Below are positions 1-64,000 of a stretch of DNA of 64,000 nucleotides, piece by piece (positions within the stretch are counted from its first letter, which is position 1; each line of letters begins with the position of its first letter). Made by a program: the position numbers and the translations under genes. Origin of the DNA: an uncultured Candidatus Binatia bacterium. Lineage in GTDB: Bacteria > Desulfobacterota > Binatia > UBA9968 > JAJDTQ01. The stretch is from positions 1 through 64,000 of the forward strand of contig OZ251459.1 in NCBI GenBank assembly GCA_965242525.1. Direction: 5' to 3'. A model generated the notes under the pieces. That model made no database searches, was not told the origin of the DNA, and was given only the letters and a program-made list of their open reading frames with translations.

Positions 1-248
1 TGGGGAATCAGGACGTACCAGTCGCCGTTGGCGAAGTCTCCGACGATGAAGGCCTTGAGCCATTTTTCGTCTATGTTGACGGCGTAGCGGGGCATCCAGC
101 CGTGGAATTTCCTGTCGCCCAGAGCAAAGGCGATAGTGGCTTCGTCGTGGAACCAAGTGCTGGATTTGGCCTTGTCCAGCTTGATCTTGACCGGGGCGGC
201 TTCGTCCCGATCCGCGGGCCAGTCCCAACCGTTTGCCTGGTGCGCCAT
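1..248 (-). CDS. hypothetical protein, 5' part only (runs off the window edge)
   Basis: ATG at 248 preceded by AGGAGG; frame stays open to the edge (MAHQANGWDWPADRDEAAPVKIKLDK...WYVLIP); missing from the ORF track because it has no stop inside the window. Confidence 0.65.
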   Translation of the reverse strand, partial: MAHQANGWDWPADRDEAAPVKIKLDKAKSSTWFHDEATIAFALGDRKFHGWMPRYAVNIDEKWLKAFIVGDFANGDWYVLIP

Positions 249-318
249 GGAATGCCTCCTGGAAATACCGTACTCCCTTGCCGAGCTATGGTCAAAGCCG
301 ATCTGCGCTCCGGCGTCG

Positions 319-639
319 TCACCGCTTCTGCGCAATCCGCTGCACGTGCTCCTTTACCACTTCGGGCGGGCACAGCTTGACGAACCCCTTGAGTCCCAGG
401 AAGAGCAGCAGCAGGTCGTCGACGTGTCCCAGGGCCGGGATCAGGTCGGGCATGAGGTCGGTGGGCAGGATCAGGTAGGCGAACACGCTCAACGCCAGCA
501 GCTTGGCCTTGACCCCCACCCGCGGGTCCTTGAACAGGCGCCAGAACAACCGCGCGAAATCGGGCAGGTGCTGCACCACCCCCAGCAGCCGCCGGGGACC
601 CAGGCGCAACAGGTAGGCGAGGGAGCCGAGCCGGATCAT
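319..639 (-). CDS. YkvA/DUF1232 family membrane protein
   Basis: DPRVGVKAK...[22 protein letters not shown] motif; ATGA overlap with upstream gene. Confidence 0.85.
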
Positions 640-1268
640 GCGCCCCAGACGGCGAGCAGTTCCCGCGAGTCCACCACGTCCGCGAAACGCTCCATGCGTT
701 GGAGGGCCTCCCGGTGGGCGCTCTCGCGGTTGGTGCCCACGCAGTCGCGCGCCACGACCATGAACAGCCCCCGGTAATAGCCGTCCCGGACGCTGCCTTC
801 GACGCCCGCGTCGGTGCGGCAACCCGCCACCACCACGGTGTCCCGGTTCCAGTTGCCCAGGAGCTGCTCGAACTCCGTTCCGACGAAGATGGTGGGGCGG
901 CGCTTCTCGATCACCGTGTCGTCGTCCGCGGGCTCGAAGGGCTCCATGAGCCGCCAGCCGAAGCTCCCCCGGACACGGCGCGGTCCGAGTTGGTTCGGGT
1001 CGCTGACGCCCTGGTCCCTCATGGCGCGCCGGATCATGGCCGGCGCTTCGTCGCGCCACGCATGGGGAGTGGCCAGGGCGTACACCACCCGGACGCCGGC
1101 GCCCTTGGCCGCGGCGATGAGGGGAGGCGCGGCGCGCAGGAGTTCCGCCTTGTTGAACGAGCTGCCCGCCTGGTCGTTCTGCATGTCCCAGACCAGCAGC
1201 ACGGTCCTCCGGGGGTCCGCGACCTCGGCGAGCGTAGTGGGGATGCTCCTGCCTTGGAACTCGATCAT
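636..1268 (-). CDS. isochorismatase-family cysteine hydrolase
   Basis: [21 protein letters not shown] and [17 protein letters not shown] motifs in the C-terminal part of ORF 636..4097. Confidence 0.85.
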
Positions 1269-1526
1269 GGCCTCGGGCAAAACGGTTTCGAACGCGGTCC
1301 GACGGGGACCGCGGCAGAGGATAACCGCGGGCCGGTTCCGTGTCAACGGTTTCGGGACGAAGGCCGCCCCTCGTCCCCGGCGGGTTCCCCGCGGCGCGCG
1401 TTGCACCGCCGCCGGAAGGCGGCGGGGTCCCTCCGCGGGCCGTTTTTGACAACCACCGGGGTTCGCGCTACTTGTAGCCCTCTGTTGGTTTCCTTGTCTC
1501 TGTTCGGGCTTTCGAGGAGAACGCGG

Positions 1527-3137
1527 ATGGAACCTCGCAGCGGCGTGCAGGCTTCGGTGCGTATCAGCGAAGACGAAGGCGCTCGGAGGGCGGACAGCTC
1601 GTTCCGCGCCAACGGCCCCCTGACCATGGTGATCTTCGGGGCCTCGGGCGACCTGAGCAAGCGCAAGCTGATCCCCGCGTTGTACCAGCTCGAGCGGGAA
1701 GGCTGCCTGCCGGAGCGTTACGCGGTGGTGGGCTTCTCGCGCACGGAGATGACCGACGAGGCGTACCGCGAGCGGATGGTCGGCGAGATGCGCCTGGACT
1801 TGCCGGAGGTGGACGCCGGGAGCCCCCTGTTCGAGGCGCTCCACTACCAGCCAGGCGACAACACCGACGCCGAGTCCTTCCGCAAGCTCAAGGCGAGGCT
1901 GGACGAGCTGGACGCCGAGCGGGAGCTTCCCGGCAACCGGCTGTTCTACCTCTCGGTGGCCCCCGAGTTCTTTTCGCCCATCATACGGAACCTCGACGCC
2001 GCGGGACTGATCCGGCGCCCGGACGAGGAGAAGTGGTCGCACGTCATCATCGAGAAGCCTTTCGGGCACGACCTCGAGAGCGCCCGGGAGATGAACCACG
2101 AGGTCACCGGCATACTCGACGAGAGCCAGATCTACCGTATCGACCACTACCTGGGGAAGGAGACGGTCCAGAACATCCTGAGCTTCCGTTTCGGCAACGC
2201 CATCTTCGAGCCGCTGTTCAACCAGAAGTACGTGGAGAACGTCCAGATCACCGTGGCCGAGACCCTGGGCATGGAGGGGCGCAGAGGGGCGTTCTACGAC
2301 AAGGCCGGCGCCCTGCGGGACATCGTACAGAACCACATGCTGCAACTGTTGTGCCTCATCGCCATGGAACCGCCCGCGGCGGTGGAGCCCGTGTCCATCC
2401 GCGACGAGAAGGTCAAGCTGCTGCGGGCGCTGGTGCCCTACGGCTCGCCGGAGGAGGTGGCCGCGGCAACGGTGCGCGGGCAGTACGGGTTCGGCGAGCT
2501 CCGGGGGGAGGTGGTCAAGGGCTTCCGCCAGGAAGAGGGCGTGGACGAGATGTCCAACACCGAGAGCTACGTGGCGCTGCGGGCCAAGATCGACAACTGG
2601 CGCTGGGCCGGCATCCCCTTCCTGCTGCGCACGGGCAAGCGCCTGCGCAACCGGGTGTCCGAGATCGCGGTGCAGTTCCGCCACCCCCCGCTGCGCCTGT
2701 TCCGCAACCCGTCCAAGTCGGACCGGCTGGCCATGGCCGCGGCCAGCGCCAACGTGCTGATCCTCGGCATCCAGCCCCGGGAGGGCATCAGCCTCTCCTT
2801 CGCCTGCAAGCGCCCGGGGATGCAGATCGACCTGGCGGAAGTGCGCATGGACTTCGTTTACGAAGCCTTCGAGCAGCGTTCGCCGGAAGCCTACGAGCGG
2901 CTGCTGCTGGACGCCATGCGCGGCGACGCATCGTTGTTCACGCGCTCGGACGAGGTGGACTACGCGTGGCGCTTCACCGACTCGATCCTCGCCGGCTGGG
3001 ACAAGCTGCCGGCTCCCCGTTTCCCCAACTACTATCCGTTCACCGACGGTCCCGACGAGGCGGACCGCCTGCTCGACGACGGCGGCGCCGGCTGGCGCCC
3101 GCTCAGCAAGATGGGGGTGGCGGAGGTCGGCCGGTAG
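1527..3137 (+). CDS. zwf: glucose-6-phosphate 1-dehydrogenase
   Basis: [31 protein letters not shown]; GAGGAG RBS before ATG 1527. Confidence 0.95.
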
Positions 3138-3167
3138 GATGGCTTGGCGATGGGCGCGCGAGGGGTG

Positions 3168-4043
3168 ATGGAGTTGCTGCCGCGGTTTCGTGAGGGGACC
3201 TTCGAGGTGGAGGGTTCCCGGGTCCACTACCTGGAGAGCGGGGACCCGGCCCGGGAGACCTTCGTCTTCGTCCACGGCAACCGGGACCACTGCCACAGTT
3301 GGGACTTCCTGCTGGAGTCCTTCCGCAAGGCCGGGTTCGAGCTGCCCCATGTGGTGGCCCTGGACCTGCGGGGCCACGGCGACAGCGGCTGGGTCGGTCA
3401 AGAACGCGGTTACCGGCACGAGGACTTCGTGCTGGACCTGGTGGGCCTGCTGCGCCACCTGGGGAAGGACTCGGTCACGCTGGTGGCCCACTCCCTCGGG
3501 GGCAGCATGGCGGTGGTGTTCGCCGGGGCCTTGCCGGAGAGGGTCAGGCGGCTGGTGCTCATCGAGGCGGTGGGTCCCTACGGCCGCGCGGAAGAGGAAG
3601 CCCCGGAGCTCTTCGGCCGCTGGACCCGGGACGACGGCTCGGACACCATCCTCACCTACTACGCCACCGTGGGACAGGCCGCGGACGCCATCTGCAGGCG
3701 TTTCCCGCTGGTCCCCAACCGGGCCGCCATGCACATGGCGCGCCACGGCACCCGGCCCACGCCCTACGGCCTGGTCTGGAAATACGACCCGCGCTCCCGC
3801 AACCCCTCGTACTCGTCGTTTTCCGAGACCCAGGTCCGGGCGTTCATCCACCGCATCGACTGTCCGACGCTGCTCGTCTTCGGGGCGGAGTCGGGCTACA
3901 GGGAATCGCCCCGCTACCGCCGGGTGGAACACTTCCGGAACCGGACGCTGGTGGAGATTCCCGGGACCGGGCACCACGTGCAGCAGGAAAGCCCCGACGA
4001 GCTGGCCGCGGCGATGATTCCGTTCCTGGGCGACCACGACTGA
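3168..4043 (+). CDS. alpha/beta fold hydrolase
   Basis: FVHG, DLRGHGDS, AHSLGG nucleophile elbow, GHHV; start could be 3150. Confidence 0.9.
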   Translation: MELLPRFREGTFEVEGSRVHYLESGDPARETFVFVHGNRDHCHSWDFLLESFRKAGFELPHVVALDLRGHGDSGWVGQERGYRHEDFVLDLVGLLRHLGKDSVTLVAHSLGGSMAVVFAGALPERVRRLVLIEAVGPYGRAEEEAPELFGRWTRDDGSDTILTYYATVGQAADAICRRFPLVPNRAAMHMARHGTRPTPYGLVWKYDPRSRNPSYSSFSETQVRAFIHRIDCPTLLVFGAESGYRESPRYRRVEHFRNRTLVEIPGTGHHVQQESPDELAAAMIPFLGDHD

Positions 4044-4084
4044 GTCCGGCGGACCGAACCGCCGAGTAGAGGAGGATACCAAAC

Positions 4085-5239
4085 ATGGATTTCGCATTGC
4101 CCGAGGAGTTGCAGTTGCTCCAGGACACGGTCCGGAAGTTCGTGGACCAGGAGCTCATCCCGGTGGAGATGGAGTGCCGGGACGGAGTGACCCTCAAGCC
4201 CGAGTACCGGGAACGGTTCGAGGCCAAGACCCGGGAGATGGGACTGTGGATGCTCGACGTGCCCGAGGAGTTCGGCGGCGCCGGCCTGAGCCTCATGGGA
4301 CAGGTGGTGGTCTGGGCCGAGGTGGCCCGCTCGGTGGCGGTGCCGTCCCGGGGCCGCAGCATATTCGGCCCGGAAGTGCGGCCCGTGCTCTACGCCATGA
4401 ACGACGGGCAGAAGGATCGCTACCTCTATCCCCTGCTCAAGGGCGAGAAGCGCGCCTGCTTCGCCCAGACCGAGCCCGACGCCGGTTCGGACCCGGGCTC
4501 CATGCGCACCCGGGCCGTGCGCGACGGCGACGAATACGTGATCAACGGGGTCAAGCGCTTCATCACCGAGGCGGACGAAGCCGACTTCGCCCAGGTGATG
4601 GTGGCCACCGACCCCGGCAAGGGCTCCCACGGGGGCATCTCGTGCATACTGGTGGACATGGACAACCCGGGGGTGAAGGTCACCGCCAGGTACAAGACCA
4701 TGATGGGCTACGAGCCCTGCGAGATCGTCTTCGACGACTGCCGGGTGCCCGCGGCGAACATGATCGGCGCGGAAGGCGAGGGTTTCAAGCTCGGACAGAA
4801 ATGGCTCGGCATCGGCCGGCTCAAGCACGGCGGGCGCGCCATCGGCGTGGCCCGGCGGGCCATCGAGATGGGCGCCCGGTACGCCAAGCAGAGGGTCACC
4901 TTCGGCAAGCCGCTGGCGGACAGGCAGGCCATCCAGTTCAAGCTGGCGGACTCCTACACCGAGCTCCACGCGGCGACCCTGATGGTCTATCACGCGGCCT
5001 GGAAATACGACCGGGGCGAGGACATGCGCAACGAGGGCTACATGGTCAAGGTCTTCGCCGACGAGATGTCCTTCCGGGTGGTGGACCGGGTGCTCCAGAT
5101 CCACGGGGGCGTGGGCCTCACCACGGACCTGCCCATCGAGTTGTGGTTCCGCGATCAGCGGAGCCGGCTCATCACCGAGGGCGCGTCGGAAGTCATGCGC
5201 ATGGTCATCGCGCGGCACGTGCTGCGGCAGTACGGCTGA
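4085..5239 (+). CDS. acyl-CoA dehydrogenase family protein
   Basis: FAQTEPDAGSD, INGVKRFIT, RVTFGKPLADRQAIQ, QIHGGVG, EGASEV. Confidence 0.95.
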   Translation: MDFALPEELQLLQDTVRKFVDQELIPVEMECRDGVTLKPEYRERFEAKTREMGLWMLDVPEEFGGAGLSLMGQVVVWAEVARSVAVPSRGRSIFGPEVRPVLYAMNDGQKDRYLYPLLKGEKRACFAQTEPDAGSDPGSMRTRAVRDGDEYVINGVKRFITEADEADFAQVMVATDPGKGSHGGISCILVDMDNPGVKVTARYKTMMGYEPCEIVFDDCRVPAANMIGAEGEGFKLGQKWLGIGRLKHGGRAIGVARRAIEMGARYAKQRVTFGKPLADRQAIQFKLADSYTELHAATLMVYHAAWKYDRGEDMRNEGYMVKVFADEMSFRVVDRVLQIHGGVGLTTDLPIELWFRDQRSRLITEGASEVMRMVIARHVLRQYG

Positions 5240-5313
5240 GGGGAGGAGGCGCCCCGCGCCGGGTTTGGAGGAGCGCCGGTTTCGTGCTATGAAACGGTGG
5301 TTCGAGGTCAACC

Positions 5314-5517
5314 ATGAAAGCCGAGATCCATCCTGAATACAAACTCGTGAACGTGGTCTGCGCCTGCGGCCATTCCTTCGAGGTGCGCTCCACCGCCAAG
5401 GCGATCCATACCGAGATCTGCGCCAACTGCCATCCGTTCTACACCGGCAAGCAGAAGCTCCTGGATACCGCGGGCCGAGTCGAGAAGTTCAAGAGGAGAT
5501 ACGGCATCAAGGACTGA
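5314..5517 (+). CDS. rpmE: 50S ribosomal protein L31 (zinc-binding type)
   Basis: [25 protein letters not shown]. Confidence 0.97.
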
Positions 5518-5608
5518 GGGGACCGATCCTGACAGGCTCTCATCGGCAAAGGGGCAAAGGGTGGCGCGAATTCCCTTTGCCCCTTTGCTTTGGGGCGGGA
5601 CCGTGGGA

Positions 5609-6673
5609 ATGCTCGAAAAGATGGCCGAGGTGGAGGGCCGCTACGAGGAGTTGGAGGGGCTCCTGGCGGACCCCGCGCTGCCGGAGGACCGCAAGGAGTA
5701 CTCCAGGGTCGCCAAGGAGCACGCGGACTTGGCGGAAGTGGTGACGTGCTACCGCGAGTGGCGGAAGCTCGCGCAGGAGGTCGAGGACGACCGCGAGTTG
5801 CTCCAGGAAGGAGACCCGGAGCTCCGGGACCTCGCCGCGGAGGAACTGGACGCCCTGAAGGAGAGGCAGGACGCCCTGGAGCAGCGGCTCAGGGTACTGC
5901 TCCTGCCCAGGGACCCCAACGACGGCAGGAACGTGCTGCTGGAGATCCGCGCCGGCACGGGCGGGGAGGAGGCGTCGCTGTTCGGCGCGGACCTGTTCCG
6001 CATGTACAGCCGCTACGCCGAGACCCGGGGCTGGAAGGTGGAGATCCTGAACTCGAACCCCACCGGGTTGGGCGGGTTCAAGGAGGTCATCGCCCTGGTC
6101 GAGGGGCAGGGGGCTTACAGCCAGCTCAAGTTCGAGGGGGGAGTCCACCGGGTGCAACGGGTCCCGGTCACCGAGACCTCGGGCCGGATCCACACTTCCG
6201 CGGTGACCGTGGCGGTGCTGCCGGAAGCCGACGAGGTGGACGTGGAGATCGACCCCCGGGAGTTGCGCATCGACGTGTTCCGCTCCTCGGGTCCCGGCGG
6301 CCAGAGCGTGAACACCACGGACTCCGCGGTGCGCATGACCCACGTGCCTACGGGCATCGTGGTCTCGTGCCAGGACGAGAAGTCCCAGCACAAGAACAAG
6401 GCCAAGGCGCTCAAGATCCTGCGCGCCCGGCTGCTGGAGAAGACCCAGGAGGCGCAACGCTCGGAGATCGCCGCTTCCCGGAAGCTCATGGTGGGCAGTG
6501 GCGACCGCAGCGAGCGCATCCGCACCTACAACTTCCCCCAGGGACGGGTGACGGACCACCGCATCAACCTGACGCTGTACAAGCTGGACCAGGTCATGGA
6601 CGGCGGCGTCAAGGACCTGATCGACGGCCTGATCACCTCCCACCAGGCGGAAGCGCTCCAGGCCACGGCCTGA
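5609..6673 (+). CDS. prfA: peptide chain release factor 1
   Basis: [14 protein letters not shown] anticodon-mimic motif, GGQ motif, [11 protein letters not shown]. Confidence 0.97.
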
Positions 6674-6684
6674 CGGGCCGCACC

Positions 6685-7761
6685 ATGACGCGCCACGCAG
6701 TCGGACCGTCGTTCCCGGCGCAGCCGGAACCCGGAGAGGGAGAGGCGGCGCAAGCCGCGGCGCGTGGCCCCGGCGGACTGGCCGCGGCGGGGCCGTCGCC
6801 CGCCGGCCGGACTCCCCGTGCGGCGTCCCGCCCCCCCGGCCCGCGGGCGGCGGGGGCCGCGTCCCTGTCCCCGGCAGGGTCCGGGTCATCCCGCCCCCCC
6901 GGTCCACGGGTCGCGGACGTCCTGCGGCGCGCCGCGGCCGGATTCTCCGAGGCGGGCATCGACACCGCCCGGCTCGACGCCGAAGTGCTGCTGATGGAGG
7001 CCTTGGGCTGGTCCAGGGAAGACCTGTACCGGAACCCCGAGGCGGAGTTGCAGGAGTTCCAGGCGGCCCGGTTCCGCGGACTGGCTGCCCGCCGCAGGCG
7101 CGGGGAGCCCGCGGCCTACATCACGGGGGCGCGGGAGTTCTGGTCGCTGGACTTCCGGGTGACGCAGGACGTGCTCATCCCCCGGCCGGAGACCGAGCAT
7201 CTGGTGCAGACGGTCCTGGACCTCCTGGCCGAGCGCCCCGGCCCGCGCCGGGTCCTGGACCTGGGGACCGGCAGCGGCGCGGTGGCGGTGGCTCTGGCCG
7301 CGGAGCGTGCGGACCTGGAAGTGTGGGCCACCGACGTGTCCGCCGCGGCGTTGCGCGTGGCCCGGGCCAACGCGCAACGACACGGCGTGGCCGGGAGGGT
7401 CCACCTGGGCGAGGGCGACCTGTTCGCCCCGGTGCGCGGCCGGGAGGAGTTCTTCGACGTGCTGGCGTCGAACCCCCCCTACGTTCCCCGCGGCCGGATG
7501 GCCCGCCTGCAGCGCGAGGTGCGGGACTGGGAGCCCGCGGCGGCGTTGGACGGCGGGGCGGACGGCATGGACTGCTACCGGAGGATCGCCCGGGAGGGCG
7601 CCCGCTACCTTCGCCCGGGCGGATGGGCGGCGGTGGAGGTGGGAGCGGAACTGGCCCCCGGGGTCCGGGGCCTGTTCCGGGACGGCGCCGGCTTCGGGGA
7701 GTTGCGGACCGTCCGGGACTACGCCGGGCGCGAGCGGGTGGTGGCCGCGGAGCGCGCGTAA
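6685..7761 (+). CDS. prmC: release factor glutamine methyltransferase
   Basis: [22 protein letters not shown]; follows prfA; start uncertain (long low-complexity N-terminus). Confidence 0.9.
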
Positions 7762-7834
7762 GGGGGGCCAGGGTCGGGGGGCCAAGGTAACGGAGGCCAA
7801 GGTCGAGGGGGTTCAGTCGAAGGGGTCAGGGTCG

Positions 7835-9103
7835 TTGGACAGCATCATCATCGAGGGAGGGGCGGCGCTGGAGGGCGCAGTGGCCCCGAGCGGGTCCAAG
7901 AACGCGGCCCTGCCCATCCTCATCTCGTCGCTCCTGACCGCGGACGAGTGCTCCTATGCGAGGGTGCCCACCCTCCGGGACGTGGACACCACCCTGCGGT
8001 TGCTGTCGCGCCTGGGGGTGACCATCGAGAAGCAGTTGATGGCCGACGGGCGCCTGGACCTCACCGCGGACAAGGTCTGCCGGACCGAGGCGCCGTATGA
8101 CCTGGTGAAGACCATGCGCGCCTCGTTCCTGGTGCTGGGACCGCTGCTCGCTCGCTTCGGCCACGCCCGGGTATCGACCCCCGGAGGCTGCGCCATCGGT
8201 TCCCGGCCGGTGGACCTGCACGTGCGGGGACTGGAGCGCATGGGCGCCCGCATCCGCCAGGAGCACGGCTACGTGGACGCCCGGGCCGGGGAGCTCCGGG
8301 GGGCGGCCATCCGCCTCGACTTCCCTTCCGTGGGCGCCACCGAGAACCTGATGATGGCCGCGGCCCTGGCCCGGGGGACCACGGTGATCCACAACGCGGC
8401 CCGGGAGCCGGAGGTCACGGAGTTGGCCGGCGTGCTGGCGAAGATGGGCGCCCGGATAGCAGGGGCGGGCGCCGAGGCCATACGCATCGAAGGCGTGCGC
8501 GAGTTGCACGGCATGTCCCACGAGATGGGCCCGGACCGTATCGAGACCGGCACGTTCATGGTGGGGGCGGTGCTGACCCGCGGCGACGTGCTGGTGGAGG
8601 ACGCCCGGGCCGGCGACCTCGACGCCTTCGTCCACAAGCTGCGGGAGACCGGCGCGCGGGTGTCCGCGGAGTCCGGGGGGGTGCGGGTGACGGGGAACGG
8701 ACGGGCCCGGGGCGCGGACGTGGCCACCGGGCCGTACCCGGGCTTTCCCACCGACCTGCAGGCGCAGATGATGGTGTTGATGGCGGTCTCGGACGGGGCC
8801 AGCATGGTCACCGAGAACGTCTTCGAGAACCGCTTCATGCACGTGCAGGAGTTGAACCGCATGGGCGCGCGCATCGCCCTGGACGGCAACCGGGCCGCGG
8901 TCCGGGGGGTGGCGGAGTTGTCCGGGGCGCCGGTGATGGCCACGGACCTGCGGGCGAGCGCGTCGCTGGTGCTGGCGGGCCTGGTGGCCCGGGGCGCCAC
9001 CGAGGTGGCCCGCGTCTATCACCTGGACCGGGGTTACGAGAACATCGAGGGGAAGCTCGCCGGTCTCGGCGCGGCCATACGAAGGGTGGACCGTGACGGT
9101 TGA
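7835..9103 (+). CDS. murA: UDP-N-acetylglucosamine 1-carboxyvinyltransferase
   Basis: [31 protein letters not shown]; TTG start inferred. Confidence 0.95.
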
Positions 9104-10424
9104 CGTCGTGAAGACCACGGACCCCGGTTTCCGGAAGACCCTGGACCGGATCCTGAAGCGCCGGGGCGAGACCGAGCGGGGCGTCGAGGCGCAGGTGGCG
9201 GAGATCATCGAGGAGGTGCGGCGCCGCGGCGACCGGGCGTTGGTGCGCTACGCCAAGGAGTTCGACGGAGTGGCGTTGACGCGGTCCCGCATCGAGGTGT
9301 CCGCGGAGGAGATGGACCGGGCCCTGGCCGAGGCGTCCCGGCAGGACCTTCGGTGGCTGCGGCTGGCCGCGGCGCGCATCAAGCGGTTCCACGGCCGTCA
9401 ACGGGAGAAGGGCTGGCGCTTCCGGGACCCCCTGGGGTTGGACCTGGGCCAGCGCGTCCGCCCGGTGGAGCGGGCCGGCGCGTACGTGCCCGGGGGCAAG
9501 GCCGCGTATCCGTCCACCGTGCTGATGACCGTGATCCCCGCGGTGGCCGCAGGTGTGAAGGAGGTGGCGGTGGCCACCCCGGTCCGGCAGGAGGCCGGGC
9601 TGGTGCTGGCCGCGGCCCGCATCGCCGGCGCCCACAGGGTGTTCCGCATCGGCGGCGCCCAGGCGGTGGCCGCCTTGGCCTTCGGCACCGAGACCGTGCC
9701 CCGGGTGGACAAGATCGTGGGTCCCGGCAACGTTTACGTGGCCGCGGCCAAGCGGCTGGTCTTCGGCCACGTGGACATCGACTCCATCGCCGGTCCCAGC
9801 GAGGTGCTGCTGATCGTGGACGGGTCCGCGGACCCGCGTTACGTGGCCGCGGACATGCTTTCCCAGGCCGAGCACGACGAGTTCGCCGCGGCCGTGTGCG
9901 TCACCCCGTCCATGGCCGCGGCAAGGAAGGTCCAAGCGGCCATCGACGAGCAGTTGAAGGCCACCCGGCGGCGGGAGATCACGCTGGCCGCGCTGCGGCG
10001 CTACGGCGCCATCATGGTCACCCGATCCCTGAAGGAAGCGGTGGACATCGCCAACGACATCGCCCCCGAGCACGTACAGGTCATGGTGCGGAAGCCGGAG
10101 GAGTGCGTGGAGGCGGTGCGCAACGCCGGGGCCATATTCGTGGGGCCCTACGCCACGCCGCCCCTCGGCGACTACGTGGCGGGACCCAACCACGTGCTTC
10201 CCACGGGCGGCAGCGCGCGCTTCTTCTCGCCCTTGGGGGTTTATGACTTCGTCAAGCGCACGAGCATCGTCCGCGCCGGCCCCGAGGGGTTCGCCGCCCT
10301 GGCCCCGGCCGTGGTCCACCTGGCCCGCCGGGAGGGCCTGGACGAGCACGCCCGGGCCATGGAGGCGCGCCTGCCCGCGGCCGGTGACCCGCGCGACCCC
10401 CCCACCGGCTCGACCGCGGGCTGA
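9093..10424 (+). CDS. hisD: histidinol dehydrogenase
   Basis: [41 protein letters not shown]. Confidence 0.96.
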
Positions 10425-10440
10425 CGCCCTCGTCTCGCCG

Positions 10441-10461
10441 ACTCCCCCTCGAGGGGGGAGT
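10441..10461. repeat. short palindrome between hisD and hisB
   Basis: ACTCCCCC-TCGAG-GGGGGAGT inverted repeat; no U-tract. Confidence 0.5.
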
Positions 10462-10550
10462 AATCGGAGGGCGCCGGGGGAGGGTCAGGGTGGGGGATAC
10501 GGCGGGGAGGCGGGGCGCCGCCGTATCCCGCGTTTTGCAGGGAGAGTCCA

Positions 10551-11138
10551 ATGGCAAGAACGGCAACGGTTCATCGCAAGACCAGGGAGACGGACATCAC
10601 CGCGGTCATCGACATCGACGGCAAGGGGGAGGCCCACGTGGACACGGGCATCCCCTTCTTCGACCACATGCTGGAGATCTTCACGCGCCACGGCCTCTTC
10701 GACGTCACCGTGCAGGCCAAGGGCGACATCGAGGTGGACTACCACCATACGGTGGAGGACGTGGGCCTGACCCTGGGGCAGGCGTTCAAGGACGCCCTGG
10801 GCGACAAGCACGGCATCCGCAGGTTCGGCGAGGCCGCGGTGCCCCTGGACGAGGCACTGGCCCGGGTGGTGGTGGACCTGAGCGGCCGGCCCTACCTGGC
10901 GTACCGGGTCAAGGTCCGCGGCGGCCGGGTGGGCGCCTTCGACACCGACCTGCCCCACGAGTTCTACCAGGCGTTCGTCAACCAGTTGGGCATGAACCTG
11001 CACATGGACGTCCAGCACGGGGAGAACCCGCACCACGTCATCGAAGCTTGTTTCAAGGGGTTCGCCCGGGCCATGGACCGGGCCACGGGGTTGGACGAGA
11101 GGATCGAAGGCGTGCTCTCCACCAAGGGGAGCCTCTAG
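10551..11138 (+). CDS. hisB: imidazoleglycerol-phosphate dehydratase
   Basis: RKTRETDI, FFDHML, DYHHTVED, NPHHVIEA, STKGSL. Confidence 0.97.
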   Translation: MARTATVHRKTRETDITAVIDIDGKGEAHVDTGIPFFDHMLEIFTRHGLFDVTVQAKGDIEVDYHHTVEDVGLTLGQAFKDALGDKHGIRRFGEAAVPLDEALARVVVDLSGRPYLAYRVKVRGGRVGAFDTDLPHEFYQAFVNQLGMNLHMDVQHGENPHHVIEACFKGFARAMDRATGLDERIEGVLSTKGSL

Positions 11139-11163
11139 CCCTCGGGGAGCAGGACTTCCTTGC

Positions 11164-11437
11164 GGAAACCCTGCATAATCGTCCCCGTTCGTTCTGAGCA
11201 TGGCAAAGCGAAGTCGAGCACGTGCTCCAGTTCGGCGGGACGGGGATAGTGTTCGTCCTGAGCATGGCAAAGCGAAGTCCCCCCGTTCGTCCTGAGCGTA
11301 GCGAAGCGGAGTCCTCCGTTCATCCTGAGCGTAGCGAAGCGGAGTCCTCCGTTCATCCTGAGCGTAGCGAAGCGAAGTCGAAGGACGCGCTTTCCCATGG
11401 GGAGGGACGCCTCGAGCCGGGGTCGAACGGAGGTTCC
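11164..11437. mobile_element. MITE-like element enclosing about 5 copies of the 33-bp REP-like unit
   Basis: GGAAACCCTG left end, GAGGTTCC right end, TTGC duplicated on both flanks; internal CCGTTC(G/A)TCCTGAGCGTAGCGAAGCG(G/A)AGTC units. Confidence 0.75.
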
Positions 11438-11466
11438 TTGCGGCTCGGGAAGCAGGAGGGTCGCCG

Positions 11467-12093
11467 GTGATCGCCGTCGTCGATTATGGAATGGGCAACC
11501 TGAGGAGCGTGCAGAAGGGACTGGAGCGGGCGGGCTTCCGGGCCGAGGTGACCCGGGACCCTGCGCGCATCGCGGACGCCCGGGGCGTGGTGCTGCCCGG
11601 GGTGGGCGCGTTCCATGCCTGCATGGGGAACCTGCGCCGGTTCGGGCTGGTGGAGGTCATCCGGGACGCGGTGCGCCGGAGACGGCCGTTCCTGGGCATC
11701 TGCCTGGGTCTGCAGCTCCTCTTCGAGGAAAGCGAGGAGTTCGGCAGCCCGGAGGGGTTGGGCCTGCTGCCGGGGACCGTCCGCGGCTTCGTCGCCGGGG
11801 AGGGTCTCAAGGTGCCGCACATGGGCTGGAACGCCGTCGAGGTCCGCAAGCCCACGCGCTTCCTCGAAGGCGTCCAGGACGCCGACCAGGTCTATTTCGT
11901 GCACTCGTTCCACGCGGTGCCCGCGGACGACTCGGTGGTGGCTACGGTGACCTCCCACGGCGCCCCCTTCGTTTCGAGCATCGCCACGGACCACCTGTTC
12001 GCCTGCCAGTTCCACCCCGAGAAGAGCCAGGCCGTGGGTCTCCGCATCCTCGGCAACTTCGGCAGGTTCGCCGAGGCCGGGGCTCCGGCCTGA
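11467..12093 (+). CDS. hisH: imidazole glycerol phosphate synthase, glutaminase subunit
   Basis: DYGMGNLRSV, LPGVGAF, GICLG, QFHPEKS. Confidence 0.96.
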   Translation: MIAVVDYGMGNLRSVQKGLERAGFRAEVTRDPARIADARGVVLPGVGAFHACMGNLRRFGLVEVIRDAVRRRRPFLGICLGLQLLFEESEEFGSPEGLGLLPGTVRGFVAGEGLKVPHMGWNAVEVRKPTRFLEGVQDADQVYFVHSFHAVPADDSVVATVTSHGAPFVSSIATDHLFACQFHPEKSQAVGLRILGNFGRFAEAGAPA

Positions 12094-12112
12094 CGAAAGG
12101 GGGTCCGCGGAC

Positions 12113-12839
12113 GTGCTGGTCATACCCGCCATCGACATCAAGGACGGCCGTTGCGTCCGCCTGTACCAGGGCGACATGGAGCGGGAGACGGTCTATTACG
12201 ACCGGCCGCTGGACGCGGCGCGGCGCCTGGTGGACGAGGGCGCGCAGATGATCCACGTGGTGGATCTGAACGGCGCGGTGGCAGGGCGTCCGGTGCACTT
12301 GGCGGAGTTGGCCGCCGTCTGCGCCGAGTCCGGCGTTCCGGTGGAGGCGGGCGGGGGGCTGCGGACCCTGGAGGACATCGGGGAGGCCGTGGCCGCGGGC
12401 GCGGCCAGGGTGGTGCTGGGGACCCGGGCCTACGAGAGCCGGGATTTCGTGCGCCGGGCGTGCGAGCGTTTTCCGGGCCGGGTGGCGGTGGGCATCGACG
12501 CCCGGGCCGGGCGCGCGGCGGTGCGGGGCTGGCGCGAGGACACGGCCATGGACGCAGTGGATCTCGCCCGCCGGTGCGCGGAAGACGGCGCCTGCCGCAT
12601 CATCTACACGGACATCAGCCGCGACGGCACCGGGTCCGGCGTGAACGCGGAGCAGACCGTGCGGGTGGCCCGGGCCGTGGAGGTCCCGGTGATCGCGTCG
12701 GGCGGGGTCGGCTCGGTGGAAGACATCCGCACGCTGGCGCGACTGGAAGGCGAAGGCATCGAGGGAGTGGTCGTGGGCCGCGCCCTCTACCGCGGCGCGT
12801 TCTCGTTGGCGGAGGCCATGGAGGCGGCCGGAGGCCCCC

Positions 12840-12850
<11 letters not shown>
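12113..12850 (+). CDS. hisA: ProFAR isomerase
   Basis: [36 protein letters not shown]. Confidence 0.96.
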
Positions 12851-13604
<754 letters not shown>

Positions 13605-13611
13605 CCCCGGG

Positions 13612-14559
13612 TCAGCCGCGGCTTTCCATGTGGGTCAGGAAACGCTCGGCGTCGATGGCGGCCATGCAGCCGCTGCCCGCCGCGGTGACCGCCTGGCGGT
13701 AGATGCGGTCCTGGACGTCGCCGCAGGCGAAGACCCCGTCCACCGTGGTCTTCGTGCCGTCGCGGGTCTCGATGTAGCCCAACTCGTCCATCTCCAGGAC
13801 CCCCTCGAAGAGCCGGGAATTGGGTTGGTGGCCGATGGCGATGAACACGCCGTCGCAGGCGAACTCCTCTGCCTCGCCGGTCTTGCGGTTCCGCAGCGTC
13901 ACGCCGGTGACTCCCCCGGACAGGGGGTCCCCGTGGATGTCTTCCACGGTGCTGTTCCAGAGGAAGCCGATCTTCGGGTTGGCCCGGGCCCGGTCCTGCA
14001 TGATCTTCGAGGCCCGGAGCTCGTCCCGGCGGTGCACCACCGTGACCTTGCTGGCGAACTTGGTGAGGAACGCGGCTTCCTCCATGGCGGTGTCGCCGCC
14101 GCCCACCACCACGAGCTCCTTCTCCTTGAAGAAGAATCCGTCGCAGGTGGCGCACGCGGAGACCCCGTGCCCCATGAGCCTGGCCTCGGAGTCGATCCCC
14201 AGCAGCTTGGCGGTGGCGCCGGTGGCGATGATGAGGGCGTCGCAGGTGTAGAGGTCCTTGCCCGCCCGGACCTCCAGCGGACGGTTCCCCAGGTCCACCC
14301 CGGTGACGTCGCCGAACACGATCCTCGTGCCGAAGCGTTCCGCCTGCTTGCGGAACTGCTCCATCATGTCCGGCCCGAGTATGCCGTCGGGAAAACCGGG
14401 GTAGTTCTCCACGTCGGTGGTGATGGTCAACTGCCCGCCGGGCTGGGATCCCTCCACCACCAGCGGCTCCAGGTTCGCCCGGGCCGTGTACAGGGCCGCA
14501 GTCAGGCCCGCCGCGCCCGAGCCCAGTATGATCACGCGGTAATGGTTCCGGTCTGCCAT
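13612..14559 (-). CDS. trxB: thioredoxin-disulfide reductase
   Basis: [40 protein letters not shown]. Confidence 0.97.
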
Positions 14560-14754
14560 GCCCTGGATCATACCACACGGGCGGGCCGTGCGACAGGCGC
14601 GCGCCTGCCTTGCGGAAGATGGTGTTTCAGGCTTTCGAGTGGGCAAGGCAAGAGGGAAAGGGGATCGGCAGGGGTCAGGCCGTCATTCCCTCGCTTCTGC
14701 GGCGCCTGCCTCGACAGGCATTAAGCCGGGGTCAGGCTCCGCGGACGCCCACGC

Positions 14755-14780
14755 CGTCATTCCGCGAAAGCGGGAATCCA
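14755..14780. repeat. single REP-like palindrome related to the 58-bp array core
   Basis: GTCATTCCGCGAAAGCGGGAATCCA, one base shorter than the core of the 37186-37478 array. Confidence 0.7.
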
Positions 14781-14957
14781 CCTTGCAGTTCTTCCGGCTT
14801 TTGCGTGACAGGATTTCACGGGTATAGCGTTCCGTCCACTCAAGAGAGGAGGGAATCGGAGTCTTCGCTACCCCGAACCGGGGCTGGCAAGGTGGGAGTC
14901 GGACCTCATCGCGGGATGGGGAGTGTCACAACCCACACGAATTCCTGAAGAGCCTGT

Positions 14958-15677
14958 CTACCATCCTGATTCCGTTCCAGTGTATGGGCTCTGCATGGCC
15001 CGCATCCCCGAACCCAGCTCCTGCTCCAGTCTGCGTTGTTCTTGCGCTGCGTCCGCTTCCGTCACGATCCCTACCCCTACGTACGCCCGTACCGCTTCGG
15101 CAACCGACTCGACCTGTACGACACGTCTCAGGTTGTCGTCCCGCCCCGATCGCCAGTAGATTTCCACCCCGGCGCCAAGTGCCAATTGCAGCTCCGGTTT
15201 GCCCAGTGGATCTTGCTCTTTCAGCGTTGTTAGCAGTGCGGTGGCTCCCCGCCACACCTCCATGAGCTGGCTGCGCTCCTCCCGGCTCGGCATCTTGCCT
15301 CTCGGCTCGCGCTGTATCTCAGCGTGTGCTCGATTCCCCGGCACAGGTCGATCCGTGACGCTCCAAAGCCTGTATCCTTCTGCATCCGTCAGCCTGCGGA
15401 TGTCTCCTGCCTTGGCCTTGATAGTGCCCCGCATTCCTCGCCGGCCTACGATTCCTCCCTGCGTATATCGGCTTCTATCTACTGATGCTCCGCCTTCCTC
15501 CTCGGTCCACTGAAGATCTCTGCGCGAAAACGCAGTTTGGGAGATCGCATCGCTACCGATCTCCCGCTCTCTAGGGGGTAGTCTGCGTTCCAGATCTTCG
15601 TCGTCCTTGACGACCCCAGGCGATTGCACTCCGTGCATTCGTTCTTCCTCTGGAAACTTCTCCCCGCGCCTGGCCAA
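14958..15677 (-). CDS. hypothetical protein with putative ADP-ribosyltransferase/RES-like N-terminal domain
   Basis: Third gene of a tight operon; DDEDLERRL, AF...GASVDR and DRPVPGNRAHAEI resemble ART-fold toxin motifs (inference); start may be ATG 15638. Confidence 0.6.
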   Translation of the reverse strand: MARRGEKFPEEERMHGVQSPGVVKDDEDLERRLPPREREIGSDAISQTAFSRRDLQWTEEEGGASVDRSRYTQGGIVGRRGMRGTIKAKAGDIRRLTDAEGYRLWSVTDRPVPGNRAHAEIQREPRGKMPSREERSQLMEVWRGATALLTTLKEQDPLGKPELQLALGAGVEIYWRSGRDDNLRRVVQVESVAEAVRAYVGVGIVTEADAAQEQRRLEQELGSGMRAMQSPYTGTESGW

Positions 15678-15680
15678 CTC

Positions 15681-16277
15681 TCAGATCTCCTCGGGCACCT
15701 CGCCTAGCCATGACATGACCCGGCCGAGTTCTTCTCTGCTGTGCTCCTGGAAGTTTCCTTCCTTGCTCTCCTCGCTCAGGGTGCGGCTGACGTAGTACCC
15801 GATGCTGCCATCCTCCTCCGTGCCGACCTCGACCCTGCCATACCCACTGCGCCAGATGATGCAGATCTCCCATGACTCGTCGGCATAAACATCATCAGGC
15901 CGCTTCCACTCGTCGCACAGCCCGAGCAACGCTGCGATCCGATCCCTGTTTACTTCGATCTGTCGCTTTGTCCCTCCCTTGACTTGGGCTGCCCGCAAAG
16001 TGTCGGCGTCGATCGCGTCTAGGATCTCTCGCGTCGTCTTCGTTTCTCGTCCGCTTCCACTCGTGTCGATCCTCCATCCAAGACCTCTCTCATCGGCCTG
16101 CCATGCGGTTCCGTTCACGTGTTGTGGTTGCTGCTCGGTAACGTCTCCTTCCTCTTCCTTCCTCGGTGCTTCAATGGGCTGCAGCGGATAGCTCGGGTCT
16201 TGTGTAGGCTCGATGACTCCGAATCGGACCACTGGTGCTTCGATCGGGACACGCACTGTGCTTTCGGCTGTGTTCAT
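15681..16277 (-). CDS. hypothetical acidic protein (candidate antitoxin/partner)
   Basis: ATGA overlap with upstream gene; disordered-looking N-terminus; C-terminal ICIIWRSG..VEVG..DGSIGYY domain. Confidence 0.7.
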   Translation of the reverse strand: MNTAESTVRVPIEAPVVRFGVIEPTQDPSYPLQPIEAPRKEEEGDVTEQQPQHVNGTAWQADERGLGWRIDTSGSGRETKTTREILDAIDADTLRAAQVKGGTKRQIEVNRDRIAALLGLCDEWKRPDDVYADESWEICIIWRSGYGRVEVGTEEDGSIGYYVSRTLSEESKEGNFQEHSREELGRVMSWLGEVPEEI

Positions 16278-17119
16278 GTCGGGTCCCCCAGTTGTTTCAT
16301 TCCGACCTGACGGGCGGTCTCCTCTGTGATCAGGTTCCCGAACAGCGCGTGGGTTCGCCTGTGCAGTCCGTCACATATGACTCGGCCGTCGCTGTCGTTC
16401 CCATCGACCGAGTGGATGTTTCCGAACGCTCTATCGAGTTTCAGGCGAGCGCTTGTCTCTCCAAATCCCCAGATCGCGGTCGTCACCACCTGGATGATTG
16501 GGCGTATCCGGTTTCCTTCCCTGCGCAGTTCCGCCCCGATCTGAAACCGTTCCAAGATACGTTCCCCTTCGGGGTTCTCAACCCATCCCTCCCCTATGTG
16601 CCACTCCTTCGATCTTGTCGCTTGAGTGGGGATCCATTCCGTTCGGATCGCGAGCTTTGGATCGTAGGCGTCGTCGGCGCCGTGCCAGACAAGCAGGTCT
16701 TGGTAGGTCAGCTCCACACTGCGGATCTGTGCCAGCGCGTGGGCATCTCCAAGGGTCTTGCCCAAGCTGGCGAACAGCTCGTAGGCTTTCCTGCTTACGC
16801 TCTTCCACCCACCGTACTGTGCGCATCCGATCGTGATCGTCGGCCCGACTATCTCCATCCACCAAGCGGCCTTGCCCGTGCGCATGAATTCGATGTACTG
16901 CGTGGGTGCCAGCGGCTTCGGCCTTTCGTCCACCAGTGGCGTCGGACCCATAGCGATTTCCATCACAGGTGTCTGGTTCACCGTCGGCAATACAGCCTTC
17001 CAATACTTCTCGTACCCTCCGTCGAGGATCGCCCGCTCGTGCTCCGTCATCTCGCCACTCCCCGTGAGCCGGAGGATCATGGTCTCAATGGCGTGGTCCG
17101 GGTGCAGTGGCTTGAACAT
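16274..17119 (-). CDS. TIGR04255-like protein
   Basis: N-terminal FKP...HAIE, YGGW and IRSVELTYQD match my recollection of the TIGR04255 pattern; CAGGAG RBS. Confidence 0.7.
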   Translation of the reverse strand: MFKPLHPDHAIETMILRLTGSGEMTEHERAILDGGYEKYWKAVLPTVNQTPVMEIAMGPTPLVDERPKPLAPTQYIEFMRTGKAAWWMEIVGPTITIGCAQYGGWKSVSRKAYELFASLGKTLGDAHALAQIRSVELTYQDLLVWHGADDAYDPKLAIRTEWIPTQATRSKEWHIGEGWVENPEGERILERFQIGAELRREGNRIRPIIQVVTTAIWGFGETSARLKLDRAFGNIHSVDGNDSDGRVICDGLHRRTHALFGNLITEETARQVGMKQLGDPT

Positions 17120-17228
17120 GCTGCTCCTGTTCTCCGAGTACTTGGCGTCTTGGCCCCGTTCGCGCGCTGCTCGGGGATTGGTGGCTCCCGCCCCATCTTC
17201 CGCCTTCTCGTCCGTCTGCCGTGAGGGT

Positions 17229-17258
17229 ATTATGCCGGCTCGGTATTTTTACTGTCAA
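17229..17258 (-). promoter_or_regulatory. sigma70-type promoter for the three-gene operon
   Basis: Minus strand TTGACA (17258-17253), 18-nt spacer, CATAAT (17234-17229). Confidence 0.7.
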
Positions 17259-17597
17259 GGTCCTGGCTATTTCATGTTCCCGGGAAGACCTTGCTATGGT
17301 GGAGCCACCATTTCAGGCGAGCGCCCCTACTTCTCTTCTCATGCCCACCCCGCTCGCACTCGCGACCCTGAGTCTCTTCATAGACGACGTCGTCCTCCGC
17401 TGCAAGCTCGACCCGCCGCTTCAGCACCGGATCGGACTCTCCACCAAGTTTGAGGAAACGCTCCGCACCTGTGTCGGGCAGCAGCACCGGGCAACTGGCG
17501 ATGTGGAGCACCGGAGAATTGCCCGTCAACCGTTCCCGCCGTTGGCTTTCACGGCTGTGGGCGATAGACTGGCCCGAACCGCAGGAAAGGAAGAAAC

Positions 17598-18074
17598 ATG
17601 GCGACGTTGTCCCATATGGACGAACGGGGGCGGGCGCGGATGGTGGACGTGACGGAGAAGGACGTGACCCGGCGGGTCGCGGTGGCCAGGGGCGTGGTGG
17701 CCATGCGGGCGGAGACCCTGGAGGCCATCAGCGAGGGACAGATCCCCAAGGGGGACGTCCTCGCGGTGGCGCGCATCGCCGGGATCATGGCCGCCAAGAA
17801 GACTTCCGACCTCGTTCCCATGTGCCACCCGCTCGACATCAGCGGGGTGGAGGTCGATCTCACCCCGAGGCGGAGCCCTCCGTCCGTGGAGATCGAGGCC
17901 ACCGTCCGCACGACCGGCAGGACCGGCGTGGAGATGGAGGCGCTGACCGCGGTCTCGGTGGCGGGCCTCACCATCTACGACATGTGCAAGGCCGTGGACC
18001 GGGGGATGACCATCGGCGAGGTCCGGCTGGTCCACAAGAGCGGCGGCAAGAGCGGCGCGTTCGACCGGACCTGA
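17598..18074 (+). CDS. moaC: cyclic pyranopterin monophosphate synthase
   Basis: [45 protein letters not shown]. Confidence 0.97.
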
Positions 18075-18104
18075 CCGGAGACGGTCGTTCAGGGTTTTCC
18101 TGAA

Positions 18105-18200
18105 GGAACCTCTGAACAATCGGGACAGGGGGCATGAGCGCGCCCTTCGACTTCGCTTCGCTACGCTCAGGACGAACGGGGCGATTGTTCAGGGTTTTCC
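18105..18200. mobile_element. MITE-like element with one REP-like unit
   Basis: GGAACCTCTGAACAATCG ... CGATTGTTCAGGGTTTTCC; flanks TGAA/TAAA; an extra right-end copy lies just upstream (18084-18100). Confidence 0.7.
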
Positions 18201-18328
18201 TAAAGTCTTCCGGGAAAATGCCGAAGTAGATTCATAGGGTCCGGCGTCCACACGGGTCTCCGCGCCGTGTGGGGTCTCCGCGCCGCACGCGGCGTGGCCG
18301 GCCCGTTGCGCGCCTCCGACAGGTCATC

Positions 18329-19012
18329 ATGACGCGAATCAGCCAATGGCCCATGGAAGACCGTCCGCGGGAGAAGCTCCTGGACAGGGGGGCGGAGGAG
18401 CTCACGGAGACCGAGCTGCTCGCCATCCTGCTGGGGACGGGCGGCGTGGGGGAGCACCAGAACGCGCTGGACCACGCCCGCGCGCTGTTGGTGAAGTTCG
18501 GCGGACTGAAGGGCATCGACGACGCGTCCGTGGCGGAGTTGACGGACCTCAAGGGCCTGGGGCAGGCCAAGGCGGCCCGCATCAAGGCGTGCATGGAGCT
18601 GGGGCGCCGCCGGGAGGACCTTCGGTGCGAGGTCGGCCACATGATGAGCTCGCCGGAGGAAGTCTTCCACCACTTCCGCACCCGGTGCGTCAACGCCAAG
18701 CACGAGTCGTTCTATGTGGTCATGCTCAACAACCGGAACCGCAAGATCCGCGACGTAAAGATCTCCGAAGGCTCCCTCACCGCATCCGTGGTGCATCCCC
18801 GGGAGGTCTTCAATCCGGTCATCCGGGAGTCCGCGGCCGGCGTCATCCTGGTCCACAACCATCCGAGCGGCGACCCTTCGCCGAGCCGGGAGGACATGGA
18901 GCTCACACACCGTCTCTCGCAGGTAGGCGAGGTCCTGGGCGTGCGCGTGCACGACCACGTGGTGGTGGGGCACGACGAGTTCTTCAGCTTCAACCGCGAA
19001 GGCCTCCTGTGA
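18329..19012 (+). CDS. radC: RadC family JAB-domain protein
   Basis: RPREKL, ELLAILLGTG, VHPREVF, HNHPSGDPSPSRED. Confidence 0.95.
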   Translation: MTRISQWPMEDRPREKLLDRGAEELTETELLAILLGTGGVGEHQNALDHARALLVKFGGLKGIDDASVAELTDLKGLGQAKAARIKACMELGRRREDLRCEVGHMMSSPEEVFHHFRTRCVNAKHESFYVVMLNNRNRKIRDVKISEGSLTASVVHPREVFNPVIRESAAGVILVHNHPSGDPSPSREDMELTHRLSQVGEVLGVRVHDHVVVGHDEFFSFNREGLL

Positions 19013-19175
19013 AGCCCCTGCGCCCCCTTGGAAATCGCCTGCGAGATACTGTATCAACGTCGGGTTGACGGAGCCCTTTTCGGGGGACTCGTCGGCAGGG
19101 TCCGCGGGCGGAACGGCGCCCGCGCGGGCAGGCGGCGGCGCGCCGGGGTCAAGGTCTTCCGGGGGGTTCGAAAGC

Positions 19176-20654
19176 ATGTCTCAGGTCAGGAAGTTCGCCA
19201 CGGATATCGCAATCATCGGCTCCGGCGGAGCCGGCATCGCCGCGGGCATCGAGGCCCGGGACGCCGGCGCCCGGGCCATCGCCTTCGAGAAGGCGCCGGA
19301 CCCGGGAGGCGCGGCCATCATCTCCGGCGGCGGTTGCCTCATCGTGGGGTCGCCGATACAGCGGGCCAACGGGATTTACGACACGCCGGACTTGGCGTTC
19401 CATGACTGGATCAAGTGGGGCGGGCCTTCGGTGGACGAGGTGTGGGCCCGTTACTACATCGAGCATTCGCTCCACGACCTCTACTTCTGGGCCGAGGACC
19501 TCGGGGTCGAATGGGTGGACATGAAGCAGCAGGAAGGCAACACGGTCGTGCGCTGGACCCGGGCCCGGAACAACGGCCTCGGCCTCATGACGCGCCTCAT
19601 GGACTCGTTTCGGGAACGCGGCGGCGAGGTCGTGGCCAACGTCGAGGCCACGGGGCTCCGGGAGGAGGACGGCCGCGTGGCCGGGTTCGTGGGCCGGGAC
19701 GCCGCCACCGGCGACGCGGTGGAGGTGGAGAGCAGGGTGGTGGTGGTGGCCACCGGCGGGTTCAACTCCAACCTCGACATGGTGCTGGAGGCCAGGCCCG
19801 AGCTCAAGGGCGAACGGGTCATGGAGGGCTCCGGGCGGGGCTCCACCGGGTCGGGTCACCGGCTGGTGCGCCAGGTGGGCGGCTACCTCACCCACGTGGA
19901 CCACATCTGGTTCTACGTTTACGCCACGCCGGACTACCGGGACCCGAACCAGCGCCGGGGCCTGGTCTTTCGCCAGGCGCCGGGCTACGTCTGGATCAAC
20001 CAGCAGGGCCGGCGGTTCCACAACGAGGCCCTGTCGGGCGGCAACTCGGCCACGCCGGCGCTCATGGCCCAGAGTCCGCGCCACGCCTGGGCGGTGGTGG
20101 ACACGCCCATGACCGCCAAGCTGGAGATCGCCGACCCCTACTACCGGGCCGGGGACAAGGTGGCCCGGGACAAGGTCCAGGAACTGCTGGACCATTCGCC
20201 CTGCATCCGGAAGGCCGGCTCCCTGGAGGAATTGGGCCAACGCATGGATGTGGACGTCCCGGCCTTCCTCGACACGATGGAACGCTACAACCGGGCGTGC
20301 GAGCAGGGTCTGGACAAGGAGCCCGAGTTCGGCAAGCCGCTGAAGCTCTCCAGGAAGTTCGACACCCCGCCCTATTACGCCATCCAGATCTTTCCCTTGG
20401 CGCGCAAGAACTTCGGCGGCGTCAAGACCGACATGCGCTGCCGTGTCCTGGACAAGCACTTCGAGCCCATTCCCGGCCTCTACGCGGCCGGCGAGGTGGC
20501 CGGCATGGCCGGCGGCCACATCAACGGCCAGGCGGGCCTCGAAGGCACCATGCTGGGGCCATCCATCTTCAGCGGCCGCGTGGCCGGGGGCTGGGCGGCC
20601 GAGGAAGCGGGTTGCGGCCGCGGCTTCGCGGGCAAGCCCAACCGCGAGGATTGA
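19176..20654 (+). CDS. FAD-dependent oxidoreductase (fumarate reductase / 3-ketosteroid dehydrogenase flavoprotein family)
   Basis: IIGSGGAG, VVVATGGF, GRRFHNE, IPGLYAAGE; substrate unknown. Confidence 0.85.
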   Translation: MSQVRKFATDIAIIGSGGAGIAAGIEARDAGARAIAFEKAPDPGGAAIISGGGCLIVGSPIQRANGIYDTPDLAFHDWIKWGGPSVDEVWARYYIEHSLHDLYFWAEDLGVEWVDMKQQEGNTVVRWTRARNNGLGLMTRLMDSFRERGGEVVANVEATGLREEDGRVAGFVGRDAATGDAVEVESRVVVVATGGFNSNLDMVLEARPELKGERVMEGSGRGSTGSGHRLVRQVGGYLTHVDHIWFYVYATPDYRDPNQRRGLVFRQAPGYVWINQQGRRFHNEALSGGNSATPALMAQSPRHAWAVVDTPMTAKLEIADPYYRAGDKVARDKVQELLDHSPCIRKAGSLEELGQRMDVDVPAFLDTMERYNRACEQGLDKEPEFGKPLKLSRKFDTPPYYAIQIFPLARKNFGGVKTDMRCRVLDKHFEPIPGLYAAGEVAGMAGGHINGQAGLEGTMLGPSIFSGRVAGGWAAEEAGCGRGFAGKPNRED

Positions 20655-20733
20655 CGTTCGGCGCCGCGGCCGCGCCTTGCGGGGGACGCGAACCCCCCGT
20701 CTTTGCCGGGCCTTTGGCCGAGGGTTTCCGTAG

Positions 20734-23130
20734 ATGACGACGCATCCGCAGGTGGAAAAGGTCCGGGGCTATTGCGCGCTGTGCACCGCGCACTGCGCCA
20801 CCGTCGCCACGGTAGAGGACGGACGGGTGACCCGGCTCGACGCCGACCACGACCATCCCAACGGCGGCGCCATCTGCGTCAAGGGCAAGGCCGCCCCGGA
20901 ACTGGTGTACAACGCCCAGCGCCTGGACTACCCGTTGCGCCGCACCCGGCCCAAGGGAGCGGACGATCCGGGCTGGGAGCGGGTGGGCTGGGACGAGGCC
21001 CTGGACGACATCGCGGCCCGCCTGCTCGACATCAAGCGCCGCTACGGCCCCGAAGCCATCGCCATGGCCCGGGGCACCGCCAGCGGCACTTCCGTGGACG
21101 ACGTGAACCAGTGGTCCACGCGCCTGCTCAACCTCATCGGGAGCCCCAACTCGGTCTCCACCACCCACGTGTGCAACTGGCATCGGGACACCGTGTTCGG
21201 CTACACCTTCGGCGTGCCCCAACCCGCGCCCGACGTGCCTCACAGCCGCGCCTTCCTGTTGTGGGGCCACAACCCGAGCTCCACCTCGCTGCTGCTGGCC
21301 CAGGACATCGTCGCCGCCCGCAAGCGGGGCATGAAGCTGGTGGCGGTGGACCCCCGAAGGGTCGGCGTGGGCGGCCAGGCCGACGTGCTGCTCCAGGTGC
21401 GACCGGGCAGCGACGGCGCGCTGGCCCTAGCCCTGGTCCACGTCCTGATGGACGAGGGGCTCCACGACGAAGCCTTCATGCGGGACTGGACCAACGGTCC
21501 GTTCCTGCTGCGCACGGACACCGGGGAGGCGCTGACCGAGGTCGACCTGGCGTCCGGGGGCAGCCCCCGCCGGTACGTGGTGTGGGACGAGGGCTCGGAC
21601 CGGCCGGCGTCCTATGATCCCGAGACCCGGGGGTACGAACGGGACGGGGTCCGGCCCGCCCTCCGGGACACCGTGAGCCTGACCCTTGCGGACGGCGCCG
21701 CGGTCCGGTGCGAGCCGGCGTTGGCCGCTTTGGCGCGGCTCGCTGCCTCCTACGCCCCGGAACGCTCGGAGGCGGTCACCCGGGTTCCTCCGGACCGGGT
21801 CCGGGAAGCCGCGCGGGTCCTCGGCCGCAACCGGCCGGTGAGCATGTTCATGTGGAACGGCGTGGGCCAGCACACCAACGCCACCCAGACGAGCCGCGCC
21901 ATCTCCGTCCTGTACGCGCTGCTGGGGGACATCGACGCGCCCGGAGGCAACCGGATCCTGCCCATGGTCCCCCTTCGGGGCGTGGAGGGTAAGGAGTTCC
22001 TTCCCGCGGACGCCGCCGCCAAGCGCATCGGCCGGGCCGAGAAGCCCCTGGGGCCGCCGGCGAGCCCCGGGGCGTGCGCCGCCCATGACATCTACACGGC
22101 CATACTCGACGGGCGGCCGTATCCGGTTCGCGCCCTCGTCAACCTGGGATCCAACACGGTGCTGTCCAACGGCGACACCCGGCGCGGCCGCGAGGCCCTC
22201 TGCGCACTGGACCTGGCGGTGGCCACGGAGCTCTTCCTGACCCCCACCGCCCGACTGTGCGACTACGTGCTGCCCGCCACCAGCTTCCTCGAGATGGAGC
22301 ACTTGGTGGGCGGCTTCCGGCACCGGGTGGCCGCCCGGTCCCACCTCCAGTACCGGCCGCGGGTGGTGGAGCCGCTGGCGGAGCGGCGCTCGGACACGTG
22401 GGTCGTGTTCGAACTGGCCAAGCGCATGGGCATGGGGGGCGAGTTCTGGGACGGCGACGTGGCCGCGGCCTACTCCCATCAACTGGAGCCCACGGGCATG
22501 ACCCTGGAGGAGCTCAAGGCCACGCCCGGGGGCGTGACCCTCGCCGCGGACCGGGTCCATCGGAAGTACGCGGAGCCCGACCAGCGGGGCCGACCGAGGG
22601 GCTTCGCCAATCCTTCCAGCAGGGTGGAGATCTACTCGCACCGGCTCGCCCGGCACGGGTTCCCGCCCCTGCCGGAGTACGAGGAGCCGGCGCTGAGCCC
22701 GTCGAGCCGGCCGGACGTGGCCGCGGCCTACCCGCTGGTCCTGACCAACGCCAAGTTCACGACTTTCATCCACAGCCAGCAGCGGGCCCTGCCCGGTCTC
22801 CGCAAGGCCGCGCCGGAGCCCACCGCGGAGCTCCACCCGGACACGGCCCGGGAGCACGGCATCGAGCAGGGGCGCTGGATGTGGGTGGAGAGCCCCAAGG
22901 GCGCGGTCAGGGTACGGAGCCATCTCACCGGACGCATACTGCCCGGGGTGGTGTGCGTGCAGCACGGCTGGTGGCAGCCGTGCCCGGAACTCGACCTGCC
23001 GGGCCACGATCCCTATTCGGAGACCGGCGCCAACCCCAACGGACTGGTGGACGCGGAGCACCGGGATCCCATCAGCGGTTCGCTGCCGCACCGGTCGTCC
23101 CTGTGCCGCGTGCGCCCCGCGGAAGGTTAG
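20734..23130 (+). CDS. molybdopterin-dependent oxidoreductase (DMSO reductase superfamily), cytoplasmic
   Basis: N-terminal CALCTAHC...CVKG 4Fe-4S motif, RLDYPLRR, WGHNP, DYVLPAT, C-terminal molydop-binding domain; no Tat signal. Confidence 0.9.
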   Translation: MTTHPQVEKVRGYCALCTAHCATVATVEDGRVTRLDADHDHPNGGAICVKGKAAPELVYNAQRLDYPLRRTRPKGADDPGWERVGWDEALDDIAARLLDIKRRYGPEAIAMARGTASGTSVDDVNQWSTRLLNLIGSPNSVSTTHVCNWHRDTVFGYTFGVPQPAPDVPHSRAFLLWGHNPSSTSLLLAQDIVAARKRGMKLVAVDPRRVGVGGQADVLLQVRPGSDGALALALVHVLMDEGLHDEAFMRDWTNGPFLLRTDTGEALTEVDLASGGSPRRYVVWDEGSDRPASYDPETRGYERDGVRPALRDTVSLTLADGAAVRCEPALAALARLAASYAPERSEAVTRVPPDRVREAARVLGRNRPVSMFMWNGVGQHTNATQTSRAISVLYALLGDIDAPGGNRILPMVPLRGVEGKEFLPADAAAKRIGRAEKPLGPPASPGACAAHDIYTAILDGRPYPVRALVNLGSNTVLSNGDTRRGREALCALDLAVATELFLTPTARLCDYVLPATSFLEMEHLVGGFRHRVAARSHLQYRPRVVEPLAERRSDTWVVFELAKRMGMGGEFWDGDVAAAYSHQLEPTGMTLEELKATPGGVTLAADRVHRKYAEPDQRGRPRGFANPSSRVEIYSHRLARHGFPPLPEYEEPALSPSSRPDVAAAYPLVLTNAKFTTFIHSQQRALPGLRKAAPEPTAELHPDTAREHGIEQGRWMWVESPKGAVRVRSHLTGRILPGVVCVQHGWWQPCPELDLPGHDPYSETGANPNGLVDAEHRDPISGSLPHRSSLCRVRPAEG

Positions 23131-23141
23131 GAGGAACGGGA

Positions 23142-24215
23142 ATGGTCCTGGTGCTCAAGAACGAACAGTTGGAGGGCCTGGTGCCCATGGCGGACGAGAT
23201 CGACGCCATCGAGCAGGCGTATCGGGAAATGGGCGAGGGCAGCGCGGTCAATTCCCCGCGCGCCCGCATCCGCGTCCAGGCCCCGGGCAAGAAGCCGGGC
23301 TTCCAGTACTACTTCAACAACATCATGGGGCTGGTGCCGGGGATGAAGTCCATGGGCCTCCGCATCGACTCGACCTTCTCGGACGAAGTGGAGGTGGCAG
23401 GCGCCAGGAGGCGGATCTACCCCGGAGACTACGTGGGTCTCGTCTTCCTCTTCGACATGGAGGACTGCTCGCTGCTGTCCATCATGGACGACCATTACGT
23501 CTCGGTGTTGCGCGTGGGCGCCACCAGCGGCGTGGCGGCCCGTCACCTGGCCCGCGGGGACGCCCGGGTGATGGGGCTGGTGGGCAGCGGAGAGCAGGCC
23601 CGGACGCAGTTGCTCGCGGCGTGCGCGGTGCGGCCGCTCGAAAAGGTCAAGGTGTTCAGCCCCACCCGGGCCAACCGCGAGCGTTTCGCCGAGGAGATGA
23701 CCGAGCAGGCCGGCGTGGAGATCGTCCCGGTGCGTTCCGCGGAGGAGGCGGTGCGCGGCAGCCACATGGTCACCGCGGCCACCAACACGGTGGACCCGGT
23801 CGTCCGCGGCGAGTGGCTGGAGGAGGGCGCCTTCGTCAACAGCATCGTGGGCGGGGACAGCTACCTGTCGCGTCACGAGCTGGACGACGCGGTGATCGAG
23901 CGCGCGGACCGGATCGTGGTGGGCTTCCGGCAGCAGATCTTCCTCGACCGCCAGGCGGAGATCTACCCCCGGATACAACGCGGACTCATCCGGGAAGAGG
24001 ACCTGCACGAGCTGGGCGAGCTCCTGACCGGCCAATGCCCCGGCCGGGAGAGCGACCGGGAGATCATCGTGTTCAAGAACAACACGGGCATGGGCATCCA
24101 GTTCGCCGCCACCGCAAGGGTCCTGTACGAAGCGGCCCGGAAGAAAGGCGTCGGCACGGAGTTCCCCTCCGAACTCTTCGTCACCGACCGCAAGGGCAAG
24201 ACCTACTCGCCGTAG
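23142..24215 (+). CDS. ornithine cyclodeaminase / mu-crystallin family protein
   Basis: LRVGATSGVAARHLAR, GSGEQA, GRESDREIIVFKNNTGMGIQF; GGAGG RBS. Confidence 0.9.
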   Translation: MVLVLKNEQLEGLVPMADEIDAIEQAYREMGEGSAVNSPRARIRVQAPGKKPGFQYYFNNIMGLVPGMKSMGLRIDSTFSDEVEVAGARRRIYPGDYVGLVFLFDMEDCSLLSIMDDHYVSVLRVGATSGVAARHLARGDARVMGLVGSGEQARTQLLAACAVRPLEKVKVFSPTRANRERFAEEMTEQAGVEIVPVRSAEEAVRGSHMVTAATNTVDPVVRGEWLEEGAFVNSIVGGDSYLSRHELDDAVIERADRIVVGFRQQIFLDRQAEIYPRIQRGLIREEDLHELGELLTGQCPGRESDREIIVFKNNTGMGIQFAATARVLYEAARKKGVGTEFPSELFVTDRKGKTYSP

Positions 24216-24253
24216 CCGCGTCTTCCATGGGTAACCGCGCCCTGCACCGTCGG

Positions 24254-24282
24254 TTGACATTTGGGCCGCCGGTCCGTATTGT
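24254..24282 (+). promoter_or_regulatory. sigma70-type promoter upstream of the structured leader and NYN gene
   Basis: TTGACA (24254-24259), 17-nt spacer, TATTGT (24277-24282). Confidence 0.75.
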
Positions 24283-24288
24283 AACCGC

Positions 24289-24356
24289 AACTCGCCCCTT
24301 GGCAGTACGTTATGCTCCTCGCGATCCTGAGCATAGCCGACCCCTGGGGGCTTTTT
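24289..24356 (+). ncRNA. candidate small structured RNA or attenuating leader
   Basis: Outer stem GCCCCTTGG (24294-24302) / CCTGGGGGC (24343-24351), perfect inner stem TATGCTC / GAGCATA, followed by TTTTT. Confidence 0.5.
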
Positions 24357-24375
24357 CATTTCCGACCGCGTCTCC

Positions 24376-25074
24376 ATGATGAAAATCGCGATCCTCATCG
24401 ACGGAGGCTACCTGCTCAAGCGTCTTCCGACTGTCCGCTCGGACATTGATCTAGGCGACGCGCAAGCCGTCAGTTCAGCGATATGGCAATTGGTTACTTC
24501 GCATCTGGAACGCGAGAACAACAAGGCTGCCGGGGTCGTTCATGCGCGCTCGCTGCTTTATCGCGTGTTCTACTACGACGCCACTCCCTATCTCGGCAAA
24601 GAGCACAAGCCGGTGAGCAATCGCAGCATCGACTACGCAAAAACCACGGAAGCGAGGTTCAGGCTGGAGTTGTTCAAGCATCTGCGGCGTTCTCCCAACA
24701 CCGCCGTGCGGCTCGGCGAGGTGCGGCGTGATCGCGGCTGGGTGCTGAAGGAAGACCCCCAGAAACGGCTTCTGAAAGGCGAGGTCGCCGCCGCGGACCT
24801 CACGGATGAGGACTTTGCTCCTGGCTTTCGCCAGAAAGCCGTGGATATGCGAATCGGGGTTGACATCGCTTCGATCACGCTGAAACGTCAGGCGGATACG
24901 ATTATCCTCGTCGCGGGCGACGCCGACTTCGTTCCCGCAGCGAAACTTGCGCGGCGAGAGGGCGTGCGCGTTGTCCTCGACCCGCTCTGGCGTTCGGTGG
25001 CGCCTGAATTGTTCGAGCACATCGACGGCCTCGACAGCGGCTTTCCACGTCCTGGCGGGATGCAAGGCGGTTAG
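24376..25074 (+). CDS. NYN domain (LabA/DUF88, PIN-like) nuclease
   Basis: ILIDGGY, YRVFYYDA, QKAVDMRIGVD, VAGDADFVPAAKLARREG; acidic catalytic residues present. Confidence 0.92.
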   Translation: MMKIAILIDGGYLLKRLPTVRSDIDLGDAQAVSSAIWQLVTSHLERENNKAAGVVHARSLLYRVFYYDATPYLGKEHKPVSNRSIDYAKTTEARFRLELFKHLRRSPNTAVRLGEVRRDRGWVLKEDPQKRLLKGEVAAADLTDEDFAPGFRQKAVDMRIGVDIASITLKRQADTIILVAGDADFVPAAKLARREGVRVVLDPLWRSVAPELFEHIDGLDSGFPRPGGMQGG

Positions 25075-25244
25075 CACACCGCCCTTGCGGAGACGGTTCG
25101 CCGGATGCGCGGGCGCCATCACCTCTTTCGTTCCGGTGACGCCGCTCCCGCGACTTGCGCCGTGGCCACCGGAGCACGGGCGTGGAGACGGAGGCACGCG
25201 TTGGTAGGTGGCGGTTCCTGGCATGGAGCGGAGGAGGGAAAAAG

Positions 25245-26294
25245 ATGACGAGCAGACGCAGTTTTCTCAAGAAGGCGGCGGCAGGCGCGGTGGGAGCGGC
25301 CGCGGCGGTTGCGCCCGCGGTCCATACGCAGGCGAAGACGAAGATCCGGTGGCGGCTCCAGACTTATGCGGGTCCCTCCCTCGCCGAGCACGTGATCCAG
25401 CCGTCCATCGAGTCGTTCAACAAGGCGGCCAACGGGGAGATGGAGATCGAGCTGTATTTCGCGGACCAGCTCGCGCCCACCCCCGAGTTGTTCCACGCCA
25501 TGCAGCGCGGCGCGGTGGATGCGGTGCAGTCGGACGACGACTCCATCGCCGCGCCGGTGGACGTCGCCGTGTTCGGCGGCTACTTCCCGTTCGCCTGCCG
25601 CTACAGCCTGGACGTGCCGGTGCTGTTCCACCAATGGGGGCTCGACGAGATCTGGGCGGAAGCCTACGGCGAGGTGGAGGGCGTCACCTGGCTGAGCGCC
25701 GGGGCTTGGGACCCGTGCCACTTCAACACCGTCAACCCCATCCGCAGCCTCGACGACCTCGAGGGGCTGCGCGTGTTCACGTTCCCCACCGCGGGCCGCT
25801 TCCTGTCCCGCTTCGGAGTGGTGCCGGTGACCCTGCCCTGGGAGGAGGTCAAGGCCGCGGTGGAGGCCGGGAAGCTCGACGGCCTCGCCTGGTCCGGCAT
25901 CACCGAGGACTACACGGTGGGCTGGGCGGACGTCACCCGCTACTTCCTCACCAACAACATCTCGGGTGCTTGGTGCGGTTCGTACTTCGCCAACTCCGAG
26001 AGGTGGGCCGCCCTGCCCGGGCACCTCAAGGAGCTGTTCCGTCTGTGCATGGACAGCTCGCACTACTACCGCCAGCACTGGTACTGGGGCGGCGAGGCCA
26101 AGTTGCGGGTGGAGGGGACGAAGCTGGAGCTCACCTCCATCCCGGACCGGGAGTGGGCGCGGGTGGAAGCCGAGGCGCGCGGCTTCTGGGACGAGGTGGC
26201 CGCGGAGAGTCCGCGCAACGCCCGGGTGGTGAAGATCCTGCGCGACTACAACGCGCACATGGAAAAGGCGGGCCGCCCCTACCGTTACACCTGA
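25245..26294 (+). CDS. dctP: TRAP transporter substrate-binding protein (DctP family), Tat-exported
   Basis: SRRSFLKK Tat motif, WRLQT, PIRSLDDLEGLR, W.LP.HLK. Confidence 0.88.
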   Translation: MTSRRSFLKKAAAGAVGAAAAVAPAVHTQAKTKIRWRLQTYAGPSLAEHVIQPSIESFNKAANGEMEIELYFADQLAPTPELFHAMQRGAVDAVQSDDDSIAAPVDVAVFGGYFPFACRYSLDVPVLFHQWGLDEIWAEAYGEVEGVTWLSAGAWDPCHFNTVNPIRSLDDLEGLRVFTFPTAGRFLSRFGVVPVTLPWEEVKAAVEAGKLDGLAWSGITEDYTVGWADVTRYFLTNNISGAWCGSYFANSERWAALPGHLKELFRLCMDSSHYYRQHWYWGGEAKLRVEGTKLELTSIPDREWARVEAEARGFWDEVAAESPRNARVVKILRDYNAHMEKAGRPYRYT

Positions 26295-27604
26295 GGCCGT
26301 CCCACGGCCTGTCCCGCCCCGTGGCCTCCCCGCTTCACCGGACGCCGTATGAGCAGCGTCAGTCCCGCGCACAGGACCTGCACCGCGACGAAGAGGGTCA
26401 GGGACAGGTGGTAGCTGCCGGTGTAGTCGTAGAGGTAGCCGAAGAAGGGCGCGCCCGCGGCCGCGAAGAGCAGCAGTATGGGCAGGCTGAGGCCCCGGAC
26501 CGTGCCGAGGGATATCCTGCCGAAGTAGTTGGCCCACATCACTTCCTGGAGCACCTGCGCGCCGCCGAGGCCGGCGCCGTAGAGGAAGAACGCCGCGTAC
26601 AGCCACGTCAGGTCCGCGGTCTGCATGGCGGCGGCGAGTCCGGCGGCCTGGACCACGAACGTCAGCGCCGTGGCCTTGCGTACGCTCACCCGTTCGCTGA
26701 CGAAGCCCAGCAACAGGCCCGAGCCGAGCTGGGTCCCGGCGAGGACCATGACCACGACCCCCGCTTGGTGCATGGAGTAGCCCATGTCGGAGATGAACGA
26801 GAACACGTGCAGGTTGAAGCCGGCGATGCCGAGATCGACGGTGCTGAATATGAGCGTGATGAGCCAGAAGGTGGAGGTGCGCGCCGCCTCCCCGCGGGTC
26901 CAGGTGGCGTCCGCGGCCGCGGGTCCGGCAGCGGACGGGTTGGGGCGCGTGCCGGACCCCGGTGCGGAGGGTCCGGGTCCGCCGTCGGGGTGGAGGCCCA
27001 TGTCCTCGGGACTCCGGCGCATCCACACCGCCGCGGGGATCATGACCAGGAACACCACCAGCCCGCCGAACAGCATCCAGACCCGGCGCCAGCCGATGGC
27101 GGTGAGAAGGTAGGCCACCACCACCGATATGGTGGTCTTGGACAGCCCCTGGCCCACGTGGGCGATGGCCACGGCGCGCCCCCGCTTCTTCACGAACCAC
27201 CGGGAGACGGTGACGTTGACCACGAAGTAGCACACCAGCGCGTGGCCGATGGACACCAGCCCCACCCGTATGGCGGTGAACTCCCAGAAGCTGCGGGCGT
27301 ATCCCAGCAGGACGAAGCCCACCACCGAGAGCGCCGCTCCGATGACCATGAGCCTGCGGGCGCCGTAACGGTCCAGCAGGGAGCCCACCCACGGCGCCAC
27401 GCCGGCGTAGGCCACGAGCTCCAGGGAACGCATCAGCGAGAAGACGCCCCGGGACACGCCCAGGTCCGCGGTGACGGACTTGAGCAGCACGCCGAGGGTG
27501 CTGGAAAGGTAGAAGGGGCACGCGAGCTGCACCAGGAAGCCGGTGGCCACGATGTACCAGCCGTAGAAGAAGGCCGGCCTCTTGGAGACGCGGGGCGTAC
27601 TCAT
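26285..27604 (-). CDS. MFS transporter
   Basis: FFYGWYIV, LLDRYGAR, WFVKKRGRA, ANYFGR; multiple hydrophobic segments. Confidence 0.92.
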   Translation of the reverse strand: MSTPRVSKRPAFFYGWYIVATGFLVQLACPFYLSSTLGVLLKSVTADLGVSRGVFSLMRSLELVAYAGVAPWVGSLLDRYGARRLMVIGAALSVVGFVLLGYARSFWEFTAIRVGLVSIGHALVCYFVVNVTVSRWFVKKRGRAVAIAHVGQGLSKTTISVVVAYLLTAIGWRRVWMLFGGLVVFLVMIPAAVWMRRSPEDMGLHPDGGPGPSAPGSGTRPNPSAAGPAAADATWTRGEAARTSTFWLITLIFSTVDLGIAGFNLHVFSFISDMGYSMHQAGVVVMVLAGTQLGSGLLLGFVSERVSVRKATALTFVVQAAGLAAAMQTADLTWLYAAFFLYGAGLGGAQVLQEVMWANYFGRISLGTVRGLSLPILLLFAAAGAPFFGYLYDYTGSYHLSLTLFVAVQVLCAGLTLLIRRPVKRGGHGAGQAVGRPQV

Positions 27605-27635
27605 GTTCCGTGTGGATCGACCGGCGGCGCCGTCG

Positions 27636-28931
27636 TCACCCGCGGCTGCTCGCCGGCGCCCGGGGGCTCCGTATCGTCAGGGTCAGGGCGGCCGACGCCA
27701 GCAGCACCGCCATGAACAGCAGGAGGGATATCCGGTAGGCGCCCGTGTAGTCGAACAGGAAGCCGAAGAAAGGAGGGCCGCACAGTCCGAACAGCAGCAC
27801 GAGCTGCAAGCCGGCGCCGCGGACGGCGCCCAGGGAGACCCGGCCGAAGTAGTTGGCCCACAGGATCTCCTGCAGGATCTGCACGCCTCCCAGCCCCGCG
27901 CCGTAGAGGAAGAACCCCAGGTAGATGGACCGCAGGTTTCCCGCGGTGACGGCCACCGCCAGCCCCGCGGCCTCGACCAGGAACAGCAGCGCGGTGGCGT
28001 TCCGGACGTTCACGCGCTCGCTGACGAAGCCCCAGAGCAGGCCCGAGGCCAGTTGGGTGCCCGCGATCACGGTCATCACCGAGGCCGCCAGGAACGTGGA
28101 GTAACCCAGGTCCGACACGTAGGAGACCACGTGGAGGTTGAGGCCGGTGATGCCCACGTCCACCATGCCGAAGATGAAGACGATGAGCCAGAAGGTGGAG
28201 GTGCGCATGGCTTCCCTGCGCGTCCAGCGGACGTCGGGTCCCGGCCCTTCCGCGGCCTGCGGGGACCGCGGCCCCTCGTCCCGCGCCGCGGGTCCCGCGG
28301 CGCCGTCGGGATGGAGCCCCAAGTCCTCGGGGCTCCGGCGCATGAAGACCGCCGCCGGGACCACCGCGAGCACGAACGTCAGCGCCCCGAACAGGGTCCA
28401 TATCCGGCGCCATCCGATGAGCAGCAGCAGCCACGCCACCACCATGGAGATGACGACCTTGGCCAGCCCGTGCCCGATGTGGGCGACGGCCAGGGCGCGC
28501 CCCCTCTTCCGGACGAACCAGCGGGAGACCGTGACGTTGACCACGAAGTAGCAGACCAGCGCATGCCCCACGGCCGCGAAGGTCATGCGCACCGAGGCGA
28601 ACTGCCAGAAGTTCTGCGCGTGTCCGAGGAGGAGGAAGCCCGCGACGGAGAGGGCGGCGCCGGTCACCATCATCCAGCGGGGTCCGTAACGGTCCAGCCG
28701 GGCTCCCACCCACGGGGCCATGAGCGCGTACAGGAAATGCTCGCCGGAGCGCATCAGCGAGAAGACTCCCCGGGACACCCCCAGGTCCGCGGTGACCGAC
28801 TTGAGGAAGACGCTGAGGGTGCTGGAGAGGAAGAACGCGCAGGAGATGTTGGCCAGGAAGCCGGCGCCTACGATGTACCAGCCGTAGAACGGACGGGGTC
28901 TTCCCCCTGCGCCTGTGGCATCGCGGGCCAA
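27636..28931 (-). CDS. MFS transporter (close paralog of the neighbour)
   Basis: FYGWYIV, LDRYGPR, WFVRKRGRA, ANYFGR. Confidence 0.92.
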   Translation of the reverse strand: MARDATGAGGRPRPFYGWYIVGAGFLANISCAFFLSSTLSVFLKSVTADLGVSRGVFSLMRSGEHFLYALMAPWVGARLDRYGPRWMMVTGAALSVAGFLLLGHAQNFWQFASVRMTFAAVGHALVCYFVVNVTVSRWFVRKRGRALAVAHIGHGLAKVVISMVVAWLLLLIGWRRIWTLFGALTFVLAVVPAAVFMRRSPEDLGLHPDGAAGPAARDEGPRSPQAAEGPGPDVRWTRREAMRTSTFWLIVFIFGMVDVGITGLNLHVVSYVSDLGYSTFLAASVMTVIAGTQLASGLLWGFVSERVNVRNATALLFLVEAAGLAVAVTAGNLRSIYLGFFLYGAGLGGVQILQEILWANYFGRVSLGAVRGAGLQLVLLFGLCGPPFFGFLFDYTGAYRISLLLFMAVLLASAALTLTIRSPRAPASSRG

Positions 28932-29135
28932 GGCGGTGGGTCAGGCGGCAGCGCGCAAGGGGCGCCGCCGGCGCCCTGCCGGACGGGCGGCGGAGAGACG
29001 CGCGGGGTTACGGGTGAAGGTCGTCCCCTTCGCCGAGTCCTGGTCGTCGGCGTCGATGACAGGCGGTTGGCTCATGCTTCGTCCTCCGGCAACGGAACGG
29101 GATGCGGGTGAGCCTATGAGATCGACGCGGTAGAG

Positions 29136-30428
29136 TCAATCGTTGCCGCGGCCGCGGGCTTCGTCGGGGGGCTGCGCCTTGTGCGGGTGCCGGAGCAGCA
29201 GGATCAGGAAGGCCGAGACCAGGAGGGCGCCGACGAAGAAACTGAACGACAGGACGTAGCTTCCTGTGTAGTCGTGGAAGAAGCCGAAGAAGGGCGGGCC
29301 CATGGTGGTGAACACCCGGGTGATGAGGAACCCCATGCCGCGGACGCGGCCCAGGGACGTGCGGCCGAAACAGTTGGCCCAGAGGAGCTCGCGGATCACC
29401 AGGCTCCCCCCGAGGCCGAACCCGTAGATGAGGAACCCCAGGTACAGCGTGGTCACGCCGGCGGGGGCCAGGGCGAGGGTCAGGCCGAAGGCCTGCAGCA
29501 GGAACTGGGCCATGGCCGCCTTGCGCACGTCGATGCGGTCCGCGGCGACGCCCCAGAAGAGCGTTGCCGCCATCTGGGTCAGGGCGATCATCCCCATGAC
29601 CGCGGCCGCGGTGTCGCGGGAATAGCCGATGTCGGTGATGTAGGGGTAGATGTGCAGGTTCAGGCCGATGATGCCCACGCTCACGATGCCGAAGGACACC
29701 ACCAGCAGCCAGAAGGCGTTGGTGCGGACGGCCTCCCGCCGTGTCCACGGAATGTCGGCCTCGGGGGACGGGGCGCCCGGGCGGTTGCCGGAGGCCCCGG
29801 GATGAGGTTGGGGAGAGGTGAGCGCGCCGTCCGGCCGGAGGCCCATGTCCTCCGGGCTGCGTCGGACCAGCAGGAAGGCCGGCGCCACCACCATGGCGAA
29901 GGTCAGCAGGCCGAACACCGTCCAGGTGTTGCGCCATCCCACCAGTGCGAAGAGCCACGTGGCCAGCAGCGGCATGCTGACCTTGGCGATGCCGGTCCCG
30001 GTGTTGGCGATGGAGATGGCCCTGCCCCGCTTGCGGATGAACCAGCGCGAGATCATCACGTTGACCACCATGTAGCCGATGAGGGTGTCGCCAACGGTGA
30101 CCGGGAGCCACCGGACCACCATGAACTGCCAGAACTCCCGGGCCTGGCTCAACAGGATGAACCCCGCGCCTCCGACCAGGGCCCCGCAGATGATGAGCCA
30201 GCGGGCGCCGTAGCGGTCGATCAGCGGTCCCACCGCCGCGGCCACCACCGAGGACAGCATGACCTCGCCGCTCCGGATGAACGAGAAGACCCCGCGGGAG
30301 ATGCCGAACTCCGCGGTCAGGGGTTTCAGGAAGACGCTGAGGGTGCTGGACAGCGCGAAGGACGAGCTCAGGTAACAGATGAAGCCGACGCCGACGATGT
30401 ACCAGCCATAGAAGATCTTTCGGGTCAC
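29136..30428 (-). CDS. MFS transporter (third paralog)
   Basis: FYGWYIV, IDRYGAR, WFIRKRGRA. Confidence 0.92.
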   Translation of the reverse strand: MTRKIFYGWYIVGVGFICYLSSSFALSSTLSVFLKPLTAEFGISRGVFSFIRSGEVMLSSVVAAAVGPLIDRYGARWLIICGALVGGAGFILLSQAREFWQFMVVRWLPVTVGDTLIGYMVVNVMISRWFIRKRGRAISIANTGTGIAKVSMPLLATWLFALVGWRNTWTVFGLLTFAMVVAPAFLLVRRSPEDMGLRPDGALTSPQPHPGASGNRPGAPSPEADIPWTRREAVRTNAFWLLVVSFGIVSVGIIGLNLHIYPYITDIGYSRDTAAAVMGMIALTQMAATLFWGVAADRIDVRKAAMAQFLLQAFGLTLALAPAGVTTLYLGFLIYGFGLGGSLVIRELLWANCFGRTSLGRVRGMGFLITRVFTTMGPPFFGFFHDYTGSYVLSFSFFVGALLVSAFLILLLRHPHKAQPPDEARGRGND

Positions 30429-30527
30429 GGTATCGAGCCGGTTTACTGGTGCGCCGCGGGAATGGCAACCGCGGCGGCCCAGGGTGGTGCGGGACCCTCT
30501 TCTCGCGCGCCCCGGGGACCGTCATAC

Positions 30528-30556
30528 TTGACAGGGCAGGGTCGGGACCTTAGATT
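30528..30556 (+). promoter_or_regulatory. sigma70-type promoter
   Basis: TTGACA (30528-30533), 17-nt spacer, TAGATT (30551-30556). Confidence 0.7.
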
Positions 30557-30633
30557 CGTCCCTGACGAAAAGGATCGATGGAAAGACGGTACGGGAACCT
30601 GTTTCGGTCTAATGGGAACGGACGGTACCAGCC

Positions 30634-31074
30634 ATGAGGGAAGACACGAAAGTCACGCATTTCGCGTCCCGGACCGGGGAGACGGGCGACACCGGCCCGT
30701 CCGGGGACCGCGGAACGGTGGATGCCTTCGATGCCGTGACGTTGTTCGACGCCGACGGCGTGGACGTGTTCCAGTATTCGGACACGGTCCAGCGAAAGGC
30801 TCCCCTGGAGCCCGAAAAGCACCTGCTGCTCGCCATACTCGAGGACGCGCTCACCTGCTACCGGAAGAACGTTTACTCCCGGAACGCCAGGAAGCAGGGC
30901 ACCTTCCGGGAAGCCGAGGAATGGATCTTCGCCAGGGACGACGAGCGCTTCCTCGGCTTCGAGTCCGTTTGTTCCGTGCTGGGAATCGAGCCCAGCTACC
31001 TGCGCCGGGGCCTTCTGGAGTGGAAGAGGCGAAAGGCCAAGGCCCGGGCCGACGCCGCGGCCGAAGCGGCCTGA
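30634..31074 (+). CDS. hypothetical protein (possible small helical DNA-binding/regulatory protein)
   Basis: PEKHLLLAILEDA...EAEEWIF...FESVCSVLGIEPSYLRRGL; own promoter; host-like codon usage. Confidence 0.75.
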   Translation: MREDTKVTHFASRTGETGDTGPSGDRGTVDAFDAVTLFDADGVDVFQYSDTVQRKAPLEPEKHLLLAILEDALTCYRKNVYSRNARKQGTFREAEEWIFARDDERFLGFESVCSVLGIEPSYLRRGLLEWKRRKAKARADAAAEAA

Positions 31075-31102
31075 TCCGGTCCCGGGGGCCTTGCGGGGCC
31101 GG

Positions 31103-32812
31103 CTATCGCTCCGACCTCTTGAACTCGGTGCGGATCTCCGCGGCGAGCCGTCCCAGACGGTACGTATTCCAGTCGATGAACTTGGCGTAACCCGCCAACC
31201 TCGGATGCACCGAGGCGATCCGACGCCACATGTCCTGGACGATCCGGCGGTAGTCGGGATGCCCCTGGGGCATGGTCCTGAGCTCGCCGATGTGCACCGC
31301 CTCCCGCAGGTTCATCTTCATGTACCATCGCGTGCGATAGGCGAAGGGCGCCGCGTACTGGGCCTCCCGCGGGTGGTCCGCCCGGATGCGGTCGTGGACC
31401 TCCGCGGCCCGGTCCATGCAGCGTCGGAAGTCGTCCCCGAACCCGGCCTCGTCGATCTCGGGCGGCGTGTCGTAGCCGTGGTCGGTGGTGAAGTCCTGGC
31501 GTTCCTGGCTCAACAGGCGGTGCCGTTGGAGGTCCCGGTAAGCCCCCAGGTTGCCGATGACGTCGAAGGTGTAATCGACCTGCTCCAGGGCGCGGCCGGG
31601 CTTCTCGCGCCGGTGCCCGCGGGACTTCATGTAGGCGTCGAGAACGGCCTGCTTCCGTGCTTCCGGCATTTGCGCCGCCAGTTCCCGCAACTGTGACAGG
31701 GGATGCCTGGTGTGGGGGTAGAGGATGGCGGCGATGACCTTTTCCTCCGCTCGGTCGTCGTAGTCCAGCAGGGTGACGGCCGGGGCTTGCCGGTCCGGGT
31801 CCGCCGCCCGACCCTCGGCCATCCCGTCAACGACCTCCATGCCTGCGACTTGCCGGACCGGTTCGGTGACCAACTCTTCGGCCAGCGAGCGGGTTTGCCG
31901 GAAAGTGTCCGACAGGTAGGGGCTCGGCTTGGCGCGTTTCACGAACGAGGGGATCAGCGTGTCGAGCTCTCGGTGGATGGCGGACCCCAGGTTGCGGAGC
32001 TCTGCAAGGTCGCTGGAGTAGAACTTCGACAACAGGTGCTCGAACGCCTGTCCCACTCCGAACAGGCCCACGTTGGTCCGGGTCGCCGCGGGCAGGTAGC
32101 CTCGCAGGACGTCGCATGCGTGGGCCCGGACGGTGGCGCGATAGGCGGTCTCCGCCCACCGGGCAAGCTCCTCGTCCCGCCGGGCCTCGGCATACGTGAC
32201 CGGGGCGCCGGTCCGGGGGTTGCGCAACTCGGTCTCCTCCAGCGGAAGCGACTTGCGCACGTGCTCGATCATCGGCTCCATCTGTTGCGCATAGGCGGTG
32301 AACAGGAGCTCCATGAGTTCGCGGTAGTCCTGCGCGTGCTTCGACTTGGCGATGGTCGGCTCCACGAAGTAGAGGTATCGGCCCGCGGCGTCCTTGCGGT
32401 CGAAGCGGACGTAACGGGTGGACTTCTCCAGCGGCGCGATGCCGATGCGCGCGTCTTCCAGGTGCTTGGCCGCGACGTTGGAGATCTCTTCGCAGGCCAC
32501 GTGGGCGCCCCCCAGTTGCGCCACCGAATCGTCGCCGTACCCGATGAGCACCCGTTCGTAGAAGGCCCGCGCCCTGCGCACCGCGGGGTCGTCCCGGCTC
32601 GCCGGTCCGTGGGCGCCGAGCACCGGGGAGAGGTCCGCGTCGCCCAGGAACTCGTCCAGGAACGTGCGCCGGAGGTCCTTGGCGGAGCGGCTGTAGCGGG
32701 AGAAGAGCGCTCCGGCCACCTCCTGCGGCAGGTGCAGGCCGAAGACCGGCCGGTCCACGTTGCTGAAGAACGGGGCGAGCCGCTCGCGTTCGGCCGGAGT
32801 GAAGTCTGTCAT
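31103..32812 (-). CDS. thyX: FAD-dependent thymidylate synthase, long tandem-domain form
   Basis: EKSTRYV and RDLQRHRLLSQ ThyX motifs; ELRTMPQGHPDYR. Confidence 0.9.
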   Translation of the reverse strand: MTDFTPAERERLAPFFSNVDRPVFGLHLPQEVAGALFSRYSRSAKDLRRTFLDEFLGDADLSPVLGAHGPASRDDPAVRRARAFYERVLIGYGDDSVAQLGGAHVACEEISNVAAKHLEDARIGIAPLEKSTRYVRFDRKDAAGRYLYFVEPTIAKSKHAQDYRELMELLFTAYAQQMEPMIEHVRKSLPLEETELRNPRTGAPVTYAEARRDEELARWAETAYRATVRAHACDVLRGYLPAATRTNVGLFGVGQAFEHLLSKFYSSDLAELRNLGSAIHRELDTLIPSFVKRAKPSPYLSDTFRQTRSLAEELVTEPVRQVAGMEVVDGMAEGRAADPDRQAPAVTLLDYDDRAEEKVIAAILYPHTRHPLSQLRELAAQMPEARKQAVLDAYMKSRGHRREKPGRALEQVDYTFDVIGNLGAYRDLQRHRLLSQERQDFTTDHGYDTPPEIDEAGFGDDFRRCMDRAAEVHDRIRADHPREAQYAAPFAYRTRWYMKMNLREAVHIGELRTMPQGHPDYRRIVQDMWRRIASVHPRLAGYAKFIDWNTYRLGRLAAEIRTEFKRSER

Positions 32813-32859
32813 GTGGATGGAACGGGGCCTGCGCGGGCCGGCCACGGAACCTGTGTTAT

Positions 32860-33051
32860 GGAAACCCTGGACGATCGAGCGGTGGACGGGAGTATTCCCT
32901 CCGATCGAGCCGTGGACGAGGGCATTCCCTCACGGAACCTTCCCGTCTCCGTTCGCCCCGAGCGTAGCGAAGGGAAGACCTCCGTTCATCCTGAGCGTAG
33001 CGAAGCGAAGTCGAAGGACGCGCTCTTTCTCCGGGATCGTCCAGAGGTTCC
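32860..33051. mobile_element. MITE-like element with two REP-like units
   Basis: GGAAACCCTGGACGATC ... GATCGTCCAGAGGTTCC; TTAT duplicated on both flanks. Confidence 0.75.
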
Positions 33052-33210
33052 TTATTACCAGAGGACGGTTCGACGGGACAAACCCGGCCCCCGGGATACG
33101 GGGTCGCGGGCAGGGCCGCGCGGCATGGGACGGTCCTCCTGCTGGATACCGGCTCGATCCTCTGGCAAACTCTGTCCGAGAAGGCCACGTCCCCAAGGAG
33201 CACATGATTT

Positions 33211-35274
33211 ATGAGCGGCGCAAACCTGGACGAATTGTGCATCAACACCATCCGCACCCTCTCCATCGACGGGGTGCAGCAGGCCAACTCCGGCCACCCG
33301 GGCACGCCCATGGCCATGGCTCCGGTGGCCTACTGCCTGTGGCAGCGGTTCCTGCGCTTCGACCCGGACGCCCCCATCTGGCCCAACCGGGACCGCTTCG
33401 TGCTGTCCGCGGGCCATGCCTCCATGCTGCTCTACTCGCTGCTCCACCTGACCGGGGTCAAGGCCGTGGGCAAGGACTACGAGGCCCTGGGCGACCTCTC
33501 CGTCCCGCTGGAGGCGTTGAAACGGTTCCGCCAGCTCGACAGCCGCTGCCCCGGCCATCCGGAGTACCGCTGGACCTCGGGAGTGGAGACCACCACCGGC
33601 CCCCTGGGACAGGGCGTGGCCACCAGCGTGGGCATGGCCATCGCCGGGCGGTGGATGGCCAGCCGCTTCAACCGGCCCGGCTTCGAGGACCTCATCGACT
33701 TCGACGTGTACGCCCTGTGCGGCGACGGCTGCATGATGGAGGGGGTGAGCCACGAGGCGGCCTCGCTGGCCGGCCACCTGAAGCTGTCCAAGCTGTGCTG
33801 GATCTACGACAACAACCGCATCACCATCGAGGGCCACACCGCGCTTGCCTTCTCCGACGACGTGGCCACCCGTTTCCTGGGTCTCGGATGGAACGTGGTC
33901 CGGGTGGGCGACGCCAACGACCTGGAGATGCTCGAGCGGGCGTTCCGCACGTTCGGGGACACAGCCGACCGGCCCACGCTGCTGATGGTGGACAGCCACA
34001 TCGGGTACGGCTCGCCCAACAAGCAGGACACCAGCGGCGCCCACGGCGAGCCGCTGGGCGCGGAGGAAGTCAGGCTCACCAAGAAGCGCTACGGTTGGCC
34101 CGAGGACGCCGCGTTCCACGTTCCCGACGGCGTGCGGGAGCGTTTCCGCGAAGGCATGGGACGCCGGGGCAAGTCCCTGCGGGACGCGTGGTTCGACCGC
34201 ATCCGGGACTACCGGGAGCGGTATCCGGAACTCGCGGAGGAGCTCTACCGGATGCAGCACCGCCAGCTTCCCGACGGGTGGGACCGTGACCTGCCGGACT
34301 TTCCCCCGGACGCCAAGGGGGTGGCGGGACGGGACGCCTCCGGCAAGGTGCTGAACGCGCTGGCCCGGAACGTGCCGTGGCTCATGGGAGGCGCCGCGGA
34401 CCTGGCCCCGTCCACCAAGACGCGCCTCGTCTTCGAGGGCGCGGGAGACTTCTCGGCCGAGGACTACGGCGGGCGCAACCTGCACTTCGGGGTGCGCGAG
34501 CACGCCATGGCGTCGGTGATGAACGGCATGGCGCTGGTGAAGGTGCGCGCCTTCGGGTCGGGGTTCCTGATCTTCAGCGACTACGCCCGCGGCGCCATCC
34601 GGCTGAGCGCGCTGATGGAGCTTCCGGTGGTCCACGTGTTCACCCACGACTCCATCGGCGTGGGGGAAGACGGGCCCACGCACCAGCCGGTGGAGCACCT
34701 GGCGTCCCTTCGAGCCGTGCCCGGGTTGCTGGTGCTCCGGCCCGCGGACGCCAACGAGGTGACCGCTGCCTGGAAGGTCGTCATGGAGCGGCGCCGGGAG
34801 CCTGCGGCGCTGGTGTTGACGCGCCAGGCGCTGCCTACGCTGGACCGCAGCCGCTACGCCCCGGCCGACGGCGTGGCCCGGGGCGCCTACGTGCTCGCCG
34901 ACGCCCCGGACGGAAAGCCCGACGTGCTGCTGCTGGCCACGGGCAGCGAGGTCTCGGTCTGCGTGGAGGCATACGAGGCCCTGGCCGCGGAAGGGGTCAA
35001 GGCCCGCGTGGTCAGCATGCCCTGCTGGGAGCTGTTCGACGACCAGGACGAGGGCTACCGGAACGGCGTGATCCCGCCCGGGGTGACGGCCCGGGTCTCG
35101 GTGGAGCAGGCGTCGGTGTTCGGATGGACCAAGTACACGGGCGCGGCCGGACACCAGATCGGCATGCGGTCCTTCGGCGCGTCGGCGCCCCTGAAGGACC
35201 TGCAGGAGAAGTTCGGCTTTACCGCGGACGACGTGGTGGCCGCGGCCCGTGCGCAGTTGGCCCGCGCACGGTGA
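33211..35274 (+). CDS. tkt: transketolase
   Basis: ANSGHPG, RDRFVLSAGH, GDGCMMEG, THDSIGVGEDGPTHQPVE. Confidence 0.97.
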   Translation: MSGANLDELCINTIRTLSIDGVQQANSGHPGTPMAMAPVAYCLWQRFLRFDPDAPIWPNRDRFVLSAGHASMLLYSLLHLTGVKAVGKDYEALGDLSVPLEALKRFRQLDSRCPGHPEYRWTSGVETTTGPLGQGVATSVGMAIAGRWMASRFNRPGFEDLIDFDVYALCGDGCMMEGVSHEAASLAGHLKLSKLCWIYDNNRITIEGHTALAFSDDVATRFLGLGWNVVRVGDANDLEMLERAFRTFGDTADRPTLLMVDSHIGYGSPNKQDTSGAHGEPLGAEEVRLTKKRYGWPEDAAFHVPDGVRERFREGMGRRGKSLRDAWFDRIRDYRERYPELAEELYRMQHRQLPDGWDRDLPDFPPDAKGVAGRDASGKVLNALARNVPWLMGGAADLAPSTKTRLVFEGAGDFSAEDYGGRNLHFGVREHAMASVMNGMALVKVRAFGSGFLIFSDYARGAIRLSALMELPVVHVFTHDSIGVGEDGPTHQPVEHLASLRAVPGLLVLRPADANEVTAAWKVVMERRREPAALVLTRQALPTLDRSRYAPADGVARGAYVLADAPDGKPDVLLLATGSEVSVCVEAYEALAAEGVKARVVSMPCWELFDDQDEGYRNGVIPPGVTARVSVEQASVFGWTKYTGAAGHQIGMRSFGASAPLKDLQEKFGFTADDVVAAARAQLARAR

Positions 35275-35374
35275 GCCGGCCGGGAGGCTCGGGCCGCGGG
35301 GGACGCGGCCCCGGAGGCGTTACGGTTGGTTGCGGCACCGGCCGCCGGGAAACGGCGTCGGCCTGGAGGGAAAC

Positions 35375-36517
35375 ATGAACCCGTTGCAAGCGTTGGGCGA
35401 GAGCGGACAGTCGGTCTGGCTGGACTACATACAGAGGAAGCTCCTCGCCACCGGCGAGCTCAGGCGTCTGGTGGAGGAGGACGGAGTCACGGGGGTCACC
35501 TCGAACCCCGCCATCTTCGAGAAGGCGGTGGCGGACAGCGACGACTACGACGACGTGACCGCGCGCATGGGCCGGGAGGGGTCCGCGGACCCAAAGGCAG
35601 TGTACGAGGCCATCGCCATGCGCGACATCCGGGAGGCCGCGGACGTGCTTCGGTCCGTTTACCGGGAGACCGGGGGGCGCGACGGCTACGTCAGCCTGGA
35701 GGTGTCGCCGCACTTGGCCCACGACACGGAGGGGACCGTGGCCGAGGCGCGGCGGTTGTGGGACAGCGTGTCCCGGGACAACCTCCTCATCAAGGTGCCG
35801 GGCACCCCGGAGGGGGTCCCGGCCATCGAGCGGTTGATCGGGGAGGGCATCAGCGTGAACGTGACCCTGCTGTTCGCCCGGGAAGCCTACGAGCAGGTGG
35901 CCCAGGCATACCTGCGCGGCTTGGCGAAAGCGGCCGCGGACGGACGGGACCTGGGCCGGATCGCCAGCGTGGCGAGCTTCTTCATCTCCCGCATCGACAC
36001 GCTGGCGGACCAGAGGATCGAGGCGAGGATCGAGGCCGCGGACGAAGCCGGCAGGGAGCGCCTGCGGGAGCTGATGGGCAAGACCGCTATCGCCAACGCC
36101 AAGCTCACCTACAGGCGTTACAGGGAGATCATGCAGGGCGAGGGCTGGCAGGCGTTGGCCGGCAGGGGCGCCCGTCCCCAGCGGCTGCTGTGGGCCAGCA
36201 CCAGCACCAAGAACCCGGACTACCGGGACGTGCTCTACGTGGAGGAACTCGTCGGCGAGGACACGGTGAACACGGTTCCGCCGGCCACGCTGGACGCGTT
36301 CCGGGACCACGGCAAGGTGCGCAAGAGCCTGGAAGATGACGTGGAAGGCGCGTCCGAGACCCTGGCGGCGCTGGAGCGGGCGGGGGTGTCCATGCGAGAG
36401 GTGACCGACCGGTTGCTGGAGGACGGGGTGCGGCTCTTTTCCGAGGCCTTCGACAAGCTCCTGGCGACCATCGAGGAAGAGTGCCGGAAGGCCGCGGACA
36501 CGGGACCCTCGGCGTGA
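35375..36517 (+). CDS. tal: transaldolase
   Basis: GQSVWLD, GVTSNPAIF, IKVPGT, NVTLLF, QRLLWASTSTKNP. Confidence 0.96.
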   Translation: MNPLQALGESGQSVWLDYIQRKLLATGELRRLVEEDGVTGVTSNPAIFEKAVADSDDYDDVTARMGREGSADPKAVYEAIAMRDIREAADVLRSVYRETGGRDGYVSLEVSPHLAHDTEGTVAEARRLWDSVSRDNLLIKVPGTPEGVPAIERLIGEGISVNVTLLFAREAYEQVAQAYLRGLAKAAADGRDLGRIASVASFFISRIDTLADQRIEARIEAADEAGRERLRELMGKTAIANAKLTYRRYREIMQGEGWQALAGRGARPQRLLWASTSTKNPDYRDVLYVEELVGEDTVNTVPPATLDAFRDHGKVRKSLEDDVEGASETLAALERAGVSMREVTDRLLEDGVRLFSEAFDKLLATIEEECRKAADTGPSA

Positions 36518-37194
36518 GTCCCGCGCCCGTCGAGATCCTCCCGTCCATCCTCTCAGCGGACTTCTGCGTCCTCGGACGGCAGATCGCCGAAGTGGAGGAA
36601 GCCGGCGCGGACCGCATCCACGTGGACGTGATGGACGGTCGTTTCGTGCCGAACATCACCATCGGCCCGCCGGTGGTCGAAGCCGTCCGGCGCAGCACCC
36701 GGCTGCCGCTGGACGTGCACCTGATGATCGTCGAGCCGGAGCGCTACCTCGCGGACTTCGCCAGGGCCGGCGCCGACGTCATCCTGGTCCACCAGGAGGC
36801 CTGCCCGCACCTGCACGGCGCGGTCCGGCAGATCAAGGCGCTGGGAAAGCGGGCAGGGGTGGTGCTCAATCCCGCCACTCCGCTGGCGACCCTGGAAGAG
36901 ATCCTCCCGGAGCTCGACCAAGTGCTCGTCATGAGCGTGAACCCCGGCTTCGGCGGCCAGAGCTTCATCGAGGCCAGCGTGGAGAAGGTCCGCCGCCTCA
37001 AGCGGATGCTGGAAGAGCGCGGACTGGACGCCGCCATCGAGATCGACGGCGGCATCGGCCCCGGCAACGCGGCCCAAGTGGTGGCCGCGGGCGCCACCCT
37101 GCTGGTGGCGGGCTCGTCGGTGTACAACGCGCCGGGAGGCCCCGCGCAAGGAGTCCGCCGGTTGCGGGCCAGCATCAACGGCGAACCGGCCTGA
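36514..37194 (+). CDS. rpe: ribulose-phosphate 3-epimerase
   Basis: PSILSADF, HVDVMDGRFVPN, MSVNPGFGGQ, IDGG; GTGA overlap with tal. Confidence 0.96.
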   Translation: MSPAPVEILPSILSADFCVLGRQIAEVEEAGADRIHVDVMDGRFVPNITIGPPVVEAVRRSTRLPLDVHLMIVEPERYLADFARAGADVILVHQEACPHLHGAVRQIKALGKRAGVVLNPATPLATLEEILPELDQVLVMSVNPGFGGQSFIEASVEKVRRLKRMLEERGLDAAIEIDGGIGPGNAAQVVAAGATLLVAGSSVYNAPGGPAQGVRRLRASINGEPA

Positions 37195-37478
37195 CCTCCG
37201 CCCGCGCACGTCCGCACCCCGTCATTCCCACGAAAGCAGGAATCCGGCCTGACCTCCGTCCGCGCGCGTCCGCACCCCGTCATTCCCGCGAAAGCGGGAA
37301 TCCGGCCTGACCTCCGCCCGCGCACGTCCGCACCCCGTCATTCCCGCGAAAGCGGGAATCCGGCCTGACCTCCGCCCGCACACGTCCGCACCTCGTCATC
37401 CCCGCAAAAGCGGGAATCCAGACCTGACCTCCACCCGCACACATCCGCACTCCGTCATTCCCGCGAAAGCGGGAATCC
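37186..37478. repeat. 58-bp tandem repeat x5 containing a REP-like palindrome
   Basis: Units start at 37186, 37244, 37302, 37360 and 37418; core GTCATTCCCGCGAAAGCGGGAATCC. Confidence 0.92.
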
Positions 37479-37519
37479 ATGCCTGCCCTTCGTCCGCCTG
37501 CGCGCGTCCGCGGTCTGGG

Positions 37520-38392
37520 TCACGGGTCGGGGAAGGTCACTTCCAGGTCGCGAGTCCTCCCCGGCGTGACCGTCACCCGCCGCCGCGTCTCACCCAGTCT
37601 CTCGTGCCAGAAGCGCGCCTCGTAGTCTCCCGGAGGAATCCCCCGCACCGCGAAGCCGCCGGTTGCATCGGTCACCGCGAAGAAGCGGTTGGGCGCCACC
37701 ACGATGTACGCGCTCATCCACGCGTGGTGGAGCTCGCAGACCACCTTCACCACCCCGGGACGGCGGAGCGTCCTGGTCACCCGGCGCCATCGAGGCAACC
37801 CCTCGTTGAACAGGGTCTCGGGGCCCATGCGGGCATGGGCGTCGTGGAGTATGGGGTCGCTGTTCAGGAGGAGCACGGCGCTGCCCACAGGCGCCGCCTG
37901 GACGTGCGGCGCGAACCGGCAGCCCACGTTGTCCAGCGCGATGGCTTGGGGCCGCACCGGGGTTCGGCGGAGGCCGGCCCCGTGCAAGGTGACCACCACG
38001 TTCCGCAAGCCCCGGTCCGCGTCCACGAGCAGGCTCTCGTCGGGGACCGCGGAGCCGCAGAAAGCCCGTTCCTTGTAAACCCGCAACGCTTTCGGGGGCG
38101 GAGGCCTGCCGCGGAACCGCACCGTCCCGGCGATGGCGCCGGTGCCCGCGCGAACGAGTCCCGGCCTTGGCGCAAGGCCGTCAGCGCGCGCCGGACCGTG
38201 GTTCGCGCCGACCCAGAGGACCAGGCTCGCGGCGATGGCGAGAGGCGGCGCGAGGACCGTCCGCAAGCGCGCCGGCCGCGGCCGGAGTCCCGGCCCGGCT
38301 TCCGGCGGGTCCCGGTGGAGCCGGAAGCCGCGGGCACGCCAACGGTGGAAGAACGACGAGGACCCCTCGGCGCACGTTCGACGACGCGGCAA
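37520..38392 (-). CDS. exported carboxypeptidase-regulatory-like / cupredoxin-like domain protein
   Basis: GAIAGTV, CRFAPHV, NSDPILH, CELHHAWM, GIPPGDY..FWHERLG; true start probably downstream of 38392. Confidence 0.75.
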   Translation of the reverse strand: MPRRRTCAEGSSSFFHRWRARGFRLHRDPPEAGPGLRPRPARLRTVLAPPLAIAASLVLWVGANHGPARADGLAPRPGLVRAGTGAIAGTVRFRGRPPPPKALRVYKERAFCGSAVPDESLLVDADRGLRNVVVTLHGAGLRRTPVRPQAIALDNVGCRFAPHVQAAPVGSAVLLLNSDPILHDAHARMGPETLFNEGLPRWRRVTRTLRRPGVVKVVCELHHAWMSAYIVVAPNRFFAVTDATGGFAVRGIPPGDYEARFWHERLGETRRRVTVTPGRTRDLEVTFPDP

Positions 38393-38460
38393 AGGGGTCC
38401 TCGTCCGAGTGCTCGGGGAAGCGGTCCGTTGGGACCCGGACCGCCCCCTGGCGGGTTTGA

Positions 38461-39378
38461 TTAGTGGGCGGTTGACTGGACGTCCAGGTTGACCAGATCC
38501 ACCGGCCTTTCGGTCTCGGCCAGCATCCCCCAGCTCTTGATCCAGGCGGCGGTGCGCTCCAACTCGTCCGCGGGGATGGGCGCCGGGTCCACCACCACGA
38601 TGCGGCTGTCGCGGAGCTCGTCCGCCCTGATGGCGGCGATCTCCGGGTCGTCCTTGTGGTAGTCGATGAAGTACTGCATGTACTTCTTCTTGTCGGCGTT
38701 GATGCGGCGCACGGCCTCGCGCACCGCGCGGTTGAACTTCTCGTAGGTCTCCGAGTCCACCTTGTCGGACGCCACCTCGGTGCCGTGGAGGGAAGCCGAA
38801 ACCACGATACGGCAGCCTTTCTTCTCCGCCAGCGTGAGGTAGGGCTCGGTCAGCGGCGTGGCTTCGATCTCCCCCTTCATGACCGATTCCAGCCGGTAGC
38901 GGGAGCCGCGCGGGGCCTGGCAGAGCCGGATCTCGTCACGGGTGAGGAAACCCTCCAGCATGTGCAGCGTCAGGTAGTGGGTGCCGAAGAAGAACGGCAC
39001 GCCCACCAATCGGTGGGCGAGTTGCTGGGCGGTGTAAACCGGCGAGTCGGGCCGCACCACGAGGCCGGCATAGGCGATGATGGAGCGCCTGCCGACCTGC
39101 CGGCCGGTGTCCACGTCGGAGTCCTGCACCCGGCAGTAGTTGCCCCACTCGCAGGCGTTGTACATGTCCGCCTGGCCCTGCTCGAACAGCATGCCGTGGC
39201 TCGCGTGCGGGTTGGCGTCCTTGGGGTCGGTGACGTCGGTGTGGGTCTGCTTGTCGCCCGGTCCGCGGTCGGCCCACTCGATCTCCAGACCCTCCTTCTC
39301 GAACAGGCCTTCGGCGTCGGCCACCAACTCGCACAGACCCTGGAACGGCGCAGTGCTCTCGAGAACCAGCTTCTTCAT
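38461..39378 (-). CDS. NMT1/THI5/SsuA-like periplasmic-binding-fold protein lacking a signal peptide
   Basis: EGLFEKEGLEIEW, LVVRPDSPV, LTEPY.TLAEKKG; GGAG RBS before MKKLVLE. Confidence 0.8.
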   Translation of the reverse strand: MKKLVLESTAPFQGLCELVADAEGLFEKEGLEIEWADRGPGDKQTHTDVTDPKDANPHASHGMLFEQGQADMYNACEWGNYCRVQDSDVDTGRQVGRRSIIAYAGLVVRPDSPVYTAQQLAHRLVGVPFFFGTHYLTLHMLEGFLTRDEIRLCQAPRGSRYRLESVMKGEIEATPLTEPYLTLAEKKGCRIVVSASLHGTEVASDKVDSETYEKFNRAVREAVRRINADKKKYMQYFIDYHKDDPEIAAIRADELRDSRIVVVDPAPIPADELERTAAWIKSWGMLAETERPVDLVNLDVQSTAH

Positions 39379-39725
39379 GGCTTTCTCTCCTTTGTGTCGT
39401 TTTTTCCTTGCTGTTTCCTCGACCGGAGTCGAGCAGGAGTCCCACACGTCGCGAACGGAAAAGCCGCCCGCCCACGGATGGATCCTGCAACCTCAAGCTC
39501 CCTATACTACAGGTCGCCGCCCAAGCGCAAGAGTGCCATAAGGAACGACTGACCTCGGAAGAGGCGACCTTGTTTCGGGCGGGGCTTCGTGCCACACTGC
39601 CCGCCGATCTGGGACGATGGCTTGGGGAGTCGGGCCTCGTCCAGCGTCCGGGTGGTTCCGTGCCGCAAGCTCCATCTTCACACGCGCCTGCCGGGGGCTC
39701 CGGGGAGGGGCGGTCGCTGAAGGAC

Positions 39726-40958
39726 GTGGCCCAGTCCGGGGTGTCCTTCGGAGCGCTCCGACAGAGCCACTTCCGCGCCTATTTCTTCTACACCATGTTG
39801 GCCATGATGGCCGACAACATCGAGCACGTGATCAGCTACTGGGTCATCTACGAGATGTTCCGGTGGCCCGAGTTGCAGGGGTTCGCGGTCATCAGCCACT
39901 GGTCGCCGTTCCTGCTCCTCTCCTGGTACGTGGGCCTGCTCTCGGACCGCTTCGATTGCCGCCGGGTGATCCAGGCGGCCATGATCCTCTACTTCGTCCT
40001 CACCATCGCATGGGCGTTCTTCATCGTCACCGGGACCCTGCGGGTCTGGCACGCGTGCGCGTTGCTGGTGGTGCACGGGGTCGCGGGGGTGTTGTGGAGC
40101 CCGGGAAGCCAGCTCATCCTGCACGACATGGTGGGGCCGGAACACCTCCAGAGCGCCGTCCGTCTCAGCGCCACCAGCCGGCAGTTGGGGATCCTCATGG
40201 GGCCGGCGGTGGGCGGCTACATGATGCTCCGGTTGGGAGCGGCGTGGGGCCTGGTGGTGAACGCGCTGTTCTACGTTCCCCTGACCCTGTGGCTCGCCCG
40301 GGTCCCCTATACCGGCCACGGGGCCAACGCGGTGAAAGCGCGGCGGGTCACCTGGGCCCGGGCCCTGGAAGCGTTGCGGGAGGCGCGGAGCAACCACGTC
40401 ATCGTCTCCATGGTCTGCCTGGTGGGGTTTTCCTCGCTGCTGGTGGGCAACGCCTTCCAGGCGCAGATGCCGGGTTTCGCCGCCAGCCTGGGCAAGGGCG
40501 AGGCGGGTTACAGCTTCCTGCTCGCGGCCAACGGCGCCGGCGCGTTCCTGAGCGGCGTCCTGTTGGAGACCCGGGGGTTCCTCCAGGCCCGGGCGCGGAC
40601 GGCCATCGTCCTGGCGCTCCTGTGGTGCGCCGCCCTGGGGATATTCGCCTTCACGTCCCTCTATTACGTGGCGCTGGCGCTCCTGTTCGCCGCGGGGTTC
40701 CTCAACCTGGCCTTCCTCACCATGTCGCAAACCCTGGTCCAGCTCATCTCCCCAGTCCACCTCCGCGGCCAGTTGATCGGCCTGTTCATCATGTCCGGTC
40801 TCGGGCTGCGGACCTTCAGCGGCTTCACCGTGGGGATACTGGGGGGCGCCATCGGTATCCGGTGGTCCCTGGGCCTGAGTTGCGGCGTGCTGGTGGCGGT
40901 CATGCTGGCGTTGCTGGCGGTCACGGCCCGGGCGCAGCGCCGCGGCGCGGACGGCTGA
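39726..40958 (+). CDS. MFS transporter
   Basis: SFGALRQSHFR, GLLSDRFDCRRVI, multiple hydrophobic segments; start uncertain. Confidence 0.88.
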   Translation: MAQSGVSFGALRQSHFRAYFFYTMLAMMADNIEHVISYWVIYEMFRWPELQGFAVISHWSPFLLLSWYVGLLSDRFDCRRVIQAAMILYFVLTIAWAFFIVTGTLRVWHACALLVVHGVAGVLWSPGSQLILHDMVGPEHLQSAVRLSATSRQLGILMGPAVGGYMMLRLGAAWGLVVNALFYVPLTLWLARVPYTGHGANAVKARRVTWARALEALREARSNHVIVSMVCLVGFSSLLVGNAFQAQMPGFAASLGKGEAGYSFLLAANGAGAFLSGVLLETRGFLQARARTAIVLALLWCAALGIFAFTSLYYVALALLFAAGFLNLAFLTMSQTLVQLISPVHLRGQLIGLFIMSGLGLRTFSGFTVGILGGAIGIRWSLGLSCGVLVAVMLALLAVTARAQRRGADG

Positions 40959-41021
40959 GCCGAGCCGGTCACGGAGCTTCAGGGGAGGCGCAGAGTCTGC
41001 CGGTGGGAGGCGTAGTGAAGA

Positions 41022-41066
41022 CCCCGTTCGTCCTGAGCGTAGCGTAGCGAAGTCGAAGGACGCGCT
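41022..41066. repeat. free-standing REP-like unit
   Basis: CCCCGTTCGTCCTGAGCGTAGCGTAGCGAAGTCGAAGGACGCGC. Confidence 0.8.
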
Positions 41067-41167
41067 TCCCCCTGGGGAGCGGGATCTCGAGCCGGAATGG
41101 ATCCGATGTCCCCATGGATGTCGGGACCCGGACGAGGGGACCCGTGGTTACGGGTCGCCGGAGAGGG

Positions 41168-41243
<76 letters not shown>

Positions 41244-41366
41244 ACACTCGGCAGTTCGAACGGATGGGCACGGATAGGCGAAACGTCCCGACCCGTCCAA
41301 CCGAGACACCAGCATAGCGGATCGGACCGCGGGGAGGCAAGCCCGTGACCGGGCCGGGGAAGGCCG

Positions 41367-43085
41367 CTAGGTCCGGCGGCCGGCGCCGTGGGCCCGCAGC
41401 ATCTCGGCCGCGTGGCGTTCGGCCTGGGCGGTGATCTCGACCCCGCCCAACATACGCGCCAGTTCCCGCACCCGTTGGGCTTCGTCGAGCTTCCTGGCCG
41501 TGGTGAAGGTCCTGCCCCCGGCCACGCTCTTCTCCACCACGTAGTGGGAGTCCGCGAGGGCGGCGATGGGCGGCAGGTGGGTGACGCAGATGACCTGGTG
41601 GGACTCGGCCACCGCGGCGAGCTTCTTGCCCACCATCTCGGCCACGCTTCCGCCGATGCCGGCGTCCACCTCGTCGAACAGCAGCGTCGGGATCTCGCCC
41701 CGGGTCAACACCAGCGACTTGAGTGCGAGCATGAGGCGCGACAGTTCCCCCCCGGACGCGATCCGGGCCAGGGGTCTCACGGGCTCGCCGGGGTTCGGGG
41801 AGAAGCAGAACTCCGGGTCGTCGAACCCGTCGTCGCCGATCCTGGCCCCGCCCATGACGAACGGCGGGTCGTCCCGGGTCTCGTCCCGTTGGCGGAAACG
41901 CACCTCGAACGTGGTCCGGGCGAGCCCCATGCCTTCCGCCTCCTGCTCCATCTGCCTCTCCAGGCTCCCGGCGGCGCGCTTCCGCGCCCGGGACAGTTCC
42001 TCGGCCGTTGCCCATGCCGAGTCCCGCGCGGCCTCGAAACGCCGGGCCTGGGCAGCCGCCTCTTCCTCGCCGCTCCCGAGTGCGGCGAGCTCCCGTTCGG
42101 CGTGTGCGCCGAGGGCGGCGATCTCTTCCACCGAGGCCCTGTACTTGCGCTTCAGCCGGTTGATCTCGGCGAGGCGGTCCTCGGTGCGCTCCAACTCTCC
42201 GGGGTCGAAACGCAGCCGGTCGGAGTACCGACGGATCAGGGCCGCGGCCTCGTCCAGTTGCGCTGTCGATCCTTCCAGCAGCGCCAACGCCTCGCCCAGC
42301 GCGTGGTCGATCTCCGCCATGTCCCGCAGCCGCGGGAGGTACCGGCGCAGCTCGCCGACCACCGCGGCGTCGCCGTCGTAGAGGAGCAACTCCCCTTCCT
42401 TGCAGGTCTGGTAGAGCTTTTCGGAATGGGCGAAGAGCTGCCGTTTGCGCTGTAGCGCCTCCTCTTCGCCGGGTTCGAGCCGTGCGTCCCGTATCTCCTC
42501 CGACTGGGCCCGGAGAAGGGACTCTTCACGGGCCTTTTCCGCCAGCTTTTCCCTGAGGCCGCACAGCCGCTTCCACGCCGCGGCGAACTCGTCGAACCGC
42601 TCCTTCATGGCCGCGGTCCGGTCTTCGAGGCCGCCGTGGGCGTCCAGCAGTTCCAGGTGGGTCTCGGTGCGGAGCAGGGTCTGGTGCTCGTGCTGCCCGT
42701 AGATGTGGATGAGGCCGCCGCCCACCCGGGAGAGGAGGGAGAGGGGACCCAGGCTGCCGTTCAGGTAGGTCCGGCTTCGACCGCCCCGGCTCACCACCCG
42801 CTTCAGCACCAGCTCGTCATCTTCCTCGGCCTCGCAACCGGCCGACGCGAGAGCGTCGCGGGCCGCCGCGGGCAGGTCCGAGAACAGCGCCTCCACGGTG
42901 GCTTCGCCGGCGCCTTCGCGGACCAGGTCGGAGGAGCCCCGAGATCCCAGCAGCAGGCCCAGGGCGGCGAGCACGATGGTCTTCCCCGCGCCGGTCTCTC
43001 CCGTGATGACGTTCAGGCCGGGCCCCAACTCCAACTCGGCGTGGTCGATCACCGCCAAGCTGTCGATTCGCAGGTGTCGGAGCAT
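41367..43085 (-). CDS. recN: DNA repair protein RecN
   Basis: TGETGAGKT, ASGGELSR, FDEVDAGIGG, QVICVTHLP. Confidence 0.96.
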   Translation of the reverse strand: MLRHLRIDSLAVIDHAELELGPGLNVITGETGAGKTIVLAALGLLLGSRGSSDLVREGAGEATVEALFSDLPAAARDALASAGCEAEEDDELVLKRVVSRGGRSRTYLNGSLGPLSLLSRVGGGLIHIYGQHEHQTLLRTETHLELLDAHGGLEDRTAAMKERFDEFAAAWKRLCGLREKLAEKAREESLLRAQSEEIRDARLEPGEEEALQRKRQLFAHSEKLYQTCKEGELLLYDGDAAVVGELRRYLPRLRDMAEIDHALGEALALLEGSTAQLDEAAALIRRYSDRLRFDPGELERTEDRLAEINRLKRKYRASVEEIAALGAHAERELAALGSGEEEAAAQARRFEAARDSAWATAEELSRARKRAAGSLERQMEQEAEGMGLARTTFEVRFRQRDETRDDPPFVMGGARIGDDGFDDPEFCFSPNPGEPVRPLARIASGGELSRLMLALKSLVLTRGEIPTLLFDEVDAGIGGSVAEMVGKKLAAVAESHQVICVTHLPPIAALADSHYVVEKSVAGGRTFTTARKLDEAQRVRELARMLGGVEITAQAERHAAEMLRAHGAGRRT

Positions 43086-43158
43086 GGATGCGAACCGCCG
43101 TCCTGTCCGATGGACTCGCCCGGGGGCCGGCCGGGGGGTCGCCGGCCCGGACGGGCTC

Positions 43159-44010
43159 CTAGCGCTCCCCCCATTTGAGCTTGTTGCGAAGCACGTCGAA
43201 ATAGGACCGGGTGGGTATCCGCACCAGCGATACTGGCGACTGGTGGCGGCGCACCTCCACCCGGTCGCCGTTGTGCAACAGTATGCCTTCCTGGCCGTCC
43301 GGGATCAGGATCACCGTATCCCCGGCCGACGTCAGGGTCGAACGGATCCGGGCGTCGCTGGCGATAACGATGGGCCGGTTGGTGGTGAGGGTATGGGGGC
43401 AGATGGGGCAGAGGATGATGGCTCCCATGGCGGGATGCAGGATCGGGCCGCCCGCGGCCAGCGAATAGGCCGTCGATCCGGTGGGGGTGGAGATGATGAG
43501 GCCGTCCGCCCTGTAGGTGCACAGGTAGTCGCTGCCGACATACGTTTCCAGGTCGATGATCTTGGACCTGGCCCCCTTGGTGATCACCGCGTCGTTGAGG
43601 ATGCGCAGGTCCCGCACCTCGTGCTTGCCCGAGATCCGCACGTTCAGGGTCATGCGTTTTTCGATGGAGTAGTTCTCCGAAATCGTGCTGTGCAGCACCT
43701 CCTCGAGCTCGTCCACGGCGATTTCGGTGATGAAGCCGAGACCTCCGAGGTTCACCCCGACGATGGGCACTTCGGGCCGCTCCACGAGACGGGCGATGCT
43801 GAGCAGCGTGCCGTCTCCTCCCAGAACCACCACGAGGTCGGCCCGCGCCGCCATCTCCTCCTTGTCCGCCACCCGGCCCCCCGCGGCGCTGAACTCCGCC
43901 TCCACCAGCACCTCCATCCCCCGGCCCTCGATCCAGGGTATGGTCGCCCGCATGATCTCTTCGGCCTTTTCCTCCCCGTACTTCGCGACGATTCCGACGA
44001 TCCTGACCAT
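43159..44010 (-). CDS. nadK: NAD(+) kinase
   Basis: LGGDGTLL, NLGGLGF, LND, DGLIISTPTGSTAYSLAAGGP. Confidence 0.96.
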   Translation of the reverse strand: MVRIVGIVAKYGEEKAEEIMRATIPWIEGRGMEVLVEAEFSAAGGRVADKEEMAARADLVVVLGGDGTLLSIARLVERPEVPIVGVNLGGLGFITEIAVDELEEVLHSTISENYSIEKRMTLNVRISGKHEVRDLRILNDAVITKGARSKIIDLETYVGSDYLCTYRADGLIISTPTGSTAYSLAAGGPILHPAMGAIILCPICPHTLTTNRPIVIASDARIRSTLTSAGDTVILIPDGQEGILLHNGDRVEVRRHQSPVSLVRIPTRSYFDVLRNKLKWGER

Positions 44011-44079
44011 GCCGTTTCCGAGAAGTACCACAGGGCCGCAAGGGATGCCATCCGGCCATGCGCGGCGCGCGCTTGCGGC

Positions 44080-46299
44080 TCACGCCTCCTGCAAGGCGTG
44101 ATAGACCTTCTCCGCGGTAATGGGCAGATCGACGATGCGGACGCCCACGGCCGCCTCCACCGCGTTGGCGATGGCCGGGGCCGTGGGCACGATGCTGTTC
44201 TCCCCGATGGACTTGGCGGCGAACGGACCGGGTCCGGTCCTGTCCTCCACCAGCACGGTCTCCAGGCGCGGAAGGTCCTTGACGCACGGGACGCAGTAGT
44301 CGCCGAGGTTGAGGGTGGTGACCCGGGGCCCGTCCTTGACCATCTCCTCCATGACCGCGTAGCCCAGGCCTTGCACGAAGCCGCCGTCGATCTGCCCCTG
44401 GTGCGTCACCGGGTTGATGATGGCGCCCACGTCGTGGGCGGTGACCACCTTCTCGACGTTCACCACGCCGGTCTCCCGGTCCACCCGGACCTCCGCCACC
44501 TGGACGAAGAACCCCGGCACCGGAGAGCGCTGCGGTTGGTAGGACTTGCGCACCGACAGCGCCCCTTCCTCCTCCACGAGCTTCCGGGCCACCTCCGAGA
44601 AGGCCGTCTCCGCGCCGTTGGCGCTGAAGCGGCCGCGGGCCAGGGTCACCGCGGCGGCCGGGCAGCCGAGGGAGCGCGCCGCGGCCTCGGTCATCCTGCC
44701 GCGCAGCTCTTCCAGCGCCTCCATCAGGCCGCGCCCCACCATGGCGGTGATCTTGCTGCCGCCGGGCTCGGCGTCGGTGTCGAAGGTATCGGTGTCGCCG
44801 CGGGCGACCCGGATCCGGTCCGCGGGCAGGGTCAGCAGTTCCGCGGTGATCTGGCACAGCAGCGTGTGGGTGCCGGTGCCGATGTCCGGAACCGCGGTGA
44901 GCACCGTGACCTCGCCGTCGGCGTCGCACGAGACCTCCAGGTTCACGGTGCCGCTCCCCCCGGTGTGCCGGAAGGACAGGGCCATGCCCCGGCCGGTGTC
45001 GCCGCCACCGGCCTCCTTCCCGTCCCACCCCGCGGCCGCCAGCGCGGCTTCGATGGTCTCGCGGCACCGGACCTTCTCCATGGCCCGCTTGTTGGGCAGC
45101 ACGTCGCCGTCCTGCAGCAGGTTCCTGAGCCGCAGGGTCACCGGGTCCAGGTCGAGCTTGCGGGCCAGCACGTCCAGCAGCGACTCGATGGCGAAGACCG
45201 TCTGGGGCTGGCCCGGGGATTTCATGTAACCGCCGGGAACGCCATTGGTATAGACGTTGGAGGTCCGGACCACGTAGTTGGGGATGCGGTAGGCGTTGGT
45301 GATGAACGTGCCGTCGATCTCCGACGGCTTGAACCCGGAATAGGCGCCGGTGTCGAAATGGATGTCGCTTTCCAGTGCCACCAGCGCGCCGTCCCTTCGG
45401 GCGCCCAGCTTGAGCCGCATCACCGCGGGGTGCCGGGGGTCGCCGGCCATGAGTTCCTCGGTGTAGTTCATCACCATCTTGACGGGACGTCCGGCGGCCC
45501 GGGAGAGGAAATAGCAGACCGGCACGTCCATCTGTGACCCCTTGCCGCCGAAGTCTCCGCCCAGGGCCACGCTGTGGACGTGGATGCTTCCCTCGTCGAG
45601 TCCGAGTTGAGCGGCCAGCATCTTCTTGAGCCGGAACGGCGCCTTGCACGAAGCCCACACGTCGATGCGGCCCCCACGGTCCGCCGCCACCACCGCGGCG
45701 TGGGGCTCCAGGTAAACCTGGTGGACCTGCGGCGTGCGGAAGGTGTGCTCCACCACCACGTCCGCCTGGGCGAAGCCTTGGGCCGCGTCGCCGGCCGCGT
45801 GTTCCCTGAGCGACAGGACGTTGGGCCGGTTCTCCGGCCGCTCGGGCACGCCCGCATAGTCCGCGAGGCCTTCGTGGACCACCGGGGCGCCGTCCGCCAG
45901 GGCCGCTGGGATGTCGGCCACCGCGGGCAGCTCCTCGTACTCCACCTCGATCCGCGACAGGGCCTCGTCCGCGGCCTCCTGCGTCTCCGCGGCCACGGCC
46001 GCGATCTTGTCCCCGATGAACCGCACCTTGTCCCGGGCCAGCACGGGCAGGTCCCGGACGCTGACCCCCACCCGCACGTCCGGCACGTCCGCGCCCGTCA
46101 GCACCGCGTGGACGCCGGGGACCTGCCGCGCCCGGGAGGCGTCCACCCGCACCAGCCGGGCGTGGGCCAACGTGCTGCGCAGGCACTTGCCCCAGAGGGC
46201 GTCGGGCGCCCCCACGTCCGCGGTATAGACCATCTTGCCCGAGACCTTGTCCGGCCCCTCCACTCGCCCTACCGGATGCCCCACCACCCTGAGTTCCAT
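44080..46299 (-). CDS. xanthine dehydrogenase family molybdopterin-binding (large) subunit
   Basis: KVSG..YTAD, YLEPH, LGGDFGGK, GQIDGG..QGLG, AKSIGE, AIANAV; GGAG-rich RBS. Confidence 0.92.
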   Translation of the reverse strand: MELRVVGHPVGRVEGPDKVSGKMVYTADVGAPDALWGKCLRSTLAHARLVRVDASRARQVPGVHAVLTGADVPDVRVGVSVRDLPVLARDKVRFIGDKIAAVAAETQEAADEALSRIEVEYEELPAVADIPAALADGAPVVHEGLADYAGVPERPENRPNVLSLREHAAGDAAQGFAQADVVVEHTFRTPQVHQVYLEPHAAVVAADRGGRIDVWASCKAPFRLKKMLAAQLGLDEGSIHVHSVALGGDFGGKGSQMDVPVCYFLSRAAGRPVKMVMNYTEELMAGDPRHPAVMRLKLGARRDGALVALESDIHFDTGAYSGFKPSEIDGTFITNAYRIPNYVVRTSNVYTNGVPGGYMKSPGQPQTVFAIESLLDVLARKLDLDPVTLRLRNLLQDGDVLPNKRAMEKVRCRETIEAALAAAGWDGKEAGGGDTGRGMALSFRHTGGSGTVNLEVSCDADGEVTVLTAVPDIGTGTHTLLCQITAELLTLPADRIRVARGDTDTFDTDAEPGGSKITAMVGRGLMEALEELRGRMTEAAARSLGCPAAAVTLARGRFSANGAETAFSEVARKLVEEEGALSVRKSYQPQRSPVPGFFVQVAEVRVDRETGVVNVEKVVTAHDVGAIINPVTHQGQIDGGFVQGLGYAVMEEMVKDGPRVTTLNLGDYCVPCVKDLPRLETVLVEDRTGPGPFAAKSIGENSIVPTAPAIANAVEAAVGVRIVDLPITAEKVYHALQEA

Positions 46300-46549
46300 G
46301 GTTGCTCCTCCCTCCTGCCGTTGCTGCGCCGGAACTTGGTCCGGGGCCGCCGTCGCCGCCGGCCCTCGCTGCTGCCCCACCCGCATGGCGCCACACCCTT
46401 ATAGCACGGCGGCAGGCGCCGCTATAGCCGCCCGCGCACTCCGGGCATCGTCGGCCGGGAGCGGCCGAGCCGGCGCGTTGCAGCAAGAGACGGGGAAACC
46501 CTTTCCCGGGCCGGAGTTCCCGTTGACGTGCAGGCGCCGCCGCTCCCAA

Positions 46550-46684
46550 GGAACCTCTGGACAATCGAGGCAGGGGGGCATGAGCGCGTCCTTCGACTCC
46601 GCTTCGCTACGCTCAGGACGAACGGGGACAGGAGTGCCAGGGTGAGGGAATCCATCCCGGATGTCCCGATCGTCCAGAGGTTCC
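46550..46684. mobile_element. MITE-like element with one REP-like unit
   Basis: GGAACCTCTGGACAATCG ... CGATCGTCCAGAGGTTCC; flanks CCAA/CCAG. Confidence 0.75.
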
Positions 46685-46774
46685 CCAGGTGTCGCGGGGG
46701 TGGTTGCTTGAACTTGGCGCAAAATTTGCTATCTCTCGACCTGAGAGGACCGCAGGACCACGGAGTGGAACGGC

Positions 46775-47728
46775 ATGGCGGATGTCAGGGCCATCAAGCG
46801 AGCGAGGACGCTGCACGACGTATCGATCCCGCATCCCTTCCCGTACCAGGGGAGCAAGCGGGGGATTGCCCGTTCCATTCTTTCCCATTTCCCGGACGAC
46901 GTCGAACGTCTGGTCGAACCCTTTTGCGGCTCCGGTGCGATTTCCGTTGCCGCTGCTGCGCATGGTCTTGCCAGACGGTTTTGGCTCAGCGATTCGAACG
47001 AGCCGTTGATGGCCCTGTGGAAAGAGATCCTGGAACGGCCGAACGAGCTGGTCAACCGCTATGAGCAGTTGTGGATCCAACAGCAACGGAACAGAAAGGA
47101 GTTCTTTCTCCGGATACGCGACGAATTCAACGCATCGCATCAACCCCATCTCTTTCTCTACTTGCTGGCGCGAATCGTGAAAGGCTCCATAAGGTACAGC
47201 TCCGAGGGCGTGTTCAACCAGAGTGCGGACAACCGGCGTTCGGGCATGCGTCCGGGAATCATGCGCCGCCAGATCCTGGGGGTCCACGTCCTCCTCTCCG
47301 GCAAAACCGCCCTTTCGACGGGAGATTTTCGGACAGTGGTCTCCGAAACCGGACGGGAAGATCTTGTTTACATGGATCCGCCCTACCAGGGCACCTCTTT
47401 TACGAGGGACCACAGATACTACAACGGGCTGCGTTACGCCGAGTTCGTGGAAGCCCTTCAGGCAATGAACGATGCAGGCCTTTCGTACATCGTGAGCTAC
47501 GACGGGAAAACCGGCGAAAAGAGGCACGGCAAGCCGCTTCCTTCCGACCTTTCCCTCCATCACCTGTACATCCGGGCCGGCCGGTCCAGCCAGGCGACCC
47601 TCCTGGGCAACAATCACCAGACCATCGAGTCCCTGTATCTTTCCCCTGCCTTGACGGAGCGCTTGAGCAACGGGGAACGCAGCCATCCAAAGGTCTCCCC
47701 GGTCCAACAGGAACTTGTTCTCGAATGA
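46775..47728 (+). CDS. Dam-like (D12 class) N6-adenine DNA methyltransferase
   Basis: PFPYQGSKR, VEPFCGSGAI, YMDPPY. Confidence 0.92.
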   Translation: MADVRAIKRARTLHDVSIPHPFPYQGSKRGIARSILSHFPDDVERLVEPFCGSGAISVAAAAHGLARRFWLSDSNEPLMALWKEILERPNELVNRYEQLWIQQQRNRKEFFLRIRDEFNASHQPHLFLYLLARIVKGSIRYSSEGVFNQSADNRRSGMRPGIMRRQILGVHVLLSGKTALSTGDFRTVVSETGREDLVYMDPPYQGTSFTRDHRYYNGLRYAEFVEALQAMNDAGLSYIVSYDGKTGEKRHGKPLPSDLSLHHLYIRAGRSSQATLLGNNHQTIESLYLSPALTERLSNGERSHPKVSPVQQELVLE

Positions 47729-48459
47729 GCGCGATAGCCTATCCTCCGACGTTCCTGGCGCTGCTGAAAAGCGTAAGAGCCAAGAGACCCCGGACTGTGA
47801 TCGAACACATTCTCGAGAACGGACAAATCACCACGGAGGAAATCAAGGACGTCTATGGCTACAACCATCCGCCGCGGGCCATCAGGGACGTTCGAGAGCA
47901 GGGCATTCCCATAGAGACCTTTCGCGTCACCGGCGCCGACGGCAGAAAGATCGCCGCGTACCGATTCGGTGATCCGTCAAGAGTCAGAGACGCACAACTA
48001 TCGGGCCGGACGGCGTTCACTTCCCGTTTGAAGGCTGCACTGGTGGATGAACACGGTGCTCGCTGCAATATCTATCTCGAACCGTTCCCTGAACGGGACC
48101 TGCAAATCGACCACAGGATACCGTTCGAGATCGCTGGAGACAGGGACGGCCTGTCGGAAGACGTGGATGAGTACATGCTTCTGTGCCCATCCACGAATCG
48201 CGCAAAGTCATGGAGTTGCGAGAATTGCGAGAACTGGAGCCGGAAAGAGGCCGCCACTTGCCGGACGTGCTACTGGGCGTTTCCGGAATCGTATCTCCAT
48301 GTCGCCATGCGGGAGATTCGCAGACTGGACGTCATGTGGGTTGCCGAGGAAGTAGGGGAGTACGACCGGCTGCGAGATGCGGTAAAGGGAACCGGAGAAG
48401 AAATCCCTGCTTACGTCAAGCGTGTCTTGAGAAATCGCCTCTCAGGCGGCGATGGCTGA
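47725..48459 (+). CDS. HNH endonuclease, probable type II restriction enzyme
   Basis: LQIDHRIP...LLCPSTNRAKSWSCENC...CRTC; ATGA overlap with the MTase. Confidence 0.85.
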   Translation: MSAIAYPPTFLALLKSVRAKRPRTVIEHILENGQITTEEIKDVYGYNHPPRAIRDVREQGIPIETFRVTGADGRKIAAYRFGDPSRVRDAQLSGRTAFTSRLKAALVDEHGARCNIYLEPFPERDLQIDHRIPFEIAGDRDGLSEDVDEYMLLCPSTNRAKSWSCENCENWSRKEAATCRTCYWAFPESYLHVAMREIRRLDVMWVAEEVGEYDRLRDAVKGTGEEIPAYVKRVLRNRLSGGDG

Positions 48460-48596
48460 AGGATATGAACGGCGGAGTGGCCCTTTCGAGGCTGTTCAGA
48501 CCCGAACCATGTAGCGAAGCCAGGCCATGACAGGTCACAATCTGCCAAGAGCGGCTGGAAGGGGATTGGGTGTACAGGGCACAGTCAAACTTGGAC

Positions 48597-48636
48597 TTGA
48601 CCCTTACGCCTTACCGTATTAGGGTGTTTAGTAAGG
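48597..48636 (+). promoter_or_regulatory. toxin-antitoxin promoter with putative operator repeats
   Basis: TTGACC, 17-nt spacer, TAGGGT; two CCTTAC copies and an inverted GTAAGG overlapping the RBS. Confidence 0.6.
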
Positions 48637-48644
48637 AGGATCGG

Positions 48645-48887
48645 ATGATCGTAAAAATTACGTCGAAGCGTCAGGTCACTTTCCCGGCGCGGGTGCTGGA
48701 CGCCTTGGGGGTGCGGCCCGGCGACCAGCTCGAACTGGAAGAAGGCCCCGACGGCTTCCTTCTGCGGCCCCGGCGGATAGATGTGTCTCTGCTCGGGGGG
48801 CTGCGCGACAAGATCCCGCCCGGCCACCCGCCGTTCGACATCCACAAGTTCCGTGAGGAGGGGTATGACCCGGCGCTACGGGATTGA
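48645..48887 (+). CDS. AbrB/MazE/SpoVT-family antitoxin
   Basis: KITSKRQVTFP..V..ALGVRPGDQL; AAGGAGG RBS. Confidence 0.9.
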   Translation: MIVKITSKRQVTFPARVLDALGVRPGDQLELEEGPDGFLLRPRRIDVSLLGGLRDKIPPGHPPFDIHKFREEGYDPALRD

Positions 48888-49461
48888 CACCTCGGTGCTC
48901 GTGCGGCTGATCACCGGCACGCCTCCCGACGCATATTCGCGCTGCGTGGAGCGGCTGCACGCGTTGGTCGTAAGCGGCGCGGAGGTATTCGCTTCGAACC
49001 AGGTCATCGGGGAAACCTTCGTCGCGATTCAGCACCACTACGGCGTCTCCGGGACCGATGCCCGCTCCGAGTTGTCGAAGGCGTTGCGCAGCGGTCTCGT
49101 GGCCCCCCTGAACGGGCGGGCCGTTTTCGCCGTCCTGGAGGCGTCCGGAGGCCCGGGTCTGTTCGACCGCTTGATTGCCGACGAGTACGCCCGCGCCGGT
49201 CTGGAAGTCCTCACGCTGGACCGCAAGATGGCGGCCCTGCCCGCGGCTCGGCGGCTATACACGGAAGACCGGCGTGTCCCTCATCCCGACCCGGCTCGAC
49301 ACGAGACACCGTCGGACGCCACTTGCGCCTTGGCGAGTGGTGAGCGTATTTTTCGACCGTACCATGAAAGGAAGACCATGAAACTCCATGTCGATAAAGA
49401 GGCCGATGCGCTCTATCTCCACCTCGACGAGTCCGCCATCGTCGCCTCCGACATCGAGTAA
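48865..49461 (+). CDS. vapC: PIN-domain VapC-like toxin with read-through C-terminal extension
   Basis: GIDTSVLVR, VIGE, LFDRLI, TLDRK; overlaps the antitoxin end; about 65 extra residues follow the PIN domain. Confidence 0.8.
   Translation: MTRRYGIDTSVLVRLITGTPPDAYSRCVERLHALVVSGAEVFASNQVIGETFVAIQHHYGVSGTDARSELSKALRSGLVAPLNGRAVFAVLEASGGPGLFDRLIADEYARAGLEVLTLDRKMAALPAARRLYTEDRRVPHPDPARHETPSDATCALASGERIFRPYHERKTMKLHVDKEADALYLHLDESAIVASDIE
49325..49461 (+). pseudogene. remnants of a DUF4258-like / DUF2283-like gene pair
   Basis: WRVVSVFFDRTMKGRP* overlaps (ATGA at 49378) with truncated MKLHVDKEADALYLHLDESAIVAS. Confidence 0.6.
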
Positions 49462-49485
49462 GGGGTGGGAAAGAGGCGCAGGCCA

Positions 49486-50517
49486 ATGAACGAAACCGGG
49501 TCACCGCTTCCTGACGACTATCCCGGCTTTCTCGCGGAGGTGCGAGAACGCATCCGCTCCGCCCAATACGCCGCGCTCAGGACGGTCAACACGGAGTTGG
49601 TGGGACTGTATTGGGATATTGGACGGATGATCGTGCAGCGGCAGGCAAGCGAGGGCTGGGGAAAGGCGGTGGTGAGTCGGTTGGCCGACGATTTGCGGGC
49701 GGAGTTTCCCGGTATGGCTGGGCTTTCGGCCTCGAACCTATGGCGGATGAAGGCGTTTTTCGAAGCGTATCGAGATTCGGCAAAACTCGCACCATTGGTG
49801 CGAGAAATCGCGTGGAGTCACAACCTTGTCATCCTTGAGCGCTGCAAGGACGCGCTGGAGCGCGAGTTCTACATCCGCATGACGCGCAAGTTCGGCTGGA
49901 CCAGGAACGTCCTCATCCATCACATCGAGAACCGGAGCTACGAGAAGTCCCTGCTCGGCCAGACCAACTTCGACCGCGCCTTGACGCCGGAACTGCGCGA
50001 CCAGGCAAAGCTGGCTGTGCGCGACGAGTACACCTTCGACTTCCTCGAACTGGGCGAGGAGCACAGCGAGCGGGAGCTTGAGCGGGCGATCCTTGCCCGG
50101 GTCGAGGACTTCCTGCGCACCCTGGGCGGAAGGTTCGCTTTCGTCGGGAGTCAGTTCCGGCTCGAAGTGGACGGAGACGAGTATTTCATCGACCTGCTGC
50201 TGTTCCACCGACGCTTGCGGTGCCTGGTGGCCGTCGATCTGAAGATCGGAAAATTCCAGCCGGAGTTCGTGGGGAAGATGCAGTTTTACCTGGCGGCGCT
50301 GGACCGTCAAGTCCGCGAGGAGGACGAAAACCCTGCCATCGGGATCGTTCTCTGCAAGGAAAAGAACCGGACCGTCGTCGAATATGCCCTGCACGATGCC
50401 CGCAAGCCTGTTGGCGTGGCGACCTACCGTGTCATCAAGCGGTTGCCGAAGGAGCTCGAAGGGCAGTTGCCGTCCCCCCGGCAGATCGCCCGACTCCTGG
50501 AGGCGGTGGACGAGTGA
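49486..50517 (+). CDS. YhcG / DUF1016 PD-(D/E)XK nuclease-domain protein
   Basis: VNTELVGLYWDIG, WGKAVV..LA.DL, WSHN, DEYTFDFL, IDLLLFHRRLRCLVAVDLK. Confidence 0.93.
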   Translation: MNETGSPLPDDYPGFLAEVRERIRSAQYAALRTVNTELVGLYWDIGRMIVQRQASEGWGKAVVSRLADDLRAEFPGMAGLSASNLWRMKAFFEAYRDSAKLAPLVREIAWSHNLVILERCKDALEREFYIRMTRKFGWTRNVLIHHIENRSYEKSLLGQTNFDRALTPELRDQAKLAVRDEYTFDFLELGEEHSERELERAILARVEDFLRTLGGRFAFVGSQFRLEVDGDEYFIDLLLFHRRLRCLVAVDLKIGKFQPEFVGKMQFYLAALDRQVREEDENPAIGIVLCKEKNRTVVEYALHDARKPVGVATYRVIKRLPKELEGQLPSPRQIARLLEAVDE

Positions 50518-50616
50518 GGCTTCCCTCATCTCCTGGGGTTTGGCGCCGTACCGTTCCCGGCTCACCCTGGATAGAGTTGGATCGCGGCAAACCGGGAATT
50601 TGGCGAGGGGCGCGTG

Positions 50617-50645
50617 TTGCACAACCGCCTCCGATTCCCTATGCT
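50617..50645 (+). promoter_or_regulatory. sigma70-type promoter
   Basis: TTGCAC, 17-nt spacer, TATGCT upstream of the amidohydrolase. Confidence 0.5.
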
Positions 50646-50716
50646 GCATCCCGCAAGCGCCGGAACGCGGGGCGCACGCCGCCCGGCCGCCTGCTTGCGT
50701 CGCCAACGAGGAGGAC

Positions 50717-52423
50717 ATGGCTATGGAATACGACCTGCTGATACGCGGCGGCCGCGTGGCCGACGGTTCCGGGCTGCCGTCCCATTCCGCGGACGTGGGC
50801 GTGAAGGACGGCAAGATCGCCGAGGTGGGCCGCCTCAAGGGGTCGGCGAGCCGGACCATCGACGCCGCGGGACTGGTGGTGTCTCCGGGGTTCATCGACC
50901 ACCACACCCACATGGACGCCCAGATCCTGTGGGACCCCTACGGCACCTCCGAGCCGCAGCACGGCATCACCTCCGTCGTCATGGGGAACTGCGGCCTGGC
51001 CCTGGCGCCGGTGGATGAAGGCGGCGAAGACGCGCTGGTGAAGAGCTTCGTGCGGGTGGAGGCCATCCCCCGCTTCGCCCTGGAGAAAGGCGTCCAGTGG
51101 CGTTGGCGCACCTACGGCGAGTACCTCGACGCGCTGGAAGGCAGGCTCGGGATCAACGCCGGGGGCCTGGTGGGACACATCGCCGTGCGCCAGAACGTCA
51201 TGGGCGAGGAGTCGGTGGAACGCAAGGCCACCGCGGGCGAGGTGCACAGGATGAAGGGCTTGGTCCGGGACGCCATGGACGCCGGCGCCCTGGGGTTCTC
51301 CACCAACCGCAACGAACGGCACATGAGGGAGGACGGCAAGCCCGTGGCCAGCCGGCTCGCGGACGACGAGGAGCTGTTCGCCCTTTGCGACGTGTTGGGG
51401 GAGCGCAACAGCGGCATCATCGAGACCATACTCGGGCGCAACCGCATGGAGCATTTCGACTACTACCACGAGCTCGCCCGCCGGACCCAGCGCCCCATCA
51501 TCTGGCAGAGCGTGCACCATCGCTGGGCCGAGCCGACCCTCTGGCAGGAACAGCTCGACGCGGTGTCGCGGATATTCCGGGACGGCTACCGCGCCTACGG
51601 GCTGACCCAGACGGTCCCCCTCGTCCGCCACTTCAACCTTCGGAACGCCCAGCTCTTCGACGAGTTCCCCCACTGGAAGAACATCATGTTCCTGCCGGTG
51701 GAAGTGCGCCAGCAGGCGTTCGCCGACCCGGCCACCCGCGAGAAGCTGCGCGAGGACCTGGCCACCGAGCGCATGACCAACTTCCACCGGCGCTGGGACA
51801 TCGTGCAGGTGGAGAAGGTCGTCAAGGAGGAGAACCGGCGGTACGAGGGCATGAGCGTGGCCGACATGGCGGCCATGCGCAACCAGGAACCCCTCGACGC
51901 ATTCCTCGACCTGTCGTTGGACGAGGACTTGCTCACCACTTTCCAGAACGCCAACACGGGCGGGGACGCCCAGGCCATGGGAGAGATCCTGCGCAGCCCC
52001 TACGTGCTGGTGGGCACGTCGGACGCCGGCGCCCACGTGCTGTACGGCGCCGACTTCGGCTACGGCACCACGCTGCTGGGGTTGTGGGTGCGGGAGCGCG
52101 GCCTGATGACGCTGGAAGAGGCGGTGCACAAGCTCACCTTCCACGTGGCCTCGGTCTATGGATTGGAGGGGAGGGGACTGATACGGCCCGGGTACGCCGC
52201 GGACCTGACGTTGTTCGACCCGGAGACCGTGCGCGCGCACGAACCCGAATGGGCCGAGGACTACCCGGCCGGCACCAGGCGCCTGATCCAGCGGTCCGAC
52301 GGCATCCACTACACCATCGTGAACGGCGGCGTGATCCATGAGGACGGCCGTTTGACCGGAGACCTCCCGGGGCAGGTCCTGCGAGGCTCAGCCTACGCTC
52401 CGACCCGGGCGGCCGCGGCCTGA
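50717..52423 (+). CDS. amidohydrolase (N-acyl-D-amino-acid deacylase family)
   Basis: PGFIDHHTHMD, GITSVVMGNCG, SDAGAH, GLIRPGYAADL; GAGGAGG RBS. Confidence 0.9.
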   Translation: MAMEYDLLIRGGRVADGSGLPSHSADVGVKDGKIAEVGRLKGSASRTIDAAGLVVSPGFIDHHTHMDAQILWDPYGTSEPQHGITSVVMGNCGLALAPVDEGGEDALVKSFVRVEAIPRFALEKGVQWRWRTYGEYLDALEGRLGINAGGLVGHIAVRQNVMGEESVERKATAGEVHRMKGLVRDAMDAGALGFSTNRNERHMREDGKPVASRLADDEELFALCDVLGERNSGIIETILGRNRMEHFDYYHELARRTQRPIIWQSVHHRWAEPTLWQEQLDAVSRIFRDGYRAYGLTQTVPLVRHFNLRNAQLFDEFPHWKNIMFLPVEVRQQAFADPATREKLREDLATERMTNFHRRWDIVQVEKVVKEENRRYEGMSVADMAAMRNQEPLDAFLDLSLDEDLLTTFQNANTGGDAQAMGEILRSPYVLVGTSDAGAHVLYGADFGYGTTLLGLWVRERGLMTLEEAVHKLTFHVASVYGLEGRGLIRPGYAADLTLFDPETVRAHEPEWAEDYPAGTRRLIQRSDGIHYTIVNGGVIHEDGRLTGDLPGQVLRGSAYAPTRAAAA

Positions 52424-52490
52424 TCCCTTCGAGGGGCGGCGAGGCGCAGGCGCTGCCGGCGTCGAGACCCGAGCCGACTGGGGAGGACGT

Positions 52491-52808
52491 GTGGGAGTGA
52501 GTTACATTCCGGTGGCCCGCACCGGCGAGCTGGAGCCCGGACAGAGGAAAGCCGTGGAGTTGAGCGGCCGCGCCGTCGTGCTGGCGCGCCTGGGAGACCG
52601 CTACTTCGCGTTTTCCCGTTATTGCCCCCACGAGAACGCGGACCTCCTGAACGGCGTCATCGCCGCGGGGAAGGTCCGCTGCGACAACCACGGCTATTGT
52701 TTCGACCTCGGCACCGGAGATTGCGTGCTGCCCAGGGACGGCGAGCCGCTGACGGTCCTCCCGGTGGAAGAACGGGAGGACGACGTCTGCATTCGCATCG
52801 AGTGGTAG
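52491..52808 (+). CDS. Rieske [2Fe-2S] ferredoxin
   Basis: CPH...CDNH Rieske ligands; FDLGTG. Confidence 0.9.
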   Translation: MGVSYIPVARTGELEPGQRKAVELSGRAVVLARLGDRYFAFSRYCPHENADLLNGVIAAGKVRCDNHGYCFDLGTGDCVLPRDGEPLTVLPVEEREDDVCIRIEW

Positions 52809-52834
52809 GCGCAGACGTTCACGAAAACAGGGAA

Positions 52835-52974
52835 GGAACCTCTGAACAATCGGGCAGAGGGCATGAGAGCGTCCTTCGACTTCGCTTCGCTACGCTCAGG
52901 ACGAACGGGAATAGGGGTGTCAGGGCGAGGGAATCGCGAATCCGTCCTGGATGTCTCGATTGTTCAGAGGTTCC
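52835..52974. mobile_element. MITE-like element with one REP-like unit
   Basis: Perfect 18-bp terminal inverted repeat GGAACCTCTGAACAATCG; GGAA duplicated on both flanks. Confidence 0.8.
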
Positions 52975-53058
52975 GGAACTCCGTTCCCCTCCTCAAGAGG
53001 GAGGGAACGTCAGGCTGTGAGACCCTGCCCACGCGAAAGCCGGAAGAGCCACAACCAT

Positions 53059-53102
53059 CCCCGTTCGTCCTGAGCGTAGCGAAGCGGAGTCGAAGGACGC
53101 TC
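53059..53102. repeat. free-standing REP-like unit, inverted relative to the 52835 copy
   Basis: CCCCGTTCGTCCTGAGCGTAGCGAAGCGGAGTCGAAGGACGC. Confidence 0.8.
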
Positions 53103-53153
53103 TTTCCCGAGGGAACCCAAGCCGGAATCCATGAGACGTTCCCGGCGCGAAGG

Positions 53154-54068
53154 ATGGCGATGAACCGGTTCGACGCGGTCCTCCTCATCGCGTTCGGGGG
53201 GCCGGAGAACTCCGACGAAGTCCGCCCTTTCCTCGAACGGGTCACCGCGGGTCGGCGCATACCGCGGGCCCGCCTCGACGAGGTGGTTCGCCATTACGAG
53301 CGCATCGGCGGCCGTTCGCCGCTGAACGAGTTGACCCGCCGGCAGGCGGACGCGCTACGGCGGAGGCTCGCCCGGGACGGCGTCCACATGCCGGTGTACA
53401 TGGGGATGCGCAACTGGCGTCCGTTCCTGCACGAGACCCTGGCGGAGATGGGGGCCGGGGGGCATCGCCGGGTGTGGGGGATCATCCTTTCCGCCTTTCG
53501 GACCGAGGCGTCCTGGGACCGCTACGTGGCCAGCGTGGAAGCCGCCTGCGCGCGGCCCGGCGCCCCGACGGTGGAGTACGCGCAGCCGTGGTCGCACCGT
53601 CCGTCGTTCGTCCGGGCGGTGGCCGACCGAATTGCGTCCGCCATCGAAGGCATTCCGAGAGAGCATCGGAGCGCGCCGCTGGTCTTCACCGCCCACAGCG
53701 TTCCGCGGTCCATGGCCGACGGCTCCCCTTACGTGGAACAGTTCCGGGAAGCGTCGCGGCGTGTGGCCGAAGCACTGGGCCGGGCGGACTGGACGCTGGC
53801 GTACCAGAGCCGCAGCGGCCGACCCGAGGACCCCTGGCTCGGGCCGGACGTGACCGAGACCCTCGAGGGGTTGGCAAGAGCCGGGGAGAAGGCGGTCATC
53901 GCGGCGCCCATCGGTTTCGTCTGTGACCATGTGGAGGTCCTCTACGACCTCGACGTGGAGGCCCGGCAGCGCGCCCGGGAGCTGGGAGTGGGCTTCTACC
54001 GGGCGCCCGCGGTGAACGACCATCCCCTGTTCATCGACCTGCTGGCGGGGCTCGTGCCGCGGTCGTGA
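53154..54068 (+). CDS. hemH: ferrochelatase
   Basis: FGGPE, HYERIGGRSPLN, FTAHSVP, YQSRSG..PWLGPD, GFVCDHVEVLYDLD. Confidence 0.93.
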   Translation: MAMNRFDAVLLIAFGGPENSDEVRPFLERVTAGRRIPRARLDEVVRHYERIGGRSPLNELTRRQADALRRRLARDGVHMPVYMGMRNWRPFLHETLAEMGAGGHRRVWGIILSAFRTEASWDRYVASVEAACARPGAPTVEYAQPWSHRPSFVRAVADRIASAIEGIPREHRSAPLVFTAHSVPRSMADGSPYVEQFREASRRVAEALGRADWTLAYQSRSGRPEDPWLGPDVTETLEGLARAGEKAVIAAPIGFVCDHVEVLYDLDVEARQRARELGVGFYRAPAVNDHPLFIDLLAGLVPRS

Positions 54069-54178
54069 AAGCCCGCAGGCCTTGTTGACCCTCGCGGGTC
54101 CTGCCGATAGGATCGTGGAAGCAGGCGGGAGTCGTCCGGGGCGTCCCGCCCAGGTCCGCGGCGCGGGAGAGGATCCAT

Positions 54179-54312
54179 GGAACCTCTGAACGATCGGGAC
54201 GGAGGCAAGGGCCCGTCCTTCGACTCCGCTTCGCTACGCTCAGGACGAACGGGGACAGGGCAGTCAGGGTGAGGGAATCCATCCCGGATGTCTCGATCGT
54301 TCAGAGGTTTCC
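54179..54312. mobile_element. MITE-like element with one REP-like unit
   Basis: GGAACCTCTGAACGATCG ... CGATCGTTCAGAGGTTTCC; no clear target duplication. Confidence 0.72.
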
Positions 54313-54314
54313 AG

Positions 54315-55331
54315 ATGTTCCTCGTGTGGCGCGGGCCATCATGCGCGCTTGCGGCTGCCGTCGTCGGGGTATTGACGTTCGTTTCCGCGGCTTCGGCAGC
54401 CGAACCCGGAAGGCCGCTGCGGGTGGCCTTCGCCGGCTTCGGCGTGGGGGCGGTGGTGACCTGGGTGGCCAGGGACACGGACCTGTTCGCCAAGTACGGT
54501 CTCGACGCCCGCACGGTTTACCTCGACGGGGCCGCGGCCGGCGGGGTCCGGTCCCTGCTGGGCACGGACGTCCTCGTGGTCTCCCAGGACGTGCTGGCGC
54601 CCTTGCAGGCGGTCAGCGAAGGCGCCGACCTCGTGTTCGTGGGGGCCCACGGGAGCCCGGAGGACTACCGCTTCGGGGTGGCTTCCTACGTGGACGACCT
54701 CGTGCAGCTCAAGGGCAAGAAGGTAGGGGTGTCGGGCCTCGGCAGGAAGTCCGACCTGGTTGCGCGGGTGGCCCTGAGACGCGCGGGACTGGACCCGGTG
54801 GAAGACGTGGAGATGGTCCCCATCGGCTATTCGCCCCAGAGGGCGGCCGCCCTCTACCGCAACGTGGTCCAGGGGGCCCCTCTGGTTCCGCAGGTGGCCG
54901 CGGAGGCGCAACGGGCGGGCGTCAAGGTCCTGGAGATCGGCGAGGTCAACCTGGTGACCGACCTGCTGGTGACCACCAGGGACTTCGCCAACCGGAACCC
55001 CAACCTGTTGCGGCGTTTCCTGATGGCGTACGTGAACGGCGTCCAGCACTTCCTGACCGAACGCGCGGACAGCATGCGGATCATGGAGAAATACGTGGCC
55101 CTCGCCCGGGGGACTTCCCTGGCAGGGACCTACGGCTCCCTGGCGCGCCAACTGGACCCGCTCCCCCTGCCCCGGCCCGAGGCGGTCCAGGCCCTGATCG
55201 ACGCGGTCTCGGTCATCGACTCCCGCGCCAGGGAGATCCGGCCCGGCCACGTGCTGGAGCTGGACCTCCTGGAGCGGCTGCAAGAGACCGGCTTCGTCAA
55301 GGGACTGTACTCGGAGAAGGTGGAGCTCTAG
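54315..55331 (+). CDS. ABC transporter substrate-binding protein (NitT/TauT family)
   Basis: Signal peptide ending ASAAE; LFAKYGLD, LKGKKVGVS, GLDP..DV. Confidence 0.85.
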   Translation: MFLVWRGPSCALAAAVVGVLTFVSAASAAEPGRPLRVAFAGFGVGAVVTWVARDTDLFAKYGLDARTVYLDGAAAGGVRSLLGTDVLVVSQDVLAPLQAVSEGADLVFVGAHGSPEDYRFGVASYVDDLVQLKGKKVGVSGLGRKSDLVARVALRRAGLDPVEDVEMVPIGYSPQRAAALYRNVVQGAPLVPQVAAEAQRAGVKVLEIGEVNLVTDLLVTTRDFANRNPNLLRRFLMAYVNGVQHFLTERADSMRIMEKYVALARGTSLAGTYGSLARQLDPLPLPRPEAVQALIDAVSVIDSRAREIRPGHVLELDLLERLQETGFVKGLYSEKVEL

Positions 55332-55388
55332 TCGTCCGGGCAACGGCCCCTGCGCCCGGTCCCCGCCGGGCTCGCGCACGCGGCAAAA

Positions 55389-55417
55389 TTGCATTCCCCG
55401 GGCATATGCCCTAGAAT
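55389..55417 (+). promoter_or_regulatory. sigma70-type promoter for plsC-rnj-ftsK-lolA
   Basis: TTGCAT, 17-nt spacer, TAGAAT. Confidence 0.55.
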
Positions 55418-55474
55418 GGAGGCAATCGGGGCTTCAGGCCGCCGACAGGCCCGGGCAGACGCGCCTTCAACCGC

Positions 55475-56236
55475 ATGTACACGCTAAAGCTGGCCCTTAT
55501 CGTCCTTGCAAGCATTCTCCAGAGCGTTCCCATCATCCTTTTCGGCTCACTGGACCCCTACGGCAAGCGGGTCTATCCGATGTTCCGCCTATGGTCCTGG
55601 TGCGTTCTCAAGACCGGCGGGGTGCGGCTGAGCGTCCGTCATGTCGGCCGTCCGGACCCCCGCGGCGCATACGTCTTCATGGCCAATCACCAGAGCAATA
55701 TCGACATCCCGGTGCTGGTGCAGGCGCTGGCGCCGTTCCAGTTGCGCTGGATGGCGAAACGGGAGCTGCTCCGGATCCCGTTCTTCGGCTGGGCGCTGTG
55801 GGCCTCCAAGCACGTGGTGGTGAACCGCGCGCGCCGGATGGAAGTGGCGGCGACCATGGCCAGCGCGTGCGAGAAGCTCGCCAACGGGGTCTCCGTGGTG
55901 GTGTTCCCCGAGGGGACGCGCAGTACGGACGGGCGGCTGCTGCCGTTCAAGCGGGGAGGGTTCCGCGTGGCCGAGAAGGCCGGGGTCCCCATCGTGCCCG
56001 TCACGATCAACGGCTCGGGCGGGCTGATGGGGCGGGGGGACTGGCGCCTCCGGTCCGGCCGGGTGGAGGTCGTCATCGGCGAGGCGGTCCCGCCGGGCGG
56101 TCCCGCGGACCGTTCCCGCCGGCAGATGGAGCAGGTGCGGGAGGCCATCGGCTCGCGCTTGGCGCCGCCCGCGGGCGCGGACCGGGGGACTTGGCCGACG
56201 CCGGGGCTTTCACCGTCTTCCGGACGCGAGGTGTAG
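55475..56236 (+). CDS. plsC: 1-acyl-sn-glycerol-3-phosphate acyltransferase
   Basis: NHQSNID, FPEGTRS, PFKRGGF. Confidence 0.92.
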   Translation: MYTLKLALIVLASILQSVPIILFGSLDPYGKRVYPMFRLWSWCVLKTGGVRLSVRHVGRPDPRGAYVFMANHQSNIDIPVLVQALAPFQLRWMAKRELLRIPFFGWALWASKHVVVNRARRMEVAATMASACEKLANGVSVVVFPEGTRSTDGRLLPFKRGGFRVAEKAGVPIVPVTINGSGGLMGRGDWRLRSGRVEVVIGEAVPPGGPADRSRRQMEQVREAIGSRLAPPAGADRGTWPTPGLSPSSGREV

Positions 56237-57892
56237 ATGAACCCTTTGAGGATCGTTCCCCTGGGAGGGCTGGGGGAGTTCGGCTGCAACATGCTGACGA
56301 TGGAGTGGGGCGACTCCATGATCGCGGTGGACTGCGGGGTCATGTTCCCGGGACCCGAGCTCCTGGGCATCGACCTGGTCATCCCCGACGTGAGCTACCT
56401 GACGGATCAGGGAAAGGTTCCCGACGCCATCGTCCTGACCCATGCCCACGAGGACCACATCGGCGCCTTGCCCTACCTCCTGCGCCGTTTCCGCGCGCCG
56501 GTGTACGGCACGCGCCTGACCCTGGCGTTCCTGCGCCACAAGCTGCGGGAGCACCGGCTGGAAGAGTCCACGGAGCTGGTGGAGATCGTTCCCGGAGAGC
56601 GTTTCGCCGTCGGCCCTTTCACGTTGGAGGGTATCCCCGTCACCCACAGCCTGGTCAACTGCGTGGCCCTGGCCATCGAGACGCCGGTGGGCGTCGTGGT
56701 CCACACCGGCGACTTCAAGATCGACAACACTCCCATGGACGGCGAAGGGTTCGACTTCCACCGCTTCGCCGCCTACGGCGACAAGGGCGTGCTGCTGCTG
56801 CTGTCGGACTCCACCAACGTGGAGCGCGAGGGTTGCACGCCCTCCGAGCGCTCGGTGGGACAGGGGCTCCGGGGGATCTTCGGGTCGAGTCCGGGGCGCA
56901 TATTCATCGCCACGTTCGCCTCCCACATCCCGCGCATCCAGCAGGTGGCGGAGCTCGCCTCCGAGTTCGGCCGCAAGCTGGTCCTCAGCGGACGGAGCAT
57001 CGTCAACAACACCGGCATCGCCGCGGACCTGGGCTACCTCCGCCTGCCCGACGACGTCATGACCGACGACCGGGACTGGCGGGACGTGCCCGACGACCAA
57101 CTCTGCTTCCTCACCACCGGAAGCCAGGGGGAGCCCATGTCGGTGCTCCACCGCGCGGCCTTCGACGAGCACCGGTCCATCAAGTTCCGGCCCGGGGACG
57201 CGGTGGCGTTGTCGGCCCGGTTCATCCCCGGAAACGAGAAGGTCATCGGCAGCCTCATCGACCACCTGTACCGCCGCGGCGCCCGGGTCCACTACGAGCG
57301 CGCCTCGGGGATACACGTCTCGGGGCACGCCAGCCGGGAAGAGCTGAAGACGATGATCCGGCTCACCCGTCCGCGCTACTTCGTTCCCGTGCACGGGGAG
57401 TTCCGGCAACTGTACAAACACGTGGAGCTCGCGCGCGCGGTGGGCGTGCCCGCGGACAACTGTTTCCTCATGGAGAACGGCGACGCCCTGGAGCTCACCC
57501 AAGGGGAGGCCGGGCGCGCGGAGCCGGTCCCGGCCGGCAAGGTCTTCGTGGACGGAAAGGGCATCGGCGACGTGGAGGACATCGTCATACGCGACCGCCG
57601 GCGCCTGAGCGAGGACGGGCTGGTGGTGGTGGCCATGGCGGTGCGCCGGCGGACGGGCGAGGTGGCGGCCGGCCCGGACCTGATGGCCCGGGGGTTCATG
57701 CGTTCGGAGGAGGAAGAGGACGTCCTCGGCACGGCCCGGGACTCGCTGCGGGCGTACATCGAGGGTTGCGGCGTCGAGACGCGCATGGACTCGGCCGAGC
57801 TCAAGGAAGGCATACGGCGGTCGCTGCGAAAGTTCTTCGAGAAGAGGCTGCACCGCAGGCCGGCCGTGGTGCCGTATATCATGGAGATGTAG
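56237..57892 (+). CDS. rnj: ribonuclease J
   Basis: PLGGLGEFG, THAHEDHIG, HTGDFK, TGSQGEP, HVSGHA, PVHGE. Confidence 0.96.
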   Translation: MNPLRIVPLGGLGEFGCNMLTMEWGDSMIAVDCGVMFPGPELLGIDLVIPDVSYLTDQGKVPDAIVLTHAHEDHIGALPYLLRRFRAPVYGTRLTLAFLRHKLREHRLEESTELVEIVPGERFAVGPFTLEGIPVTHSLVNCVALAIETPVGVVVHTGDFKIDNTPMDGEGFDFHRFAAYGDKGVLLLLSDSTNVEREGCTPSERSVGQGLRGIFGSSPGRIFIATFASHIPRIQQVAELASEFGRKLVLSGRSIVNNTGIAADLGYLRLPDDVMTDDRDWRDVPDDQLCFLTTGSQGEPMSVLHRAAFDEHRSIKFRPGDAVALSARFIPGNEKVIGSLIDHLYRRGARVHYERASGIHVSGHASREELKTMIRLTRPRYFVPVHGEFRQLYKHVELARAVGVPADNCFLMENGDALELTQGEAGRAEPVPAGKVFVDGKGIGDVEDIVIRDRRRLSEDGLVVVAMAVRRRTGEVAAGPDLMARGFMRSEEEEDVLGTARDSLRAYIEGCGVETRMDSAELKEGIRRSLRKFFEKRLHRRPAVVPYIMEM

Positions 57893-57901
57893 GCGGCGCT
57901 C

Positions 57902-60211
57902 ATGATGGAACACGGCTCTCGACTCAATCGTGAACTCTGGGGCGCGGTGGCTCTCGTGGGGGCCTGTTTCGCGGTGCTCAGCCTGGTTTCCTACAGCCCC
58001 CTGGACCGTTCCCTCAACGTGCCTTCCGGCTCCCGGGACCCCATCAACCTGGGCGGGGTGGTGGGCGCCTACCTGGCGGACCTGCTGCTGCAGGGGATGG
58101 GCCTCATCGCCTACCTCCTGCCCGTGGTCCTGGTGCTGCTTGCCGTCCGCCTCTTCCGCCGCGACCCCGGCAAGCTCAGGCTGTCCGCGGCCATCGGGTG
58201 CGCCCTGCTCCTGTGGGGTCTGGCCATCGCCGTCAGCCTCGTCCACGGAGTCGATCTGGCCCGGGACGGCGGCGGCGTGCTGGGCGGGTTCTCCCGGGCG
58301 TTCCTGACGGAGCTGTTCGGCTACGCCGGGACCTGCGTCATCACGCTGTTCCTGTTGCTGACCGCGGTCATGCTCCTGTCCCGGACCTCCATGCTGAACT
58401 GGGGGAGCCGGTTCGCGGAGACCCACCGGCAGTTCCGCTCCACCCTGGGCGGGGCCGCCTCGTCCGTCAGGGGGTCCTGGCGGACCGGGGTGGAGCGGAA
58501 ACCCCAGGCCAACGTCAAGAAGGAGCGCCGGGGCTTCACCGCGCCGCCCATCGTCCTGACGGAGGAGGCGGTGGAGGAGCCGCCCGGGGAAGCGCCGGAT
58601 GAGGCGCCGCCGGAGGAACCGGTCAAGGGACGCCGGAAGAAGGGCAAGGCCAAGCCCAGGCCGGAACCGGACCAGTTCGTGTTCCCGGAGCTCACGGACG
58701 GTTACGCGCTGCCCTCCCTGGCCTTCCTCGATTCCCCGCCGAACGAGAAGGTCGTCGTGGACAAGGAGACGCTGGAGGCCAACTCCCTGGTCTTGCAGCG
58801 GAAGCTCCAGGACTTCGGCATCCAGGGAGAGGTCCTGGCGGTGAGGCCCGGCCCGGTGATCACCGTCTATGAGTTCCGGCCCGCTCCCGGCGTCATGGTG
58901 CGCCGGATCACGGGCGTGGCGGACGACCTGGCCATGGCCCTCAGCGCGGTGAGCATCCGCATCCTGGCGCCGATACCGGGCGAGTCCGTGGTGGGCATCG
59001 AGGTCCCCAACACCCGGCGGGAGACGGTCTTCCTGAGGGAGGTCCTGGAAGCCCCGGTCTATGCGGACTCCGATTCGAGCCTGACCCTGGCCCTGGGCAA
59101 GGACATCGCCGGCGCTCCCTTTGCCGCGGACCTGGCCCGCATGCCCCACCTCCTGGTGGCCGGCGCCACCGGCACGGGCAAGTCCGTGTCCCTGAACTCG
59201 ATGATCCTGAGCATCCTGTACAAGGCCACGGCCGACGACGTCCGGTTCATCATGATCGACCCCAAGATGCTGGAGTTGACCCCCTACGAGGGACTGCCCC
59301 ACCTGCTGACGCCGGTGGTGACCGATCCCAAGGAAGCCCGGGCGGCGCTGCTCTGGGCGGTGCAGGAGATGGACCGCCGCTACCGGCTCATGCGCGACAA
59401 GGGCGCCCGCAACATCGACAACTACAACCGGATCATGGAGCGGGAGCCGCCCCCGGCCGAAGCCGCGGACGGAGACGGCCGGGACGGGGGGGACGCGCCC
59501 TGGGACGAGGAGGCGGTGGGCGGACGGCTGGACGGAAGCGAAGAGCTGGAGCACGGACGGTTGCCGCGGGTGGTGGTGCTCATCGACGAGCTGGCCGACC
59601 TGATGATGTCGGTGGGGCGCGACATCGAGGAGTACATCACGCGGCTGGCGCAGAAGGCGCGGGCCGCGGGGATCCACATGGTGCTGGCCACGCAGCGGCC
59701 GTCGGTGGACGTGATCACCGGACTCATCAAGGCGAACTTCCCCGCGCGGGTCTCCTTCCAGGTGACCTCCCGGGTGGACTCCCGCACCATACTGGACGGC
59801 ATGGGCGCGGAACAGCTCCTGGGCAACGGGGACCTGCTCTTCCTGCCTCCGGGGACCGCCCGGTTGCTCCGGCTCCACGGTCCCTTCGTCTCCAACGAGG
59901 AAATCCAGAAGGTGACCGAGTTCATCAAGCAACAGGGTCGGCCGCAATACCGCCCGGAGATCCTCGAGGCCGCGGCGGACGGCTCCGGGGAAGCGGGCGG
60001 CCCGGACGACGAATACGACGAGATGTACGACCAGGCGGTGGCGGTGGTGACCGAGACCAGGCAGGCGTCCATATCCATGGTGCAGCGGCGCCTGAGGGTG
60101 GGCTACAACCGCGCGGCGCGGATGATCGAGAAGATGGAGCGGGACGGCGTGGTGGGGCCTGCGGACGGGGCCCGGCCGCGAGAGGTCCTCGCGCAGAAGA
60201 TCGAGGAGTGA
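57902..60211 (+). CDS. ftsK: DNA translocase FtsK
   Basis: N-terminal 4TM region, PHLLVAGATGTGKS, IDELADLM, ATQRPSVDV, gamma domain QRRLRVGYNRAAR. Confidence 0.97.
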   Translation: MMEHGSRLNRELWGAVALVGACFAVLSLVSYSPLDRSLNVPSGSRDPINLGGVVGAYLADLLLQGMGLIAYLLPVVLVLLAVRLFRRDPGKLRLSAAIGCALLLWGLAIAVSLVHGVDLARDGGGVLGGFSRAFLTELFGYAGTCVITLFLLLTAVMLLSRTSMLNWGSRFAETHRQFRSTLGGAASSVRGSWRTGVERKPQANVKKERRGFTAPPIVLTEEAVEEPPGEAPDEAPPEEPVKGRRKKGKAKPRPEPDQFVFPELTDGYALPSLAFLDSPPNEKVVVDKETLEANSLVLQRKLQDFGIQGEVLAVRPGPVITVYEFRPAPGVMVRRITGVADDLAMALSAVSIRILAPIPGESVVGIEVPNTRRETVFLREVLEAPVYADSDSSLTLALGKDIAGAPFAADLARMPHLLVAGATGTGKSVSLNSMILSILYKATADDVRFIMIDPKMLELTPYEGLPHLLTPVVTDPKEARAALLWAVQEMDRRYRLMRDKGARNIDNYNRIMEREPPPAEAADGDGRDGGDAPWDEEAVGGRLDGSEELEHGRLPRVVVLIDELADLMMSVGRDIEEYITRLAQKARAAGIHMVLATQRPSVDVITGLIKANFPARVSFQVTSRVDSRTILDGMGAEQLLGNGDLLFLPPGTARLLRLHGPFVSNEEIQKVTEFIKQQGRPQYRPEILEAAADGSGEAGGPDDEYDEMYDQAVAVVTETRQASISMVQRRLRVGYNRAARMIEKMERDGVVGPADGARPREVLAQKIEE

Positions 60212-60951
60212 CCCGGCGCATGGAAACCACGAGACCGCAGTTCCGCGAAACCGCATCTCCGCGCAGTGGGGGAAGGCGCCGGGCGAGGCGCGCCGGCGCC
60301 GTCGTCGGGTGGCTCGCGGCCGCGTTGGCCGCGTTCGTCCTGGCGCTGCCGGCCCGGGACGCCCGCGCCCAGGACGCCCAGGCCGTGGTCCGGGGCGTGC
60401 AGCAGCGCTACGACGCCACCGGGGACTACAGCGCCCGTTTCCGCCAGACCACCGAGTACCGCACCCTGAACCGGCGCATCGAGGGCAAGGGCCGCGTCTA
60501 TTTCAGCAAGCCGGGGCGGATGCTGTGGCGTTACGACGAGCCTGCCGGGCAGTTCGTGCTCTCCGACGGTCGCCACCTCTACTTCTATCAACCCGAGGAA
60601 CGACAGGTCATCAAGACCGCTTTCGGGTCGGCGTTCCGCTCGGACCTGCCGCTCTCGTTCCTGTTGGGCATCGGCGACCTGACCCGGGATTTCCGCGCCG
60701 AGTTGGCGGAAGGCTCCGGGGACGCCCACGTGCTGGAGCTCTCGCCCAGGAAGCCCGATACCGGGGTCCGCGAGGTGCGCCTGTCCGTGGACCCCGGCGC
60801 CCACGACATCCGGCAGGTGCGCATCGAGGACGCGGCCGGGAACCGCTGGACCTTCCGCTTCGACGACATCCGGCGCGGGGCGGGGTTGGACCCGTCGCTG
60901 TTCCGGTTGAAGGCGCCGGAAGGGGTCGATATCGTCGAGTTCGGCTCCTAG
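60208..60951 (+). CDS. lolA: outer-membrane lipoprotein carrier protein
   Basis: ARFRQ, KPGRMLWRY, SDG; conserved position after ftsK; start uncertain. Confidence 0.88.
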   Translation: MTRRMETTRPQFRETASPRSGGRRRARRAGAVVGWLAAALAAFVLALPARDARAQDAQAVVRGVQQRYDATGDYSARFRQTTEYRTLNRRIEGKGRVYFSKPGRMLWRYDEPAGQFVLSDGRHLYFYQPEERQVIKTAFGSAFRSDLPLSFLLGIGDLTRDFRAELAEGSGDAHVLELSPRKPDTGVREVRLSVDPGAHDIRQVRIEDAAGNRWTFRFDDIRRGAGLDPSLFRLKAPEGVDIVEFGS

Positions 60952-61035
60952 CGTCCGCGCGGCCCCTGCCGGCCAAGCCGTTTGACTCCGACTCCGAATA
61001 GTGGTGAATTGAATCCTCTTCCAGGAGAGGCCAAC

Positions 61036-61461
61036 ATGAGGAAAGACGTTCTGAGGAAGTTCCGGGAGACCCTCCTCGGCATGAAGGGACAGTTGCTGGA
61101 GGACCTGCCGGACCGGCTCAAGCACGAGGTGGACAGGTCCAAGGACGAGGGGCGCGACACCTACGACTTGGCCAGCGACGAGCGGGACCGCGAGATCAAC
61201 ATCATACTCAACGACCGCGAGAGGACGAAGCTGATGGCCATCGAGGACGCGCTGCTTCGGCTCGGCGAGGGTTCCTACGGTATCTGTGACGAATGCGGCG
61301 AGGAGATCGGCGTGGGCCGCCTGAAGGTGATGCCGTTCACGCGGTTGTGCGTGCGCTGCCAGGAGGATCTGGAGAAAGAGTCCCGCATGATGAAGAACTC
61401 CGACGAGGACCGGACCGTTCGCCGGCTCGCGGCGGCGGACACGGAGGAGGAGAGCTACTAG
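61036..61461 (+). CDS. dksA: DksA/TraR C4 zinc-finger protein
   Basis: DTYDLA coiled-coil tip, YGICDECG...RL...P...LCVRCQE. Confidence 0.88.
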   Translation: MRKDVLRKFRETLLGMKGQLLEDLPDRLKHEVDRSKDEGRDTYDLASDERDREINIILNDRERTKLMAIEDALLRLGEGSYGICDECGEEIGVGRLKVMPFTRLCVRCQEDLEKESRMMKNSDEDRTVRRLAAADTEEESY

Positions 61462-61532
61462 CGGCTTCGGTCCTGCGGGTCTTCTCGCGCGTCCGCAAGG
61501 GGACGCCGCCATCGGGAACCGGAGGAGACGCC

Positions 61533-61931
61533 ATGAAGTATTTCTTTTCCAGGGAAGAAGCCGAGGTCGTGCGCATCGAGGGCGAGGCCCCGCGCACCCT
61601 CTACCCGTGCGTCGGGCCCGGCACCACGGGCACCCGCCGCTTCTCCATGGGCCTCCAGGAAGTGGATCCCCACAGCGAGATCCCGTTGCATTCGCACGAC
61701 GAAGCCGAGGAGATCCTCTTCGTCGTCAGCGGCCGCGGGACCGCCACCGTGGGCGGCCAGACCGCGGAGATCGTTCCTGGGTCCGTCGTGTTCATACCGC
61801 CCCGGACCAACCACGGGTTCGTCAACGCCGAAGACGAGCCGTTGTGGTTGACCTGGACCTTCTCGCCCCAGGGCTTCGAAGGCTATATCCGCGGCGTGGC
61901 CCAGGGCACCGTACAACTCAAGACCGTATAA
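61533..61931 (+). CDS. cupin domain protein
   Basis: PLHSHDEAEEILFVVSGRG, FIPPRTNHG. Confidence 0.88.
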   Translation: MKYFFSREEAEVVRIEGEAPRTLYPCVGPGTTGTRRFSMGLQEVDPHSEIPLHSHDEAEEILFVVSGRGTATVGGQTAEIVPGSVVFIPPRTNHGFVNAEDEPLWLTWTFSPQGFEGYIRGVAQGTVQLKTV

Positions 61932-61932
61932 C

Positions 61933-62751
61933 ATGCTCGACGACAGGATCGGCTTCATCGGCGCCGGCAAGATGGGCAGCGCCATCATCAAGGGCCTGCT
62001 GCAGGCGGGCTTGGTGGATCGGAGCCGGTTGGCGGCGAGCGATCCGGTGGAGGCCCTGGGAAAGGCGCTGGTGGAGGAGACCGGCGTCCGCTTCGTGCAG
62101 GACAACGTGGGCCTCGTGGCGGAGTCCGACGTCGTGGTGCTGGCGGTGAAGCCCCAGGTCATGGACGGGGTCCTGCAAGAGGTCGCCGCCGCGGGTCCCG
62201 GCGACACCCTGTTCGTGTCCATCGCCGCAGGAGTGCCGCTGAGCCGGATCGAGGGGCTTCTCCCGGAAGGCGCGCGCGTGGTCCGGGTCATGCCCAACAC
62301 GCCCTGCCTGGTGGGCCAGGCGGCCTCGGCGTACTCCGGGGGGCGGTGGGCGAAGGGCGAGGACCTGGAGCGGGTGGGCCGGATCTTCTCGAGCGTCGGG
62401 GTCGCGGTCCCGGTCGAAGAGCACCATCTGGACGCGGTGACGGCGTTGAGCGGCAGCGGCCCGGCCTATGTCTTCCTGTTCATCGAGTCCCTGGTGGCGG
62501 GCGGCGTCCGAATGGGCCTCGGCCGGGACGTGGCCCTGACCCTGGCGCTGCAAACGGTATATGGCTCCGCGGTCATGGCCCGCGGCGCAAAGGAGCACTT
62601 GGCGGAGTTGCGCGACGCCGTCACCTCTCCCGCCGGCACCACCGCGGCAGGCGTCCACGCCCTGGAGCAGGGGGCGTTCCGCGCCACGGTCATGGAAGCG
62701 GTGGAGCGGGCAACGGAACGTTCGGAGGCCCTGGGGCGCGGGGAGCGCTAG
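61933..62751 (+). CDS. proC: pyrroline-5-carboxylate reductase
   Basis: IGFIGAGKMG, AVKPQ, RVMPNTP, SGSGPAY, VTSPAGTT. Confidence 0.96.
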   Translation: MLDDRIGFIGAGKMGSAIIKGLLQAGLVDRSRLAASDPVEALGKALVEETGVRFVQDNVGLVAESDVVVLAVKPQVMDGVLQEVAAAGPGDTLFVSIAAGVPLSRIEGLLPEGARVVRVMPNTPCLVGQAASAYSGGRWAKGEDLERVGRIFSSVGVAVPVEEHHLDAVTALSGSGPAYVFLFIESLVAGGVRMGLGRDVALTLALQTVYGSAVMARGAKEHLAELRDAVTSPAGTTAAGVHALEQGAFRATVMEAVERATERSEALGRGER

Positions 62752-62792
62752 TGGCCTGCGCCGGGCCACGGTGCGGACCGGAAGCCAACGGC

Positions 62793-63704
62793 ATGACTCG
62801 CCGCCGTCGGTTCCCCGTCCGTGTTGCGCTGCTCCTGGCCTGTTTCCTGTCCGGCGCCGCGCATGCCGCACCGCCCATTCCCGACATGGAAGAGCAGGCG
62901 GAGGAGCAGGCTCCCGACATGGGGAAGCAGGCCCTCGCCAGGATCATGGAGGCCCGCGGCAGCGCCCGGGCCAAGCGCTACGTCGAGGCGCTGATCCAAC
63001 TGAACGAGGCCGTCTCGCTGGCCCGGCAGGCGGAGGACGAACTGCCGCTGGCGTTGGCGCTCCACAACATGGCGGAGGTCCGGCGCCTCCGGGGCGAGAC
63101 CCTGGAGGCCCTGAAGGCGTACCACCGGGTCCTGGAAGTCTATGCCCGCATGGGCCACGCCGCGGGCGTCGAACTGGCGCAACGGCAGATCCGCTCGCTA
63201 TCGACGGTCTTCCGGCTGCGCGAGGACCGAACGAGACCCGAGGCCGCGACCCGGCCGAAAGCCCCCCTTTCGCCCATGGAGCAGGCGGTGGAGCGTATCC
63301 GGCAACAGGCCCGGGCCCGCGGCCGGGAGGACGTTCCCGCGGCGTCCGTCGAGGTGGCCTCCCCGGACCCGCAGCCTGCGGGAGGCAACCCACGGCAGTG
63401 GGCTTACGTGGAGTCCCTCCGCAGGAAGGTCCGCGGCAGTTCCAGGTACCCCGATTTCGCCAGGCGAAGCGGCCAGCAGGGGACCGCGGCCGTCGTCTTC
63501 ACGGTCCGGGAAGACGGCAAGGTGGAAAGCCTGGAGATCCTGAAGTCCTCGGGCTTCACCGTCCTCGACGTGGAGGCCCTTCGCAACGTGAGGGAGTCCG
63601 CCCCCTTCGGTCCCGTGCCCCGCGGCCAAGCCGTTCCGGATCCCCTGACCGTTCGCCTGACCTTCCGCTACCGGCTGTCGGGCGCGGACGGCGCTTCGCC
63701 TTAG
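62793..63704 (+). CDS. exported TPR-repeat + TonB C-terminal domain protein
   Basis: Signal peptide; ALALHNMAEV TPR-like helices; YP..ARRSGQQG, SSGFTVLD.EAL..V..SAPFGPVP. Confidence 0.82.
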   Translation: MTRRRRFPVRVALLLACFLSGAAHAAPPIPDMEEQAEEQAPDMGKQALARIMEARGSARAKRYVEALIQLNEAVSLARQAEDELPLALALHNMAEVRRLRGETLEALKAYHRVLEVYARMGHAAGVELAQRQIRSLSTVFRLREDRTRPEAATRPKAPLSPMEQAVERIRQQARARGREDVPAASVEVASPDPQPAGGNPRQWAYVESLRRKVRGSSRYPDFARRSGQQGTAAVVFTVREDGKVESLEILKSSGFTVLDVEALRNVRESAPFGPVPRGQAVPDPLTVRLTFRYRLSGADGASP

Positions 63705-64000
63705 CCTCCCTCTGCACAATCGGGACAGGGGCATGAGCGCATCCTTCGACTTCGCTTCGCTACGCTCAGGATGAACGGAAGGCTCCGCTTCGCTACGCTC
63801 AGGATGAACGGAAGGCTCCGCTTCGCTACGCTCAGGATGAACGGAAGGCTTCGCTTCGCTACGCTCAGGATGAACGGAAGGCTCCGCTTCGCTACGCTCA
63901 GGACGAATGGAAGACTCCGCTTCGCTATGCTTCAGGATGAACGGAGGACTTCGCTACGCCAGGACGAACGGGGACAGGGAGGGCAGGTGAGGGAATCCAT
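63704..64000. repeat. MITE-like element with about 7 tandem 33-bp REP-like units (runs off the window)
   Basis: Degenerate left end CTCTGCACAATCGGGACA; unit CGCTTCGCTACGCTCAGGATGAACGGAAGGCTC at 63753, 63786, 63819, 63852, 63885 and 63918, plus a degenerate seventh. Confidence 0.9.

Follow-up and report, generated by a model that had tools for sequence, protein, structure and literature searches.

In the operons omega-epsilon-zeta, HipBST and paaR-paaA-parE, the first gene encodes a small DNA-binding repressor. Tripartite toxin-antitoxin-chaperone (TAC) systems are described, in the passages drawn on here, for HigB-HigA-SecB of Mycobacterium tuberculosis and for CmdTAC (PMC5105189, PMC6377645, PMC11618068, bioRxiv 10.1101/2024.02.24.581848). 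The ChAD element of the TAC antitoxins is placed at the C-terminus in the part of PMC6377645 used here, and the PADLOC entry PDC-M32 is given as a hypothetical candidate only in the corresponding part of PMC12429752. A preliminary description of the locus presented below, made from its sequence alone, knew of no described function for the three genes. In agreement with this, no mention of the NCBIfam family TIGR04255 or of DUF7689, two families that recur in this study, was found in the literature full texts searched. Likewise, no TIGR04255-type system was found in the titles and abstracts of the toxin-antitoxin literature searched, and the NetFlax paper (PMC10440598) was found to treat neither tripartite nor third-gene systems.

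We analysed a segment of a 64,000-nucleotide stretch (the window) of contig OZ251459.1 from an uncultured Candidatus Binatia bacterium, and consider it fairly probable that this segment is a tripartite toxin-antitoxin or defence-type module whose accessory component is new. The three genes lie on the minus strand. Gene 1 (positions 16274–17119, 281 aa) encodes a divergent TIGR04255-family protein, the putative accessory component, gene 2 (15681–16277, 198 aa) a putative antitoxin or adaptor whose N-terminus is acidic and variable and whose C-terminal domain is conserved, and gene 3 (14958–15677, 239 aa, TTG start) a putative toxin. Genes 1 and 2 overlap by ATGA, and 3 nt (GAG) separate the stop codon of gene 2 from the TTG of gene 3. 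This TTG start is supported because residues 1–13 of gene 3 (MA.RGEKFPEE) were kept in 20/20 aligned homologues, while the internal Met14 was not. A sigma-70-type promoter of the operon (TTGACA-18-CATAAT; 17229–17258, minus strand) agrees with the consensus at 11 of 12 positions; two promoter-like sites were observed in the region, compared to a mean of 0.6 in shuffled sequences. The 5′ leader on the same strand (17120–17228) contains a ribosome-binding site, read from the sequence as AGGAG 5 nt 5′ of the gene 1 ATG, and is kept in the related cassettes L002 and L003, with which positions 17120–17284 share 74–82% DNA identity. Further upstream, non-coding DNA (17334–17514, minus strand) travels with the cassette: it is 78% identical to L003 and occurs once in its own genome. 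We place the outer boundary of the insert at about 17515–17523, as homology to the moaC side of the closest relative stops at about 17523.

The genes on both sides were identified by phmmer against the PDB as thioredoxin reductase (trxB, E = 2.6e-114) and MoaC (E = 1.3e-53). Between them the insert measures about 2.56 kb, and GC content is 0.58–0.63 over positions 14800–17400 compared to 0.65–0.77 in the flanks. The coupled minus-strand reading frames with their own near-consensus promoter and ribosome-binding site, the GC content below that of the host genes and the location between trxB and moaC had all been noted in the preliminary description, and they hold. Of 11 same-genus loci, 10 have trxB divergent and next to moaC without the insert, and gene 3 was not found in the 24 same-genus and 16 same-order genomes searched. 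We are hence dealing with a genuine insertion rather than with reading frames that arose by chance. The cassette was probably acquired horizontally. Its neighbours in the window are housekeeping genes, with no recognisable defence island around it.

The preliminary description had likened gene 1 to the TIGR04255 family and had proposed an HMM search. In this search gene 1 reached 28.6 bits (E = 1.1e-6) against the TIGR04255 profile, and 27.1 bits in a genome-wide profile search. As the score is below the curated cut-off of 30 bits, gene 1 is filed as a sub-threshold divergent relative and not as a curated member. The likeness is nevertheless borne out: residues 31–271 align collinearly, in one stretch, to positions 27–250 of the 252 profile positions, and 20 of 21 relatives match TIGR04255 at E ≤ 0.01 (best 2.7e-9), two of them scoring 30.1–30.4 bits "with neighbours in the frame". 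On the tree, gene 1 falls among TIGR04255 proteins from triads of its own type, within a long-branched, divergent subgroup. The NCBIfam search returned nothing beyond TIGR04255 and a chance PDxFFG match. Against Pfam gene 1 had no match at E ≤ 1, and thus none to the SecB-like chaperone that defines TAC systems. The structural model of gene 1 has an alpha/beta fold that seems to differ from that of SecB; Foldseek found nothing similar in the PDB at E ≤ 0.001, and SecB was not found among the fold-search matches listed. An alignment of 59 TIGR04255 proteins showed few conserved positions, mostly aromatic, and no catalytic set. The family is present in 43 of 401 genomes of the phylum to which the window belongs and in 32 of 401 genomes of a second phylum.

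All three genes were found in identical order in 6/6 related loci, with 51–84% amino-acid identity, and the neighbourhood survey hence upholds the earlier view of the three genes as one unit. These loci belong to distant phyla and come from Alpha- and Gammaproteobacteria, Longimicrobiales and Paracoccaceae MAGs, and DNA similarity among the related loci stops at the gene 3 stop codon. In one locus (L005) gene 1 is frameshifted and genes 2 and 3 are open; the accessory gene therefore can decay while the other two persist. A P2-like Ralstonia phage record contains a triad of the same type (probability 91% for the third gene and 96% for the second). Gene 3 itself had no tblastn match in the plasmid and phage collections searched, and the PADLOC v2.0.0 models found 0 families among the three window proteins at E ≤ 1.

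The arrangement is not confined to close relatives. We surveyed canonical TIGR04255 loci, reading 60 from two phyla (29 + 31), and found two further co-directional ORFs after TIGR04255 in 25/29 and 25/31 of them; the second ORF mostly begins 1–8 nt inside the TIGR04255 stop. The window operon has this same layout of TIGR04255 first, followed by two small co-directional coupled genes. For this layout we use the name TIGR04255-led three-gene operon; the class is introduced here and is not a published family. Pfam searches of 25 third genes identified DUF7689 (5), PIN (4), PemK/MazF (2), HEPN (1) and HicA (1, a match at E = 3e-4, below the cut-off), and among another 23 third genes PemK (1). In addition, the annotation of a Vibrio parahaemolyticus plasmid record gives the order TIGR04255, hypothetical protein, zeta toxin family protein. 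The layout of a toxin-antitoxin pair plus accessory gene, which the preliminary description had suggested for this locus, is therefore seen in canonical TIGR04255 trios, with PIN, MazF, HEPN, HicA or zeta in third place.

Two TIGR04255 loci show how the parts are combined. In L016 and L019 the TIGR04255 proteins are 85% identical, and the products of the second genes resemble each other for the first ~85 residues but differ thereafter. The third genes are unrelated, one belonging to an unnamed family and the other to MazF. The toxin-specific end of the second gene is therefore exchangeable, its N-terminal part staying with TIGR04255. Toxin class clusters on the TIGR04255 tree (12 changes compared to 28.7 in shuffles), so partner swapping is occasional rather than free. 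A common N-terminal peptide of the second genes (M-T/S/N-x-A/T...) was dropped as evidence, since the ATGA overlap forces the second codon to begin with A. Four canonical TIGR04255 proteins tested against the PADLOC models had no match; the sole PADLOC match among the canonical trios tested was a marginal one of the L025 second gene to PDC-M32A (E = 0.052, 10.6 bits).

Gene 3 has 77 homologues, none of them named, and its AF2 model has a pLDDT of 79. Residues 15–131 (15285–15635, minus strand) form what we call the R-F-S-H domain, with the motifs LERRLP, GGASVxR and AHAEIQREP. Residues 145–229 (14991–15245, minus strand) form an extra C-terminal alpha/beta domain that is missing from relatives of ~130–170 aa. 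Judged by sequence comparison, the N-terminal domain belongs to an unnamed family of TIGR04255 third genes in which R, F, S and H are conserved; its hhalign probability against this family was 95.7% (E = 8.5e-9), and BLASTP matched gene 3 to L087 at E = 3e-8. For genes 2 and 3 alike, hhalign support came from the broader alignments A8 and A9 only; for gene 3, comparisons of small alignments were not significant (A1 with A3, 1.9%; A4 with A1, 6.3%). Nor was BLASTP significant between gene 3 and a 152-aa protein of its own genome, which carries a second triad.

Folds like that of ADP-ribosyltransferases (ART) are known from Tse2, AvrPphF ORF2 and TreX, and the nearest named enzyme group considered for gene 3 was the ART superfamily (DarT, Tpt1/KptA, pertussis toxin S1, Scabin). 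The N-terminal domain possibly has an ART-like fold. ART enzymes have a split beta-sheet as NAD-binding core and the catalytic signature R-S-E or H-Y-E, and motifs reminiscent of such toxins had been noted in gene 3 beforehand. Within the gene 3 family, R31/R32, S65, H118 and E120 vary little or not at all. In the wider R-F-S-H family the residue that follows H-x can be E, N, D, L, T or G, and the residues in common are R, F, S and H alone. The alternative reading as a RES-fold toxin found no support, as gene 3 had no RES match in Pfam and 19 relatives had none at E ≤ 5; these 19 R-F-S-H family members also had no common Pfam family at that threshold. The Foldseek comparison proposed earlier matched the gene 3 model to no PDB entry at E ≤ 0.001, and RES and DarT were weak or missing among the fold-search matches listed. 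Pfam returned nothing for gene 3 but a chance CPP1-like match (E = 0.13), and profile searches of PDB sequences gave 0 matches for A1, 0 for A8 and 2, attributed to chance, for A9. Separately, DUF6098 was the nearest named ESM Atlas cluster for both gene 3 (0.92) and the 152-aa relative (0.91), the other clusters being unnamed; such links often arise by chance, and this candidate was set aside.

Gene 2 is rarer: it has 34 relatives among 1.84 billion representatives, most of them matching residues 70–198. It had no match in Pfam, NCBIfam or PADLOC (E ≤ 1) and, unlike most type II antitoxins, no DNA-binding domain detected by Pfam or NCBIfam at this threshold. Residues 110–183 (15729–15950, minus strand) correspond, by hhalign, to a conserved region common to the second genes of other TIGR04255 triads. 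Comparing the gene 2 alignment A7 with A9, which holds the partner genes of the unnamed third-gene family, gave a probability of 63% (E = 6.8e-5), and we have moderate confidence that gene 2 is related to these second genes. With smaller alignments (A7 and A5) the probability was 0.9% and not significant, nor was BLASTP of gene 2 against a 227-aa protein. The N-terminus is variable, acidic and, as had been supposed when gene 2 was compared to antitoxins, probably disordered. Complex prediction, also proposed at that stage, gave an ipSAE of 0.87 for gene 3 with residues 70–198 of gene 2, compared to 0.36 for the best of three controls. The pair passes the ipSAE mark that 58 of 80 solved complexes, but also 2 of 110 mismatched pairs, attained; with our own alignments as input these counts apply only roughly. 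At least 75% of the contacts agreed between runs, and the pLDDT of the partner was at least 87. Gene 2 is therefore predicted to bind gene 3, with residues 128–173 as the predicted toxin-binding surface.

The operon anatomy, the insertion, the conservation of the triad, the family relations and the general order of TIGR04255, small gene and toxin are shown by these data. Toxicity, the direction of neutralisation, what gene 1 does and a function in defence are inferred, as follows. Gene 3 would be the toxin, consisting of the R-F-S-H N-terminal domain and the extra C-terminal domain, and gene 2 the antitoxin, blocking gene 3 by direct contact through its conserved C-terminal domain. Gene 1 would be translationally coupled to gene 2 and encode an accessory binding protein, probably non-enzymatic, that controls the antitoxin. 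It might stabilise or chaperone the antitoxin, or else sense a trigger, for instance a protein of a phage. If the antitoxin were lost or displaced, the toxin would arrest growth, resulting in abortive infection or post-segregational addiction.

Other explanations have to be weighed against this model. The toxin-antitoxin pair could be the same and gene 1 a transcriptional regulator binding promoter or leader DNA, like omega or PaaR. This role was considered because no DNA-binding domain was detected in the antitoxin, and we regard it as unlikely. Known toxin-antitoxin repressors are far smaller than the 250–280 aa proteins of the gene 1 type, and the gene 1 model resembles TBP no more closely than it does the arginine-kinase/McsB, SerRS N-domain and AdoMetDC folds. 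Moreover, the second genes of L069, L079, L083 and L074 show an HTH-like segment of their own (read by eye), and in the L016/L019 swap it is the N-terminal segment of the second protein that goes with TIGR04255, suggesting protein-protein rather than protein-DNA coupling. The roles of the pair might also be reversed, with gene 2 toxic and gene 3 (or gene 1) neutralising it. The complex prediction shows binding and is silent on which partner is toxic, and gene order differs among known toxin-antitoxin families. However, the recognisable toxin is always the third gene in TIGR04255 triads, the disordered-looking acidic N-terminus of gene 2 is variable, and gene 3 is the protein with enzyme-like invariant polar residues (R31/R32, S65, H118), which makes the reversal very improbable.

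A different view is that the three proteins assemble into a complex that is not toxic and serves some other purpose, such as a stress-related or nucleic-acid-processing enzyme with two subunits, and that mobile DNA simply carries the genes along as a set. None of the three proteins has a Pfam or PADLOC match, the extra domain of gene 3 was not found in its small relatives, and the cassette is surrounded by housekeeping genes, all of which would suit such a complex. Nevertheless, TIGR04255 elsewhere precedes bona fide toxin families (PIN, PemK/MazF, HEPN, zeta), a related triad is found on a phage, and the sporadic spread across phyla, low GC content and tight coupling are typical of toxin-antitoxin or defence cassettes. 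We therefore consider a non-toxic complex improbable and favour the module of toxin, antitoxin and accessory protein.

A broader reading is held here tentatively. TIGR04255, an alpha/beta protein of 250–290 aa, might be the hub, as antitoxin sensor or chaperone, of a new and widespread three-component class of toxin-antitoxin or anti-phage systems with interchangeable cassettes, and R-F-S-H might represent a novel toxin with enzymatic activity, perhaps a minimal ART-like enzyme that uses NAD. The cassettes would conceivably comprise PIN, MazF, HEPN, HicA, zeta, DUF7689 or at least three unnamed toxin families. If this is true, a family carried by roughly a tenth of the genomes sampled in two phyla would be an unrecognised third component of many toxin-antitoxin modules, and a second "accessory hub" beside the SecB-type chaperones. 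Unnamed toxin and antitoxin families would come into view (R-F-S-H, DUF7689 and "QGD...xCD"), and a compact three-gene system with small components would be available for asking how toxin-antitoxin modules sense phage or stress.

Compared to the systems described so far, the locus resembles omega-epsilon-zeta, HipBST and paaR-paaA-parE in the order of accessory gene, antitoxin and toxin, and one TIGR04255 triad ends, like omega-epsilon-zeta, with a zeta toxin family protein. It differs from these regulator operons in that TIGR04255 proteins are 240–290 aa long, with no DNA-binding family detected. In common with NCBIfam TIGR04255 ("sporadically distributed protein, TIGR04255 family"), gene 1 stands first in a three-gene operon. 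The link to PDC-M32 is limited to the marginal PDC-M32A match of the L025 second gene, as the three window proteins match no PADLOC model. The likeness to TAC, as far as the passages cited describe these systems, lies in the three genes with a dedicated accessory protein beside differing toxin-antitoxin pairs, in the occurrence of both on mobile DNA and on a phage, and in the modular antitoxin, one part of which is tied to the accessory protein and the other to the toxin (here seen in L016/L019). In contrast to TAC, the accessory protein is TIGR04255-like instead of SecB-like and is encoded first, not last, and the antitoxin segment co-inherited with it in L016/L019 is N-terminal, whereas the ChAD of TAC antitoxins is C-terminal in the part of PMC6377645 drawn on here.

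The cassette consists of three ORFs on the minus strand: gene 1 (16274-17119, 281 aa), gene 2 (15681-16277, 198 aa) and gene 3 (14958-15677, 239 aa, with a TTG start). Read from the sequence, the end of gene 1 (...ACA TGA) overlaps the start of gene 2 (ATG AAC), and the junction between gene 2 and gene 3 is TGA-GAG-TTG. Conservation favours the TTG start of gene 3: residues 1-13 are kept in 20 of 20 aligned homologues, which is not the case for the internal Met14. A promoter on the minus strand (TTGACA-18-CATAAT, 17258-17229) matched 11 of 12 consensus positions. GC content was 0.58-0.63 in the cassette compared to 0.65-0.77 in the surroundings, and the neighbouring genes encode thioredoxin reductase and MoaC. 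The preliminary description of three coupled minus-strand ORFs with their own promoter and lower GC content, located between trxB and moaC, was confirmed.

In other species of the genus, trxB divergently adjoins moaC without an insert at 10 of 11 loci; the eleventh, that of the closest relative, is rearranged at this position. In that genome (G023:C1:2137000-2147000) no trxB was seen within 7 kb of moaC. As the junction is rearranged in the closest relative too, it is a possible hotspot. Homology of the window to the closest relative ends at about 17523, while homology to a related cassette (L003) begins at 17514 and runs precisely to the stop codon of gene 3 (14958). Judged from these limits of homology, the foreign segment is about 14958-17514. 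No copy of gene 3 was detected in 24 genomes of the same genus and 16 of the same order.

Gene 3 and trxB are separated by a spacer of 311 bases (14647-14957) that consists of short repeats scattered over the host genome (103 genome matches, units of about 45-140 nt, both strands); copies also occur near moaC in the closest relative. The longest trxB ORF (13612-14646) begins with TTG. Since it aligns with solved thioredoxin reductases only from residue ~29-38 onwards, translation probably starts at an internal ATG near 14550-14565 instead, which would lengthen the spacer at its trxB end.

A collection of 5.8 billion proteins contained 77 homologues of gene 3, at 45-98% identity, and 70 of gene 1, none of them named and none with a Pfam domain; for gene 2, 34 relatives were found among 1.84 billion cluster representatives. 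Relatives of gene 3 are encoded at six loci of species-representative genomes, all metagenome-assembled and titled Alphaproteobacteria, Gammaproteobacteria (two), Azotimanducaceae, Longimicrobiales and Paracoccaceae. In the proposed check for conservation of the triad, genes 1, 2 and 3 were present in unchanged order at all six loci, with gene 1 cut by the record start in one of them (L007). In another (L005:4858-5570) gene 1 is shortened and divided over two frames, with genes 2 and 3 still open, which may be decay of the accessory gene. In L003 (3919-4352) about 430 extra bases lie within an upstream non-coding region otherwise shared with window positions 17334-17514.

The GC content of the cassette was below that of the flanks at four of the six related loci, and the cassette is a mobile unit. 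A search of the plasmid and phage collections gave no match to gene 3; a TIGR04255 query matched three plasmids and one record of a P2-like Ralstonia phage. The phage record (YO139_2, 33029-36642; unannotated and marked UNVERIFIED_ORG) contains near one end a full TIGR04255 triad (194-1117, 1114-1611 and 1621-2061) of the R-F-S-H type, named after a third-gene family with conserved Arg, Phe, Ser and His. Its third gene matched this family with a probability of 91%, and its second gene matched the partner family of R-F-S-H with 96%.

Gene 1 had been described as TIGR04255-like. It matched nearly the whole NCBIfam TIGR04255 profile (E 1.1e-6), with a score of 28.6 bits just below the cut-off of 30 bits, and 20 of 21 members of its family matched the profile as well, so this assignment stands; neither Pfam nor PADLOC gave a match to gene 1. 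When 59 TIGR04255 proteins were placed in a tree, the family of gene 1 joined those of L087 and L088 with a support of 99, albeit with a long-branch warning there, and both loci have partner genes of the same kind as those of gene 1. A second, canonical TIGR04255 triad is present in the organism's own genome (G000:C1:3197057-3198977; L010:6057-7977), where the TIGR04255 gene (269 aa, 71 bits) is followed by partners of 227 and 152 aa with overlapping starts, and GC content is 0.55-0.63 compared to about 0.70 in the flanks. For the third protein (152 aa), a member of the R-F-S-H family of gene 3, there are 611 homologues, all unnamed.

Of 401 genomes from the window's phylum, 43 contained canonical TIGR04255, as did 32 of 401 from a second phylum. 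Thirty loci of the former and 31 of the latter were read, one being cut by a contig end; two co-directional ORFs (~100-230 aa) follow the TIGR04255 gene at 25/29 and 25/31 loci, the first usually beginning 1-8 nt inside its stop codon. Pfam analysis of the third genes identified DUF7689 in 5, PIN in 4, PemK/MazF in 2, HEPN in 1 and HicA in 1 (sub-threshold) of a first sample of 25, and PemK in 1 of a second sample of 23, from which the pairs called at L071 and L085 were excluded because these short ORFs are probably spurious. No Pfam family was found in the ten second genes tested. The DUF7689 genes (L011, L018, L020, L021 and L023; E down to 4.5e-43), which stand where other triads have their toxin gene, share a conserved 'YNC.AWA' motif. 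Remaining third genes were sorted by eye, using motifs and alignments, into three unnamed groups, 'R-F-S-H' (14/48), 'QGD...[ST][QN]xCD' (13/48) and 'HxAWH...GLTCATF' (3/48). Members of the QGD group (L015, L016, L017, L035, L037, L066, L069, L070, L075, L078, L079, L080 and L081) have 180-280 aa, with '[ST][QN]xCD' following 'QGD' by ~30-40 residues, and no Pfam match. The third genes of L061, L062 and L065 (~230 aa, 'H.GI.Y...H.AWH' and 'GLTCATF', no Pfam match) possibly encode a Cys-His enzyme.

On a Vibrio parahaemolyticus plasmid (CP063527.1, 158-2105) the three genes, in one direction, are annotated as TIGR04255, hypothetical protein and zeta toxin family protein, and a Crinalium plasmid carries TIGR04255 and two hypothetical proteins. 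The surveyed loci, the Pfam results and the plasmid annotations therefore indicate that TIGR04255 typically opens an operon of three genes, the last of which, where recognisable, encodes a toxin of toxin-antitoxin systems. PADLOC v2.0.0 matched no component, except one second gene marginally to the candidate PDC-M32A (E 0.052), and a full-text literature search returned no mention of TIGR04255 or DUF7689.

Gene 3 matched the third gene of the canonical triad L087 by BLASTP (E 3e-8, 32% over 117 residues), and its family profile aligned over residues 15-131 with a 19-sequence R-F-S-H alignment (hhalign probability 95.7%, E 8.5e-9), in which one Ser is invariant and Arg, Phe and His are nearly so. 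The equivalents in gene 3 are R31/R32, F50, S65 and H118; an additional C-terminal domain comprises ~90 residues. Fold comparison of the gene 3 model gave Tse2 (4.5; rmsd 3.7, 115 aligned), AvrPphF ORF2 (3.7), DarT (3.5 and 3.0), Tpt1 (3.5), TreX (3.4), pertussis toxin (3.0) and Scabin (2.8), and a second comparison Tpt1 (3.9), AvrPphF (3.7) and SPN NADase (2.7). Tse2, AvrPphF and TreX have ART-like folds. Together with the location of R, S and E, which fall on consecutive predicted strands, these matches are a consistent hint, but no more than that, of an ART-like fold, as had been suggested from motifs. However, the Glu two residues past the R-F-S-H His is conserved in some subgroups only, which argues against a classical R-S-E enzyme. 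We consider the odds of an ART-like fold about even, and the ART reading a weakly supported lead.

In gene 2, residues 110-183 of the conserved C-terminal region matched the second genes of the R-F-S-H triads with a probability of 63% (E 6.8e-5). The suggested complex prediction, performed with gene 3 and residues 70-198 of gene 2, passed its mark with a score of 0.87, compared to 0.36 for the best of three controls; 58 of 80 solved complexes reach this mark, as do 2 of 110 mismatched pairs, and it holds only roughly because our own alignments were used. The runs agreed in at least 75% of contacts, with a partner pLDDT of at least 87. The predicted interface involves residues 128-173 of gene 2 and, in gene 3, parts of the C-terminal domain and residues 34, 44-53 and 129-136, which flank the conserved motifs.

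Two canonical loci, L016 and L019, encode TIGR04255 proteins that are 85% identical. Similarity of the second genes extends over roughly the N-terminal 85 residues and is then lost, and the third genes are not related, one being an unnamed type of 223 aa and the other MazF. By sequence comparison this looks like a recent toxin swap, with the apparent exchange point inside the second gene: the N-terminal part stays with TIGR04255 and the C-terminal part goes with the toxin. On the TIGR04255 tree, toxin classes form clusters, though not single clades (12 changes, with a possible minimum of 7 and a mean of 28.7 after shuffling).

The best reading of the cassette is a tripartite module resembling toxin-antitoxin systems and belonging to a widespread but undescribed class led by TIGR04255-family proteins, with gene 3 as the putative toxin, gene 2 as the putative antitoxin predicted to bind it, and gene 1 as a putative accessory partner of the antitoxin. 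The split second gene of L016 and L019 follows the logic of the chaperone-addicted antitoxins of TAC systems (PMC5105189 and PMC6377645). Unlike in TAC, however, the putative accessory protein of TIGR04255 triads is an unrelated one and is encoded first.
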